Below, one piece after another: positions 1-10,103 of a stretch of DNA of 10,103 nucleotides. Where the stretch lies: UHGV virus genome UHGV-0293072; one strand, written 5' to 3'. Origin of the DNA: a virus. Made by a program: the position numbers and the translations under genes. How positions within the stretch are numbered: the stretch's first letter is position 1; the number at the start of each line of letters is the position of its first letter. Below the pieces are notes generated by a model. That model was not told the DNA's origin. It saw nothing but the letters and a program-made list of their open reading frames with translations, and made no database searches.

Positions 1-146
1 ACGGCCAGCACGGTGGGGTATTGTATGCGCGGCGCAATATGGTGGCCGGTGGCTATATCAGCGGCGGCCTGACGCCTGACCAGGTCGAACAATCGGTCTT
101 TGATTATCTGCTGTTTGGTGACGTTGCTATCCTGAAAATTCCTTTG

Positions 147-1958
147 TCATGCTGCTTTCCCAAAGTACCAGCCCGATGGGCGGTCATATTCGTGATCGAT
201 AGGTTCGTTAATTACGGCGTGCGAAATGGCGAAGAAAACATCTGCATGGCCGGTCGCGTCTGAGCGTTCGGCAACAAATGTCAGCGCGTTGCCGCTGTTG
301 GTTGTCGTGCGCCGGATAGCCATAAAGCTGGCCGGAATTTCGACGCGCTCTTTGTTCGTTTCGTCTACGGCGTCTTTTGCCCATTCGATGCGCTTACGCT
401 CGACAACGTCGATCATCTTCATCACCAGGCGGTTTTTGCTTTCGACGCTGTAAAGAATGGGTGTGGCTTCGCGTGGCGCAAATTTGCTGACAAGGTCATA
501 AACGCCCTTACCTATGCCGGTTGTATCGATCCCGATGTAAGTGATGTTAAAGCGGCGCATAAGCTGCTTTATCTGGTCGGCCTGCCAGCTGAAGTTAAAG
601 CCCTGCCATTGCCAGACGGCCAGCACACGGAAGCGCTCGCCGTCCTCTATGGGGGGCGCGATTAACACAAAGGTGGAATTGTCGCCGGATCGTGACGGGT
701 CAAAGCCTGCCCATACTTCGCGATTGCCGAAGGGCCGCGCAGCGGTCAGATCAAAGTCGCCCCATGTGGCCCGGTCCACTTCACAGCCAACAAGCGCGGA
801 GAACTTGAAAACCGCGTCTTTACTGTCAACAAACTGGCACATGTAGAGCATGGCGAACGCGGTCGGGCTGTATTTGTTGCGCAGCCGTTCAATATCGACA
901 AGCGCCCCGAGGCCGCCTTCGATAGCGTCTTCCATCGTGATGATGTAGCGCCAGATCTGGTCCGGGCAAAGAATGCCCTGGCGCATTTCGCTTTCGTTCG
1001 GGAACTTCACACCTTTGCGTTTAGGGTCGTCCCCGCGCCAGGCTTCGCCAGTCCAGACCGGGTAAGCCTGGTGCGTTTTCGCGCTGGGCGTCGAAAAGTA
1101 GGTCGTGCGGTATTTGTTATGCGTTGCCATTGCGCTGGCAACTTCATGCAGGCGCGTGAATTTCGGGATCCAGAAAACCTCATCGCCATACAGGTGGCCG
1201 TTAAAGCCCTGTGCGGTACTGGCGTTCGTGGACAAAAAGCGCAGTATTGCGCCGTTACTGAGGCGGATATTTTTACCCGTCAGCGTCACGCCGAAATGGT
1301 TCTGGGCGATCTGGACGATGTATTCACGGAAGATTTCCGACTGGGAGCGGCTTGCAGAGAAAAAGACCTGGTTGTCACCGGTAATGACGGCGTCTTCAAA
1401 TGCTTCCCAGGCGAAATAATAGGTCATACCCACCTGGCGGCTTTTCAGAATGAAGCGCCAGTCTTCGCCTTTATGTTCGCGGCAGTGCAGCTGGTACTCG
1501 AAGAGATGTTCCCGCGCCCAGGTGTCGAGCATTTCCGCTGTAATACCGGAAACGTCGTTTTTCTTATACCGGCGCTTTCTTTCCCCAGGTTCCCCGCCTG
1601 CGCTGCTGAGGCAGTACCCTTCACCATCATAAGCCGCTTTCTGGGCCTGAATTTCTGCCAGCTTTTCGGCGTGCTTGTTGTGCTGCGCCATGAGCTTCAC
1701 ATGATGGGCAATCAGATCGCGTAGTTCCTCCAGTTCCAGCGCGGTTTTTTTCTCGCGGCGGGAGAGCTGGTCGATACGGCGGGCGATGACATTTTCCACC
1801 GATTCAACAGGCAGCAGTGATGCCCACTTCCCGACGTCAGCCCAGTGGTAAATTGTACGCGGTGGAATATTCAGTTCCTGCGCAATATCTTTCGGCGACC
1901 AGCTTTTTATATAAAGCGTGCGGGCCGCTTCTTTTAATTCATCGGAATATTTAGCCAT
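147..1958 (-). CDS. Phage terminase large (ATPase) subunit, P2 GpP-like
   Basis: 603-aa ORF, ATG at 1958-1956 and TGA at 149-147. Size, N-terminus (MAKYSDELKEAARTLYIKSW) and position divergent from a scaffold-capsid operon match the P2-family terminase ATPase arrangement. Family assignment is from recall, not a search. Confidence 0.85.
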   Translation of the reverse strand: MAKYSDELKEAARTLYIKSWSPKDIAQELNIPPRTIYHWADVGKWASLLPVESVENVIARRIDQLSRREKKTALELEELRDLIAHHVKLMAQHNKHAEKLAEIQAQKAAYDGEGYCLSSAGGEPGERKRRYKKNDVSGITAEMLDTWAREHLFEYQLHCREHKGEDWRFILKSRQVGMTYYFAWEAFEDAVITGDNQVFFSASRSQSEIFREYIVQIAQNHFGVTLTGKNIRLSNGAILRFLSTNASTAQGFNGHLYGDEVFWIPKFTRLHEVASAMATHNKYRTTYFSTPSAKTHQAYPVWTGEAWRGDDPKRKGVKFPNESEMRQGILCPDQIWRYIITMEDAIEGGLGALVDIERLRNKYSPTAFAMLYMCQFVDSKDAVFKFSALVGCEVDRATWGDFDLTAARPFGNREVWAGFDPSRSGDNSTFVLIAPPIEDGERFRVLAVWQWQGFNFSWQADQIKQLMRRFNITYIGIDTTGIGKGVYDLVSKFAPREATPILYSVESKNRLVMKMIDVVERKRIEWAKDAVDETNKERVEIPASFMAIRRTTTNSGNALTFVAERSDATGHADVFFAISHAVINEPIDHEYDRPSGWYFGKAA

Positions 1959-2135
1959 GCGGCTATTATGGCGGGATTATTTTGCAGAATTGATAATTAA
2001 ATATCGGTAAAAAGTGGCTATCCCATTATAACCGAATACATAAGAAATAAAGCGGTCGCGCTGTATTAATCAATTCGCAATACTGACCACCACAAACGAA
2101 TCATTGCTATTTTAATTCTTCAATAAAGGTCAGTT
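1959..2135. promoter_or_regulatory. Divergent AT-rich intergenic region, probable late promoters for the leftward terminase operon and the rightward scaffold-capsid operon
   Basis: 177-bp AT-rich gap between divergent starts at 1958 (-) and 2136 (+). Contains an imperfect dyad TGTATT-N11-AATACT at 2062-2084, i.e. TGT-N12-GCA rather than the canonical P2 Ogr-type TGT-N12-ACA. No confident -10/-35 identified. Confidence 0.4.
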
Positions 2136-3197
2136 ATGCCGCAATCTCATTACCGCACGGATTGGCTATGTATTGCCACATCTGGACAGGCTGTGGACGG
2201 TCGCACCATTGAACCGCAATGGTTGATTGATGCGGCAGAAACCTACACCCGCAAAACCTACACCGCCATGATTTGGCCGCACCACCCGCAATACGATATC
2301 GGCGAGCGTGAATTTACCTGCAACCTGGGTGAAGTGGACGCGCTGAAAGTGGAAACGGAAGGTGACGTCACGAAGTTATATGCCCAGTTAATCCCGAATC
2401 AATTTTTAATTGATGCCAACCGTATGGGGCAAAAGTTATTTACGTCAGCAGAATTTGTCACTGATTTTGCAGGCAGTGGTCGTGAATATCTTTTCGGGCT
2501 GGCTGTGACGGATATTCCGGCAAGTCTGGGAACGGAAAAACTTAAATTTGTTTTAGCCGGTGAAGAAAAAGACGCCGAGCGCGGGAGTCTGGAAACATTC
2601 AGCTTAGGGAAATTACAGACAAGTAAACCAGATAAAAAAGATTCTTTCTGGTCGCGTTTATTTTCGGCCAGTAAAGATTTTACGCCAACGCCAGAGCCAA
2701 ACACTGATAAGCCCACCGAGGGCGACGGAGAAAAAATGGAAGAATTAAAAGCGCTCATTCAGCAAATGCTGGATCTGCTTAAAAGCGGGAAAGACGCCGC
2801 AGCGGGTGACGCTGACACGGTTGATACCCCGGAACAGGCCGCAGATGTGGTGGCAGATGTTGCCGCCCAGATCGCTGATGCTGCCGACGAGGTGGCCGAG
2901 CTGGCGCAGGACGTTATCGAAAACCCGGAAGACGAAGTCAAAGCGGAAGAATTCAGCGCCGCCAAAGCCAACCTGGCAAAAGTCATGAAGTCATTCAATG
3001 TGACGCCAGCGAAGCGCCCACGCGCCAGCCGTCGCCGTGACTTTTCCGCCCGTCGCCAGCCCGCTGACAACCCAATGGACAACCTCGCCACGCAACTGAC
3101 TACCGCCCTGACCAAGTTGTCAGCGCTGGAAAACGGCAATACGCGCCGCCCTGGCAGCGCACCAGGTGGAAACAAAGAACCGTTTGAGTTTGTTTAA
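2136..3197 (+). CDS. Capsid scaffolding protein, P2 GpO-like
   Basis: 353-aa ORF with Shine-Dalgarno AAAGG 6 nt upstream of ATG 2136. It sits immediately upstream of the major capsid gene and has a long acidic Ala/Asp/Glu-rich C-terminal half typical of scaffolds. P2 gene order P | O N M L. Confidence 0.8.
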   Translation: MPQSHYRTDWLCIATSGQAVDGRTIEPQWLIDAAETYTRKTYTAMIWPHHPQYDIGEREFTCNLGEVDALKVETEGDVTKLYAQLIPNQFLIDANRMGQKLFTSAEFVTDFAGSGREYLFGLAVTDIPASLGTEKLKFVLAGEEKDAERGSLETFSLGKLQTSKPDKKDSFWSRLFSASKDFTPTPEPNTDKPTEGDGEKMEELKALIQQMLDLLKSGKDAAAGDADTVDTPEQAADVVADVAAQIADAADEVAELAQDVIENPEDEVKAEEFSAAKANLAKVMKSFNVTPAKRPRASRRRDFSARRQPADNPMDNLATQLTTALTKLSALENGNTRRPGSAPGGNKEPFEFV

Positions 3198-3225
3198 CAG
3201 CCATTCTTTTCAGGAATAAAAGATT

Positions 3226-4248
3226 ATGCAATTAACCCCAAAAGCAGAGCAGATGCTGCGTAAGTTTGCCGCAGGCCTGGCGAAAGCTAACGGCCAGGTG
3301 GACACGTCGCGCTACTTCTCGCTGACCAATCCGAAAGAAACCCAGCTGCGCAATGCCCTGTTGCAACAGTCTGAGTTCCTGCGCCTGCTGCCTAACGTAC
3401 TGGATGTGGACCAGATCACCGGCCAGGTGGTCAGCACCGGTAAACCGGGTATTTATACCGGGCGCAAAAAGGACGGTCGTTTCTCCCGCCCCCTGGGTGT
3501 TACCGGGAATGAATACAAGCTGGTAGAAACGGATTCCGGTTCGTATCTGCCTTACTCCCTGCTGGTTGTCTGGGCGAACGCGGGCAGTGAAGAGGAGTTC
3601 TTCCAGCGTATTCAGGCATTCAGCAACGAATCATTCGCGCTGGATATGCTGCGCGTGGCATTTAACGGTACAAGTGTTGCAGACGATACCGACCCGGAAA
3701 CCAACCCGAACGGCGAAGACGTCAACATCGGCTGGCACCAAATCGTTAAGGCCCGTTCGTCCGAACAGATTATTTCTGATGCCGTCACTATTGGCGCGTC
3801 GGGGGCTGACTTTATTGGTCTGGATGCGGCAGTCACTGACCTGGTGCACACCTGTATTTATGAGCCATTCCGCAATGACCCGCGCCTGGTTGTGCTGGCT
3901 TCCGCCGACCTTATCGGCAACGACGCCACCACGATGATGAATAAGATTGATCGCCCGACTGAGAAAGTCGCCGCGCAGCTTATTGGTCGCCAGATTGCTG
4001 GCCGTACCGTGTACACCCCGCCGTTTATGCCGGAGGGCCGCCTTATCGTCACCACGCTGGACAATCTGCATATCTACACCCAGCAGGGTACACGTAAGCG
4101 TAAAGCGGAATGGAACGACGACCGCAAGCGCTTCGAGAATAACTATCTGCGCATGGAAGGTTACGGCGTCGAGCATGACGAGCTGTATGCAGCATTCGAC
4201 AAAATCACCCTTGCGACCGGCGAAGTTGCACCGGGAGGGAGCGCATAA
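3226..4248 (+). CDS. Major capsid protein, P2 GpN family
   Basis: 340-aa ORF. Recalled P2 GpN-like blocks: VAFNGTS, NPNGEDVNIGWHQ, YEPFRNDPRLVVLASADLIG, and the C-terminal EHDELYAAFDKITLATGEV. Stop TAA at 4246-4248 lies 2 nt before the next ATG. Confidence 0.85.
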   Translation: MQLTPKAEQMLRKFAAGLAKANGQVDTSRYFSLTNPKETQLRNALLQQSEFLRLLPNVLDVDQITGQVVSTGKPGIYTGRKKDGRFSRPLGVTGNEYKLVETDSGSYLPYSLLVVWANAGSEEEFFQRIQAFSNESFALDMLRVAFNGTSVADDTDPETNPNGEDVNIGWHQIVKARSSEQIISDAVTIGASGADFIGLDAAVTDLVHTCIYEPFRNDPRLVVLASADLIGNDATTMMNKIDRPTEKVAAQLIGRQIAGRTVYTPPFMPEGRLIVTTLDNLHIYTQQGTRKRKAEWNDDRKRFENNYLRMEGYGVEHDELYAAFDKITLATGEVAPGGSA

Positions 4249-4250
4249 AA

Positions 4251-4952
4251 ATGGCCATGACCCCGTGTCAGCGACACCGAGCACGCGCGAAAGCCGCAAA
4301 GGCGCTGGATAAGTGCGAAGCACTGACGGCATCGCCGGTCAGCTTTCACATTCAAATGCTGGAGCTGGAAAAGGATGTTGAACGGCTTCGCAGTCTGACG
4401 CGTGCAGACCGTATGGACATGAAGCGCGACGTTCTTCTGCCGCGCTGGATGCCGACCGTTGAGGCATATCTTGCCGGTGATGCCCGCTTTGCCAATCCGG
4501 CCCTGGTTTACTGCGTGATCTGGCTGTTCGATACGGGGGAAATGGGCAAGGCGCTGGACTGGGCTGACGTGGCTATCAGTGAGAGCCAGGCCACGCCGGA
4601 GAACTTCAAAAGCAACCTGCCCGCCTTTGTGGCCGACACGGTGCTGGAGTGGGCGATCATGCAGGCGGAAGCCGGTCACAGCATCGAACCCTATTTCAGC
4701 CGCACGTTTGAAAACATCCGCGAAAAGTGGCGTTTGCACGAAGACATTAACGCGAAGTGGTTCAAATTCGCCGGTCTTTACCTGCTGCGCGACGAGAAGG
4801 GCCAGCCGCGTGCCACTGCCGTGGATGATGTGAATACGCTGGAACAGGCCGACGCCCTGCTGGCCCAGGCGGCGGCGTACAACAAAAACGCCGGAGTTAA
4901 GACCATGCGCGAAAAAATCCGCGCCCGGATTAACGGCCTGACCCAGCTTTAA
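4251..4952 (+). CDS. Terminase small (endonuclease) subunit, P2 GpM-like
   Basis: 233-aa ORF directly after the capsid gene, with a GGGAGGGA Shine-Dalgarno upstream. Position and size fit P2 GpM. Confidence 0.75.
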   Translation: MAMTPCQRHRARAKAAKALDKCEALTASPVSFHIQMLELEKDVERLRSLTRADRMDMKRDVLLPRWMPTVEAYLAGDARFANPALVYCVIWLFDTGEMGKALDWADVAISESQATPENFKSNLPAFVADTVLEWAIMQAEAGHSIEPYFSRTFENIREKWRLHEDINAKWFKFAGLYLLRDEKGQPRATAVDDVNTLEQADALLAQAAAYNKNAGVKTMREKIRARINGLTQL

Positions 4953-5054
4953 CGACTCCCGCAAGCCGGGACGGGCGCGGGGGAGGCATCAACCATACGG
5001 TTGTTGGCCGTGGAACCCGTCAGCCCGTTTCTATTGCAAAACCGAGGTACGCCA

Positions 5055-5528
5055 ATGAGTGGCCCTAGTTTCAGTATCAGCGGCAAGCCGGTGACGGTGA
5101 CGCCAACAGCGATCACCAACGGCGTGGCGTTCTGGCCCGATCTTGATCTGGCCGAGTTTCAGAAGGTGCGCACGTTGCCCGCTGACCTGCCGCCAGAAAC
5201 GGCAGGCGTGGCCCTGCTGGCCGCCATTGCGGAGGTAAACGACGCGCTGGCCGACGTGGTGACGTACTGGAACGCGAAAGCCTACGAACGGGCCGCAGAT
5301 GTACCGGGTGCAAAGATGGGCGACGAAACCCAATTAAAAGCCCAGTAAAAAAAAGCGGTCTACGCCCGCGCAAAGGCCGATTTACTGGGGGAATTCGCCA
5401 CCATCGGGCGACGTGAATCGCATCCGGGGCAGGAAAGCCAGGACACCCGCGCCAGCCTGCTGGCCGAGGCGGCCAATGTGATGCGAAACATGCTGCGACA
5501 ACCACGCGTTGGGGTGCATCTGATATGA
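5055..5528 (+). pseudogene. Head completion/stabilisation protein (P2 GpL-like) interrupted by an in-frame TAA at 5346-5348
   Basis: ATG 5055 with GAGG 7 nt upstream. The frame is open 5055-5345, hits TAA at 5346-5348, then the same frame stays open for 59 more sense codons (KKAVYARAKADLLGEFATIGRRESHPGQ...RVGVHLI) to TGA 5526-5528, which overlaps the ATG of the next gene. Combined length would be 157 aa, in the size range of GpL. Confidence 0.65.
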
Positions 5529-6001
5529 GCCAGCTTGAAAGCCTGACGGCGTTTATTACGGAAAATCTGCCGCCTGATGCCATGCAGATGTTTTCCAGTT
5601 CAATGGAGGATTGCGAGCTGGTACGCAACGCCAAAGCGCTGGGAAACAACCAGCGCCGGATCGGGGTGCTGACTTATACCGCCCGTTTGTCGTGGGATGA
5701 TTTCCCCTACCGCAAATATTCGCCGGGGCTGATTTATGCCCTGGTGCTGGCCTGGGTAGATGAGTTCGCCAACGAGCTGCGCGACGAGCTGAAGTTAGCC
5801 GATCCCACCGTGGACCCGGAGTTCGACGACGAAGGGTCATGCATTCTGGATGTGGTTGTCCCGCTGGTTGATCCGCTGGTCCTGCGTGAAGTGGAAAAAG
5901 GGCCGATCCCCTTCAAGGGTAAGAAATGGGACATCGTAAACCCCGAAATCTGGGAGGCGTCGCAACTGGAATTTATTGTCCAGCGTGGTGAGGCATCGTG
6001 A
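5525..6001 (+). CDS. Hypothetical phage structural protein in the neck/tail-completion position (possibly Mu gp36/DUF1320-like)
   Basis: 158-aa ORF. Its ATG 5525 overlaps the upstream TGA (ATGA) and its TGA 5999-6001 overlaps the downstream GTG start, indicating translational coupling. The family suggestion is a weak recollection only. Confidence 0.6.
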   Translation: MSQLESLTAFITENLPPDAMQMFSSSMEDCELVRNAKALGNNQRRIGVLTYTARLSWDDFPYRKYSPGLIYALVLAWVDEFANELRDELKLADPTVDPEFDDEGSCILDVVVPLVDPLVLREVEKGPIPFKGKKWDIVNPEIWEASQLEFIVQRGEAS

Positions 6002-6693
6002 TCCGTGGGGAGCTGAACCAACAACAGCTAAAGCAAATGCGGGAAACGCTGGCAAAAGCTGACCTTCCCCCGCGTAAGCGCCAGCGCCTTTTATGGCGTA
6101 TTGCAAAGCTGGGCATTGTCACAGCGGCAAAACGTCACCAGCGCCAGCAGGCGGCCCCGGACGGTACGCCGTGGGAGCCGCGCAAGCGTGGCAAAGGGAA
6201 AATGTTAAAAGGGCTGCCCAAACTGCTGGCTGTGCGTGAAATGCCGGAGATTCAGGGGGTAAGAATTTACCTCAAGGGCGGGAACTACCTGAACGGGACG
6301 AAGCCCATTGCGGCGGGTCTGGTCGGTGCGGTCCAGCAGGACGGTGCGCGGATCCAGATGAAAGCCAGTAACGCCCCGCGTAAGCCGCAGATTAACCAGC
6401 CCGCGTTACCGCGACAGGCCAAACGGCTGCGGGCGCTGGGCTACAAAACCCGCAAGGGTAAACGATGGGTTAAGCCGTCCAGCAGGCAAATCATGGAAAC
6501 CATGAGCATGGCCCAGGCGGGATTACTGATTCGAAAACTGAAAGGCACACCCTCAAAACGCACATGGACCATTGATATTCCTGGACGCGTTTTTCTGGGG
6601 GTGAGCAATGACGAATTTAACCAAATTATTGCGCGGCAAATGCAGGCAATCGGCTTCGGCTGGGACGTCACCGCGCAGCAAATCAGGGGGTAA
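5998..6693 (+). CDS. Phage virion morphogenesis / tail completion protein (P2 GpS, Mu gpK family)
   Basis: 231-aa basic protein with GTG start preceded by GGTGAGG. Motifs GTPWEPRKRGKG, RKGKRWVKP and IDIPGRVFLGV resemble the recalled W..P..R..G / GKRW / IPARPFL signature of the virion morphogenesis family. Confidence 0.65.
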   Translation: MIRGELNQQQLKQMRETLAKADLPPRKRQRLLWRIAKLGIVTAAKRHQRQQAAPDGTPWEPRKRGKGKMLKGLPKLLAVREMPEIQGVRIYLKGGNYLNGTKPIAAGLVGAVQQDGARIQMKASNAPRKPQINQPALPRQAKRLRALGYKTRKGKRWVKPSSRQIMETMSMAQAGLLIRKLKGTPSKRTWTIDIPGRVFLGVSNDEFNQIIARQMQAIGFGWDVTAQQIRG

Positions 6694-7146
6694 AAATGAC
6701 CTGGCCTACAGTCAACGTCAGTCAGAAAAACCGCTTCAACGGCACAACGAACGACGTCGAGCGCGTCATCCTCTTTGTGGGTTACGGCGACACTAACATC
6801 GGGAAAACCCAGTCGCTGAATACCGGCAGCGATCTGGATAAAGCCCTGGGCGACAAAGACAGCCCGTTAAAAAATATGGTGGCCGCTGCGGCCAATAACG
6901 CCGGACAGAACTGGTTTGCTTACGTGCATGTGCTGGCAGAGCCAGACAAGGGAGCCGAGGGCTACAAACCAGACGAAGACTGGATGAACGCAGTCAAACA
7001 GGCCCAGAGCGTGGCATCCGTGGAAGGGGTTGTCCTGGCATTTGATACCGCCGCCGCGGCCACCATTAACCGCGCAACGGAAATGCGCGTCACCTTACAG
7101 GCCAGTTTTGGGCGTTTTATCTGGTTTGCCCTTGCTGTGGGTGGGC

Positions 7147-7190
7147 CCGAAAAAGACGAAGTCATAATCGTGATACCACATCGGCACGCT
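7147..7190. repeat. Left junction repeats: A (7147-7161, ccgaaaaagacgaag) followed by B (7162-7190, tcataatcgtgataccacatcggcacgct)
   Basis: Exact reverse complements are present at 7454-7468 (A') and 7469-7497 (B'); verified base by base. Confidence 0.9.
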
Positions 7191-7468
7191 GTAGCGGCTT
7201 GCCTGCAAAGACTGCAACACAGCCAGATCAATTTCTGCGCCCGTCCCGTCCACCGGCAGGCCGTCGCGCCCCAGCGCGGTGACTGCACCGGTTGCGACGC
7301 GGGCGGGGCTGTCTGCCACCGTCACCGAACGGTTACACAGGCGACCAACCAGGACGCCGGGTTCGTTACCCCACAGGCGCGGGACCAGTTGCACCCCAGG
7401 CGAGGCAATACCGGCCTGGAGTTCAGCCAGGCGCGTCACATAGTCGCTCCATGCTTCGTCTTTTTCGG
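7162..7468 (-). other. Inverted internal block of the sheath-like gene (coding sense on minus strand)
   Basis: The minus strand reads SEKDE-AWSDYVTRLAELQAGIASPGVQLVPRLWGNEPGVLVGRLCNRSVTVADSPARVATGAVTALGRDGLPVDGTGAEIDLAVLQSLQASRY-SVPMWYHDYD, sharing EKDE with the plus-strand N-terminal fragment and SVPMWYHDYD with the plus-strand C-terminal fragment. Confidence 0.75.
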
Positions 7469-7497
7469 AGCGTGCCGATGTGGTATCACGATTATGA
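7454..7497. repeat. Right junction repeats: A' (7454-7468, cttcgtctttttcgg) followed by B' (7469-7497, agcgtgccgatgtggtatcacgattatga)
   Basis: Reverse complements of A and B at the left junction. The order on the right is A'-B', not B'-A' as a simple 44-bp inverted repeat would give. Confidence 0.9.
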
Positions 7498-7885
7498 CGG
7501 CATCTACTGGGCTGACGGTCGCACCCTGGACGTTGAAGGCGGTGATTATCAGGTGATTGAAAACGTGCGCGTGGTTGATAAAGCCTCCCGCCGCGTCCGT
7601 CTGCGTGCAATCCCTAAAATTGCCGATCGTTCGCTGAACAGTACACCGGGCAGCATTGCCGCGCATGAAACCTATTTCGGCAAGCCGCTGCGTGAAATGG
7701 CGATTTCAACCCAGATCAATGGTGTCGAATTTCCGGGCGAAGTGAAGCCACCAAAAGACGGCGATATCACCATCACCTGGACCAGTAGCGAAGCGGTACA
7801 GATTTACCTTGTGGTTCGACCGTATGAGAGCGCGAAAGAAATCGGCGTCAGCATCGAACTGGACACCTCACTGGAGAGCTAACCA

Positions 7886-8341
7886 ATGACTGAACGTATC
7901 AGCGGTGGATCATTCGATGTGAACTACGACGCCATCATGATTCACGTCGAAAACGCCACCGTCACCATTACGGACAACAGCGCGGTTGCGCAGTCGCGTG
8001 GCATCCCGAACGGCCACACGAAAGGGTCAGTTTCGGCGGATGTGGAAGTCGAAGTCGATTCCCAGAATTTTAAAAAGTTTACGGCTGTGGCCCGCGCCGC
8101 AGGCTCATGGCGGGCCATTCCGGCAAAGGACTTTTTGTTCTATGCCAATGCCGGGGACGACGAAGAAAAAATCGAAGTGTTTGGCTGTGTTCCGATGTTG
8201 TCCGACATCGTCAACATCAACCCTAACGAGGCCAGTAAAACCACGAAAAAAATTAAATTCATGGTGACAAGCCCGGATTTTGTCGCGATTGACGGCGTGC
8301 CGTACCTGTCTGCCCGTGACACTCGCGATCTGAAAGGCTGA
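7886..8341 (+). CDS. Tail tube-like protein
   Basis: 151-aa ORF with GGAGAG Shine-Dalgarno, immediately after the sheath-like gene. Size and position are typical of a contractile-tail tube protein. Assignment is by context. Confidence 0.6.
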   Translation: MTERISGGSFDVNYDAIMIHVENATVTITDNSAVAQSRGIPNGHTKGSVSADVEVEVDSQNFKKFTAVARAAGSWRAIPAKDFLFYANAGDDEEKIEVFGCVPMLSDIVNINPNEASKTTKKIKFMVTSPDFVAIDGVPYLSARDTRDLKG

Positions 8342-8345
8342 CACG

Positions 8346-8657
8346 ATGATGAATGGAGAGGCATCACTGCTGGAAAAACTGTTGCTTATCGGGGCCGTGA
8401 TCGGACTGGGGCAACTGATGGCAAGCAATGAGCAAATCACAGCCCGTTTGCTGATCGGGCGGATGATTCTGGGATCGGCGGTCGCACCACTGGCCGCAAT
8501 CCCGCTGCTGAAATTTCCTGAAATGCCGGAACTGGTCGTCATTGGTCTGGCCTGCGCCCTGGGCATTCTGGGGAGCGCGTTTATTGAGGCAGGGCTAAAG
8601 CGCTGCCTGGATATGTATATCAAGCGATGGGGGAGCAAGCGCAATGAAACTGAGTGA
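8346..8657 (+). CDS. Holin (three predicted transmembrane segments, dual ATG-ATG start)
   Basis: 103 aa with three hydrophobic stretches (LLLIGAVIGLGQLMA, LLIGRMILGSAVAPLAAIPLL, LVVIGLACALGILGSAFI) and a charged C-terminus. It directly precedes and overlaps the endolysin gene. Confidence 0.7.
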   Translation: MMNGEASLLEKLLLIGAVIGLGQLMASNEQITARLLIGRMILGSAVAPLAAIPLLKFPEMPELVVIGLACALGILGSAFIEAGLKRCLDMYIKRWGSKRNETE

Positions 8658-8982
8658 AAAACAGCAACTTTTCACGGTGATGATCGCCAACCTGATTCAT
8701 TTTGCCGAAGACAAGGGCTATCGCCTGACGTTTGGCGAAGCGTACCGCACACCAGAGCAGGCCGCGATCAACGCAAAAAAAGGGAGTGGCATTGCTAACA
8801 GCCTGCATACCCAGCGCCTGGCCGTGGACTTTAACCTGTTTGTTAACGGCGAATACCAGACCGACAGCGCCGCTTATCGCCCGCTGGGTGAATACTGGGA
8901 ATCCATCGGTGGATCATGGGGTGGCCGTTTCAGTAAGCCGGACGGCAACCATTTCAGTCTTGAGCATAACGGGGTGAGCTGA
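8644..8982 (+). CDS. Endolysin, peptidase M15 family (zinc-dependent cell-wall peptidase)
   Basis: 112 aa with an H-x6-D motif (SLHTQRLAVD) and a second His (GNHFSLEH), consistent with M15 zinc ligands. GGGGGAG Shine-Dalgarno upstream; start overlaps the holin 3' end. Confidence 0.75.
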   Translation: MKLSEKQQLFTVMIANLIHFAEDKGYRLTFGEAYRTPEQAAINAKKGSGIANSLHTQRLAVDFNLFVNGEYQTDSAAYRPLGEYWESIGGSWGGRFSKPDGNHFSLEHNGVS

Positions 8983-9365
8983 TGCGAAATGTGCTGGGTC
9001 TTTTGTTGATTCTGGCCGCTGCTATGTGGGCGGGCTGGCAGGCGCATGACTGGCACGACGCAAAGCTGAAACTCGCTGCCAGCGAAGCGGCAGAACAAAC
9101 GCGCCAGATTGTCGTTGAGGTGACGCGGCAGTCTGGTGAAGCGCTGGAAGCAAAACTCGCGGGGCTTAAAGCCAATGAAATTCATACGGAACGGGTTATC
9201 CGCACGGAAACCATTAAGCCGGTTTTTAGCAACGTTTGTGCTTCTGATGATTACGTCCGGCTGTTCAACGAAAGTGCAGATCAAGCCGAGCGAGAATTAT
9301 CAGGAAAACCAGATGACACTTTGCCCGGTAAGACCACCACGTCTGGCCGGACCGACAGGAAATGA
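8982..9365 (+). CDS. i-spanin (Rz-like)
   Basis: 127 aa with an N-terminal transmembrane anchor (LGLLLILAAAMWAGW) followed by a charged, helical periplasmic domain. ATG overlaps the endolysin stop (TGATG). Contains an embedded +1-frame lipoprotein ORF. Confidence 0.7.
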   Translation: MRNVLGLLLILAAAMWAGWQAHDWHDAKLKLAASEAAEQTRQIVVEVTRQSGEALEAKLAGLKANEIHTERVIRTETIKPVFSNVCASDDYVRLFNESADQAERELSGKPDDTLPGKTTTSGRTDRK

Positions 9366-9471
9366 TTTTGACGCGGCGCTGACAGCCTACCGGCAGATGT
9401 ATACCGACTGCGCCGCCCGACATAACGCCCTAGTGGGCATCATTCGACAACGTAAGGAATTAACACAATGA
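9175..9471 (+). CDS. o-spanin (Rz1-like outer-membrane lipoprotein), embedded in and extending beyond the i-spanin gene
   Basis: +1-frame ORF inside Rz. Signal peptide with lipobox-like TSGC (Cys at 9262-9264), Pro-rich mature part with additional Cys. Start is ambiguous: ATG 9175, or GTG 9136 with GAGGTGA upstream. Its stop TGA 9469-9471 overlaps the next ATG. Confidence 0.6.
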   Translation: MKFIRNGLSARKPLSRFLATFVLLMITSGCSTKVQIKPSENYQENQMTLCPVRPPRLAGPTGNDFDAALTAYRQMYTDCAARHNALVGIIRQRKELTQ

Positions 9472-9737
9472 GTAAACCGAACAAAATCACCATGACCGTG
9501 GCGGGTGTCAATCTGAGCTTTGAGCCGAATAAAACCGCGTTCAATAACCTGATTAACGAAATGACCATGACCAATAAGATTGCGCCAATGGCGACGTATC
9601 TGGGGCGTATCGTTGATGCCGACTGTAAAGAGGCACTTAGCAAGCTGATGGAAGATTATCCGGGTTGCGAAATGCAGATCGTTGAAAAGGTTAACGAGAT
9701 TTACTCCCCCAAACTTGAGATCGAAGTAAAAAACTGA
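9468..9737 (+). CDS. Putative tail assembly chaperone (G-like) with a 3'-terminal -1 slippery site
   Basis: 89-aa ORF with AAGGA Shine-Dalgarno. It ends ...GTA AAA AAC TGA with heptamer A_AAA_AAC in the zero frame, and the -1 frame is open from there to the window end. Position ahead of the presumed tape-measure region fits the conserved chaperone frameshift arrangement. Confidence 0.5.
   Translation: MSKPNKITMTVAGVNLSFEPNKTAFNNLINEMTMTNKIAPMATYLGRIVDADCKEALSKLMEDYPGCEMQIVEKVNEIYSPKLEIEVKN
9728..9734 (+). promoter_or_regulatory. Candidate -1 programmed ribosomal frameshift heptamer A_AAA_AAC
   Basis: Canonical X_XXY_YYZ slippery pattern in the correct phase, 1 nt before the zero-frame stop. 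No downstream pseudoknot or stem-loop was evaluated. Confidence 0.45.
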
Positions 9738-10103
9738 CGGCGCGGGTAGCGGCCATTCGCACGAATGCCCTGGAGCAATACCTTGCCTTGAGCGCGTCCT
9801 CTGCTACGCCTTTGGAACCCACTTCTGCAAGTGCGGCGTTCATCTCATACGCCGGACCCACCACGCCCGCGATGGACTGCGCCACGCCCCAGACAGCCGC
9901 CGCACCGATCCCGATTTTTGTAAAAGACGCCTGCGATTTTTCAGCAAAGCCGGACAACGAAGATGCGATGAAAGGTGCAATGGCGGGCCTGTCCGATATG
10001 GACCTGCCCCGCGTCACCATCGCGGCCAATACCCTGGCGGCAGGCGTCAAGGCCAGCGGCGAAGAGGCAGGCGAATACATCGGTGCGATGGCGTCACGTT
10101 TCA
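9728..10103 (+). CDS. -1 frame extension of the chaperone (GT-like fusion) and/or 5' part of the next tail gene; truncated by the window end
   Basis: The -1 frame has no stop from 9719 to 10103 (over 125 codons). High-quality codon usage from about 9968 (MKGAMAGLSDMDLPRVTIAANTLAAGVKASGEEAGEYIGAMASRF). No good Shine-Dalgarno before the in-frame ATGs at 9872 or 9968, favouring access by frameshifting. Confidence 0.4.

Follow-up and report, generated by a model that had tools for sequence, protein, structure and literature searches.

The left edge of the virus genome sequence UHGV-0293072 raises the question of what became of its portal gene. The window analyzed here, which is the whole 10,103-nt stretch, is the late-gene block of a P2-like Peduoviridae phage close to Salmonella phage SI7, and its nearest named relatives for the terminase-portal (P-Q) operon are phages SI7, SW3 and SW5 (Peduoviridae, Irrigatiovirus). 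The window resembles the P-Q operon of these phages in gene order (terminase, scaffold, capsid, small terminase, gpL, gpR and so on), in the ATGA overlap between the portal start and the terminase stop, and in DNA identity, which is 98% to SI7 and SW5 and 99.96% to a Logan contig. Where a P2-like portal gene would continue on the terminase strand, the window holds 141 bases in which the initial annotation saw no intact portal gene.

The terminase large subunit gene is intact (147-1958, minus strand) and encodes a gpP-like protein of 603 aa with the Pfam domains Terminase_5, Terminase_6N and Terminase_6C. An exact-product look-up retrieved identical copies of this protein from four contigs of 20-50 kb, and a Citrobacter genome and an IMG/VR contig each carry it at 100% identity. 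On the same strand, an ATG (150-148) shares bases with the terminase TGA (149-147) in the manner of a P2-type portal start. This ATG opens the true start of the portal gene, codons 1-3 (ATG ACA AAG, 142-150, minus strand), which are identical to the start of the intact portal gene in the closest available sequence (L002 7809-7817, described below). Translation bore out the initial reading that the frame yields only MTKEFSG before a TAG at 129-127: the residual frame (127-150, minus strand) comprises the three genuine portal codons, four junction-derived codons and the stop. A continuous portal ORF of ~340-355 aa on the terminase strand was not found, as the frame stops after seven codons within the 150 nt in view, and translation of the three minus-strand frames of the left 150 nt gave no portal sequence. 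The minus frame across 146-1 is indeed stop-free and contains the AGG (two), ATA (three) and CGA codons listed in the initial annotation, but the accompanying statement that it lacks any ATG or GTG was incorrect, the frame holding one GTG (codon 46, at about window 11-9) as well as one TTG. On the opposite strand, no stop interrupts the frame 3-146, which gives GQHGGVLYARRNMVAGGYISGGLTPDQVEQSVFDYLLFGDVAILKIPL. If the sequence is accepted as it stands, this locus codes for no portal and the phage element is dead.

The closest sequence to the window was Logan contig SRR11412904_3608, which at 30,454 nt is about one phage genome long and whose positions are given here in L002 or L003 coordinates. 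In this sibling contig, an identical terminase precedes, and overlaps by 4 nt, an intact gene for a 353-aa portal protein, which scored 51 bits against Pfam PF04860 (cut-off 39.1). Window 142-7161 is collinear with the sibling at 99.96% identity and, outside the flipped segments described below, ~7 kb of the window differs from it by two substitutions (~0.03%). The sequence to the left of the window was deduced from this 99.96%-identical contig.

Comparison with the sibling identified the 141 leftmost bases. Window 1-141 (plus strand, opposite to the terminase) is identical at 141 of 141 positions, on the opposite strand, to nt 218-358 of the sibling portal gene (E = 4e-71), corresponding to L002 8026-8166 or to the reverse complement of L003 996-856, and spans portal residues 74-119 plus partial codons. 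In a sensitive search with window 1-150, the same bases mapped within the portal genes of phages SW5, SI7 and SW3, again on the opposite strand, at 94.3% identity. The peptide read from the plus frame 3-140 matches residues 74-119 of the intact sibling portal in 46 of 46 positions (BLASTP E = 2e-30). The initial annotation had proposed a search against portal families, and here the outcome was divided: a Pfam scan of the 48-aa plus-frame peptide, which is too short for such a scan, returned no matches, and the identity of the peptide was set by direct comparison with the sibling portal instead. Homology to portal proteins is therefore present, but on the wrong strand. The view that the plus strand 3-146 reads as a plausible protein was well founded: the frame is real protein-coding sequence, with a match far beyond chance. 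The supposed convergent protein is the portal itself, flipped, and the stop-free minus frame is the antisense of portal codons 74-119.

The junction at which the flipped portal piece gives way to collinear sequence (portal codons 1-3 and the terminase), designated J0, could be placed to the base. Exact-match extension from both segments ends at 141|142, with 0 nt of overlap and no microhomology. The break comes directly after portal codon 3 and is followed by portal nt 358 to 218 in reverse complement, and in-silico inversion of L002 7818-8166 (intact portal nt 10-358) yields MTKEFSG and its stop codon exactly. Unlike the continuous 353-aa portal ORF of the relatives, the portal gene of the window is thus cut after codon 3 and continues as a flipped internal piece of the same gene. 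Of the explanations offered initially for the left edge, the one that invoked a second inverted segment is the one that these matches support.

The arrangement in related genomes was uniform and did not include the flip. With window 1-2000 as a megablast query against E. coli genomes and phage records, collinear matches started only at 139-142; 19 E. coli prophages matched at 96.9-97.0% identity and Salmonella phages SI7, SW3 and SW5 at 98.1%, and in all these records the portal is annotated beside the terminase, in normal order. A wider set gathered with the terminase as query comprised 119 related loci, of which 39 came from species genomes ranging from Citrobacter to Vibrio and 80 from IMG/VR contigs. 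The portal was collinear on the terminase strand in 114 of the 114 loci that reach past the terminase stop, at portal identities from 31% to 99%, and relative to every one of the 35 loci alignable at the DNA level, window 1-141 was flipped at the same portal position. The J0 junction, searched as an exact pattern (window 121-162), was not found in viral, genome or metagenome collections. The portal flip is private to this sequence.

The inverted duplications that had been reported at 7147-7497 proved, when examined alongside the left edge, to mark a flip of the same kind, and a third one was found near the right end. The second flipped segment measures 308 nt and lies in the DUF2586 tail gene (7161-7468, plus strand), where it matches L003 8517-8210 in reverse complement with 100% identity. 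Its flanks are collinear with the sibling up to L003 8224 and again from L003 8488, with edge duplications of 15 nt and 30 nt; because of these duplications, the window contains a 37-nt inverted repeat (7154-7190 / 7469-7505) that the intact sibling does not have. The third flipped segment, of ~173 nt, occupies the 5' part of the tape-measure gene (9791-9963, plus strand) and corresponds to the reverse complement of L003 ~11184-11012, with ~200 nt and ~73 nt of intact sibling sequence deleted at its sides. Its left junction, J3, was placed at 9790|9791 with the E. coli allele as reference. After this flip the sequence resumes at L003 11262, and the terminal collinear piece of the tape-measure gene that follows junction J4 (9963-10103, plus strand, 141 nt) is an exact match to L003 11262-11402. 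At all flips the joined pieces are inverted, and the joins span 250-380 nt. Neither the second nor the third arrangement is shared by any of the E. coli prophages, and an exact search with a haplotype-specific 85-mer (window 9706-9790) found no match. A clean in-place inversion as the common form of all three flips was ruled out for the second and third by their edge duplications or deletions; these two flips are imprecise and look like inserted pieces in the wrong orientation.

A further private change affects the head-completion gene gpL (5055-5528), in which a TAC codon has become TAA (5346-5348, plus strand), with a second private C-to-A change at 5338. The two changes are separated by 10 nt within an A-rich stretch of gpL, and both positions are C in the Logan sibling, in phage SW5 and in an E. 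coli prophage. Clustered C-to-A changes in such a homopolymer-like context look like consensus errors. Exact-product look-ups with the truncated DUF2586 and truncated gpL ORF products found neither on record. Four essential late genes are consequently broken in this window, the portal, DUF2586 tail and tape-measure genes by flips and gpL by the nonsense change.

The sequence overlap between the joined segments was 0, 1, 0, 0 and 1 nt at J0 to J4, respectively. For random blunt joins in random sequence, the calculated probability is ~0.56 for no shared base and ~0.28 for one. Overlaps of 0-1 nt are as random blunt joins give, and speak against microhomology-primed template switching.

The flip, its exact breakpoint, its uniqueness and the two additional local flips of the same type are matters of observation. 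As to their origin, the sequence features point to a chimeric or misassembled contig as the most likely source, an origin not raised in the initial annotation, and we consider this reading probable; the flips are accordingly graded as most likely not a heritable feature of the phage. Strand-switched chimeric DNA, or small pieces in the wrong orientation, would have been built into the contig during assembly of a mixed or low-coverage sample, and the contig would have ended where the chimeric paths rejoin the normal assembly graph. One sign of an artefact is the occurrence of three local flips within 10 kb, each in an essential gene, against only two substitutions in 7 kb. Another is the position of the window ends, both of which lie exactly 141 nt past the outermost junction (left piece, 1-141; right piece, 9963-10103, with one ambiguous base), a coincidence that is very unlikely if the ends are independent of the junctions. 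A de Bruijn unitig built with k = 141 would stop in this way where a variant path merges back into a node that a second path also uses, and 141 is the default maximum k of the MEGAHIT assembler. If this reading of the ends is true, the window would be the whole contig and the normal portal path would be present in the same graph.

The surroundings of J3 provide a third sign. All five SNPs that distinguish this region from the sibling are alleles of the E. coli-prophage haplotype. They reach no further than 22 nt on the left side of the junction and 15 nt on its right side, and L003-type alleles are back within 59 nt and 31 nt, respectively. The sites of this patch are ~380 nt apart in native order and become contiguous only in the rearranged order, in which the patch is read-sized. 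A haplotype patch of this kind would result if one chimeric read from a second strain had bridged the join.

The graph argument has its own limits. A strict unitig model predicts breaks inside each junction too if the normal path is present, and there are none, such that additional assumptions are needed, for instance that low-coverage branches were pruned. A really rearranged, decaying prophage would, moreover, look identical inside the window. The simple concatenation of read 1 and read 2 was considered as a source of the joins; by their coordinates, it covers the forward-then-reverse joins and not the reverse-then-forward ones, and was dropped.

Two known classes of artefact offer points of comparison. 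Chimeras formed during multiple displacement amplification (MDA), and related strand-switch artefacts of library preparation, usually remain at read level and do not dominate the consensus. In the survey of Lasken and Stockwell (2007; PMC1855051), such chimeras occurred at about one junction per 10-22 kb, 85% of them were inverted, and at least 2 bp of complementarity was present in 93.5% of the proximal inverted ones. The window resembles MDA inverted chimeras in its inverted joins, in the distance between the joined pieces (250-350 nt on the same molecule, within the <10 kb expected of such chimeras) and in the presence of several junctions per 10 kb, and differs from them in its 0-1 nt overlaps at five junctions, short of the 2 bp. 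A classic MDA chimera hence fits in orientation and proximity but fits poorly at the junctions, which are devoid of the usual complementarity of at least 2 bp. As judged from the sequence, the likeness to local inversion misassemblies consists of small pieces (173-308 nt) that sit at their own position with edges overlapping or falling short of their neighbors, of a contig that ends one 141-mer past the outermost junctions, and of one join that bears a second-haplotype patch; what sets the window apart from these is that it contains no Ns or gaps.

The main competing explanation is a real rearrangement, that is, a defective P2-like prophage or phage genome that carries local inversions, in which double-strand or staggered breaks, or strand switching in replication, would have destroyed the portal, DUF2586 and tape-measure genes. 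The window ends within the flipped portal piece; if simple, the portal inversion would measure ~349 bp (nt 10-358), with its second breakpoint expected 208 nt beyond the left edge and portal nt 359 following there. The clean junctions and high-quality flanks are compatible with such an event, as are the patterns of the other two flips, which resemble duplication-inversion-duplication (7161-7468) and deletion-inversion-deletion (9791-9963), both of which staggered breaks or template switching are known to leave. A decaying element would suit the private nonsense codon of gpL, and the SNPs near J3 are natural alleles and not noise. We nevertheless regard this explanation as possible but rather unlikely. 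It would place three independent lethal flips and a nonsense change beside a point divergence of only ~0.03%, whereas decay normally brings substitutions as well; no junction is shared with any relative; the junctions lack the microhomology that template switching would need; and both the 141-nt symmetry of the window ends and the foreign-haplotype patch, centered on J3 only in the rearranged order, are left unexplained. A variant of this explanation, which we hold to be improbable, is that the three flips are real and share one cause, a mutational process making microhomology-free, imprecise inversions of ~170-350 bp in the late genes of a resident P2-like prophage. Staggered-nick or break-and-rejoin events caused by a nuclease activity of the host or of a competing element might scramble and silence the prophage in this manner, and the process would have to be so rapid that hardly any point divergence from the intact sibling had built up.

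Regulated inversion was also weighed. A programmed invertible element, either an intragenic inverton or an invertase switch, could toggle the 5' end of the portal gene, and the small size and intragenic location of the flipped segment, together with the 37-nt inverted repeat around the second one, recall invertons and the Gin, Cin and Hin invertase systems, in which a short intragenic DNA segment likewise occurs in the opposite orientation. The resemblance does not extend further, and such an element is highly improbable here. At the portal breakpoints of the sibling there are no inverted repeats, the best candidate being an 18-nt pair with 72% identity that is shifted by 25 nt and belongs to a set of 13 chance-level pairs, and the DUF2586 region of the sibling has only one 9-nt inverted pair; the repeat at 7154-7190 / 7469-7505 was made by the edge duplications and does not belong to the unflipped form. 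Relatives show a single orientation, the flipped state occurring in 0 of 35 at the DNA level and in 0 of 114 at the protein level. No recombinase family was detected among the called genes of the block or in ~20 kb of the sibling (structural, lysis, ogr and replication gpA genes), and the flipped state specifies a 7-aa peptide and no sensible alternative protein. Recombination between repeats was rejected for the same breakpoints, the intact sequence having no meaningful inverted repeats at any of them. A similarly negligible probability attaches to the two remaining proposals of the initial annotation, that the left edge is a prophage end or host fusion, or that a portal with a non-canonical minus-strand start lies within 1-146. 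All that speaks for them is that the minus strand has no long ORF with an ATG. No host DNA was seen to the left of the break, where bases 1-141 are phage portal sequence from ~210-350 nt away, matched at every position on the opposite strand, and so a prophage boundary finds no support; an unusual start fares no better, as the portal begins with its canonical ATG ACA AAG at 150-142, is broken after codon 3 and, counted from the ATG, meets a stop after seven codons, and the stop-free minus frame is the antisense of codons 74-119 of the same gene.

The main value of these observations is as a quality-control flag for this contig. The features that it presents at face value, namely a portal-less P2-like element, a convergent ORF at the terminase 3' end and odd inverted duplications, dissolve once they are recognized as flipped copies of its own genes. 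For annotation, this means that no new gene should be assigned at 3-146 or to the mechanical ORF at 21-263, and that no prophage boundary should be drawn at the left edge. Nothing suggests a new gene or a new system, the strand flip being the only departure from the P-Q arrangement. Were the flips shown to be real, the window would be an unusually clean example of a prophage killed by several small inversions that lack microhomology, and work on prophage decay would gain modestly from it.

The phage represented by the window exists in an intact version on the Logan contig SRR11412904_3608, which, at 30,454 nt, is about one phage genome long and is 99.96% identical to the window across the collinear part. 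Set against this sibling and other relatives, the window carries private changes in several of its late genes. The second strand flip private to it is a reverse-complemented segment of 308 nt (7161-7468) within the DUF2586 tail gene, whose edges are duplicated over 15 nt and 30 nt, and it is these duplications that create the 37-nt inverted repeat surrounding the flip (7154-7190 / 7469-7505). The flip shortens the gene, which encodes 380 aa in relatives but is reduced in the window to an ORF of 286 aa (6696-7556).

The third private flip, a reverse-complemented segment of about 173 nt (9791-9963), lies in the 5' region of the tape-measure gene. On one side of it the window lacks about 200 nt of the intact sibling's sequence, namely the gpE' extension together with the start of the tape-measure gene; on the other side, about 73 nt are absent. 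The minus-strand ORF called mechanically at 9691-10080 is a by-product of this rearrangement. Around the left junction of the flip (9790|9791), the window differs from its closest sibling at five positions (9769-9805), each of which carries an allele found in E. coli prophages. This patch of a second haplotype, 37-125 nt in size, forms one unbroken stretch in the rearranged sequence but not in the native gene order.

On both sides, the distance from the outermost rearrangement junction to the end of the window is exactly 141 nt (1-141 and 9963-10103), which suggests that the window is a complete contig of a k=141 de Bruijn assembly, halted at nodes common to other paths.

Two C-to-A substitutions private to the window fall within an A-rich run of the head-completion gene gpL (5055-5528), spaced by 10 nt: one at 5338 and one at 5348, the latter converting TAC to TAA. 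Both positions are C in the Logan sibling, in phage SW5 and in one E. coli prophage.

The exact terminase protein of the window is also encoded by Citrobacter meridianamericanus BR102 and by IMG/VR UViG_2504756088_000008, so that the phage lineage circulates among several Enterobacteriaceae.

Follow-up and report, generated by a model that had tools for sequence, protein, structure and literature searches.

Why does the gpL gene of the virus genome record UHGV-0293072 stop in mid-frame, when the same frame runs on behind the stop as far as the next gene? The stretch of this record that we analysed (10.1 kb, hereafter called the window) holds the late, or morphogenesis, region of a P2-family phage. 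Its gpL gene begins at an ATG at 5055-5057, with GAGG in front, and meets an in-frame ochre codon, TAA, at 5346-5348 (context CAG TAA AAA AAA GCG). As written, translation covers only gpL codons 1-97. Past the TAA the frame holds 59 further sense codons (5349-5525) before a TGA at 5526-5528, which overlaps the ATG at 5525 of the following gpR-like gene as ATGA. A first-pass annotation, made from the sequence, had offered three explanations: a nonsense substitution, stop-codon readthrough or a base-call error. The outer two survive our analysis; readthrough is not supported.

The interrupted gene and its setting

The gene sits where P2-type late clusters normally have it: the terminase small subunit gene precedes it, and the tail or neck genes follow. 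The order gpO, gpN, gpM, gpL, gpR-like is that of phage SI7 and of the relatives found among Logan contigs. The genes of the window and the two parts of gpL are as follows.

147-1958, minus strand: terminase large subunit gene
2136-3197, plus strand: scaffold gene (gpO)
3226-4248, plus strand: major capsid gene (gpN)
4251-4952, plus strand: terminase small subunit gene (gpM)
5055-5528, plus strand: gpL gene, with the stop included mid-frame
5055-5345, plus strand: gpL (head-to-tail adaptor Ad1, or head completion), codons 1-97, identified by Pfam PF05926 and PHROG 71
5349-5528, plus strand: gpL codons 99-157 plus TGA, identified by Pfam, by identity with the nearest relative and by pN/pS
5525-6001, plus strand: gpR-like tail terminator gene (PHROG 65, E = 1.2e-28; Pfam P2_Phage_GpR on an identical product)
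5998-6693, plus strand: gpS-like gene
from 6696, plus strand: tail sheath gene (DUF2586)
after the sheath gene, plus strand: tube, holin, endolysin, spanin and tail assembly chaperone genes

Every coordinate that the first-pass annotation gave for the gpL locus holds, from the ATG at 5055 through the TAA, the run of eight A, the 59 codons and the TGA to the ATG at 5525 and the in-frame GTG at 5478. Its description of the region as having no other gaps does not hold. A 102-nt non-coding gap (4953-5054) separates gpL from the terminase small subunit gene just upstream, and the same gap is found in SI7 and the Logan relatives. It is G+C-rich, and it contains no match to a promoter-like or terminator-like consensus.

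The A run occupies 5347-5354 and is the sole A8 or T8 run in the window. About 1.2 such runs are expected by chance in a window of this size, and the run itself is therefore unremarkable. After the TAA, the earliest in-frame ATG, GTG or TTG is the GTG at 5478, followed by an ATG at 5481. The gpR-like gene, with its ATG overlapping the gpL TGA, would normally be translationally coupled to gpL.

The stop falls within a conserved domain

When the stop is masked, the 157-residue translation matches Pfam Phage_GPL (PF05926) over positions 5-139 of 139, with 112.7 bits against a cut-off of 27. The GpL-like identity proposed at first reading is thus well founded. Each half also exceeds the PF05926 cut-off by itself (56.9 and 45.3 bits). 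The 97 residues before the stop match profile positions 5-75 of 139 (E = 3e-15), and the 59 residues after it match positions 79-139 of 139 (E = 1.1e-11). PHROG 71, the head-tail adaptor Ad1 family, gives the same picture: positions 5-94 of 158 for the half before the stop (E = 1.5e-19) and 98-158 of 158 for the half after it (E = 2.4e-14). The frame after the stop is not a product of chance, because its 59 residues alone match both Phage_GPL and PHROG 71. Indeed, this part is the better-conserved half of gpL, with a pN/pS of 0.05-0.12 in the four most diverged pairs of relatives.

The TAA is codon 98 of 157 and corresponds to about position 77 of 139 in PF05926. Judged by these profile matches, it cuts a single conserved domain midway. 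The window offers no uninterrupted reading frame for the full domain, and the locus is best described as a Phage_GPL family homologue that, as written, would not be a functional gene.

A private C-to-A substitution

The first-pass annotation had left two points to the relatives: whether homologues continue past residue 98, and which codon they carry at that position. They do continue. All aligned relatives have an uninterrupted gpL of 157-169 aa, and nine of them were checked codon by codon. The codon is TAC (Tyr) in 30 of 30 related loci, namely those of SI7, SW5, five Logan contigs, five genomes (Citrobacter, Enterobacter, Kluyvera, Erwinia and Buttiauxella), 16 IMG/VR contigs, an E. coli prophage and Escherichia phage ESSI2_ev129. 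In the protein alignment the Tyr98 column is invariant, out to P2 gpL at 26% identity. The stop is thus a change of TAC to TAA by a single C-to-A substitution at 5348 (Tyr98 to ochre, Y98*).

The closest annotated phages are the Salmonella phages SI7, SW5 and SW3 (Peduoviridae, Irrigatiovirus), which are 97% identical and have a 157-aa gpL. The alignment of gpL with SI7 and SW5 runs over 474 columns with zero gaps, and the C to A is the sole change at the stop. This absence of any indel bears out the earlier argument that a homopolymer length error cannot account for the stop. The A8 run is itself a result of the substitution, which joins the TA of TAC to an ancestral run of six A.

A second private C-to-A change lies nearby, at 5338. 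It converts ACA to AAA (Thr95Lys) and TTAACAG to TTAAAAG. Codon 95 is ACA or ACG in 29 of the related loci; the remaining locus is gapped there. Each of the two altered Cs interrupted or abutted an A run, and both changes lengthen A runs.

The nearest relative of the window is a phage-sized Logan contig of 30.5 kb, SRR11412904_3608 (hereafter L003). Mismatches at the edges of rearrangement junctions and the orientation of a patch in the sheath gene (see below) set aside, positions 142-9768 of the window differ from L003 at only two bases, 5338 and 5348, both C to A. There is no synonymous or intergenic difference beside them. The two changes are 10 nt apart, a spacing with a probability of about 0.002 for two random changes in 9.6 kb. 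Before the stop, gpL differs from its L003 counterpart solely at 5338; after the stop it is 100% identical, and the gpR-like products are identical as well. L003 encodes an intact gpL of 157 aa; in the portal, sheath and tape-measure genes, too, it is unbroken and collinear with all other relatives. Such full identity with an intact relative behind the stop means that the lesion either arose extremely recently or has no biological origin. A second contig, L004 (ERR13331322_133), is similar: the two, at 30.5 and 34.0 kb, share at least 99.9% identity with the window, and none of their late genes is broken.

Neither of the truncated products, of 97 aa and 112 aa, was on record in an exact look-up. 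Mutant 24-28-mers were found in 0 viral contigs and 0 metagenome contigs, whereas the wild-type 24-mer is present in 16 IMG/VR contigs. A related prophage at 96% identity is carried by 18 complete E. coli genomes; the gpL gene is annotated in all of them, and none of these 18 carries a pseudogene flag on gpL. A search of plasmids gave no match. We also considered a templated patch, or gene conversion, from within the window as the source of the changes. We rejected it: the mutant 23-mer has no second copy there even at 3 mismatches.

Recoding, slippage and a split gene

TAA is an ordinary stop codon in this phage. It terminates gpO, gpN, gpM and the gpS-like gene, and none of the other tabulated genes of the window has an internal stop; the codon is therefore not reassigned. 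Reassignment would be marked by disuse of TAA as a terminator and by many in-frame copies, and the window has neither. ARAGORN found no tRNA gene in the 10.1-kb window, and thus no suppressor tRNA there, and no Rfam family matched it. The RNA fold of the 120 nt after the stop is no better than that of shuffled sequence (z = -0.17).

Basal readthrough of UAA is about 1e-4 to 1e-3. Could full-length gpL nevertheless be made, and the phage be viable? Ribosomes might read through the UAA, whether as a programmed or as a tolerated event, or an ochre-suppressing host or a suppressor tRNA might decode it. The intact downstream frame, identical to that of functional relatives, is what such a phage would need. 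The stop is followed by an A, reportedly not the strongest termination context in E. coli (Poole, Brown and Tate, 1995). Against this, 0 of the 30 related loci has a stop at codon 98. UAA ends four other genes of the window, in two of which the next base is also A. The context is UAA with no stimulatory structure among the folds and Rfam families searched. The basal level is too low to supply a structural protein of which each virion needs 12 copies, and other essential genes of the window are broken anyway. The uniform TAC of the relatives, the normal TAA terminators and the lack of a stimulatory structure together leave readthrough unsupported, and we consider it very improbable. Still less credible is a gpL that is naturally two genes, one for a protein of 97 aa and a small separate one behind it. 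Its case consists of the open frame after the stop and nothing further, while no in-frame ATG, GTG or TTG occurs between the stop and the GTG at 5478, every aligned relative encodes one uninterrupted protein, and a single Pfam profile and a single PHROG profile span the site.

Several other candidates were tried and rejected. Frameshifting or transcriptional slippage at the A8 run fails because in the zero frame the stop comes before the run, and no gain or loss of As could abolish it; nor is there a slippery codon pairing at GCC-CAG-UAA. Minus-strand ORFs at 5113-5649 and 5031-5333 have no PHROG family, which leaves nothing to suggest antisense genes. Scans for a new promoter or terminator created by the substitution showed nothing above chance. 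On the minus strand at 5353-5367, a T8 run after a weak 5-bp stem scores as terminator-like. This is one such site against 1.2 expected, and it is probably meaningless.

Inverted patches elsewhere in the window

The gpL stop is not the only private defect of the window. Three inverted patches lie outside the gene, as follows.

7161-7468 (308 nt): private patch in the sheath gene (DUF2586), reversed relative to the relatives, with its ends duplicated in inverted form
1-141: private inverted fragment from inside the portal gene, the reverse complement of L003 4269-4409
9787-9963 (177 nt): private fragment of the tape-measure gene (5' part), inverted, the reverse complement of L003 14425-14601

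In the sheath patch, 15 nt and 30 nt at the ends are present twice, the second time inverted (flanks 7147-7161 and 7469-7498), for a net gain of 44 nt. Where the relatives have a sheath of 380 aa, the window has two broken ORFs, 6696-7556 and 7292-7882. The arrangement reads like three pieces that overlap by 15 and 30 nt, laid end to end with the middle one flipped. The junction k-mer is absent from viral contigs, and the chimeric ORF product was not on record in an exact look-up. At the portal fragment, 205 nt are missing before collinear sequence resumes at 142, and the portal gene (minus strand, start near 150) is broken a few codons past its start. The tape-measure patch lacks 199 nt on one side and 73 nt on the other, and its left junction is marked by a cluster of private substitutions (9769, 9772 and 9788-9805). 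The region lost after the tail assembly chaperone gene is annotated in SI7 as a small hypothetical protein; it may be a frameshift extension.

All relatives that cover a patch have the other orientation (20, 10 and 9 loci for the three patches, the 20 at the sheath patch). For the sheath patch, the 18 E. coli prophages and phage records support the other orientation as well. The patch junctions are blunt, with overlaps of 0-2 nt.

Chimeras formed during MDA offer a possible parallel. Of the MDA chimeras reported by Lasken and Stockwell, over 85% were inversions accompanied by an intervening deletion (PMC1855051). An inverted segment with an intervening deletion resembles two of the three patches, but the overlap of only 0-2 nt at the window's junctions counts against such an origin, and we treat MDA-type chimeras as a lead only.

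A defect of the record or a genuine mutation

We conclude that the TAA is a non-programmed, private single-base substitution in the gpL gene of an Irrigatiovirus (SI7-like) member of the P2 family and that it is most probably a defect of the record (probability about 0.6). It could stem from a wrong base or consensus call at this A-rich place, in a build that is chimeric and has little support, or from corruption of another kind; the real phage would then have TAC at 5346-5348. The record has four private disabling defects in 10 kb (in gpL, portal, sheath and tape measure) and no neutral divergence from L003. The second C-to-A change at 5338 and the three inverted patches shift the balance towards a defect of UHGV-0293072, and natural decay would be expected to show the opposite pattern, with many point changes and few complex rearrangements. 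Two considerations speak against a record error. Compared with L003, the rest of the window has no indels or scattered miscalls, unlike a generally noisy assembly, and real nonsense mutations do arise in prophage genes.

The chief competitor, which we hold to be possible though clearly the less probable, is a genuine nonsense mutation of very recent date, carried by a defective phage copy such as a dead prophage or a non-viable variant in the sampled population. Dislocation mutagenesis, a misalignment of the polymerase in vivo, would replace a C that adjoins an A run with A. In this account one event, an error-prone synthesis patch or an A-run misalignment, would have changed both Cs, and the portal, sheath and tape-measure genes would have been lost earlier or simultaneously through template-switch rearrangements. 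The lesion is, after all, what the sequence contains; further essential genes are broken, as expected of a copy free of selection; both sites, with a C beside an A run turned into A, fit a single misalignment-type event; and the lack of indels or stray differences from L003 speaks for good base quality. However, four disabling lesions would then have accumulated with zero neutral difference in 9.6 kb from an intact relative, and decay normally gains point changes far faster than blunt-ended inverted patches. None of the lesions is shared by any other public sequence searched. Moreover, the window lies wholly in phage sequence, with no host flank that would indicate a prophage. The gene carries a disabling lesion relative to its intact orthologues, as a pseudogene would, but not the relaxed, neutral divergence of one: outside the junction edges there is no further point difference from L003 in 9.6 kb.

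Comparison with known systems

The closest counterpart of the window's gene is gp06 of SI7 (YP_009883339.1, head-tail adaptor Ad1; the gene is identical in SW5 and SW3). It occupies the same place, has the same ATGA overlap and is 97% identical over 474 nt without an indel. Where the window has TAA and AAA, however, SI7 has TAC (Tyr98) and ACA (Thr95) in an uninterrupted frame of 157 aa. P2 gpL (NP_046762.1, capsid completion protein) belongs to the same Pfam family and conserves the Tyr at the mutated column. It differs in its length of 169 aa and in what follows: gene X and the lysis genes in P2, the terminator gene in the window.

The stop resembles classical amber and ochre mutations, and the pseudogenes of decaying prophages, in that one base turns a sense codon into a stop and the downstream frame stays intact. 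Unlike classical nonsense alleles, the window's TAA is private to one record, with no sign of propagation in a suppressor host or of inheritance. Programmed readthrough likewise features an in-frame stop followed by an open, protein-like frame; the Qbeta A1 protein, made at a UGA, is an example. Such systems are conserved among relatives, use leaky stops and add an optional domain. By contrast, the stop described here is absent from all relatives, is UAA and splits one conserved domain.

Consequences for gpL and for the record

A cryo-EM preprint on the P2 virion describes gpL as a 12-mer ring that has the portal (gpQ) on one side and the tail terminator (gpR) on the other, with a C-terminal region that makes a β-strand handshake with the portal clip, and lists gpL among six orthologues common to all Peduoviridae (bioRxiv 10.64898/2026.09.14.750843). 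Our own search of PDB sequences for gpL homologues, with single sequences and with profiles, gave no meaningful match. If the TAA were real, the product would end after Gln97, short of the final 60 of its 157 residues, where gpL is best conserved. Judged from the homologous P2 protein, the missing part would include the C-terminal region that pairs with the portal clip. Presumably no adaptor ring could form, and heads would be neither completed nor joined to tails. Translation would also end 177 nt before the ATGA overlap, and coupling to the terminator gene would probably be lost.

A nonsense lesion or a miscall in gpL is an ordinary, already known kind of thing, and one changed base in a well-known structural gene adds nothing to what is understood of gpL or of recoding. 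Its practical meaning lies with the record. The window should not be annotated as two gpL fragments or as a readthrough protein, and UHGV-0293072 should be treated with caution because it has four private defects in 10 kb. L003 and L004 are the best available reference for repairing or checking it. One further reading, which we think highly improbable, is that the TAA exists in a phage that continues to propagate, with enough full-length adaptor supplied by readthrough at CAG-UAA-AAA-AAA or by growth in an ochre-suppressing host. If that were true, the phage would carry a naturally occurring conditional-lethal allele in one of the essential core genes of the Peduoviridae.

Follow-up and report, generated by a model that had tools for sequence, protein, structure and literature searches.

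A probable lineage-wide module step downstream of the tail-completion genes in the late region of an Irrigatiovirus-like phage or prophage

Gene content and relatives of the late region

The window, that is, the whole stretch of 10,103 nucleotides analyzed here from virus genome UHGV-0293072, carried head, tail, and lysis genes in the following arrangement, with the evidence for each feature in brackets.

1..141, + strand: portal gene fragment (gpQ homologue), inverted (blastn against SI7, an E. coli prophage, and Logan contigs; junction alignment)
147..1958, - strand: terminase large subunit (gpP homologue), 603 aa (Pfam Terminase_6N, Terminase_6C, Terminase_5)
2136..3197, + strand: capsid scaffold/protease (gpO homologue), 353 aa (Pfam Phage_GPO, E 1.2e-38)
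3226..4248, + strand: major capsid protein, P2 family (gpN homologue), 340 aa (Pfam Phage_cap_P2, E 1.7e-85)
4251..4952, + strand: terminase small subunit (gpM homologue), 233 aa (Pfam Phage_term_smal, E 3.3e-34)
5055..5528, + strand: head completion/head-tail adaptor Ad1 (gpL homologue), interrupted (Pfam Phage_GPL, the match ending at the internal stop)
5525..6001, + strand: tail terminator/tail completion protein R (P2 gpR family; HP1 orf21 homologue), 158 aa, intact (Pfam, phrog_65)
5998..6693, + strand: tail completion/Neck1 protein S (P2 gpS family; HP1 orf22 homologue), 231 aa, intact (Pfam, phrog_26)
6696..7882, + strand: HP1-type tail sheath gene (DUF2586), disrupted (Pfam DUF2586, phrog_907, ORFs, blastn)
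7886..8341, + strand: HP1-type tail tube (HP1 orf24 homologue), 151 aa (Pfam Phage_HP1_Orf24, E 2.3e-51; phrog_1182)
8346..9471, + strand: lysis cassette (Pfam; annotation of SI7 and an E. coli prophage), made up of the next four features
8346-8657, + strand: holin (Pfam Phage_holin_3_2; 39% identical to P2 gpY)
8644-8982, + strand: M15 peptidase endolysin (Pfam Peptidase_M15_4)
8982-9365, + strand: Rz-like spanin (annotation of SI7 and an E. coli prophage)
9136-9471, + strand: embedded Rz1/LysC-like ORF (weak LysC match, Pfam)
9468..9737, + strand: tail assembly chaperone, 89 aa (Pfam Phage_TAC_10, E 3.7e-31)
9787..10103, no strand assigned: tape-measure gene start, rearranged (blastn, junction alignments)

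Much of this had been recognized in a first-pass annotation, which described a P2-like order of head genes (P on the - strand, then O N M L; borne out by ORFs and Pfam) followed by proteins of 158 aa (5525-6001) and 231 aa (5998-6693), both of them real genes by their Pfam and PHROG matches, and by a 151-aa tube-like gene (7886-8341). It had also placed the genes after L outside the P2 order, in agreement with our comparison to the gene order of P2 itself. The sheath-like gene of about 380 aa that it reported does belong to DUF2586 once repaired, but in the window an inverted segment of 308 nt divides it into two ORFs of 286 aa (6696-7556) and 196 aa (7292-7882). Scans of the window for Rfam families, tRNAs, and tandem repeats returned nothing. 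The region between P and O contained no P2-type TGT-N12-ACA activator dyad, and the motif occurred four times elsewhere in the window, at chance level.

Sequence similarity identifies the window as the late region of a phage or prophage of the Peduoviridae (HP1 group) that resembles Irrigatiovirus, a genus-level likeness assessed on the 10 kb of genome available. Specifically, the Irrigatiovirus exemplar, Salmonella phage SI7, was 96.6% identical at the DNA level over 7,024 nt (window 139-7161), with a second alignment at 93.7% over 2,325 nt, and two Logan public contigs were 99.9-100% identical to the window (all by blastn). Prophages of E. coli were 95.4% identical, one of them shown between yegR and yegQ, and over window positions 139-7161 an E. 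coli prophage reached 96.0% DNA identity. The gene content and order of the window, from terminase to tape measure, recurred in SI7, SW3, and SW5 (Irrigatiovirus) as well as in the E. coli prophages, and its proteins were 87-99.7% identical to those of Irrigatiovirus phages and E. coli prophages; R was 86.7% identical to that of SI7 versus 98.7% to that of the E. coli prophage. Irrigatiovirus has been placed in the HP1 group (PMC10612066), and we found in the window both the late gene order of this Peduoviridae group (Q P, O N M L R S sheath tube, lysis, chaperone, tape measure) and its tail-protein types, namely a DUF2586 sheath and an HP1_Orf24 tube (PMC10612066, Table 2).

Haemophilus phage HP1 (Hpunavirus) has the same order as the window, that is, Q P, O N M orf20(L) orf21(R) orf22(S) orf23(sheath) orf24(tube) hol lys Rz chaperone TMP, with Pfam matches of orf21 to GpR, orf23 to DUF2586, and orf24 to HP1_Orf24. 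Its sheath and tube are 52-53% identical to those of the window (52% for orf24 and the window tube), and its R and S share only 23-30% identity with their counterparts. The lysis genes differ, in that the window endolysin is an M15 peptidase to which HP1 lys has no similarity, and the similarity of the window holin is to P2 gpY instead of HP1 hol. The window gene order was identical in HP1, SI7, ev239, phiO18P, phi3, and yong1, which represent six genera with hosts ranging from Haemophilus to Pseudomonas, and differed from that of P2, 186, phiCTX, and RSA1. Hence, the order flagged in the first-pass annotation is the normal, already published layout of the HP1 group and not a new hybrid. Knowledge of this layout dates back to the HP1 genome (1996).

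Enterobacteria phage P2 (Peduovirus) has the Q P, O N M L order and the corresponding Pfam families in common with the window, and its R and S are likewise adjacent, with R first, and share their Pfam and PHROG families with the window proteins. Unlike the window, P2 carries X, Y, K, and lysABC between L and R, and S is followed there by the baseplate and fiber genes V W J I H G, with FI/FII located in an operon of their own (FI/FII-E-T-U-D) about 8 kb further on. Neither sheath and tube proteins of the P2 families nor the P2-group order L-X-lysis-R-S...FI FII were present in the window. In the window, L, R, and S are chained by overlapping stop and start codons, and R and S belong to a single, closely spaced run of late genes, O-N-M-L-R-S-sheath-tube followed by the lysis genes, chaperone, and tape measure, in the order usual throughout the HP1 group.

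Rearrangements in this copy of the genome

This copy of the late region contained three small inversions, one each in portal, sheath, and tape measure, and gpL was interrupted by a stop codon; these are genes that are intact in Irrigatiovirus phages and E. coli prophages, including a sheath of 380 aa. The portal fragment (1..141) corresponds to L005 3936->3796 in inverted orientation and lacks the 205 nt by which it is ordinarily connected to the portal start. In gpL, an in-frame TAA occupies 5346-5348, where all four relatives compared (4/4) have TAC, and C->A changes at 5338 and 5348 are private to the window. The sheath gene is colinear with its intact relatives at 6696-7161 and 7469-7882, and the stretch between them, 7161-7468, is present as its reverse complement; the inversion is accompanied by duplications of 15 nt (7147-7161/7454-7468) and 29-30 nt (7162-7190/7469-7497), with a net effect of +44 nt and a frameshift. 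It was seen as inverted repeats I1 and I23 and confirmed by blastn. Undoing it in silico restored a 380-aa DUF2586 sheath, 97.9% identical to that of SI7, and Pfam DUF2586 E values were 8.5e-31 and 4.9e-61 for the two fragments and 6.3e-132 for the intact allele. At the tape-measure gene, 9787-9963 is L005 14128->13952 inverted and 9963-10103 is colinear with L005 14202-14342, with 199 nt (including the start codon) and 73 nt missing at the junctions.

The lesions occurred in none of the relatives and public collections compared or scanned. A 38-mer of the sheath junction was absent from genome_contigs, viral_contigs, and metagenome_contigs, none of the complete E. coli genomes spanned this junction, and no record of the chimeric 286-aa ORF or the truncated 97-aa gpL was found. 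Searching proteins with the C-terminal fragment of the sheath yielded fragments only, and one of these, P0121, was rejected as a candidate for the same inversion because it is an ordinary truncated gene call. Because the lesions are missing from contigs that are 99.9-100% identical to the window, they may be assembly or sequencing artefacts; because they affect portal, gpL, sheath, and tape measure, the genes in this copy may not belong to a working phage. Either an artefact or a dead prophage accounts for them, and those who use this copy as a reference should beware of its structural lesions.

Family membership of R and S

The 158-aa protein R is, by its profile matches, a member of the P2 gpR family. 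It matched Pfam P2_Phage_GpR (PF06891) at E 1.1e-18 (68.1 bits against a cutoff of 25) over profile positions 1-130 of 133 and phrog_65 at E 1.2e-28, the PHROG that also contains P2 gpR; HP1 orf21 and P2 gpR fell in the same families as the window R. More distant comparisons were less clear, with a weak hhalign result between the R proteins of the HP1 and P2 groups (E 2.4e-5, probability 76%) and no BLAST match of the window R to P2 gpR. Its start codon overlaps the gpL stop (ATGA at 5525-5528). By analogy to P2 genetics, R would be a gpR-type tail terminator that caps the finished tube and sheath.

Similarly, the 231-aa protein S can be assigned to the P2 gpS/Phage_tail_S virion morphogenesis (Neck1) family. 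Its GTG start overlaps the R stop (GTGA), with GGTGAGG upstream. Pfam Phage_tail_S (PF05069) was matched at E 3.7e-7 (30.6 bits against a cutoff of 24.3) over profile positions 3-61 of 148 only, and phrog_26, to which P2 gpS also belongs, at E 3.4e-32 across residues 1-231. A direct alignment to P2 gpS showed 31% identity over 113 aa (tblastn), and hhalign of the HP1 group against the P2 group gave E 1.1e-10 (probability 97%). We detected 255 homologues of S at E<=0.001, and the 120 listed came from Enterobacterales genomes or metagenome/SRA assemblies. P2 gpS is the Ne1 protein, and gpS mutants make tails that are unable to join heads (PMC4362835); on this precedent, the window S may be a gpS-type Neck1 protein without which a completed tail would not attach to the head.

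A module joint inside S was considered, given that hhalign aligned only residues 10-124 to P2 gpS, and was rejected because the C-terminal 107 aa alone matched phrog_26 (4.5e-10) at profile positions that P2 gpS covers too. The S proteins of the HP1 group are longer, that of P2 being about 80 aa shorter. An AF2 model of S (37-sequence alignment) had a pLDDT of 60.3 and a pTM of 0.34, with no Foldseek match against the PDB below E 2.9, and PDB sequence searches with R, S, the tube, and the repaired sheath produced nothing meaningful. Overall, the label of a 'non-P2' neck given earlier to the 158-aa and 231-aa proteins does not hold, both being in the Pfam and PHROG families of P2 gpR and gpS, and their annotation is corrected here to gpR and gpS homologues.

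Position and age of the module step

The head proteins of the window were consistently nearer to those of HP1 than to those of P2 (48 vs 41% identity, the values for P, then 49 vs 36%, 33 vs 26%, 39 vs 23%, and 37 vs 25%), and hhalign of the HP1 group against the P2 group readily connected the head genes (P, 7e-162; O, 2e-43; N, 1e-65; M, 2e-25; L, 1e-20). The same approach detected no homology between the two groups for the sheath (E 0.86) or the tube (E 0.2), which belong to DUF2586/phrog_907 and Phage_HP1_Orf24/phrog_1182 in the window versus Phage_sheath_1/phrog_23 and Phage_tube/phrog_55 in P2. These two are the most conserved genes inside each group, at 49-55% identity for the sheath and 56-70% for the tube, and the remaining tail proteins were 30-62% identical to those of HP1 and matched nothing in P2. 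Prior studies have noted that HP1 shares with P2 the order of its capsid genes and that the tail genes are 'generally' not similar (PMC2771037), and have argued for two tail modules of ancient divergence, one in the P2 group and the other in the HP1 group (PMC10612066).

We consider it very probable that 5525-6693 comprises the tail-completion genes of an HP1-group phage, and that the step in this region is an old, lineage-wide one at 6693/6696, not a recent joint at 5525. Because R and S are in the P2 gpR and gpS families, any boundary falls at 6693/6696 and not at 5525, and the sharing of the order across the HP1 group, together with head proteins that are nearer to those of HP1 than to those of P2, speaks against 5525 as a junction at which head and tail were recently joined; no such junction exists there. 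Thus, the module boundary proposed initially stands insofar as the sheath and tube families differ from P2 FI/FII, but its position moves. The head genes, L, R, and S are recognizable P2 homologues, with the sheath, tube, and rest of the tail forming a different, anciently diverged module, and the step between S and sheath may reflect an ancient module replacement. The weak hhalign result for R and its lack of a BLAST match to P2 gpR indicate that R and S are more diverged than the head genes, so that the step is not perfectly sharp. The split between P2 and HP1 tail modules is already in the literature and the discovery value is correspondingly small; what the per-gene measurement does is set the divergence step at the S/sheath junction.

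An alternative that retains some weight, and that we nonetheless regard as unlikely, is that no module was replaced and that sheath and tube descended vertically from the ancestor of the head genes, diverged past recognition, and had their order rearranged in one lineage. The intermediate divergence of R and S, which makes the profile graded and not a clean step, is in its favor, as is the general contractile-sheath fold predicted for the sheath. Specifically, an AF2 model of a 98%-identical protein (P0171) had a mean pLDDT of 60.6, good in the N-terminal domain and poor in the C-terminal one, and the top 10 Foldseek matches were all contractile sheaths (E 9e-7 to 1e-3, TM about 0.4), which suggests a contractile tail sheath fold with moderate confidence. 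However, sheath and tube are the slowest-evolving genes within the groups and yet are undetectable between them, whereas the head genes, which evolve faster, can still be matched at E 1e-20 or better, and published time trees of sheath and portal differ in depth (PMC10612066), which also speaks against common vertical descent. A further counterexample comes from Flavobacterium phage FPSV-S1 (Winoviridae), which has a full-length DUF2586/phrog_907 sheath (Pfam E 6e-51) with a C-terminal domain 29% identical to that of the window lineage. Its head module is unlike that of the window, with a Mu gp29-like portal, a Clp protease, and a PBSX-type terminase, so the sheath type is not tied to P2-type heads. 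The tube, tape measure, and baseplate of FPSV-S1 had no BLAST-level similarity to those of the window lineage.

Whether the HP1-type tail module is exchanged with non-P2 heads has been posed as an open question (PMC10612066). That the FPSV-S1 sheath is a first sign of such exchange, or else that the lesions in this copy are real, seems to us quite improbable. The former would mean that the HP1-type module, like the P2-type, has been exchanged with non-P2 heads. The latter would mean that the three microhomology-poor inversions and the nonsense codon arose on a background 99.9-100% identical to intact prophages, in a burst of template-switch-type rearrangements by which the portal, adaptor, sheath, and tape measure, four essential virion genes of a prophage, were selectively knocked out.

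Less probable still is that the unusual layout is itself a product of degradation in a decaying, non-functional prophage remnant. The three inversions, with their junction deletions and duplications, and the nonsense codon in gpL would fit such decay of the portal, gpL, sheath, and tape-measure genes, but phages isolated in intact form, among them SI7 and HP1, have exactly the flagged order, R and S are intact, and the lesions lie outside 5525-6693 and are absent from the 99.9-100% identical contigs.

Finally, the hybrid first proposed, if taken as a specific and fairly recent joining of a P2-like head to a non-P2 (Mu- or SfV-like) neck and tail at about 5525, is hardly credible, since, although the genes after L depart from the P2 order and sheath and tube are in non-P2 families, R and S belong to the P2 gpR and gpS families, the head genes are nearer to HP1 than to P2, the same order extends across six genera, a sequence-level comparison of R, S, sheath, and tube with Mu and SfV by tblastn produced no E value under 0.4 and no match in the equivalent tail genes, and 5525 itself, where the L stop overlaps the R start, has no step in GC or composition and, like the R/S and S/sheath junctions, no + strand terminator-like or promoter-like site. 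Sliding identity plots against SI7 and the E. coli prophage were also without a sharp break at 5525. Their only irregularity was a modest divergent patch inside R, in SI7.

Layout and identity of the late genes

Megablast of the window recovered the Salmonella phages SI7, SW3, and SW5 (Peduoviridae, genus Irrigatiovirus), and SI7 was 96.6% identical across 7 kb by blastn. Related prophages covering 80% or more of the window, at ~95% identity, were present in 18 of 5,426 complete E. coli genomes, and the one examined sits between yegR and yegQ. Additionally, two Logan contigs encoding an identical 231-aa protein were 99.9-100% identical to the window. The two open reading frames at 5525-6693 were located at exactly these coordinates and, based on the ORF list and their Pfam and PHROG matches, are real genes.

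Features of the window (coordinates, strand, description), from the ORF list and Pfam/PHROG scans
147-1958, minus, terminase large subunit
2136-3197, plus, gpO scaffold/protease
3226-4248, plus, P2-family major capsid
4251-4952, plus, small terminase
5055-5528, plus, gpL head completion
5525-6001, plus, 158-aa protein (R)
5998-6693, plus, 231-aa protein (S)
6696-7882, plus, split sheath gene
7886-8341, plus, 151-aa tube protein
8346-9471, plus, holin, M15 endolysin, Rz, and Rz1
9468-9737, plus, tail assembly chaperone
9787-10103, no strand given, tape-measure gene with rearranged start

The AT-rich intergenic region between the divergent P and O genes (1959-2135; GC about 0.46) contained no TGT-N12-ACA dyad, the type annotated as the P2 late-promoter activator site. 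In relatives, an ogr/delta-type gene adjoins the portal gene.

The 158-aa protein matched almost the whole Pfam model P2_Phage_GpR (E 1.1e-18; 68 bits, cutoff 25) as well as phrog_65, 'tail terminator'. For the 231-aa protein, the match to Phage_tail_S exceeded the cutoff (E 3.7e-7) and covered just the N-terminal part, and the match to phrog_26 (E 3.4e-32), annotated 'tail completion or Neck1 protein', spanned the whole protein. P2 gpR and gpS belonged to the same two PHROGs and Pfam families, HP1 orf21 is likewise a GpR family member, and P2 gpS was 31% identical to the 231-aa protein over 113 aa (tblastn). In P2, gpR is annotated as the tail completion/terminator protein. The Ne1 neck protein of P2 is gpS, whose mutants produce tails unable to attach to heads (PMC4362835). 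The first-pass annotation had described a 'non-P2 neck/tail set'; the sheath and tube were indeed non-P2, whereas family membership indicates that the neck genes, R and S, are P2-type.

At E<=0.001 we found 255 homologues of the 231-aa protein. The 120 listed were ~230 aa long and came from Enterobacterales genomes or unnamed assemblies, many of the named ones being labeled 'phage virion morphogenesis protein'. The gpS-type proteins were 218-234 aa in the HP1 group versus 148-156 aa in P2, 186, phiCTX, and RSA1, and the extra length was kept throughout the HP1 group; in the AF2 model of S, residues 130-185 were the sole confidently modeled part. R (5525-6001, compared with 6243-6719 of a relative, L001) shared only 86.7% identity with its SI7 counterpart, against 98.7% with that of the E. 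coli prophage, and for the neighboring proteins the values were 96-99.7% in both comparisons. At 5690-5840, within R, the DNA was 88-90% identical to SI7, and this divergent stretch is a small mosaic patch inside the genus.

Position of the step between the P2 and HP1 groups

A boundary between P2-like head genes and a non-P2 neck/tail set had been proposed at about 5525, but we found no sign of a junction there in GC, gene overlaps, terminator or promoter sites, or head-protein identities. GC ran smoothly through the position (0.58 to 0.56), the L stop and R start overlapped in ATGA, the R stop and S start overlapped in GTGA, and the sheath gene began 2 bases after the S stop, preceded by an AGGGGG motif. 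Plus-strand terminator-like or promoter-like sites were absent where L meets R, R meets S, and S meets the sheath gene. The head proteins were all nearer to HP1 than to P2, specifically the large terminase (48% versus 41% identity), O (49% versus 36%), N (33% versus 26%), M (39% versus 23%), and L (37% versus 25%), such that head and tail agree and the entire late region is HP1-group.

The annotated HP1 order, Q P / O N M orf20 (L) orf21 (R) orf22 (S) orf23 (sheath) orf24 (tube) hol lys Rz orf26 TMP, matched that of the window exactly, and was also annotated in SI7, Escherichia phage ev239 (Evevirus), Aeromonas phiO18P (Bielevirus), Pseudomonas phi3 (Phitrevirus), and Vibrio yong1 (Yongunavirus). 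In contrast, P2, 186, phiCTX, and RSA1 have L-X-lysis-R-S, followed by baseplate and fiber genes and finally by FI FII E T U D. The earlier observation that the genes after L do not follow the P2 order was thus borne out, and the gene calls largely stood, apart from a sheath ORF broken by an inversion and a stop codon in gpL. Homologues of the 231-aa protein and the sheath were found in 72 and 82 phage records, respectively, and those listed were HP1-group, with the sole exception of Flavobacterium phages (sheath only).

As in HP1, the lysis cassette (8346-9471) separates the tube gene from the chaperone gene, but its components were mosaic. The holin (Phage_holin_3_2) was 39% identical to P2 gpY, the endolysin was a Peptidase_M15_4 enzyme without similarity to HP1 lys or P2 K, and an Rz1/LysC-like ORF was embedded in Rz.

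For nine proteins from six HP1-group and four P2-group genomes, the groups were compared gene by gene using Smith-Waterman scores and hhalign. The hhalign E-values between groups were 7e-162 for P, 2e-43 for O, 1e-65 for N, 2e-25 for M, 1e-20 for L, 2e-5 for R (probability 76%), and 1e-10 for S (probability 97%), versus 0.86 for the sheath and 0.2 for the tube. The latter two were the best conserved genes inside each group (identities of 49-55% among HP1-group and 56-70% among P2-group genomes) and belonged to different families, the sheath to phrog_907/DUF2586 in the window versus phrog_23/Phage_sheath_1 in P2, and the tube to phrog_1182/HP1_Orf24 versus phrog_55/Phage_tube. In the SI7 lineage, the other tail proteins, namely the tape measure, DUF2590, J, I, and gp22-24, were 30-62% identical to HP1 and had no similarity to P2 except a short fiber motif. 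Collectively, the per-gene profile, the family break, and the remaining tail proteins show that the discontinuity relative to P2 is real and lies at the S/sheath junction (6693/6696), two genes to the right of the proposed boundary; R and S are intermediate, and the step belongs to the whole HP1 group.

This discontinuity is already in the literature. Irrigatiovirus is listed in the 'HP1 group', and the head and connector modules behave as vertically inherited, the tail module being 'a much older paralog' (PMC10612066). HP1 and P2 phages share the order of their six capsid genes, and of the tail genes it is said that they 'show generally no similarity' (PMC2771037). The interpretation as a head/tail hybrid was partly supported: gene order, sheath, and tube are non-P2, but the neck genes are of P2 families, and the arrangement is already known as the ordinary published layout of HP1-group Peduoviridae, not a new hybrid.

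The DUF2586 sheath within and outside Peduoviridae

The suggested comparison with Mu/SfV-like phages, run by tblastn against Mu and SfV, recovered nothing below E 0.4 for L, R, S, sheath, or tube, and no hits at corresponding genes. Sequence searches found no PDB relative of the DUF2586 protein. The AF2 model of P0171, a 98%-identical protein, was confident in the N-terminal domain and poor in the C-terminal one (mean pLDDT 60.6). The top ten Foldseek hits of this model among PDB entries were all contractile sheaths (E 9e-7 to 1e-3), from phage 812, Milano, Streptomyces CIS, and PVC, and they back the assignment of the protein as a sheath with moderate confidence.

Flavobacterium phage FPSV-S1 (L014, 11320-12492) and its relatives (Winoviridae) also encode a DUF2586 sheath of full length (phrog_907; Pfam E 6e-51), where it adjoins a non-P2 head module with a Mu-gp29-like portal, Clp protease, and PBSX-type terminase. 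The HP1-type sheath family thus exists outside Peduoviridae and is not restricted to P2-type heads. At the BLAST level, the sheath was the only component detectably common to the window lineage and FPSV-S1.

Lesions private to this copy

Compared with SI7, an E. coli prophage, and the two Logan contigs of 99.9-100% identity, the window had four kinds of lesion, all of them outside 5525-6693, leaving the verdict on that stretch unaffected. Positions 1-141 were an inverted portal fragment (3936 to 3796 in L005, a relative), joined with a 2-3-nt overlap to the final 8 nt preceding the terminase stop; 205 nt of the portal 5′ region were missing, and the left limit of the inversion lies beyond the window. 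In the sheath gene (6696-7882), an inverted 308-nt piece (7161-7468) was flanked by duplications of 15 nt (7147-7161 and 7454-7468) and 29-30 nt (7162-7190 and 7469-7497), in the pattern a b' X' a' b, which added 44 nt, shifted the frame, and split the gene into ORFs of 286 and 196 aa. This inversion was absent from SI7, the E. coli prophages, the two 99.9-100% identical contigs, and all scanned collections. An inverted 177-nt tape-measure fragment occupied 9787-9963, with 199 nt missing at one junction, among them the start codon of the tape-measure gene and the region of the second chaperone ORF, and 73 nt at the other, and the 129-aa ORF at 9691-10080 (minus) was tape-measure sequence read from the wrong strand. 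Finally, gpL had two private C-to-A changes 10 nt apart in an A-rich stretch (5338 and 5348), both positions being C in 4/4 relatives; the second converted TAC (Tyr) to an in-frame TAA (5346-5348), ending the product at residue 97 of 157.

Microhomology at the lesion junctions was at most 7 nt, and neither the junction sequence nor the chimeric ORF products were found in any collection scanned. Near the 9793 junction, some base differences were the E. coli prophage allele, which makes the backbone a natural variant rather than an edited version of the Logan contig. The lesions may be real, the prophage being dead, or may be an artefact of assembly or library.

One public sheath fragment, P0122 (147 aa, from a Logan contig), began with ~21 residues of unrelated sequence, joined to normal sheath sequence at '...IYWADGRTLD', near the right breakpoint region of the inversion in the window. 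A separate rearrangement or insertion may have occurred at this position in another genome.

Follow-up and report, generated by a model that had tools for sequence, protein, structure and literature searches.

Gene content of the window and its relatives

The window analyzed here, the whole 10,103-nt stretch of the virus genome UHGV-0293072, carries the module of a P2-like phage that encodes the head, tail, and lysis functions. The large terminase gene (147–1958, minus strand) is followed by genes for the gpO scaffold, the P2-type capsid, the small terminase, the gpL-like head-completion protein, and the gpR-like and gpS-like proteins. Next come a DUF2586 gene, an HP1 Orf24-like gene (7886–8341, matching Pfam PF10772, Phage_HP1_Orf24), a holin gene, an M15 endolysin gene, a spanin-like ORF, a tail assembly chaperone gene, and the start of a tape-measure gene. 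The nearest named relative is Salmonella phage SI7 (NC_049460, Irrigatiovirus, Peduoviridae), which shows 96% identity to the window, and E. coli prophages show approximately 94% identity. Because host DNA is absent from the window, its status as a prophage is unproven.

The 127-aa ORF at 8982–9365, located 3′ of the endolysin gene, is annotated as "Rz-like spanin" in phage SI7 and as "hypothetical" in E. coli, and a Pfam search with this ORF gave no match. The longest repeat inside the window is 30 nt. Two distant pairs of perfect 17-nt inverted repeats (234–250/5579–5595 and 4049–4065/5975–5991) were also observed, and these may be due to chance.

The DUF2586 gene is likely to encode the tail sheath, as suggested by its match to PHROG 907 and its position before a tube-like gene. 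In a contractile-tail module the sheath gene lies directly upstream of the tail-tube gene, and the same order was found here: the DUF2586 gene is followed by the PF10772 gene, presumably the tail-tube gene, and then by the chaperone and tape-measure genes. SI7 has the same order, annotated as sheath and then tail protein, and its neighboring genes are those of the window (gpR-like, gpS-like, sheath, HP1 Orf24-like tube, holin, M15 endolysin, assembly chaperone, and tape measure). The AlphaFold model of an intact homologue (P0001) is of low confidence, with a mean pLDDT of 50.6 and values below 40 in the C-terminal third. The top five PDB entries returned by Foldseek for this low-confidence model (phage 812, PVC, Streptomyces CIS, phage Milano, and AFP) are all contractile sheaths or tails, with E values of 5.5e-5 to 5.9e-4 and TM scores of only 0.27–0.35. 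Sequence and profile searches of the PDB with the sheath protein found nothing relevant, and NCBIfam contained no model for the sheath family.

The sheath gene is present in three pieces

The present sequence does not match DUF2586 (PF10758) or PHROG 907 as a single collinear whole-profile hit; the matches fall into three pieces on alternating strands. The 5′ part (6696–7161, plus strand) corresponds to nt 1–466 of the wild-type gene, that is, codons 1–155, and to DUF2586 profile positions 1–167. The ORF at 6696–7556 encodes 286 aa and is sheath-like up to ...GGPEKDE, which ends at 7161; it then continues as antisense junk to a stop at 7554–7556, and the longest present product consists of 155 sheath residues followed by 131 junk residues. 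The second piece is an inverted segment of 307 nt (7162–7468, minus strand), the reverse complement of wild-type sheath nt 452–758, with the middle proper at 7191–7453. A minus-strand ORF at 7095–7610 carries this coherent sheath middle and matches DUF2586 profile positions 162–269. The 3′ part (7469–7882, plus strand) corresponds to wild-type nt 730–1143 including the stop codon, matches DUF2586 positions 255–386, and has no start codon of its own.

The initial annotation, which was made from the sequence before any database search, had described a sheath-type gene split by an internal 307-nt reverse segment. It had further described a frame that is coherent to about 7161 and then turns to junk with a stop at 7556, a middle that is coherent on the minus strand only, a C-terminal part without its own start, and the loss of any full-length sheath product from the sequence as written. 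The translations and the DUF2586 and PHROG 907 matches agree with this description on each point. The identity of the reversed segment was evaluated against contig SRR11412904_3608, and window 7161–7468 matched at 308 of 308 positions in reverse orientation (L003 7457→7150; E = 1e-159 to 1e-175), which is far beyond chance. This comparison confirmed that window 7162–7468 is the reverse complement of the sheath-gene middle.

Joining 6696–7161, the reverse complement of 7191–7453, and 7469–7882, the three-piece join given in the initial annotation, yields 1143 nt with both junctions in frame and an uninterrupted ORF of 380 codons. That annotation had suggested searching the reconstructed protein against tail protein families, and the search showed a collinear match to Pfam DUF2586 over positions 1–386 of 386 (440.8 bits) and a match to PHROG 907 "tail sheath" (E = 8e-160). 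The reconstruction aligns without gaps to the SI7 sheath gene, with 96.0% nucleotide and 97.9% amino acid identity, and to the E. coli prophage copy, with 92.6% nucleotide identity. After reconstruction, the gene has the same length (1143 nt, 380 aa) as the SI7 sheath gp09 and as the DUF2586 proteins from prophages of E. coli, Salmonella, and Citrobacter. As present in the window, it differs from SI7 gp09 in that gene nt 452–758 are reverse-complemented and 44 nt are duplicated.

Interleaved repeats and the failure of flipping

The duplicated 44 nt consist of two short repeats at the borders of the inverted segment. The forward copy of repeat A (CCGAAAAAGACGAAG, 15 nt; 7147–7161, plus strand), at the left junction J1, forms a perfect inverted repeat with its 15-nt inverted duplicate at 7454–7468 (minus strand). 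The forward copy of repeat B (29 nt; 7469–7497, plus strand), which opens the sheath 3′ part, forms a perfect inverted repeat with its 29-nt inverted duplicate at 7162–7190 (minus strand). Repeats A and B are each single-copy in the wild-type relatives compared (L001, L002, and L003). With M as the middle and RC as the reverse complement, the wild-type layout is A + M + B and the layout in the window is A + RC(A+M+B) + B, a net gain of 44 nt. The three-piece join of the initial annotation uses this 44-nt inverted duplication without spelling it out.

The initial annotation also held that reversing the segment restores the ORF, and this was not borne out. Whether the flip was made at the 29-nt arms, at the 15-nt arms, or over the whole 307 nt, the result was 1187 nt and lacked an intact frame, a stop falling at codon 176 or 287. 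Because all simple flips leave 1187 nt, recovery of the sheath ORF requires that the 44-nt inverted duplication be removed as well. The related proposal that the segment could flip back is contradicted by the persistence of this duplication, by the lack of an invertase gene, and by the absence of the other orientation from relatives.

These results bear on a programmed invertible switch, in which phase variation, of the type known from the Gin, Cin, and Hin segments of Mu, P1, and Salmonella, would turn the sheath gene on and off. The perfect 15- and 29-nt inverted repeats at the segment borders are the feature that fits such a switch. The Mu G/Gin and P1 C/Cin segments switch tail-fibre genes and have an adjoining serine invertase, one pair of crossover sites, and two functional orientations. 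The window resembles them in having a tail-module segment bounded by inverted repeats, but it differs from them in lacking an invertase, in having interleaved duplicate repeats, and in having neither orientation functional. The repeat pairs are interleaved (A, B′ ... A′, B), and recombination at either pair leaves a 44-nt frameshifting insertion. Moreover, the inverted repeats are absent from the wild-type gene, both orientations of the present sequence fail to encode the full protein, and the other orientation was seen in no relative. An invertase was sought among the window genes, all of which serve the head, the tail, or lysis, and in 21.8 kb of the contig SRR11412904_3608, and none was found; the only recombinase in that 21.8 kb is a tyrosine integrase located approximately 16 kb from the sheath gene. 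Invertible segments are recognized by a single crossover-site pair, an adjacent recombinase, and both orientations among relatives or within populations, and none of these was found. As no flip of the segment yields a working gene, even when each repeat pair is tried in turn, the anatomy by itself excludes a switch driven by a recombinase, and we give this explanation virtually no credence.

Searches for further copies of the arrangement

No collection searched contained the arrangement, and a literature search for the accession SRR11412904 gave no hit. The exact 30-mer at junction J1 was absent from IMG/VR, the GTDB species representatives, and the JGI metagenomes, and the chimeric 286-aa product had no exact copy in the gene index. 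When 5.8 billion protein clusters were searched with the chimeric 286-aa ORF, the only hits were sheaths of normal length (380 aa) and a small number of unrelated truncations. Exact look-up of two other products of the window, the 129-aa antisense ORF of the tape-measure event and the 97-aa truncated head-completion product, both described below, returned nothing. The sheath gene was collinear in all relatives checked (18 E. coli genomes, 4 phage records, and 11 other loci), and the opposite orientation was found in none of these genomes, records, and loci or in 162 protein clusters.

Altered sheath genes of other kinds were observed in public contigs. Logan contig SRR30022464_135 (L015 4001–4882) carries sheath residues 1–183 fused in frame to a likely tape-measure C-terminus, and the tube gene, the lysis genes, the chaperone gene, and most of the tape-measure gene are deleted. 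The sheath protein P0005 is a 189-aa truncation encoded on a 27.8-kb contig.

An intact twin and further lesions in the window

A search using the neighboring proteins identified an intact twin of the window, the 30.4-kb contig SRR11412904_3608 (loci L003, L007, and L014). The twin is 99.96% identical to the window, with 4 substitutions over approximately 9.3 kb of collinear sequence, and its portal, head-completion, sheath (380 codons), and tape-measure genes are all intact. Window 139–7161 is collinear with L014 11820→4798, and the sheath gene is collinear with L003 up to window position 7161 and again from window position 7469.

Comparison with the twin revealed an inverted piece at each end of the window. 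The first 141 nt (1–141, plus strand) carry portal residues 74–119 on the wrong strand and are identical to L014 12026–12166 at 141 of 141 positions. At 141|142, a blunt junction connects this piece to the genuine start of the portal gene (ATG 150–148, minus strand), and approximately 205 nt of wild-type sequence is missing between the two. Near the right end, tape-measure residues 23–81 are inverted at 9788–9963 (minus strand), where 9787–9963 matches L003 10128→9952. Compared with the wild type, 205 nt have been lost before the inverted piece, among them the gene start and the stretch that follows the chaperone gene, and 73 nt have been lost after it. Wild-type sequence resumes in the terminal 141 nt (9963–10103, plus strand), which carry tape-measure residues ~107–152 and match L003 10202–10342. 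The 10-kb contig contains at least three local inversions (1–141, 7162–7468, and 9788–9963).

Smaller differences were also present. In the gpL-like head-completion gene (5055–5528), a TAC→TAA change creates a premature stop at 5346–5348 (plus strand; Tyr98*). The C→A changes at 5338 (Thr95Lys) and 5348 are separated by 10 nt and share a TAACA context, and in a comparison of 13 related loci only the window had them. They could be genuine decay, or else damage or errors that entered an assembly of low coverage. At 9769, 9772, 9796, and 9805, the window differs from the twin and carries the alleles of the E. coli prophage copy (L002). This patch near the chaperone/tape-measure boundary is ordinary polymorphism, a small natural mosaicism. 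A further base, G at 9790, lies 3 nt inside junction J3 and occurs only in the window.

Junctions and contig ends

The five junctions were compared with the twin, and the joined contexts have 1, 0, 1, 1, and 0 nt in common, which is as expected of random blunt joins. Because the junctions share only 0–1 nt, microhomology-primed template switching is disfavored. A misjoin at a shared k-mer in a small-k graph was likewise ruled out, since the wild-type breakpoints share only 0–1 nt.

The junctions also bear on chimeras formed by phi29 multiple displacement amplification (MDA) before sequencing, in which an early chimeric molecule would dominate the library. In 85% of MDA chimeras, nearby segments are joined in inverted orientation, mostly inside a single molecule and at distances of <10 kb (PMC1855051), and the order of magnitude fits the window, with several such joins in every 10 kb. 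The inverted chimeras described by Lasken and Stockwell (2007, PMC1855051) resemble those of the window in that opposite strands of the same molecule are joined a few hundred nt apart. However, MDA chimeras nearly always show priming complementarity of at least 2 bp, with 93.5% of the proximal inverted chimeras having ≥2 bp of junction complementarity (PMC1855051), whereas all five junctions of the window share 0–1 nt, roughly a 1e-6 outcome under those figures. In addition, chimeric molecules would need to be more abundant than the wild-type junctions at each border of the sheath segment, and we consider an origin in MDA quite improbable.

Both ends of the window lie at exact positions relative to the junctions. 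Window 1–141 and 9963–10103 each coincide exactly with the first 141-mer past a junction (J5 and J4, respectively) that is wild type throughout, and shifting either terminal 141-mer by one base brings in a non-wild-type base. The value 141 is the largest default k of MEGAHIT, and a unitig of a k=141 graph stops at a branching k-mer. A related ENA contig bears the name k141_90194. The window ends one k-mer past a junction on both sides and contains no internal repeat of ≥k, as a k=141 unitig does, and this suggests that it is one complete k=141 de Bruijn unitig of the MEGAHIT style. On this reading, with the ends at branching 141-mers, the wild-type continuation must exist in the same sample. 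The unbranched passage across the sheath junctions implies that the wild-type links at 7161/7162 and 7468/7469 were absent from, or pruned in, the graph of this sample.

All junctions have the same geometry, in which a run on one strand is followed by an opposite-strand run that begins 250–382 nt ahead and reads back. With 150-nt reads, the implied fragments are 443, 428, 532, 400, and 499 nt (range 400–532). The inverted runs measure 308 and 177 nt. A model in which the two mates of a fragment are joined into one read requires that no inverted run be shorter than a read, which is true of both runs at 150 nt. It also needs 141 ≤ read length ≤ 177, and the usual 150/151 falls inside this range.

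The possibility that structural variants were simulated or planted in silico on a real phage contig was considered with the same data. Blunt junctions with chance-level shared bases, a mixture of dup-INV-dup and del-INV-del events typical of variant simulators, and a contig matched in no collection searched would all be compatible with such editing. Nevertheless, it leaves unexplained why both ends lie exactly one 141-mer past a junction, and a plain planted inversion would have no duplications or deletions. We regard this origin as far-fetched.

A possible rearrangement in vivo

A real, non-programmed break and rejoining of the phage or prophage genome in vivo would make the element a dead remnant lacking both tail and portal. 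In the sheath gene, the route would be staggered breaks whose 15- and 29-nt overhangs were filled in and rejoined in the inverted orientation, or else two template switches; elsewhere, the tape-measure gene would have acquired an inversion with a deletion on each side, and the portal gene a further inversion. The layout A + RC(A+M+B) + B is exactly the product that the staggered-break model predicts (PMC5080602), a model in which, in Drosophila, inverted duplications are found only in the inverted arrangement and are absent from the standard one (PMC5080602). Among the complex structural-variant classes known in humans, the sheath event corresponds to "dupINVdup" and the tape-measure event to "delINVdel" (PMC5338099). 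The topology of the sheath gene in the window is identical to that of the Drosophila staggered-break and human dupINVdup cases, with an inverted middle and inverted copies of both breakpoints. The scale differs, being 307 nt with 15- and 29-nt duplications in the window versus kilobases to megabases in those cases. Also unlike them, the event in the window lies inside a phage gene, is clustered with two more events in 10 kb, and may not exist in DNA. The inversion with inverted breakpoint duplications places the sheath event in the staggered-break/dupINVdup class by shape only, which is silent on whether the event is real, and the names staggered-break, dupINVdup, and delINVdel describe the shape of an event, not its origin.

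Other features of the window are also compatible with a real rearrangement. The unitig passes the sheath junctions without a branch, the unique nonsense mutation in the head-completion gene fits decay, and public contigs hold other defective variants of the sheath gene (P0005 and P0006). Against these, the ratio of three complex events to only 4 SNPs in the comparison with the intact twin is extreme, the contig ends imply wild-type continuations in the same sample, and the arrangement was seen nowhere else in the collections searched. To our knowledge, enterobacterial hosts do not have the classical Ku/LigD end joining, and alternative end joining in enterobacteria usually uses microhomology; the junctions of the window share 0–1 nt. 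We take a real rearrangement to be the main rival of an artefact and consider it unlikely. We consider it decidedly unlikely that all three inversions exist in DNA and stem together from a single catastrophic failure of replication or repair, by clustered template switches or by homology-free staggered-break rejoining. If true, this would be a miniature "chromoanasynthesis" in a bacteriophage, with the portal, sheath, and tape-measure genes destroyed and the rest 99.96% identical to a live relative.

A probable artefact of read handling or assembly

A read-handling or assembly artefact, with joined mates among such causes, is the explanation toward which we lean, although with some reservation. 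At least three local inversions against 4 SNPs are far too many for ordinary divergence, and we infer that the junctions originated in read handling or assembly and not in DNA. The initial annotation had mentioned a wrong assembly as a fallback, which we consider most likely; its interpretation as a whole is partly supported.

Under the artefact explanation, the underlying gene would be nothing unusual: the DUF2586-type sheath gene for the contractile tail of a P2-like phage, a member of the Peduoviridae close to SI7. A non-reciprocal, blunt-ended join would have written the sheath middle backwards, and the same type of event would have occurred at least twice more, in the portal and tape-measure genes. 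The k=141 unitig would zig-zag along a normal phage genome because some of the input reads bore inverted junctions. The likeliest source of such reads would be the joining of read 1 and read 2 of one fragment head to tail, with read 2 not reverse-complemented, and an SRA dump made without splitting into mates would be an example of such input. An unsplit SRA dump writes the mates consecutively without reverse-complementing them; the response of MEGAHIT to such reads is argued from its algorithm, and a literature search on unsplit fastq-dump artefacts gave nothing usable.

At k=141, a 300-nt joined read would fully support its own false junction. The true link at the branch would need several 150-nt reads tiled within 9 nt, and it would be lost at low coverage. 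The expected outcome would be blunt junctions, local inversions with small duplications or deletions, and contig ends one k-mer into the true path. The phage itself would keep an intact sheath gene, like that of the 99.96% identical twin.

Some observations point away from an artefact. The contig crosses the sheath junctions unbranched, for which a real rearranged molecule that dominated the sample would be a simpler explanation. A decaying, defective phage would also fit the premature stop in the head-completion gene.

Implications

If the junctions are an artefact, the window would be a worked example of inverted chimeric joins that survive into a public-style contig, where they mimic pseudogenes or "invertible switches". 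The tell-tale signs would be several blunt local inversions per contig, a near-identical intact twin, and ends located exactly k bases past a junction. If the events are real, they would represent clustered, homology-independent inversion-duplication in an enterobacterial phage, a finding of moderate interest to the study of how prophages decay. Under the artefact and the real reading alike, the sheath gene of this P2-like phage would not be subject to a regulatory inversion.

Follow-up and report, generated by a model that had tools for sequence, protein, structure and literature searches.

An inversion with interleaved flanking duplications in the tail sheath gene of an Irrigatiovirus-like phage contig: a mutational scar of known type, with at least two others in the contig, and not a genetic switch

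The stretch of DNA analysed here, 10,103 nt of the virus genome UHGV-0293072 (hereafter the window), is, judged from its genes and relatives, the late-gene region of an Irrigatiovirus-like, P2/HP1-like temperate phage of Enterobacteriaceae. Gene identities were assigned from the open reading frames by comparison with annotated relatives. The genes run in the order terminase large subunit (minus strand), scaffold, P2-family capsid, terminase small subunit, gpL, gpR and gpS, followed by the sheath (DUF2586), tube, holin, M15 endolysin, a spanin-like gene, the tail chaperone and the start of the tape-measure gene. The window shared 96-97% identity with Salmonella phage SI7 (Peduoviridae, Irrigatiovirus) and 93-94% with the prophages of 18 complete E. 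coli genomes, and its close protein relatives came from Salmonella, Enterobacter, Citrobacter and E. coli. An exact-protein look-up led to two contigs that carry an intact sheath gene of 380 aa, L003 (Logan SRR11412904_3608; L013 is the same contig) and ERR13331322_133 (L008/L014). L003 was 98.3-100% identical to the window in each colinear or inverted block, and the ORFs of the window matched its late-region genes one-to-one. The product of its intact sheath gene carries PF10758 (DUF2586), and in NC_049460 its homologue bears the annotation tail sheath.

The sheath gene is 1143 bp long in SI7, in the E. coli prophages and in other close relatives, and the same span in the window, 6696-7882, is 1187 bp, a gain of 44 bp. 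The parts of this span are as follows:

6696-7161, plus strand: 5' part of the sheath gene (X and A; codons 1-155), in frame, identical to and colinear with L003 8855-9320
7147-7161, plus strand: A, in its ancestral place and orientation, ending at the left junction 7161/7162
7161: G at the left sheath junction, for which either parent is a possible source (1-nt overlap)
7162-7190, minus strand: B, an extra inverted copy of B' (29 bp), which starts the flipped block and is the reverse complement of L003 9584-9612
7191-7453, minus strand: M, 263 bp in the middle of the flipped block, which match L003 9321-9583 in reverse complement at 100% identity
7454-7468, minus strand: A', an inverted 15-bp copy of A, which ends the flipped block at the right junction 7468/7469 (0-nt overlap)
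7469-7882, plus strand: B' (7469-7497, in its ancestral place and orientation) and Z, together the 3' part of the sheath gene, identical to L003 9584-9997

We found that the exact reverse complement of A (CCGAAAAAGACGAAG, 7147-7161) stands at 7454-7468 (A', 15 bp) and that of B (TCATAATCGTGATACCACATCGGCACGCT, 7162-7190) at 7469-7497 (B', 29 bp), just as the original prediction had described them. The B pair reaches 30 nt through positions 7161 and 7498, which is the 1-nt overlap of the left junction. A second copy of the A or the B pattern appeared in none of 200 dinucleotide-preserving shuffles of the window. The order of the repeats, A-B ... A'-B', is interleaved, whereas an ordinary inverted repeat is nested (A-B ... 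B'-A').

L003 has one copy each of A (9306-9320) and B' (9584-9612) and no reverse-complement copy of either, and window positions 7162-7468 are the reverse complement of L003 9306-9612 at 100% identity. When 6696-7161 was joined to the reverse complement of 7191-7453 and this in turn to 7469-7882, the result was the L003 sheath gene (8855-9997) at 1143 of 1143 bases. At the level of the sequence, this comparison shows an ancestor of the form X-A-m-B'-Z and a present form X-A-[rc(A-m-B')]-B'-Z, equivalent to a change made in one step, and the rebuilt gene bears out the ancestor and the net gain of 44 bp that had been deduced from the window by itself. The inverted stretch A-m-B' measures about 307-308 bp and corresponds to nt 452-758 of the sheath gene, the minus strand of M holding nt 467-729. 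A and B' were also single copy in all 52 relatives examined, a comparison that had been proposed together with the original prediction, and the sheath inversion junction of the window was absent from 14 of the 14 relative loci checked. As it now stands, the sheath ORF specifies 286 aa up to a stop at 7556, namely residues 1-155 of the sheath and then 131 residues read out of frame, while its 3' part (B' and Z) is severed from the gene start. To judge from this reading frame, the sheath gene in the window is dead, that is, a pseudogene.

Two further in-place inversions were found in the window, one in the portal gene (1-141) and the other in the tape-measure region (9791-9963). They are listed here with the other features that set the window apart from L003:

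1-141, minus strand: portal-gene inversion, the reverse complement of L003 1952-2092; the junction 141/142 joins L003 2301 with a 0-nt overlap
5338 and 5348 (5338-5348), plus strand: pair of C>A changes in gpL, found only in the window among 12 relatives compared
9791-9963, minus strand: tail-chaperone/tape-measure-start inversion, the reverse complement of L003 12108-12280 (173 nt)
9963-10103, plus strand: terminal 141-mer, the first 141-mer common to the rearranged and the colinear paths, that is, a branch node in a k=141 graph

The left junction of the portal inversion lies beyond the edge of the window, and positions 1-141 are at the same time the terminal 141-mer of that end. The tape-measure inversion has no flanking duplications; instead, about 202 nt were lost on one side (L003 11906-12107) and about 77 nt on the other (12281-12357), and the tape-measure start went with them. 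Its junctions overlap by 0 nt (9790/9791) and 1 nt (9963/9964), and the event belongs to the class known as type 1-3-2-4 or delINVdel. In the head-completion gene gpL (5055-5528), the C>A change at 5348 converts codon 98 from TAC to the stop TAA. At both changed positions in gpL a C was turned into the next base in an A-rich context, and the changes would be of dislocation type; a search for a nearby template for this pair or for other variants returned only chance 10-11-mers. The differences at bases 141 and 9790 adjoin junctions, and junction placement accounts for both. We also considered a cluster of new mutations at the left tape-measure junction (9769-9805) and rejected it, as four of the five differences belong to a natural allele patch that is also present in the E. 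coli prophage L002; with the L002 allele, this junction is clean at 9790/9791. An apparently equal gap of 205 nt at the portal and tape-measure events was not upheld by the exact junction coordinates.

Relatives were scanned for inversions with L003 as the reference, and comprised 41 sequences from IMG/VR (about 463 kb aligned) and 11 others, 52 in all and about 650 kb in total. No block inverted with respect to L003 was found in either set, and recurrent small inversions as a trait of the phage family were rejected on this result. At the 95% upper bound of the background rate derived from the relatives, the probability of at least three inversions in 10.1 kb is about 2e-5. The clustering of three inversions in 10.1 kb, compared with none in about 650 kb of relatives, indicates that they share a cause, which would be either one episode or a process specific to the sample. 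The same clustering is the basis on which we suggest that a single episode probably made all three. In searches of larger collections, the left sheath junction 29-mer had no match in IMG/VR, the GTDB representative genomes or the JGI metagenomes, and the out-of-frame sheath tail gave no hits among 5.8 billion proteins. Exact look-up of the truncated sheath (286 aa) and truncated gpL (97 aa) products found neither on record. Both terminal 141-mers were without a match in IMG/VR, as was a 41-mer in the JGI metagenomes and GTDB representatives. One relative, L048, begins 3 nt from the left breakpoint and was tried as a second instance of the same event; it is colinear and only 83% identical, and it probably breaks off at a variable patch.

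The overlaps at the five visible junctions are 1, 0, 0, 1 and 0 nt, with 2 nt or more at none of them, which is the chance expectation (probability 0.43). The five visible jumps measure 292, 278, about 375, 250 and 349 nt. In the sheath event the return point precedes the first landing point by 29 nt, in the tape-measure event it follows it by 77 nt, and the flipped blocks differ in length (about 307-308 nt in the sheath gene vs 173 nt in the tape-measure region). The large segments (7 kb and 2.3 kb) retain their order and orientation. No pre-existing inverted repeats were found in L003 at the sheath breakpoints; weak inverted pairs in L003 touch the tape-measure point 12108 and the portal point 2300, are not the sites used, and are within chance. 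By inspection only, the junction sequences had no restriction-site-like pattern of the kind that a Hi-C or restriction-ligation origin would leave.

Both ends of the window lie exactly 141 nt past a junction (junctions at 141 and 9963; 10103 - 9963 + 1 = 141), and the window is probably a unitig of a k=141 de Bruijn graph that ended at branch nodes. This k is an assembly setting in wide use and the default largest k of MEGAHIT. In such a unitig an assembler misjoin at repeats of 15-30 nt would be impossible, since the junction 141-mers must come from reads. We infer that, at the portal-side, sheath and tape-measure junctions, the sample either lacked the colinear adjacencies or had them pruned, and that the adjacencies L003 1951/1952 and 12357/12358 were present in it. 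The presence of these two adjacencies would imply either inverted duplications of at least 141 nt, with a larger event of like kind at the portal, or a second subpopulation.

The product of the sheath event is the same as that of type 3-1-4-2 in the four-point template-switch model (Loytynoja & Goldman 2017, PMC5453318), in which an inverted spacer comes to lie between two new inverted repeats. The four points fall in the order 3<1<4<2 (9306 < 9320 < 9584 < 9612) with repeats of 15 and 29 nt, the flipped block reads exactly as one unbroken ancestral stretch in reverse complement, and the repeats are absent from the ancestor, as in the class termed dupINVdup. One four-point event of this type covers every difference between the sheath gene and its ancestor (1143/1143 bases after reversal). 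The tape-measure event matches type 1-3-2-4, which does no more than flip a piece of sequence and is the commonest type (PMC5453318). [quoted passage not shown] In human genomes, dupINVdup and delINVdel have been ascribed either to MMBIR/FoSTeS or to the repair of a number of breaks made at the same time (Collins et al. 2017, PMC5338099). The window resembles the human dupINVdup and delINVdel rearrangements in carrying duplications (sheath) or deletions (tape-measure) at both inversion breakpoints, but those are of kb-Mb scale, and the events here are of 0.3 kb, in a bacterial virus, and three in 10 kb. The template switches at quasipalindromes of E. coli (Ripley; Dutra & Lovett, summarised in PMC5453318) are likewise bacterial and involve opposite-strand copying and spacer inversion; their mechanism requires a prior near-perfect inverted repeat, however, and there is none at the breakpoints of the window.

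Our proposal, to which we give an even chance of being right, is that the sheath inversion arose in vivo when DNA synthesis switched to the opposite strand, copied it and returned (switch-and-return copying). In L003 coordinates, the nascent strand would have quit its template just past A, at 9320, and synthesis would have restarted on the opposite strand about 290 nt further on, at 9612. Backward copying would then have continued for 307 nt, ending 15 nt beyond the exit point, at 9306, and the strand would have re-entered the first template at 9584, 29 nt short of the first landing point. The portal and tape-measure inversions would probably stem from the same episode, the shorter excursion of 173 nt in the tape-measure region leading to losses and not to duplications.

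Other origins of an inverted segment have to be weighed against this proposal. A reversible site-specific switch (Gin/Hin/Cin-like or driven by a tyrosine recombinase), or homologous recombination between inverted repeats, would account for the bare fact of an inverted segment flanked by inverted repeats, and the sheath inversion shares with the Gin/Hin/Cin segments of Mu, P1 and Salmonella that it is short and, in the window, lies in a phage late region. The Gin/Hin/Cin systems are conservative and reversible, with nested sites, an adjacent invertase and both orientations functional. Neither conservation, nested sites, an invertase nor two functional orientations hold for the sheath inversion. 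Its repeats are products of the event, being single copy in the ancestor-like L003, which carries no inverted repeats at the breakpoints, and their geometry is interleaved, not nested. The change added 44 bp, and recombination at either repeat pair would leave the 44-bp insertion in place and the frame unrestored. No recombinase family occurs among the precomputed Pfam families of the 20-kb late-region products of L003 and relatives, and the event destroyed an essential structural gene, the sheath being frameshifted after codon 155. A switch of this kind has next to no chance of being the explanation, and the original prediction was right to set aside the Gin/Hin type. That prediction had also kept a chimeric assembly of a mixed-orientation population in reserve, and branch nodes at the contig ends would indeed imply an alternative adjacency at the portal and tape-measure ends. 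However, at 15 and 30 nt, A and B fall well below k-1 = 140, and a k=141 unitig would not be joined at repeats of 15-30 nt. For a transposon-mediated inversion, one would look for an element at the breakpoints; none of the junctions holds insertion-sequence or other foreign DNA, the window aligns to L003 down to the last base, and the duplications are unequal (15 vs 29 nt) and not of fixed length. Both an assembler-made chimera and a transposon thus make a very improbable source.

Staggered double-strand breaks, the cause favoured by the original prediction, would have placed nicks on opposite strands 15 and 29 nt apart, after which the 5' overhangs were filled, the segment flipped and the ends rejoined bluntly. 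This course of events predicts the exact sheath product seen, the overlaps at the junctions (1 and 0 nt in the sheath gene, 0-1 nt at the other three) fit fill-in and blunt ligation, and resection could account for the tape-measure losses. That much of the prediction stood, but the arrangement that it took for a signature of staggered breaks is non-diagnostic, as a 3-1-4-2 template switch gives the same product. Moreover, three flips in 10 kb would require at least six breaks and six blunt joins with the large segments left unmoved, no nuclease is known to give staggers of 15 nt and 29 nt at two sites of one event, and no common motif (nickase, terminase or HUH-type site) was found at the ten breakpoints. 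If the contig ends are inverted duplications of at least 141 nt, staggers of that length would not separate unaided. The hosts of the family are Enterobacteriaceae, which to our knowledge are without Ku/LigD end joining and join ends only rarely. The Drosophila inversions explained by staggered breaks are of megabase size, with duplications of 0.1 to several kb and with NHEJ present, whereas the inversion in the window is about 308 bp, its duplications are 15 and 29 bp, and its hosts to present knowledge lack NHEJ. Staggered breaks are the accepted cause of inverted duplications at inversion breakpoints in Drosophila (D. subobscura O4/O8, PMC5080602), and the sheath event shares with that model the derived-only duplications at both breakpoints, the single copy in the ancestral state and blunt-compatible junctions (1 and 0 nt). 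The presence of two more inversions, one with losses, makes the staggered-break label less likely, because one switching episode is simpler than at least six ordered breaks, and we regard this origin as improbable. An in-vitro artefact is an unlikely source as well, although one with a real share of the probability; here a strand-displacing polymerase would have switched strands in whole-genome amplification, or another library chimera would have formed, and come to dominate the reads of a low-abundance genome. MDA chimeras are local and inverted in 85% of cases (Lasken & Stockwell 2007, PMC1855051), and their jump lengths, with a mode at 250-300 nt (Tu et al. 2015, PMC4595205), are near the 250-375 nt of the window. 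Several switch-and-return events on one long product would give clustering, and an artefact is in keeping with the lack of a similar event in the 52 relatives and with junctions that are unique across the collections searched. However, complementarity of 2 nt or more is expected in 93.5% of inverted MDA joins under 10 kb (PMC1855051) and was found at 0 of 5 junctions in the window, an outcome with a probability of about 1e-6 under that expectation vs 0.43 by chance, so that the overlaps of 0-1 nt are strong evidence against phi29 amplification chimeras. Chimeras made by MDA are a minority of the molecules, whereas the structure of the window is an assembled consensus, and the colinear adjacencies would have to be missing or pruned at about six positions, which is hard while the original template is still being copied. 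The unique C>A pair in gpL would be unexpected from a high-fidelity polymerase, but these changes may be unrelated natural variants.

Switch-and-return copying and breakage-and-joining would leave the same sequence product, and the arguments that separate them are indirect. Strand switching is supported by the fact that one mechanism yields both outcomes, duplication in the sheath gene and loss in the tape-measure region. Serial switching also predicts that segment order is kept, which random rejoining of at least six breaks does not, and the similar jump sizes, together with a return close to the landing point despite unequal block lengths, point the same way. Hosts among the Enterobacteriaceae, without Ku/LigD to present knowledge, favour strand switching too. 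It is weakened by the 0-1-nt overlaps, as annealing-primed switching usually shows 2 nt or more and microhomology is the stated hallmark of MMBIR/FoSTeS-type events (PMC5338099), and by excursions of 170-310 nt, compared with the tens of bases typical for published short template switches. Weighing these points, we infer, as the most likely reading, a replicative mechanism and an origin in the cell rather than in the tube. More tentatively, and less probably than not, one aberrant replication episode in an enterobacterial cell may have produced, by jumps of about 250-375 nt and without microhomology, at least three switch-and-return inversions across at least 10 kb of the prophage, and perhaps the C>A pair in gpL.

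Taken together, the sheath feature belongs to a known class of mutational scar, of which the contig has at least three examples, and is no genetic switch. Two lessons extend to other contigs, namely that interleaved inverted repeats (A-B ... A'-B') signal a mutational scar and not a switch, and that an exact k-length spacing of contig ends from junctions shows how a contig was constructed. If the structure was made during preparation, the finding is ordinary. If it was made in a cell, it would be a rare base-resolution record of a complex, homology-free rearrangement of inversion type in a bacterial virus, and the question of replicative vs break-and-join origins could be tested in a tractable system. 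Duplication-flanked and deletion-flanked inversions, classes characterised so far mainly in human and Drosophila genomes, stand here side by side, with an essentially identical intact ancestor at hand for comparison. Should the single-episode reading be true, the window would hold a bacterial counterpart of chromoanasynthesis, in which jump length reports the single-stranded zone at an uncoupled fork, and would point to a homology-independent route of strand switching that is undescribed for an E. coli-type replisome.

Besides the sheath inversion, we identified two further segments of the window that had been inverted in place when compared with L003, a near-identical relative that carries an intact sheath gene (Logan contig SRR11412904_3608):

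1-141, minus strand: second inversion, in the portal gene; reverse complement of L003 1952-2092.
9791-9963, minus strand: third inversion, at the tail chaperone and the start of the tape-measure region; reverse complement of L003 12108-12280.

The portal inversion was joined bluntly onto L003 2301 at 141|142, while its left junction falls beyond the window edge. The tape-measure inversion was bordered by losses of about 202 and about 77 nt, without duplications. Across its left junction, the window differed from L003 at four positions (9769, 9772, 9796 and 9805), and all four bases were the allele of the E. coli prophage L002. New mutations at these sites were rejected on the basis of this agreement, and the shared alleles mark 9769-9805 as a short patch of natural recombination that lies across the junction.

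In a comparison with 12 relatives, two substitutions in the head-completion gene gpL (5055-5528) were specific to the window. Both were C>A changes, at 5338 and 5348, 10 nt apart, and in each the new base matched the A that follows the mutated C; the change at 5348 created a TAA stop at codon 98.

Lesions and contig ends were also observed among the relatives. The 8.1-kb contig IMGVR_UViG_2529292966_000001 (positions 1-145) opened with 38 nt from the 5′ part of the sheath gene (L003 9014-9052), after which it jumped to L003 9498. The sheath gene thereby appears to have lost 445 bp, with an overlap of about 9 nt at the join; this is either a microhomology-type lesion unlike those of the window or a contig-end artefact. 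Another IMG/VR contig, IMGVR_UViG_3300011843_000003 (positions 1-60), was colinear with the window at 83% identity, and its first base corresponded to L003 9318, 3 nt off the sheath left breakpoint and inside a patch variable among relatives; this start probably reflects coincidence or a strain-variation break. In Logan contig ERR10789605_8079 (7684-8160), the tail gene gpR was broken by a Trp-to-stop change into products of 56 and 85 aa, which is ordinary point-mutation decay, unlike the inversions of the window.

Finally, each window end (1-141 and 9963-10103) extended exactly 141 nt past a rearrangement junction. Such exact ends probably mean that the window is one complete unitig of a de Bruijn graph built with k=141, terminating at branch nodes. 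Because a unitig stops at such nodes, the source sample would hold alternative adjacencies at both window ends.

Follow-up and report, generated by a model that had tools for sequence, protein, structure and literature searches.

A predicted holin, M15 endolysin and spanin cassette between the tail tube and chaperone genes of an HP1-like member of the Peduoviridae

Introduction

Lysis clusters embedded in the tail region of phage genomes have been described previously (PMC7312051, PMC10612066, PMC3986222). In Haemophilus phage HP1, hol and lys are situated between ORF24, the tube gene, and ORF25, belong to a late transcript and were lytic in experiments (PMC7312051). The HP1 record has hol, lys and orf25 between orf24 and orf26, where orf24 is the founding member of the Pfam family to which the tube protein of the present locus belongs, and orf26 is a chaperone homologue carrying the same AAAAAAC slippery site. 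The lysis cluster of Vibrio phages K139 and PV94 occupies the same slot after the tube gene, preceded there by a DksA-type zinc-finger gene, and the K139 record shows an o-spanin ORF that continues in frame into the chaperone.

The P2 record, in contrast, gives the orders L-X-Y-K-lysA-lysB-lysC-R-S and FI-FII-E-E'-T. There the lysis genes Y-K-lysA-lysB-lysC lie between X, which follows the head completion gene L, and the tail completion genes R and S, whereas sheath, tube, E, E' and T are contiguous. P2 lysis genes are nevertheless part of a late structural operon, the O operon, which they share with head and tail genes.

Here, we analyzed a stretch of 10,103 nucleotides of the virus genome UHGV-0293072 (hereafter the window). 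An original prediction made from its letters had placed lysis genes between a tube-like gene and a putative tail assembly chaperone, set this against the P2 order, as the P2 record bears out, and proposed a mosaic module order with co-transcription of lysis and tail genes. The window is 94% identical at the nucleotide level to Salmonella phage SI7 (Irrigatiovirus, Peduoviridae; NC_049460). Across SI7, its SW3/SW5 relatives and prophages in 18 complete E. coli genomes (together, the SI7 group), nucleotide identity was 91 to 98% and amino acid identity 87 to 99%.

Results

The features on which the argument depends are as follows.

6696-7882, + strand: tail sheath (DUF2586/phrog_907; Pfam and PHROG matches)
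7886-8341, + strand: tail tube protein (Pfam Phage_HP1_Orf24, formerly DUF2597, E 2e-51; phrog_1182)
8346-8657, + strand: holin (Pfam Phage_holin_3_2, 76 bits against a cutoff of 25; phrog_175 holin)
8644-8982, + strand: M15 endolysin, 112 aa (Peptidase_M15_4, 40 bits against a cutoff of 25; phrog_1768 endolysin)
8982-9365, + strand: Rz-like i-spanin, membrane-anchored at its N-terminus (phrog_1152 "Rz-like spanin", E 8e-38)
9175-9471, + strand: o-spanin, an Rz1/LysC-like lipoprotein (ORF 9136-9471, probable ATG at 9175; phrog_2425, E 2e-28; phrog_456 "Rz-like spanin", E 2e-5)
9468-9737, + strand: tail assembly chaperone, short product (Pfam Phage_TAC_10, E 4e-31; PHROG 1214)
9728-9734, + strand: slippery heptamer A_AAA_AAC, 3 nt short of the chaperone stop, where a programmed -1 frameshift is predicted
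9734-9787, + strand: start of the chaperone -1 frame extension (DUF6890 in relatives), cut off by a rearrangement at about 9787
9787-10103: rearranged 5' part of the tape measure gene, 9787-9963 inverted and 9963-10103 forward (blastn against SI7 and the relative L092)

The ORFs lie at the coordinates first given. Pfam and PHROG searches agreed with the gene identities first proposed, and confirmed that 8346-9471 is predicted to encode four lysis functions, namely, a holin, an M15 endolysin, an i-spanin and an o-spanin. The holin is of the P2 gpY type (39% identity to P2 gpY, E 6e-18), and three hydrophobic segments followed by a charged C-terminus can be read from its translation. The endolysin is small and of the cytoplasmic type, with neither a signal nor a SAR segment, and its counterparts in relatives are labelled M15 family metallopeptidase or endolysin in database annotation. 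Its translation contains H55-x6-D62 and D100-x-x-H103, which, by analogy with M15 enzymes, we take to be the zinc ligands and catalytic residues. The i-spanin has a counterpart annotated as Rz-like spanin in SI7.

The o-spanin gene begins within Rz in the +1 frame and runs 106 nt past the Rz end, an extension that by definition makes the architecture overlapped (PMC6139136). Its Pfam LysC match is weak and below the cutoff (E 0.0018). Relatives keep its lipobox, ITSG|C in the window, as TSGC, LSGC, MSGC or LSAC, together with the CAARHN motif. The entire frame has stayed open in both SI7 and an E. coli prophage, although the gene is unannotated in the SI7-group records. All five lysis reading frames and the chaperone stay open in relatives at 87 to 96% amino acid identity, and the ORF pattern is therefore not a chance one. 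Antisense and alternative-frame ORFs within 8105-10080 had no Pfam match and were treated as spurious. An NCBIfam search of six proteins returned no useful match for any, and a PDB sequence search with the endolysin gave nothing meaningful.

Upstream of the cassette, the product of 7886-8341 has the tube-protein fold of contractile tails. It showed no sequence homology to P2 FII (hhalign probability 0.2%), and a PDB sequence search with the protein gave no match; the product is thus a tube protein by fold and position, without detectable FII homology. The head module is P2-type and collinear with that of SI7 and L092, as judged from the ORF map and the Pfam families on their genes, with the terminase large subunit leftward and the GPO scaffold, P2-family capsid, small terminase and gpL head completion genes rightward. 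Pfam families then follow in the order P2_Phage_GpR, Phage_tail_S, DUF2586 and Phage_HP1_Orf24, with gaps of 2 to 4 nt or less.

Downstream of the cassette, we regard 9468-9737 as a genuine chaperone gene with a predicted -1 frameshift product, a functional analogue of P2 gpE and lambda gpG. In every relative examined, the tape measure gene follows it immediately. A slippery motif (AAAAAAC, AAAAAAG or AAAAAAA) is found at the same position in 10 of 10 phages examined, and in each of these the -1 extension is 60 to 63 aa long and ends at the tape measure start. In the window the extension reads LTARVAAIRTNALEQYLAL and then departs from SI7. An RNA fold 3' of the slippery site that might stimulate frameshifting was no more stable than those of shuffled sequences (z 0.05). 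Comparison of the chaperone family profile with P2 gpE gave no similarity, and a PDB sequence search with the chaperone gave nothing meaningful; matches of designed PPR proteins to the profile were dismissed as repeat artefacts.

The junctions are as tight as had been claimed. The tube stop TGA (8339-8341) is separated from the holin ATG at 8346 by 4 nt, the holin and endolysin genes overlap by 14 nt, the endolysin stop and the Rz start share TGATG, and ATGA at 9468-9471 joins the Rz1 stop to the chaperone start. Both the 4-nt gap and the ATGA overlap recur in the SI7 group. In the wider locus survey, the gap between the tube and the first slot gene was mostly 3 to 21 nt, and the ATGA overlap of the last slot gene with the chaperone was present in 56 of 86 loci, kept though the cassettes are non-homologous. 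These short gaps and stop/start overlaps are consistent with translational coupling at both edges of the cassette, which we infer from the spacing. No + strand terminator-like sites were found within the window downstream of 6767. A sigma-70 promoter scan, for which 5.8 chance hits were expected, gave a single weak site (9460-9487), which was disregarded, the count being below that expectation. Given the spacing and the lack of gaps and of + strand terminator-like sites, co-transcription of the lysis and tail genes is plausible.

The window shares with the SI7 group the order sheath, tube, holin, M15 endolysin, Rz, chaperone, DUF6890 extension and tape measure. Lysis genes were found between the tube and chaperone genes in all ten annotated phages and prophages inspected (SI7, HP1, K139, phiO18P, phi3, ESSI-2, C5a, SMHB1, YenM_324 and an E. 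coli prophage). Furthermore, 91 loci were surveyed, 88 of which carry both the tube family and the chaperone, and in 87 of these 88 the two genes are 1.1 to 2.7 kb apart. The hosts with lysis genes in this slot include Haemophilus, Vibrio, Aeromonas, Pseudomonas, Pasteurella, Yersinia, Cronobacter, Salmonella and E. coli. Considering the 87 loci and the ten annotated phages across these hosts, the lysis slot is taken to be ancestral to the HP1-like lineage. The slot is not obligatory, since in one relative (L076) the tube and chaperone genes are adjacent, 278 nt apart, without a cassette; loss explains this state more simply.

What fills the slot is variable, and in the surveyed loci the endolysins fall into at least six types and the holins into four. 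In 29 loci holin_3_2 is paired with M15_4. Other cassettes combine a lambda-S holin and either CHAP or an unassigned lysin, the pinholin of HP1 and a SAR lysozyme, or GTA_holin_3TM and one of DUF5675, M15_3 and a pesticin-like muramidase.

The HP1 lysis proteins are a pinholin (Phage_holin_2_3) and a SAR lysozyme (Phage_lysozyme), where the window has a P2-Y-type holin with three transmembrane domains and a soluble M15 peptidase, and the gap after the tube gene is 86 nt in HP1 against 4 nt in the window. Holin and lysozyme families also differ from the window in K139 and PV94. P2 has a homologous holin and overlapped lysB/lysC spanins, as in the window, whose o-spanin is weakly similar to P2 LysC; its gene K, present alongside lysA, is a different endolysin gene, whereas the window lysin is an M15 peptidase. 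Yersinia phage vB_YenM_324 (NC_070917) and Cronobacter phage ESSI-2 carry in the same slot the type-A cassette of holin_3_2, M15 endolysin, Rz and overlapped o-spanin, and the YenM_324 annotation reads tail protein, holin, endolysin, Rz-like spanin, O-spanin, tail assembly chaperone and tape measure. Their endolysins are 78 to 83% identical to that of the window, whereas the tube, holin, spanins and chaperone show 32 to 53% identity; these are distant lineages in which only the endolysin is closely shared.

The window itself is rearranged. It carries three inverted segments (1-141, 7161-7468 and 9787-9963) with flanking deletions or duplications, and gpL contains a TAC>TAA nonsense codon. A frameshift in gpL was considered and rejected, the change being a C>A nonsense substitution. 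The portal, gpL (head completion), sheath and tape measure genes are broken, while sheath, gpL and tape measure are intact in the SI7 group. The inverted segment 7161-7468, with inverted-repeat arms at 7154-7190 and 7469-7505, breaks the sheath gene and splits its matches into an N-terminal part (ORF 6696-7556) and a C-terminal part (ORF 7292-7882); L092 and SI7 have a collinear, unbroken sheath gene of 380 aa. Collinearity with relatives stops at 9787, and the region of the tape measure start codon is missing from the window. An exact protein match led to an intact 30.4-kb contig, 99.9% identical to the window, and neither this contig nor any other relative has the inversions or the gpL nonsense codon. 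Neither an inversion junction nor the holin start had an exact match when representative genomes were scanned. An identical loss of 205 nt occurs at two junctions and substitutions are clustered near the junctions; these features look more like an artefact, though the rearrangements may be either artefactual or biological.

Discussion

The present study indicates that the window very probably carries, presumably on one late transcript, a complete and canonical four-gene cassette of the Gram-negative type in a lysis slot that HP1-like Peduoviridae keep, with modular contents and followed by a chaperone gene with a frameshift site. By analogy with the holin, peptidase and spanin families concerned, the P2-Y-type holin would build up in the inner membrane and trigger holes, through which the cytoplasmic M15 zinc peptidase would get to the peptidoglycan and cleave peptide stems, and the Rz/Rz1 pair, an inner-membrane anchor and an outer-membrane lipoprotein, would then remove the outer membrane. 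One long rightward late transcript would comprise the head, neck, sheath, tube, lysis, chaperone and tape-measure genes. Since the holin would set the timing of lysis, co-expression with tail genes should be harmless; moreover, co-transcription with structural genes carries no new implication, as P2 itself does so in its O operon. The cassette is presumably lytic; the cassette with experimental support in the same slot is the non-homologous one of HP1.

The placement of the cassette could be read as a recent mosaic insertion peculiar to this phage, splitting a tube-chaperone pair that is contiguous in P2 as part of FI-FII-E-E'-T. Such a reading would accommodate the L076 locus, whose tube and chaperone are only 278 nt apart, and it could draw on the M15 endolysin, which in distant loci is 73 to 83% identical where its neighbours are 32 to 56% identical and thereby suggests exchange. 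The use of the same slot in 87 of 88 loci and in all ten annotated phages contradicts it, and with the L076 state read as loss, we consider a recent insertion very improbable. The proposal of a mosaic module order therefore stands in part. The order does differ from that of P2 and the contents of the slot have been exchanged, but the order is standard in the lineage; the mosaicism is real, and on present comparisons it lies in which cassette fills the slot, not in the order of modules. Still less credible, to the point of being practically negligible, is that 9468-9737 is a lysis accessory gene with the true chaperone elsewhere. PHROG 1214 has no functional label, similarity to P2 gpE is absent and the gene is presumably translationally linked to Rz1, all of which could accommodate that assignment. 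On the other hand, the Phage_TAC_10 match is strong (E 4e-31), the slippery heptamer and the extension up to the tape measure start are conserved, and no other small ORF precedes the tape measure gene in relatives; the chaperone assignment of the original prediction is thus upheld.

Two further alternatives touch on regulation and on the state of this copy. The cassette could have its own late promoter in the 3' end of the tube gene and be regulated apart from the upstream tail genes. An Ogr/Delta protein is encoded by these phages, and the window has a dyad of the P2 Ogr type, TGT-N12-ACA, at 8199-8216, with 130 nt separating it from the holin ATG, and TTAAAT, a -10-like hexamer, at 8253-8258; furthermore, the half-sites of the dyad are kept in 14 close relatives while the intervening bases change. 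However, the window holds four such dyads against 1.75 expected, a number that 18 of 200 shuffles reach. Conserved Leu-Ser and Asn-Ile codons constrain the half-sites in part, and the relatives are non-independent. The dyad is lost in more distant type-A loci. An exact copy of it is also absent from 1958-2136, the known late promoter region of the window, so that it may not be the activator site of the lineage. When traced in relatives, the dyad was unconvincing as an activator site; a separate promoter, which would in any case leave read-through possible, is accordingly quite unlikely. We would rate only slightly higher, though still unlikely, the broader idea that the ATGA link between o-spanin and chaperone has a function beyond packing, with o-spanin translation setting the synthesis of the (frameshifted) chaperone, or else that an Ogr-type promoter at the 8199-8216 dyad makes the tube-distal tail and lysis genes a separately timed late unit. 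A more serious, if tentative, possibility is that the cassette here belongs to a defective or mis-assembled element in which the tail-lysis linkage is without function. The three inversions and the gpL nonsense codon, seen in none of the relatives, point that way; the cassette and chaperone, on the other hand, are 100% identical to those of the intact contig. If the sequence is correct, the broken portal, gpL, sheath and tape measure genes would preclude virions and leave a defective prophage as the only setting in which the cassette could still act. The identity with the intact contig means that the gene-order finding holds for the phage type whatever befell this copy, whose rearrangements need checking before it is used.

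Lysis genes inside the tail module are thus the normal, long-known layout of the HP1-like branch of the Peduoviridae, and there is no cause to flag the arrangement as unusual. Its importance beyond correct annotation is slight. Correct annotation itself has something to gain, as the o-spanin gene (9175-9471) is missing from the annotations of SI7 and the RefSeq prophages. For this branch, the slot between the tube and chaperone genes represents a conserved exchange point for unrelated lysis cassettes.

Gene content of the late region

The window corresponds to the late region of a temperate, P2-like phage. Among named phages it is closest to Salmonella phage SI7 (Irrigatiovirus, Peduoviridae; ~94% nucleotide identity), and the same prophage type is present in 18 complete E. 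coli genomes.

Genes of the late region (window coordinates)
147-1958, leftward: terminase large subunit
2136-3197: GPO scaffold
3226-4248: capsid, P2-family
4251-4952: small terminase
5055-5527: gpL head completion
5525-6001: gpR-like gene
5998-6693: gpS-like gene
6696-7882: sheath, DUF2586
7886-8341: tube, Phage_HP1_Orf24
8346-9471: flagged lysis region, comprising the next four genes
8346-8657: holin; Pfam Phage_holin_3_2, well over cutoff; phrog_175
8644-8982: endolysin; Peptidase_M15_4, over cutoff
8982-9365: Rz; match to phrog_1152 'Rz-like spanin'
+1 frame ORF ending at 9471: o-spanin (Rz1/LysC-like lipoprotein); phrog_2425/456, and Pfam LysC weakly
9468-9737: ORF of the Phage_TAC_10 family
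3' of the 9468-9737 ORF: tape measure gene, in fragments

The lysis elements named by the original prediction were all recovered by Pfam and phrog matches exactly where it had placed them, and its gene calls are correct. The reading frames of this region are intact in SI7 and in the E. coli prophage, with 87-96% amino-acid identity, and the opposite-strand ORFs in the region gave no family match. The likeliest start codon of the o-spanin gene is the ATG at 9175; translation from it yields a signal sequence with the lipobox ITSG|C at its end, and this lipobox and a CAARHN motif are kept in relatives. Frame, lipobox, and cysteines are conserved between the window gene (9175-9471) and its counterparts in two comparison loci (L001 9849-10145; L002 10436-10732). 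The gene was left out of the SI7 and RefSeq E. coli prophage annotations. The overlapped spanin architecture has been defined previously, and such o-spanins are frequently unannotated (PMC6139136).

The gpR-like gene (5525-6001) shows 98% nucleotide identity to the E. coli prophage versus 91% to SI7, while the genes beside it are roughly equally similar to both. This pattern may be a small sign of recombination between close relatives.

Placement of the lysis genes

The O operon of P2 runs L-X-Y-K-lysA-lysB-lysC-R-S, and its F operon FI-FII-E-E'-T. The contrast with P2 drawn previously therefore holds, as the P2 record puts the lysis genes elsewhere. Despite the different position of the cassette within the late region, the window holin is clearly homologous to P2 gpY (6716-6997 in the P2 locus; 39% identity), whereas the endolysin has no relation to P2 gpK.

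The tube family Phage_HP1_Orf24 is carried by 76 phage records, including HP1, HP2, K139, Kappa, F108, phiO18P, phi3, ESSI-2, C5a, SMHB1, and YenM_324. All 10 annotated records inspected place lysis genes after the tube and ahead of the chaperone/tape measure. The annotation of Yersinia phage vB_YenM_324, for example, reads tail protein, holin, endolysin, Rz-like spanin, O-spanin, tail assembly chaperone, tape measure. We enlarged the survey by 80 loci from IMG/VR, and tube and chaperone HMM hits were both present in 88 loci. The two genes are separated by 1.1-2.7 kb in 87 of these; in the sole exception, L076 5001-6034 (IMGVR_UViG_3300048856_000141), the chaperone follows the tube after 278 nt with no cassette between. 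Thus, the placement is unusual relative to P2, but not relative to the tube-family lineage. In HP1, hol and lys have been located between ORF24 (tube) and ORF25, as part of a late transcript, and pinholin/SAR-endolysin lysis has been demonstrated experimentally (PMC7312051). Lysis genes between tube and chaperone are an already known arrangement and the rule in HP1-like Peduoviridae.

The chaperone and its frameshift site

This reading of the gene order depends on the 9468-9737 ORF being a genuine chaperone and not an unrelated lysis accessory gene. It is a chaperone, since it matches Pfam Phage_TAC_10 (E 4e-31) and carries a conserved frameshift site, A_AAA_AAC, at its end, three bases upstream of the stop. 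Every one of the 10 phages compared, ranging from HP1 to Pseudoalteromonas C5a, has the same slippery site. In these, the -1 frame extension of 60-63 aa carries a conserved LRR.YLPHE..D motif and reaches precisely to where the tape measure gene begins. Downstream of A_AAA_AAC, a search for additional RNA structure found none.

Junctions and transcription

The junctions are as originally read: the tube stop and holin ATG are 4 nt apart, and the Rz1 stop overlaps the next gene start through ATGA. Across loci, the last gene of the slot (the tube-chaperone interval) overlaps the chaperone start via ATGA in 56 of 86 and lies a few bases away in most of the rest, and the gap from tube to first slot gene is mostly 3-21 nt. 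Tight packing is therefore a lineage feature.

Downstream of 6767, no terminator-like sites were found on the + strand of the window, and there was only a single, weak promoter-like match, a number below chance expectation. Both observations favor, without proving, the proposed co-transcription of lysis and tail genes by read-through. A separate promoter within the tube gene is improbable. The candidate is a P2 Ogr-type dyad, TGTCCGACATCGTCAACA (TGT-N12-ACA), at 8199-8216, 130 nt before the holin ATG, with a TTAAAT hexamer ~48 nt downstream (8253-8258). Its half-sites are conserved in 14 close relatives though the bases between vary, but coding constraints partly explain this conservation, and the dyad is lost in distant relatives. 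Furthermore, the number of such motifs across the window does not reach significance, and the window's known late promoter region holds no exact copy.

Rearrangements in this copy

An exact-protein look-up provided a reference, the 30.4-kb contig logan:SRR11412904_3608, with all genes intact and piecewise 99.9-100% identical to the window. Compared with it, 1-141 is an inverted portal gene piece with 205 nt missing, and 9787-9963 is an inverted tape measure gene piece. Before the latter, 205 nt (chaperone extension end and tape measure start) are absent, as are 73 nt after it; substitutions cluster at 9769-9805, near the 9787 junction. The chaperone -1 frame has no stop within this inverted piece and continues into that of the tape measure. 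The sheath gene carries 7161-7468 in the orientation opposite to that of every relative, and copies of the segment's ends form inverted repeats (7147-7161/7454-7468 and 7154-7190/7469-7505); DUF2586 is thereby split into two out-of-frame ORFs. Two C>A differences from the contig, SI7, and the E. coli prophage lie in gpL (5338 and within 5346-5348), the second a Tyr TAC>TAA nonsense change that cuts the 157-codon gene short at codon 98. Across 17 relatives, none of the changes listed here is seen. They may be real lesions in a decaying prophage or may be artefacts; the 205-nt loss repeated at two sites looks artefactual. The cassette and chaperone are unaffected (8346-9737, 100% identical to the contig).

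Variable cargo of the slot

Cassettes were typed by clustering slot ORFs and scanning representatives.

Cassette types
holin_3_2, M15_4, Rz/Rz1 (window's type): 29 loci
lambda-S-type holin with CHAP enzyme or unassigned lysin, and spanins
HP1 pinholin and SAR lysozyme
Vibrio-type sets: DksA zinc-finger gene; DUF5675, M15_3, or pesticin-like enzyme; GTA_holin_3TM holin

In K139 (L004 6194-6772, AF125163 orf30), the annotated 192-aa o-spanin, with lipobox LLSGC, continues in frame into the chaperone without an intervening stop, whereas a stop and frame change separate the two in the relatives L042 and L071. This continuity reflects a real fusion or else a sequencing/annotation issue of the K139 record.

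Within the window's type (window vs L007, L010, and L048-L090), endolysin identity is 73-83% even in loci where that of tube, holin, spanins, and chaperone drops to 32-56%. In Cronobacter phage ESSI-2, megablast likewise picks up no stretch but the M15 endolysin (79% nt). The excess in identity suggests either gene-level exchange or unusually strong constraint on the endolysin alone. Methyltransferase genes are occasionally inserted in the slot. It is the cassette content of the slot that differs among loci.

Follow-up and report, generated by a model that had tools for sequence, protein, structure and literature searches.

The right end of the sequence analysed here raises two linked questions: (i) does the tail assembly chaperone gene of this phage end in a programmed −1 frameshift site and (ii) if so, why does the shifted frame run on to the last base of the sequence. 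The stretch in question, called the window below, is the whole 10,103-nt sequence from UHGV virus genome UHGV-0293072.

The phage and its chaperone gene

The window comes from a P2/HP1-like myophage and is ~96% identical to the Salmonella phages SI7, SW3 and SW5 over 94% of its length. The phage belongs to the Peduoviridae, genus Irrigatiovirus; a literature search on SI7 or Irrigatiovirus found no relevant paper. The gene order begins with the large terminase (minus strand), scaffold, capsid, small terminase and head-completion genes, continues with tail completion, sheath and tube, followed by holin, endolysin and spanins, and ends with an 89-aa ‘putative tail assembly chaperone’ and the tape-measure gene. 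The chaperone gene is therefore directly upstream of the tape-measure gene, and the holin, endolysin and spanin genes lie between it and the tube gene.

The chaperone gene is the counterpart of P2 gpE and HP1 orf26. Residues 7–89 of its product match Phage_TAC_10 (PF10963) with E = 1.5e-30 and 105.6 bits, against a gathering cut-off of 25.7. A Shine-Dalgarno sequence, AAGGAA at 9454–9459, is located 8 nt upstream of the ATG, which shares bases with the stop of the upstream spanin ORF (ATGA). An exact-protein look-up places the identical chaperone on 17 public contigs. The features discussed in the following sections are listed in Table 1.

Table 1. Features of the window, in window coordinates; L002 is a closely related contig described in the text
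Feature	Position	Strand	Evidence or remark
Private inverted patch, portal-gene fragment	1–141	−	Equals L002 510–370, minus strand, 100%
Private inverted patch in tail sheath gene	7161–7468	−	15-nt and 30-nt inverted duplications at the ends
Tail assembly chaperone gene, 89 aa	9468–9737	+	Pfam PF10963 Phage_TAC_10, phrog_1214
Slippery heptamer A_AAA_AAC, zero frame	9728–9734	+	Direct reading of the sequence
Retained 5′ part of the −1 extension (E′-like ORF), 19 residues LTARVAAIRTNALEQYLAL	9734–9790	+	Matches the 63-codon −1 ORF of L002 and SI7
Zero-frame stop TGA, abutting the heptamer	9735–9737	+	Overlapping −1-frame codon always Leu (CTG or CTA)
5′ arm of candidate stimulatory stem	9742–9751	+	7 nt after the heptamer; 3′ partner at 9786–9796 disrupted by the breakpoint
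Left breakpoint, E′ sequence to inverted tape-measure sequence	9787–9793		7-nt imperfect similarity
Inverted tape-measure piece, codons 23–81	9788–9963	−	blastn to L002
Tape-measure coding sequence from codon 106	9963–10103	+	Same frame as the chaperone −1 frame

A slippery heptamer at the chaperone stop codon

The chaperone ORF ends in ATC GAA GTA AAA AAC TGA, and our reading agrees with the original prediction that A_AAA_AAC lies in the zero frame directly 5′ of the stop. It agrees as well on the −1 frame, which has a stop at 9716–9718 and is open from 9719 through the last base at 10103, or 123 codons past the shift point. The fusion peptide proposed at the same time, ...EVKK-LTARV, has to be amended. 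In canonical tandem slippage, Asn is decoded first and the shift follows, so that the expected peptide is ...EVKN-LTARV.

By themselves, the motif and the open frame are weak evidence, and the case for the site rests instead on where it lies and on its conservation. The window has two copies of AAAAAAC, where 2.8 are expected. G+C content over the last 370 nt is 62%. The +1 frame, too, has no stop before the window end, and a 129-aa ORF lies on the minus strand. In first-order Markov simulations, a given frame is open over 123 codons in 5.5% of cases.

Conservation of the site across relatives

Loci for comparison were gathered from species-representative genomes (7), from IMG/VR (53) and by exact-protein look-up (10), with SI7 in addition. 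The 61-locus set referred to below consists of those gathered loci, the window counted, in which the chaperone is 52–100% identical. In all 61, the chaperone ends in TAAAAAAC followed immediately by a stop codon; this ending is invariant and the stop itself varies among TGA, TAG and TAA. The −1 ORF is exactly 63 codons long throughout the set, and its own stop lies 1–7 nt before the tape-measure ATG. The exceptions in both respects are the window and L008, a contig that ends first.

The same arrangement is present in seven named phages whose chaperones are 32–56% identical to that of the window. Read directly, HP1, F108, K139, phiO18P, ESSI-2 and YenM_324 have A_AAA_AAC followed by a stop, and PV94 (32% identity) has A_AAA_AAA followed by a stop. 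The ending GTA AAA AAC plus stop is common to HP1, F108, phiO18P, ESSI-2 and YenM_324, and K139 has CTA AAA AAC plus stop. The −1 ORFs of the seven are 60–64 codons long and end at the tape-measure start. Over the intact relatives, the −1 ORF stop precedes the tape-measure ATG by −1 to 13 nt, and it overlaps that ATG in ESSI-2 and YenM_324. A tblastn search with the conceptual fusion gave two-frame matches in all 67 matching phage records.

Eight more distant loci (30–39% identity) have A_AAA_AAG at the homologous V-K-K codons. Their zero-frame stop comes 3 or 7 codons later and their homologous extension is 55–59 codons long. An AAC or AAA heptamer thus always abuts the stop, and an AAG heptamer never does. 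Homologues without the heptamer had been named as evidence that would count against the frameshift; A_AAA_AAC is invariant in the 61 loci and is found in six of the seven named phages.

Sequence comparison therefore supports the interpretation of this locus, in the phage family, as a conserved −1 frameshift of the tail assembly chaperone, and the site appears to have the sequence-level properties of the class that includes lambda G/GT and P2 E/E+E′. The assignment to the conserved chaperone frameshift of tailed phages, as originally made, holds for the family, but not with a naturally very long extension (60–64 codons in every intact relative). The public records inspected for SI7, HP1 and related phages contain no slippage annotation, and we found no protein-level support for the fusion in any member of the phage family.

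Origin of the long open frame

Compared with SI7, the window shows high identity up to ~9790 and apparent divergence beyond, and the remainder was resolved by BLAST. Window positions 9400–9793 match the chaperone gene and the start of the −1 ORF. The most informative relative is L002, a 30.4-kb Logan contig that is 99.8–100% identical to the window block by block and yet is collinear with SI7. L002 is intact: its sheath gene encodes 380 aa and its tape-measure gene 659 aa, and its −1 ORF has 63 codons. Relative to all 11 comparison loci, SI7 included, three blocks of the window (1–141, 7161–7468 and 9787–9963) are inverted in blastn alignments.

The third of these blocks lies within the shifted frame. 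Window 9787–9963 corresponds to L002 10702–10526 on the minus strand (98.3% identity by blastn), and its minus-strand translation contains ...LSGFAEKSQASFTKIGIGAAAVWGVAQSIAGVVGPAYEMNAALAEVGSKGVAEDALK, as in the L002 tape-measure protein. At the left breakpoint, the window reads CTTGAGC, which matches the E′ parent (CCTGCGC) at 5/7 positions and the reverse complement of the tape-measure parent (CTTCAGC) at 6/7. To the right of the block, window 9963–10103 is identical (100%) to L002 10776–10916, and its frame was checked by arithmetic against the L002 tape-measure ATG at 10460. Two segments have been lost. One, of 199 nt, takes in the last 44 codons of the −1 ORF together with the tape-measure ATG and tape-measure codons 1–22; the other, of 73 nt, corresponds to tape-measure codons 82–105.

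As a result, the −1 frame of the window passes from 19 genuine extension codons through 58 antisense codons into true tape-measure codons. It reads into the tape-measure gene because the antisense piece is free of stops in the −1 frame and both joints are in phase. Intact L002 already has an ORF of 85 codons in the same antisense frame. The long open frame is a by-product of a private rearrangement, and not a feature of the frameshift system. The extension that had looked unusually long is not a natural one, since the shifted frame of every intact relative stops after 60–64 codons. That it might run into tape-measure coding sequence is true of the window, but only by way of a private inversion and two deletions. 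The ATGs at 9872 and 9968, originally noted as lacking a convincing Shine-Dalgarno sequence, are not gene starts: 9872 falls within the antisense tape-measure piece and 9968 is internal Met108 of the tape-measure protein.

The −1 extension as a protein

The intact fusion of L002 matches Pfam PF21830 (DUF6890) with E = 4e-21 and 74.9 bits, against a gathering cut-off of 23.6, and the DUF6890 part corresponds to residues 108–151 of the fusion. The −1 extension also matches phrog_7050 (E = 2.6e-24). Both families are labelled as of unknown function, and a literature search for DUF6890, PF21830 and PF10963 found no papers. The −1 product of the window itself has no Pfam match at E ≤ 1 because the DUF6890 part is deleted.

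Nucleotide diversity in the −1 frame is 0.127, 0.090 and 0.356 at the first, second and third codon positions, a pattern that is the same as in the chaperone gene. By this measure, the −1 ORF is under coding-type (purifying) selection. The 36 distinct extension peptides are conserved from the very first codon. In the closest relatives, ATG, GTG and TTG are absent from all 63 extension codons, and expression of their −1 ORF would therefore require a shift from the chaperone frame. An independent start for the downstream ORF had been put forward as a finding that would speak against frameshifting, and these relatives offer none.

A candidate stimulatory stem

An RNAalifold analysis of 17 relatives pairs alignment columns 15–24 with columns 59–69 downstream of the heptamer, with 91.5% of cells paired. 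Two of the pairs show compensatory changes, and the covariation score was reached by 3/500 shuffles. The covariation support for this candidate stem is weak. Folding the region downstream of the heptamer, as had been suggested, gave z = +0.29 for the window and z = −1.85 for intact L002. At the same position, HP1 has a strong fold (z = −2.98) and other members, with z from −1.31 to +0.12, do not; the folds across the family are thus inconsistent and do not establish a stimulatory structure.

An alternative 8-bp helix from a single-sequence fold, pairing columns 19–26 with 65–72, lacks covariation and did not outperform slid controls; it was rejected in favour of the RNAalifold stem. An Rfam scan of 9400–10103 returned only Transposase-2, at 17.9 bits against a gathering score of 42.7 (E = 0.49), and a scan of an intact relative returned nothing at E ≤ 5. 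The Transposase-2 match, below threshold and not reproduced in the intact relative, was treated as due to chance.

Further rearrangements in the window

The other two inverted blocks also damage genes. Beside the inverted portal fragment, the window from 139 onward corresponds to L002 from 716 onward, and 205 nt between the portal fragment and the terminase gene are missing. The inversion in the sheath gene, which is intact (380 aa) in SI7 and in L002–L005, splits it into ORFs 6696–7556 and 7292–7882. In addition, the head-completion gene has a private nonsense codon, Y98* at 5346–5348, together with T95K at 5338. As written, the window sequence cannot encode a viable phage. The junction string ATACCTTGCCTTGAGCGCGTCCTCTGCTACGCC has no exact match in IMG/VR and none in JGI metagenome contigs, and neither the chimeric sheath ORF 6696–7556 nor the truncated head-completion ORF 5055–5348 is on record by exact-protein look-up.

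The strand switches are paired, within 400 nt, and are accompanied by small deletions or duplications. The joints were inspected for pre-existing inverted repeats or long microhomology that might account for a site-specific or repeat-mediated inversion; overlaps there are only 0–3 nt, or an imperfect 7 nt, and switching of an invertase type was rejected on this basis. Candidate causes are template switching during multiple displacement amplification, whose chimeras the lesions resemble, and assembly error; a genuinely defective copy is also possible. We consider it somewhat unlikely that the lesions arose as true mutations, in a prophage or particle that is defective, as opposed to being artefacts of sequencing, amplification or assembly. 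A real origin fits the 100% identity of the blocks to the parent right up to the joints. It also fits the other differences near the joint, which are natural synonymous alleles found in other loci, so that the parent was a real phage variant. Template switching during replication can also give inversions with small duplications or deletions. Against a real origin stand the three paired strand switches within 10 kb together with a nonsense codon and only one further non-synonymous difference (T95K) from an intact phage, where natural decay would normally leave scattered substitutions too. None of the collections searched contains the rearranged form, although absence is no proof of an artefact.

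Chimeras made by multiple displacement amplification typically show inverted joins over short distances, in which sequence between the joined parts is deleted and the overlaps are short (Lasken and Stockwell 2007, PMC1855051), and the E′/tape-measure and portal lesions match this pattern. The window differs from such chimeras in its very short or imperfect overlaps and its paired strand switches, and the sheath lesion differs further in having duplications and not deletions. The frameshift interpretation holds unchanged whether the lesions are real or artefactual. The window serves as a warning. Its unusual open frame was created by a private inversion, the sequence has at least three further lesions, and therefore no gene-level inference from it is trustworthy without the raw reads.

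Proposed mechanism and alternatives

We hold with considerable confidence that the locus is a −1 frameshift site and that the long frame of the window is a by-product of its private rearrangement. In an intact phage, most ribosomes would stop at the TGA and release the 89-aa protein. A minority would move back by one base on A_AAA_AAC while tRNA-Lys occupies the P site and tRNA-Asn the A site; alternatively, P-site slippage may occur with the stop codon still undecoded in the A site. Shifted ribosomes would read 63 more codons, ending 1 nt before the tape-measure ATG, and the product would be a 152-aa fusion (...EVKN-LTARV...) whose C-terminal part is DUF6890. By analogy with lambda G/GT and P2 E/E+E′ (PMC5009743, PMC3091744), the short and long forms may together coat the tape-measure protein, with the extension recruiting the tube protein.

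A low-level ribosomal −1 shift on A_AAA_AAC is the most likely means of reaching the extension. This heptamer is a proven low-efficiency shift site in bacteria, in IS1 (PMC4066793), and it shifts poorly in Escherichia coli compared with A_AAA_AAG (PMC4066793, PMC5009743), which is the best ribosomal shift site in that organism (PMC5009743). A weak heptamer suits a system that needs a minor product. It is also conceivable, if rather doubtful, that HP1-type phages use a distinct −1 signal, in which a poorly re-pairing heptamer is always abutted by the zero-frame stop and slow decoding of that stop, perhaps together with the stem, stimulates the shift and sets the ratio of products. The stop-abutting design is present in 61/61 loci and 7/7 named phages. 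The contrast with A_AAA_AAG is drawn from only two or three independent lineages, and for this reason it may be a historical accident.

Three other readings of the site have to be weighed against a ribosomal shift. Slippage of RNA polymerase on the A6 run, adding one extra A to the mRNA, is quite improbable. The run is present in all family members, and the product of such slippage would be EVKK-LTARV, the peptide given in the original prediction, but the runs known to give efficient slippage by bacterial RNA polymerase are longer than six A's (see also PMC5009743). The X_XXY_YYZ phase is always kept, and distant relatives switch to A_AAA_AAG; this point is not decisive because the conserved V-K-N residues fix the phase as well. 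Still less probable is a separate small gene in the −1 frame, initiated independently of the chaperone, which is how the ORF is annotated in SI7 (HYP90_gp15), F108 (Orf32) and phiO18P (phiO18_37). Extension codon 5 is GTG in many relatives and was chosen as a start by annotators, among them RefSeq for the SI7 ‘hypothetical protein’ HYP90_gp15, but the window and its closest relatives have GTA at this codon, and their ORF has no start codon anywhere. Moreover, the residues LTAR upstream of codon 5 are conserved, and the ORF always opens at the heptamer.

We see hardly any chance that the long −1 frame is itself genuine, with the A_AAA_AAC shift making a chaperone–tape-measure fusion in a functional phage. 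From 9963 on, the frame does coincide with true tape-measure codons, and no stop comes in between. Such a fusion would however be joined by 58 codons that are the antisense of tape-measure codons 23–81, and would lack the tape-measure start, codons 1–22 and 82–105 and the DUF6890 domain. The arrangement occurs in 0 of ~70 relatives, including the one that is 99.8–100% identical, and in the same window the portal gene and the sheath gene are broken and the head-completion gene carries a nonsense codon. A ribosomal shift into an extension of 60–64 codons thus remains the preferred reading for the phage family.

Relation to known frameshift systems

The P2 E/E+E′ frameshift was reportedly described by Christie et al. 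in 2002 and by Xu, Hendrix and Duda in 2004. This programmed −1 frameshift and the general G/GT rule (PMC3091744, PMC5009743) are precedents for the present site. P2, like the window phage, is a Peduoviridae myophage with a small chaperone gene directly upstream of its tape-measure gene, T. Its −1 ORF lacks an initiation codon and stops where T begins, as is likewise the case in the intact relatives here, and its products of 91 and 142 aa compare with 89 and 152 aa. P2 differs in its heptamer, T_TTT_TTG, where the present family has A_AAA_AAC abutting the stop, and in its gene order; here, as in HP1, the lysis cassette lies between the tube and chaperone genes. We detected no homology to P2 gpE or gpE+E′, and a Pfam scan of the fusion at E ≤ 1 returned PF10963, PF21830 and a weak match to DUF6848 only. 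The resemblance to P2 is accordingly one of position and mechanism and not of sequence.

Homologous chaperones and extensions are found in the orf26/orf27 region of Haemophilus phage HP1 and in K139, F108, phiO18P, ESSI-2 and YenM_324, and this HP1 orf26 group is the true family of the site. Genomes of the group are intact, whereas the window is without the 3′ two-thirds of the extension and without the tape-measure start. Lambda G/GT is a further parallel, from a siphovirus with the heptamer G_GGA_AAG and proteins that are unrelated in sequence (PMC5009743). The same heptamer as here, A_AAA_AAC, is used in enterobacteria by IS1 insA-insB′, where the shift is proven, is of low efficiency and has no established stimulator (PMC4066793). 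IS1 differs in that the product is a transposase and not a phage assembly protein, and its stop is not reported as abutting the heptamer. The site in the window is an unannotated example of a well-known kind of frameshift.

Implications for the phage family

The −1 ORF of SI7- and HP1-type phages is currently either unannotated or filed as a separate ‘hypothetical protein’. The best interpretation of DUF6890 and phrog_7050 is that they represent the extension added to the PF10963 chaperone by frameshifting, and with this interpretation the annotation of SI7, HP1 and many prophages would be corrected. That a weak heptamer is so strictly paired with an adjoining stop also poses a small, testable question on how the efficiency of bacterial frameshifting is tuned.

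Inverted patches and point lesions in the window

Two gene segments of the window besides the tape-measure region are inverted relative to L002, the intact collinear Logan contig (see the table below). The joint of the portal-gene fragment sits 8 nt beyond the end of the terminase gene, on the downstream side of its stop codon, and 205 nt, the portal start among them, are lost there. The sheath-gene patch is seen in the window only; it breaks the 380-aa gene into ORFs 6696-7556 and 7292-7882, and the inversion event produced inverted duplications of 15 nt and 30 nt, one at each end.

The head-completion gene, a homologue of P2 gpL, carries T95K (at 5338) and the nonsense change Y98* (TAC to TAA, at 5346-5348). 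Each is a C-to-A change in an A-rich context, and both are absent from all the other loci retrieved; errors in sequencing may explain them, or they may be genuine inactivating mutations. In L003, a contig encoding an identical chaperone, a P2 gpR-like tail gene (6102-6578) is broken into ORFs of 56 and 85 aa, and public assemblies therefore hold further damaged copies of the window phage.

The 129-aa minus-strand ORF over the tape-measure inversion is a by-product of that rearrangement. Its central part encodes tape-measure residues 25-81 in the sense direction; the two flanks are antisense, to the end of the chaperone gene and to the tape-measure gene from codon 106 on.

Coordinates of features in the window and in related loci
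Feature	Locus	Position	Remark
Inverted portal-gene fragment	window	1-141	reverse complement of L002 510-370
Head-completion gene	window	5055-5528	
Inverted sheath-gene segment	window	7161-7468	reverse complement of homologous L002 7724-8031
Rz-like ORF	window	8982-9365	
Second spanin ORF	window	9175-9471	+1 frame, if begun at ATG 9175
129-aa ORF	window	9691-10080	minus strand
A_AAA_AAG	L063	1767	
A_AAA_AAG	L065-L071	1758 (L066)	
-1 extension, "hypothetical protein"	L001 (SI7)	10420-10599	
-1 extension, "hypothetical protein"	L076 (F108)	664-834	
-1 extension, "hypothetical protein"	L074 (phiO18P)	703-846	

The shift site and its annotation

Upstream of the chaperone lies a spanin pair of overlapped architecture. 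Read from ATG 9175, the product of the +1-frame ORF begins with a signal of the lipoprotein type (...FVLLMITSGC). The stop codon of this ORF shares bases with the start codon of the chaperone gene, in the sequence ATGA.

The stop directly adjoins the heptamer in all loci with A_AAA_AAC or A_AAA_AAA, whereas distant chaperone relatives (30-39% identity) use A_AAA_AAG, and there the zero-frame stop is displaced downstream by 3 or 7 codons. An adjacent stop may compensate for a weak heptamer, the contrast being backed by only two or three independent lineages. A match to the Rfam Transposase-2 RNA at 9723-9774, which scores below the cut-off (17.9 against 42.7 bits, E 0.49), was taken as chance, since it is not reproduced in the intact relative L002.

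Public records of SI7, F108 and phiO18P list the -1 extension as a separate protein, with annotated starts at internal, non-conserved GTG or ATG codons; it is unannotated in those of HP1, K139, ESSI-2, YenM_324 and PV94. The frameshift extensions of such phages appear to be the source of Pfam DUF6890 and of phrog_7050 ("unknown function").
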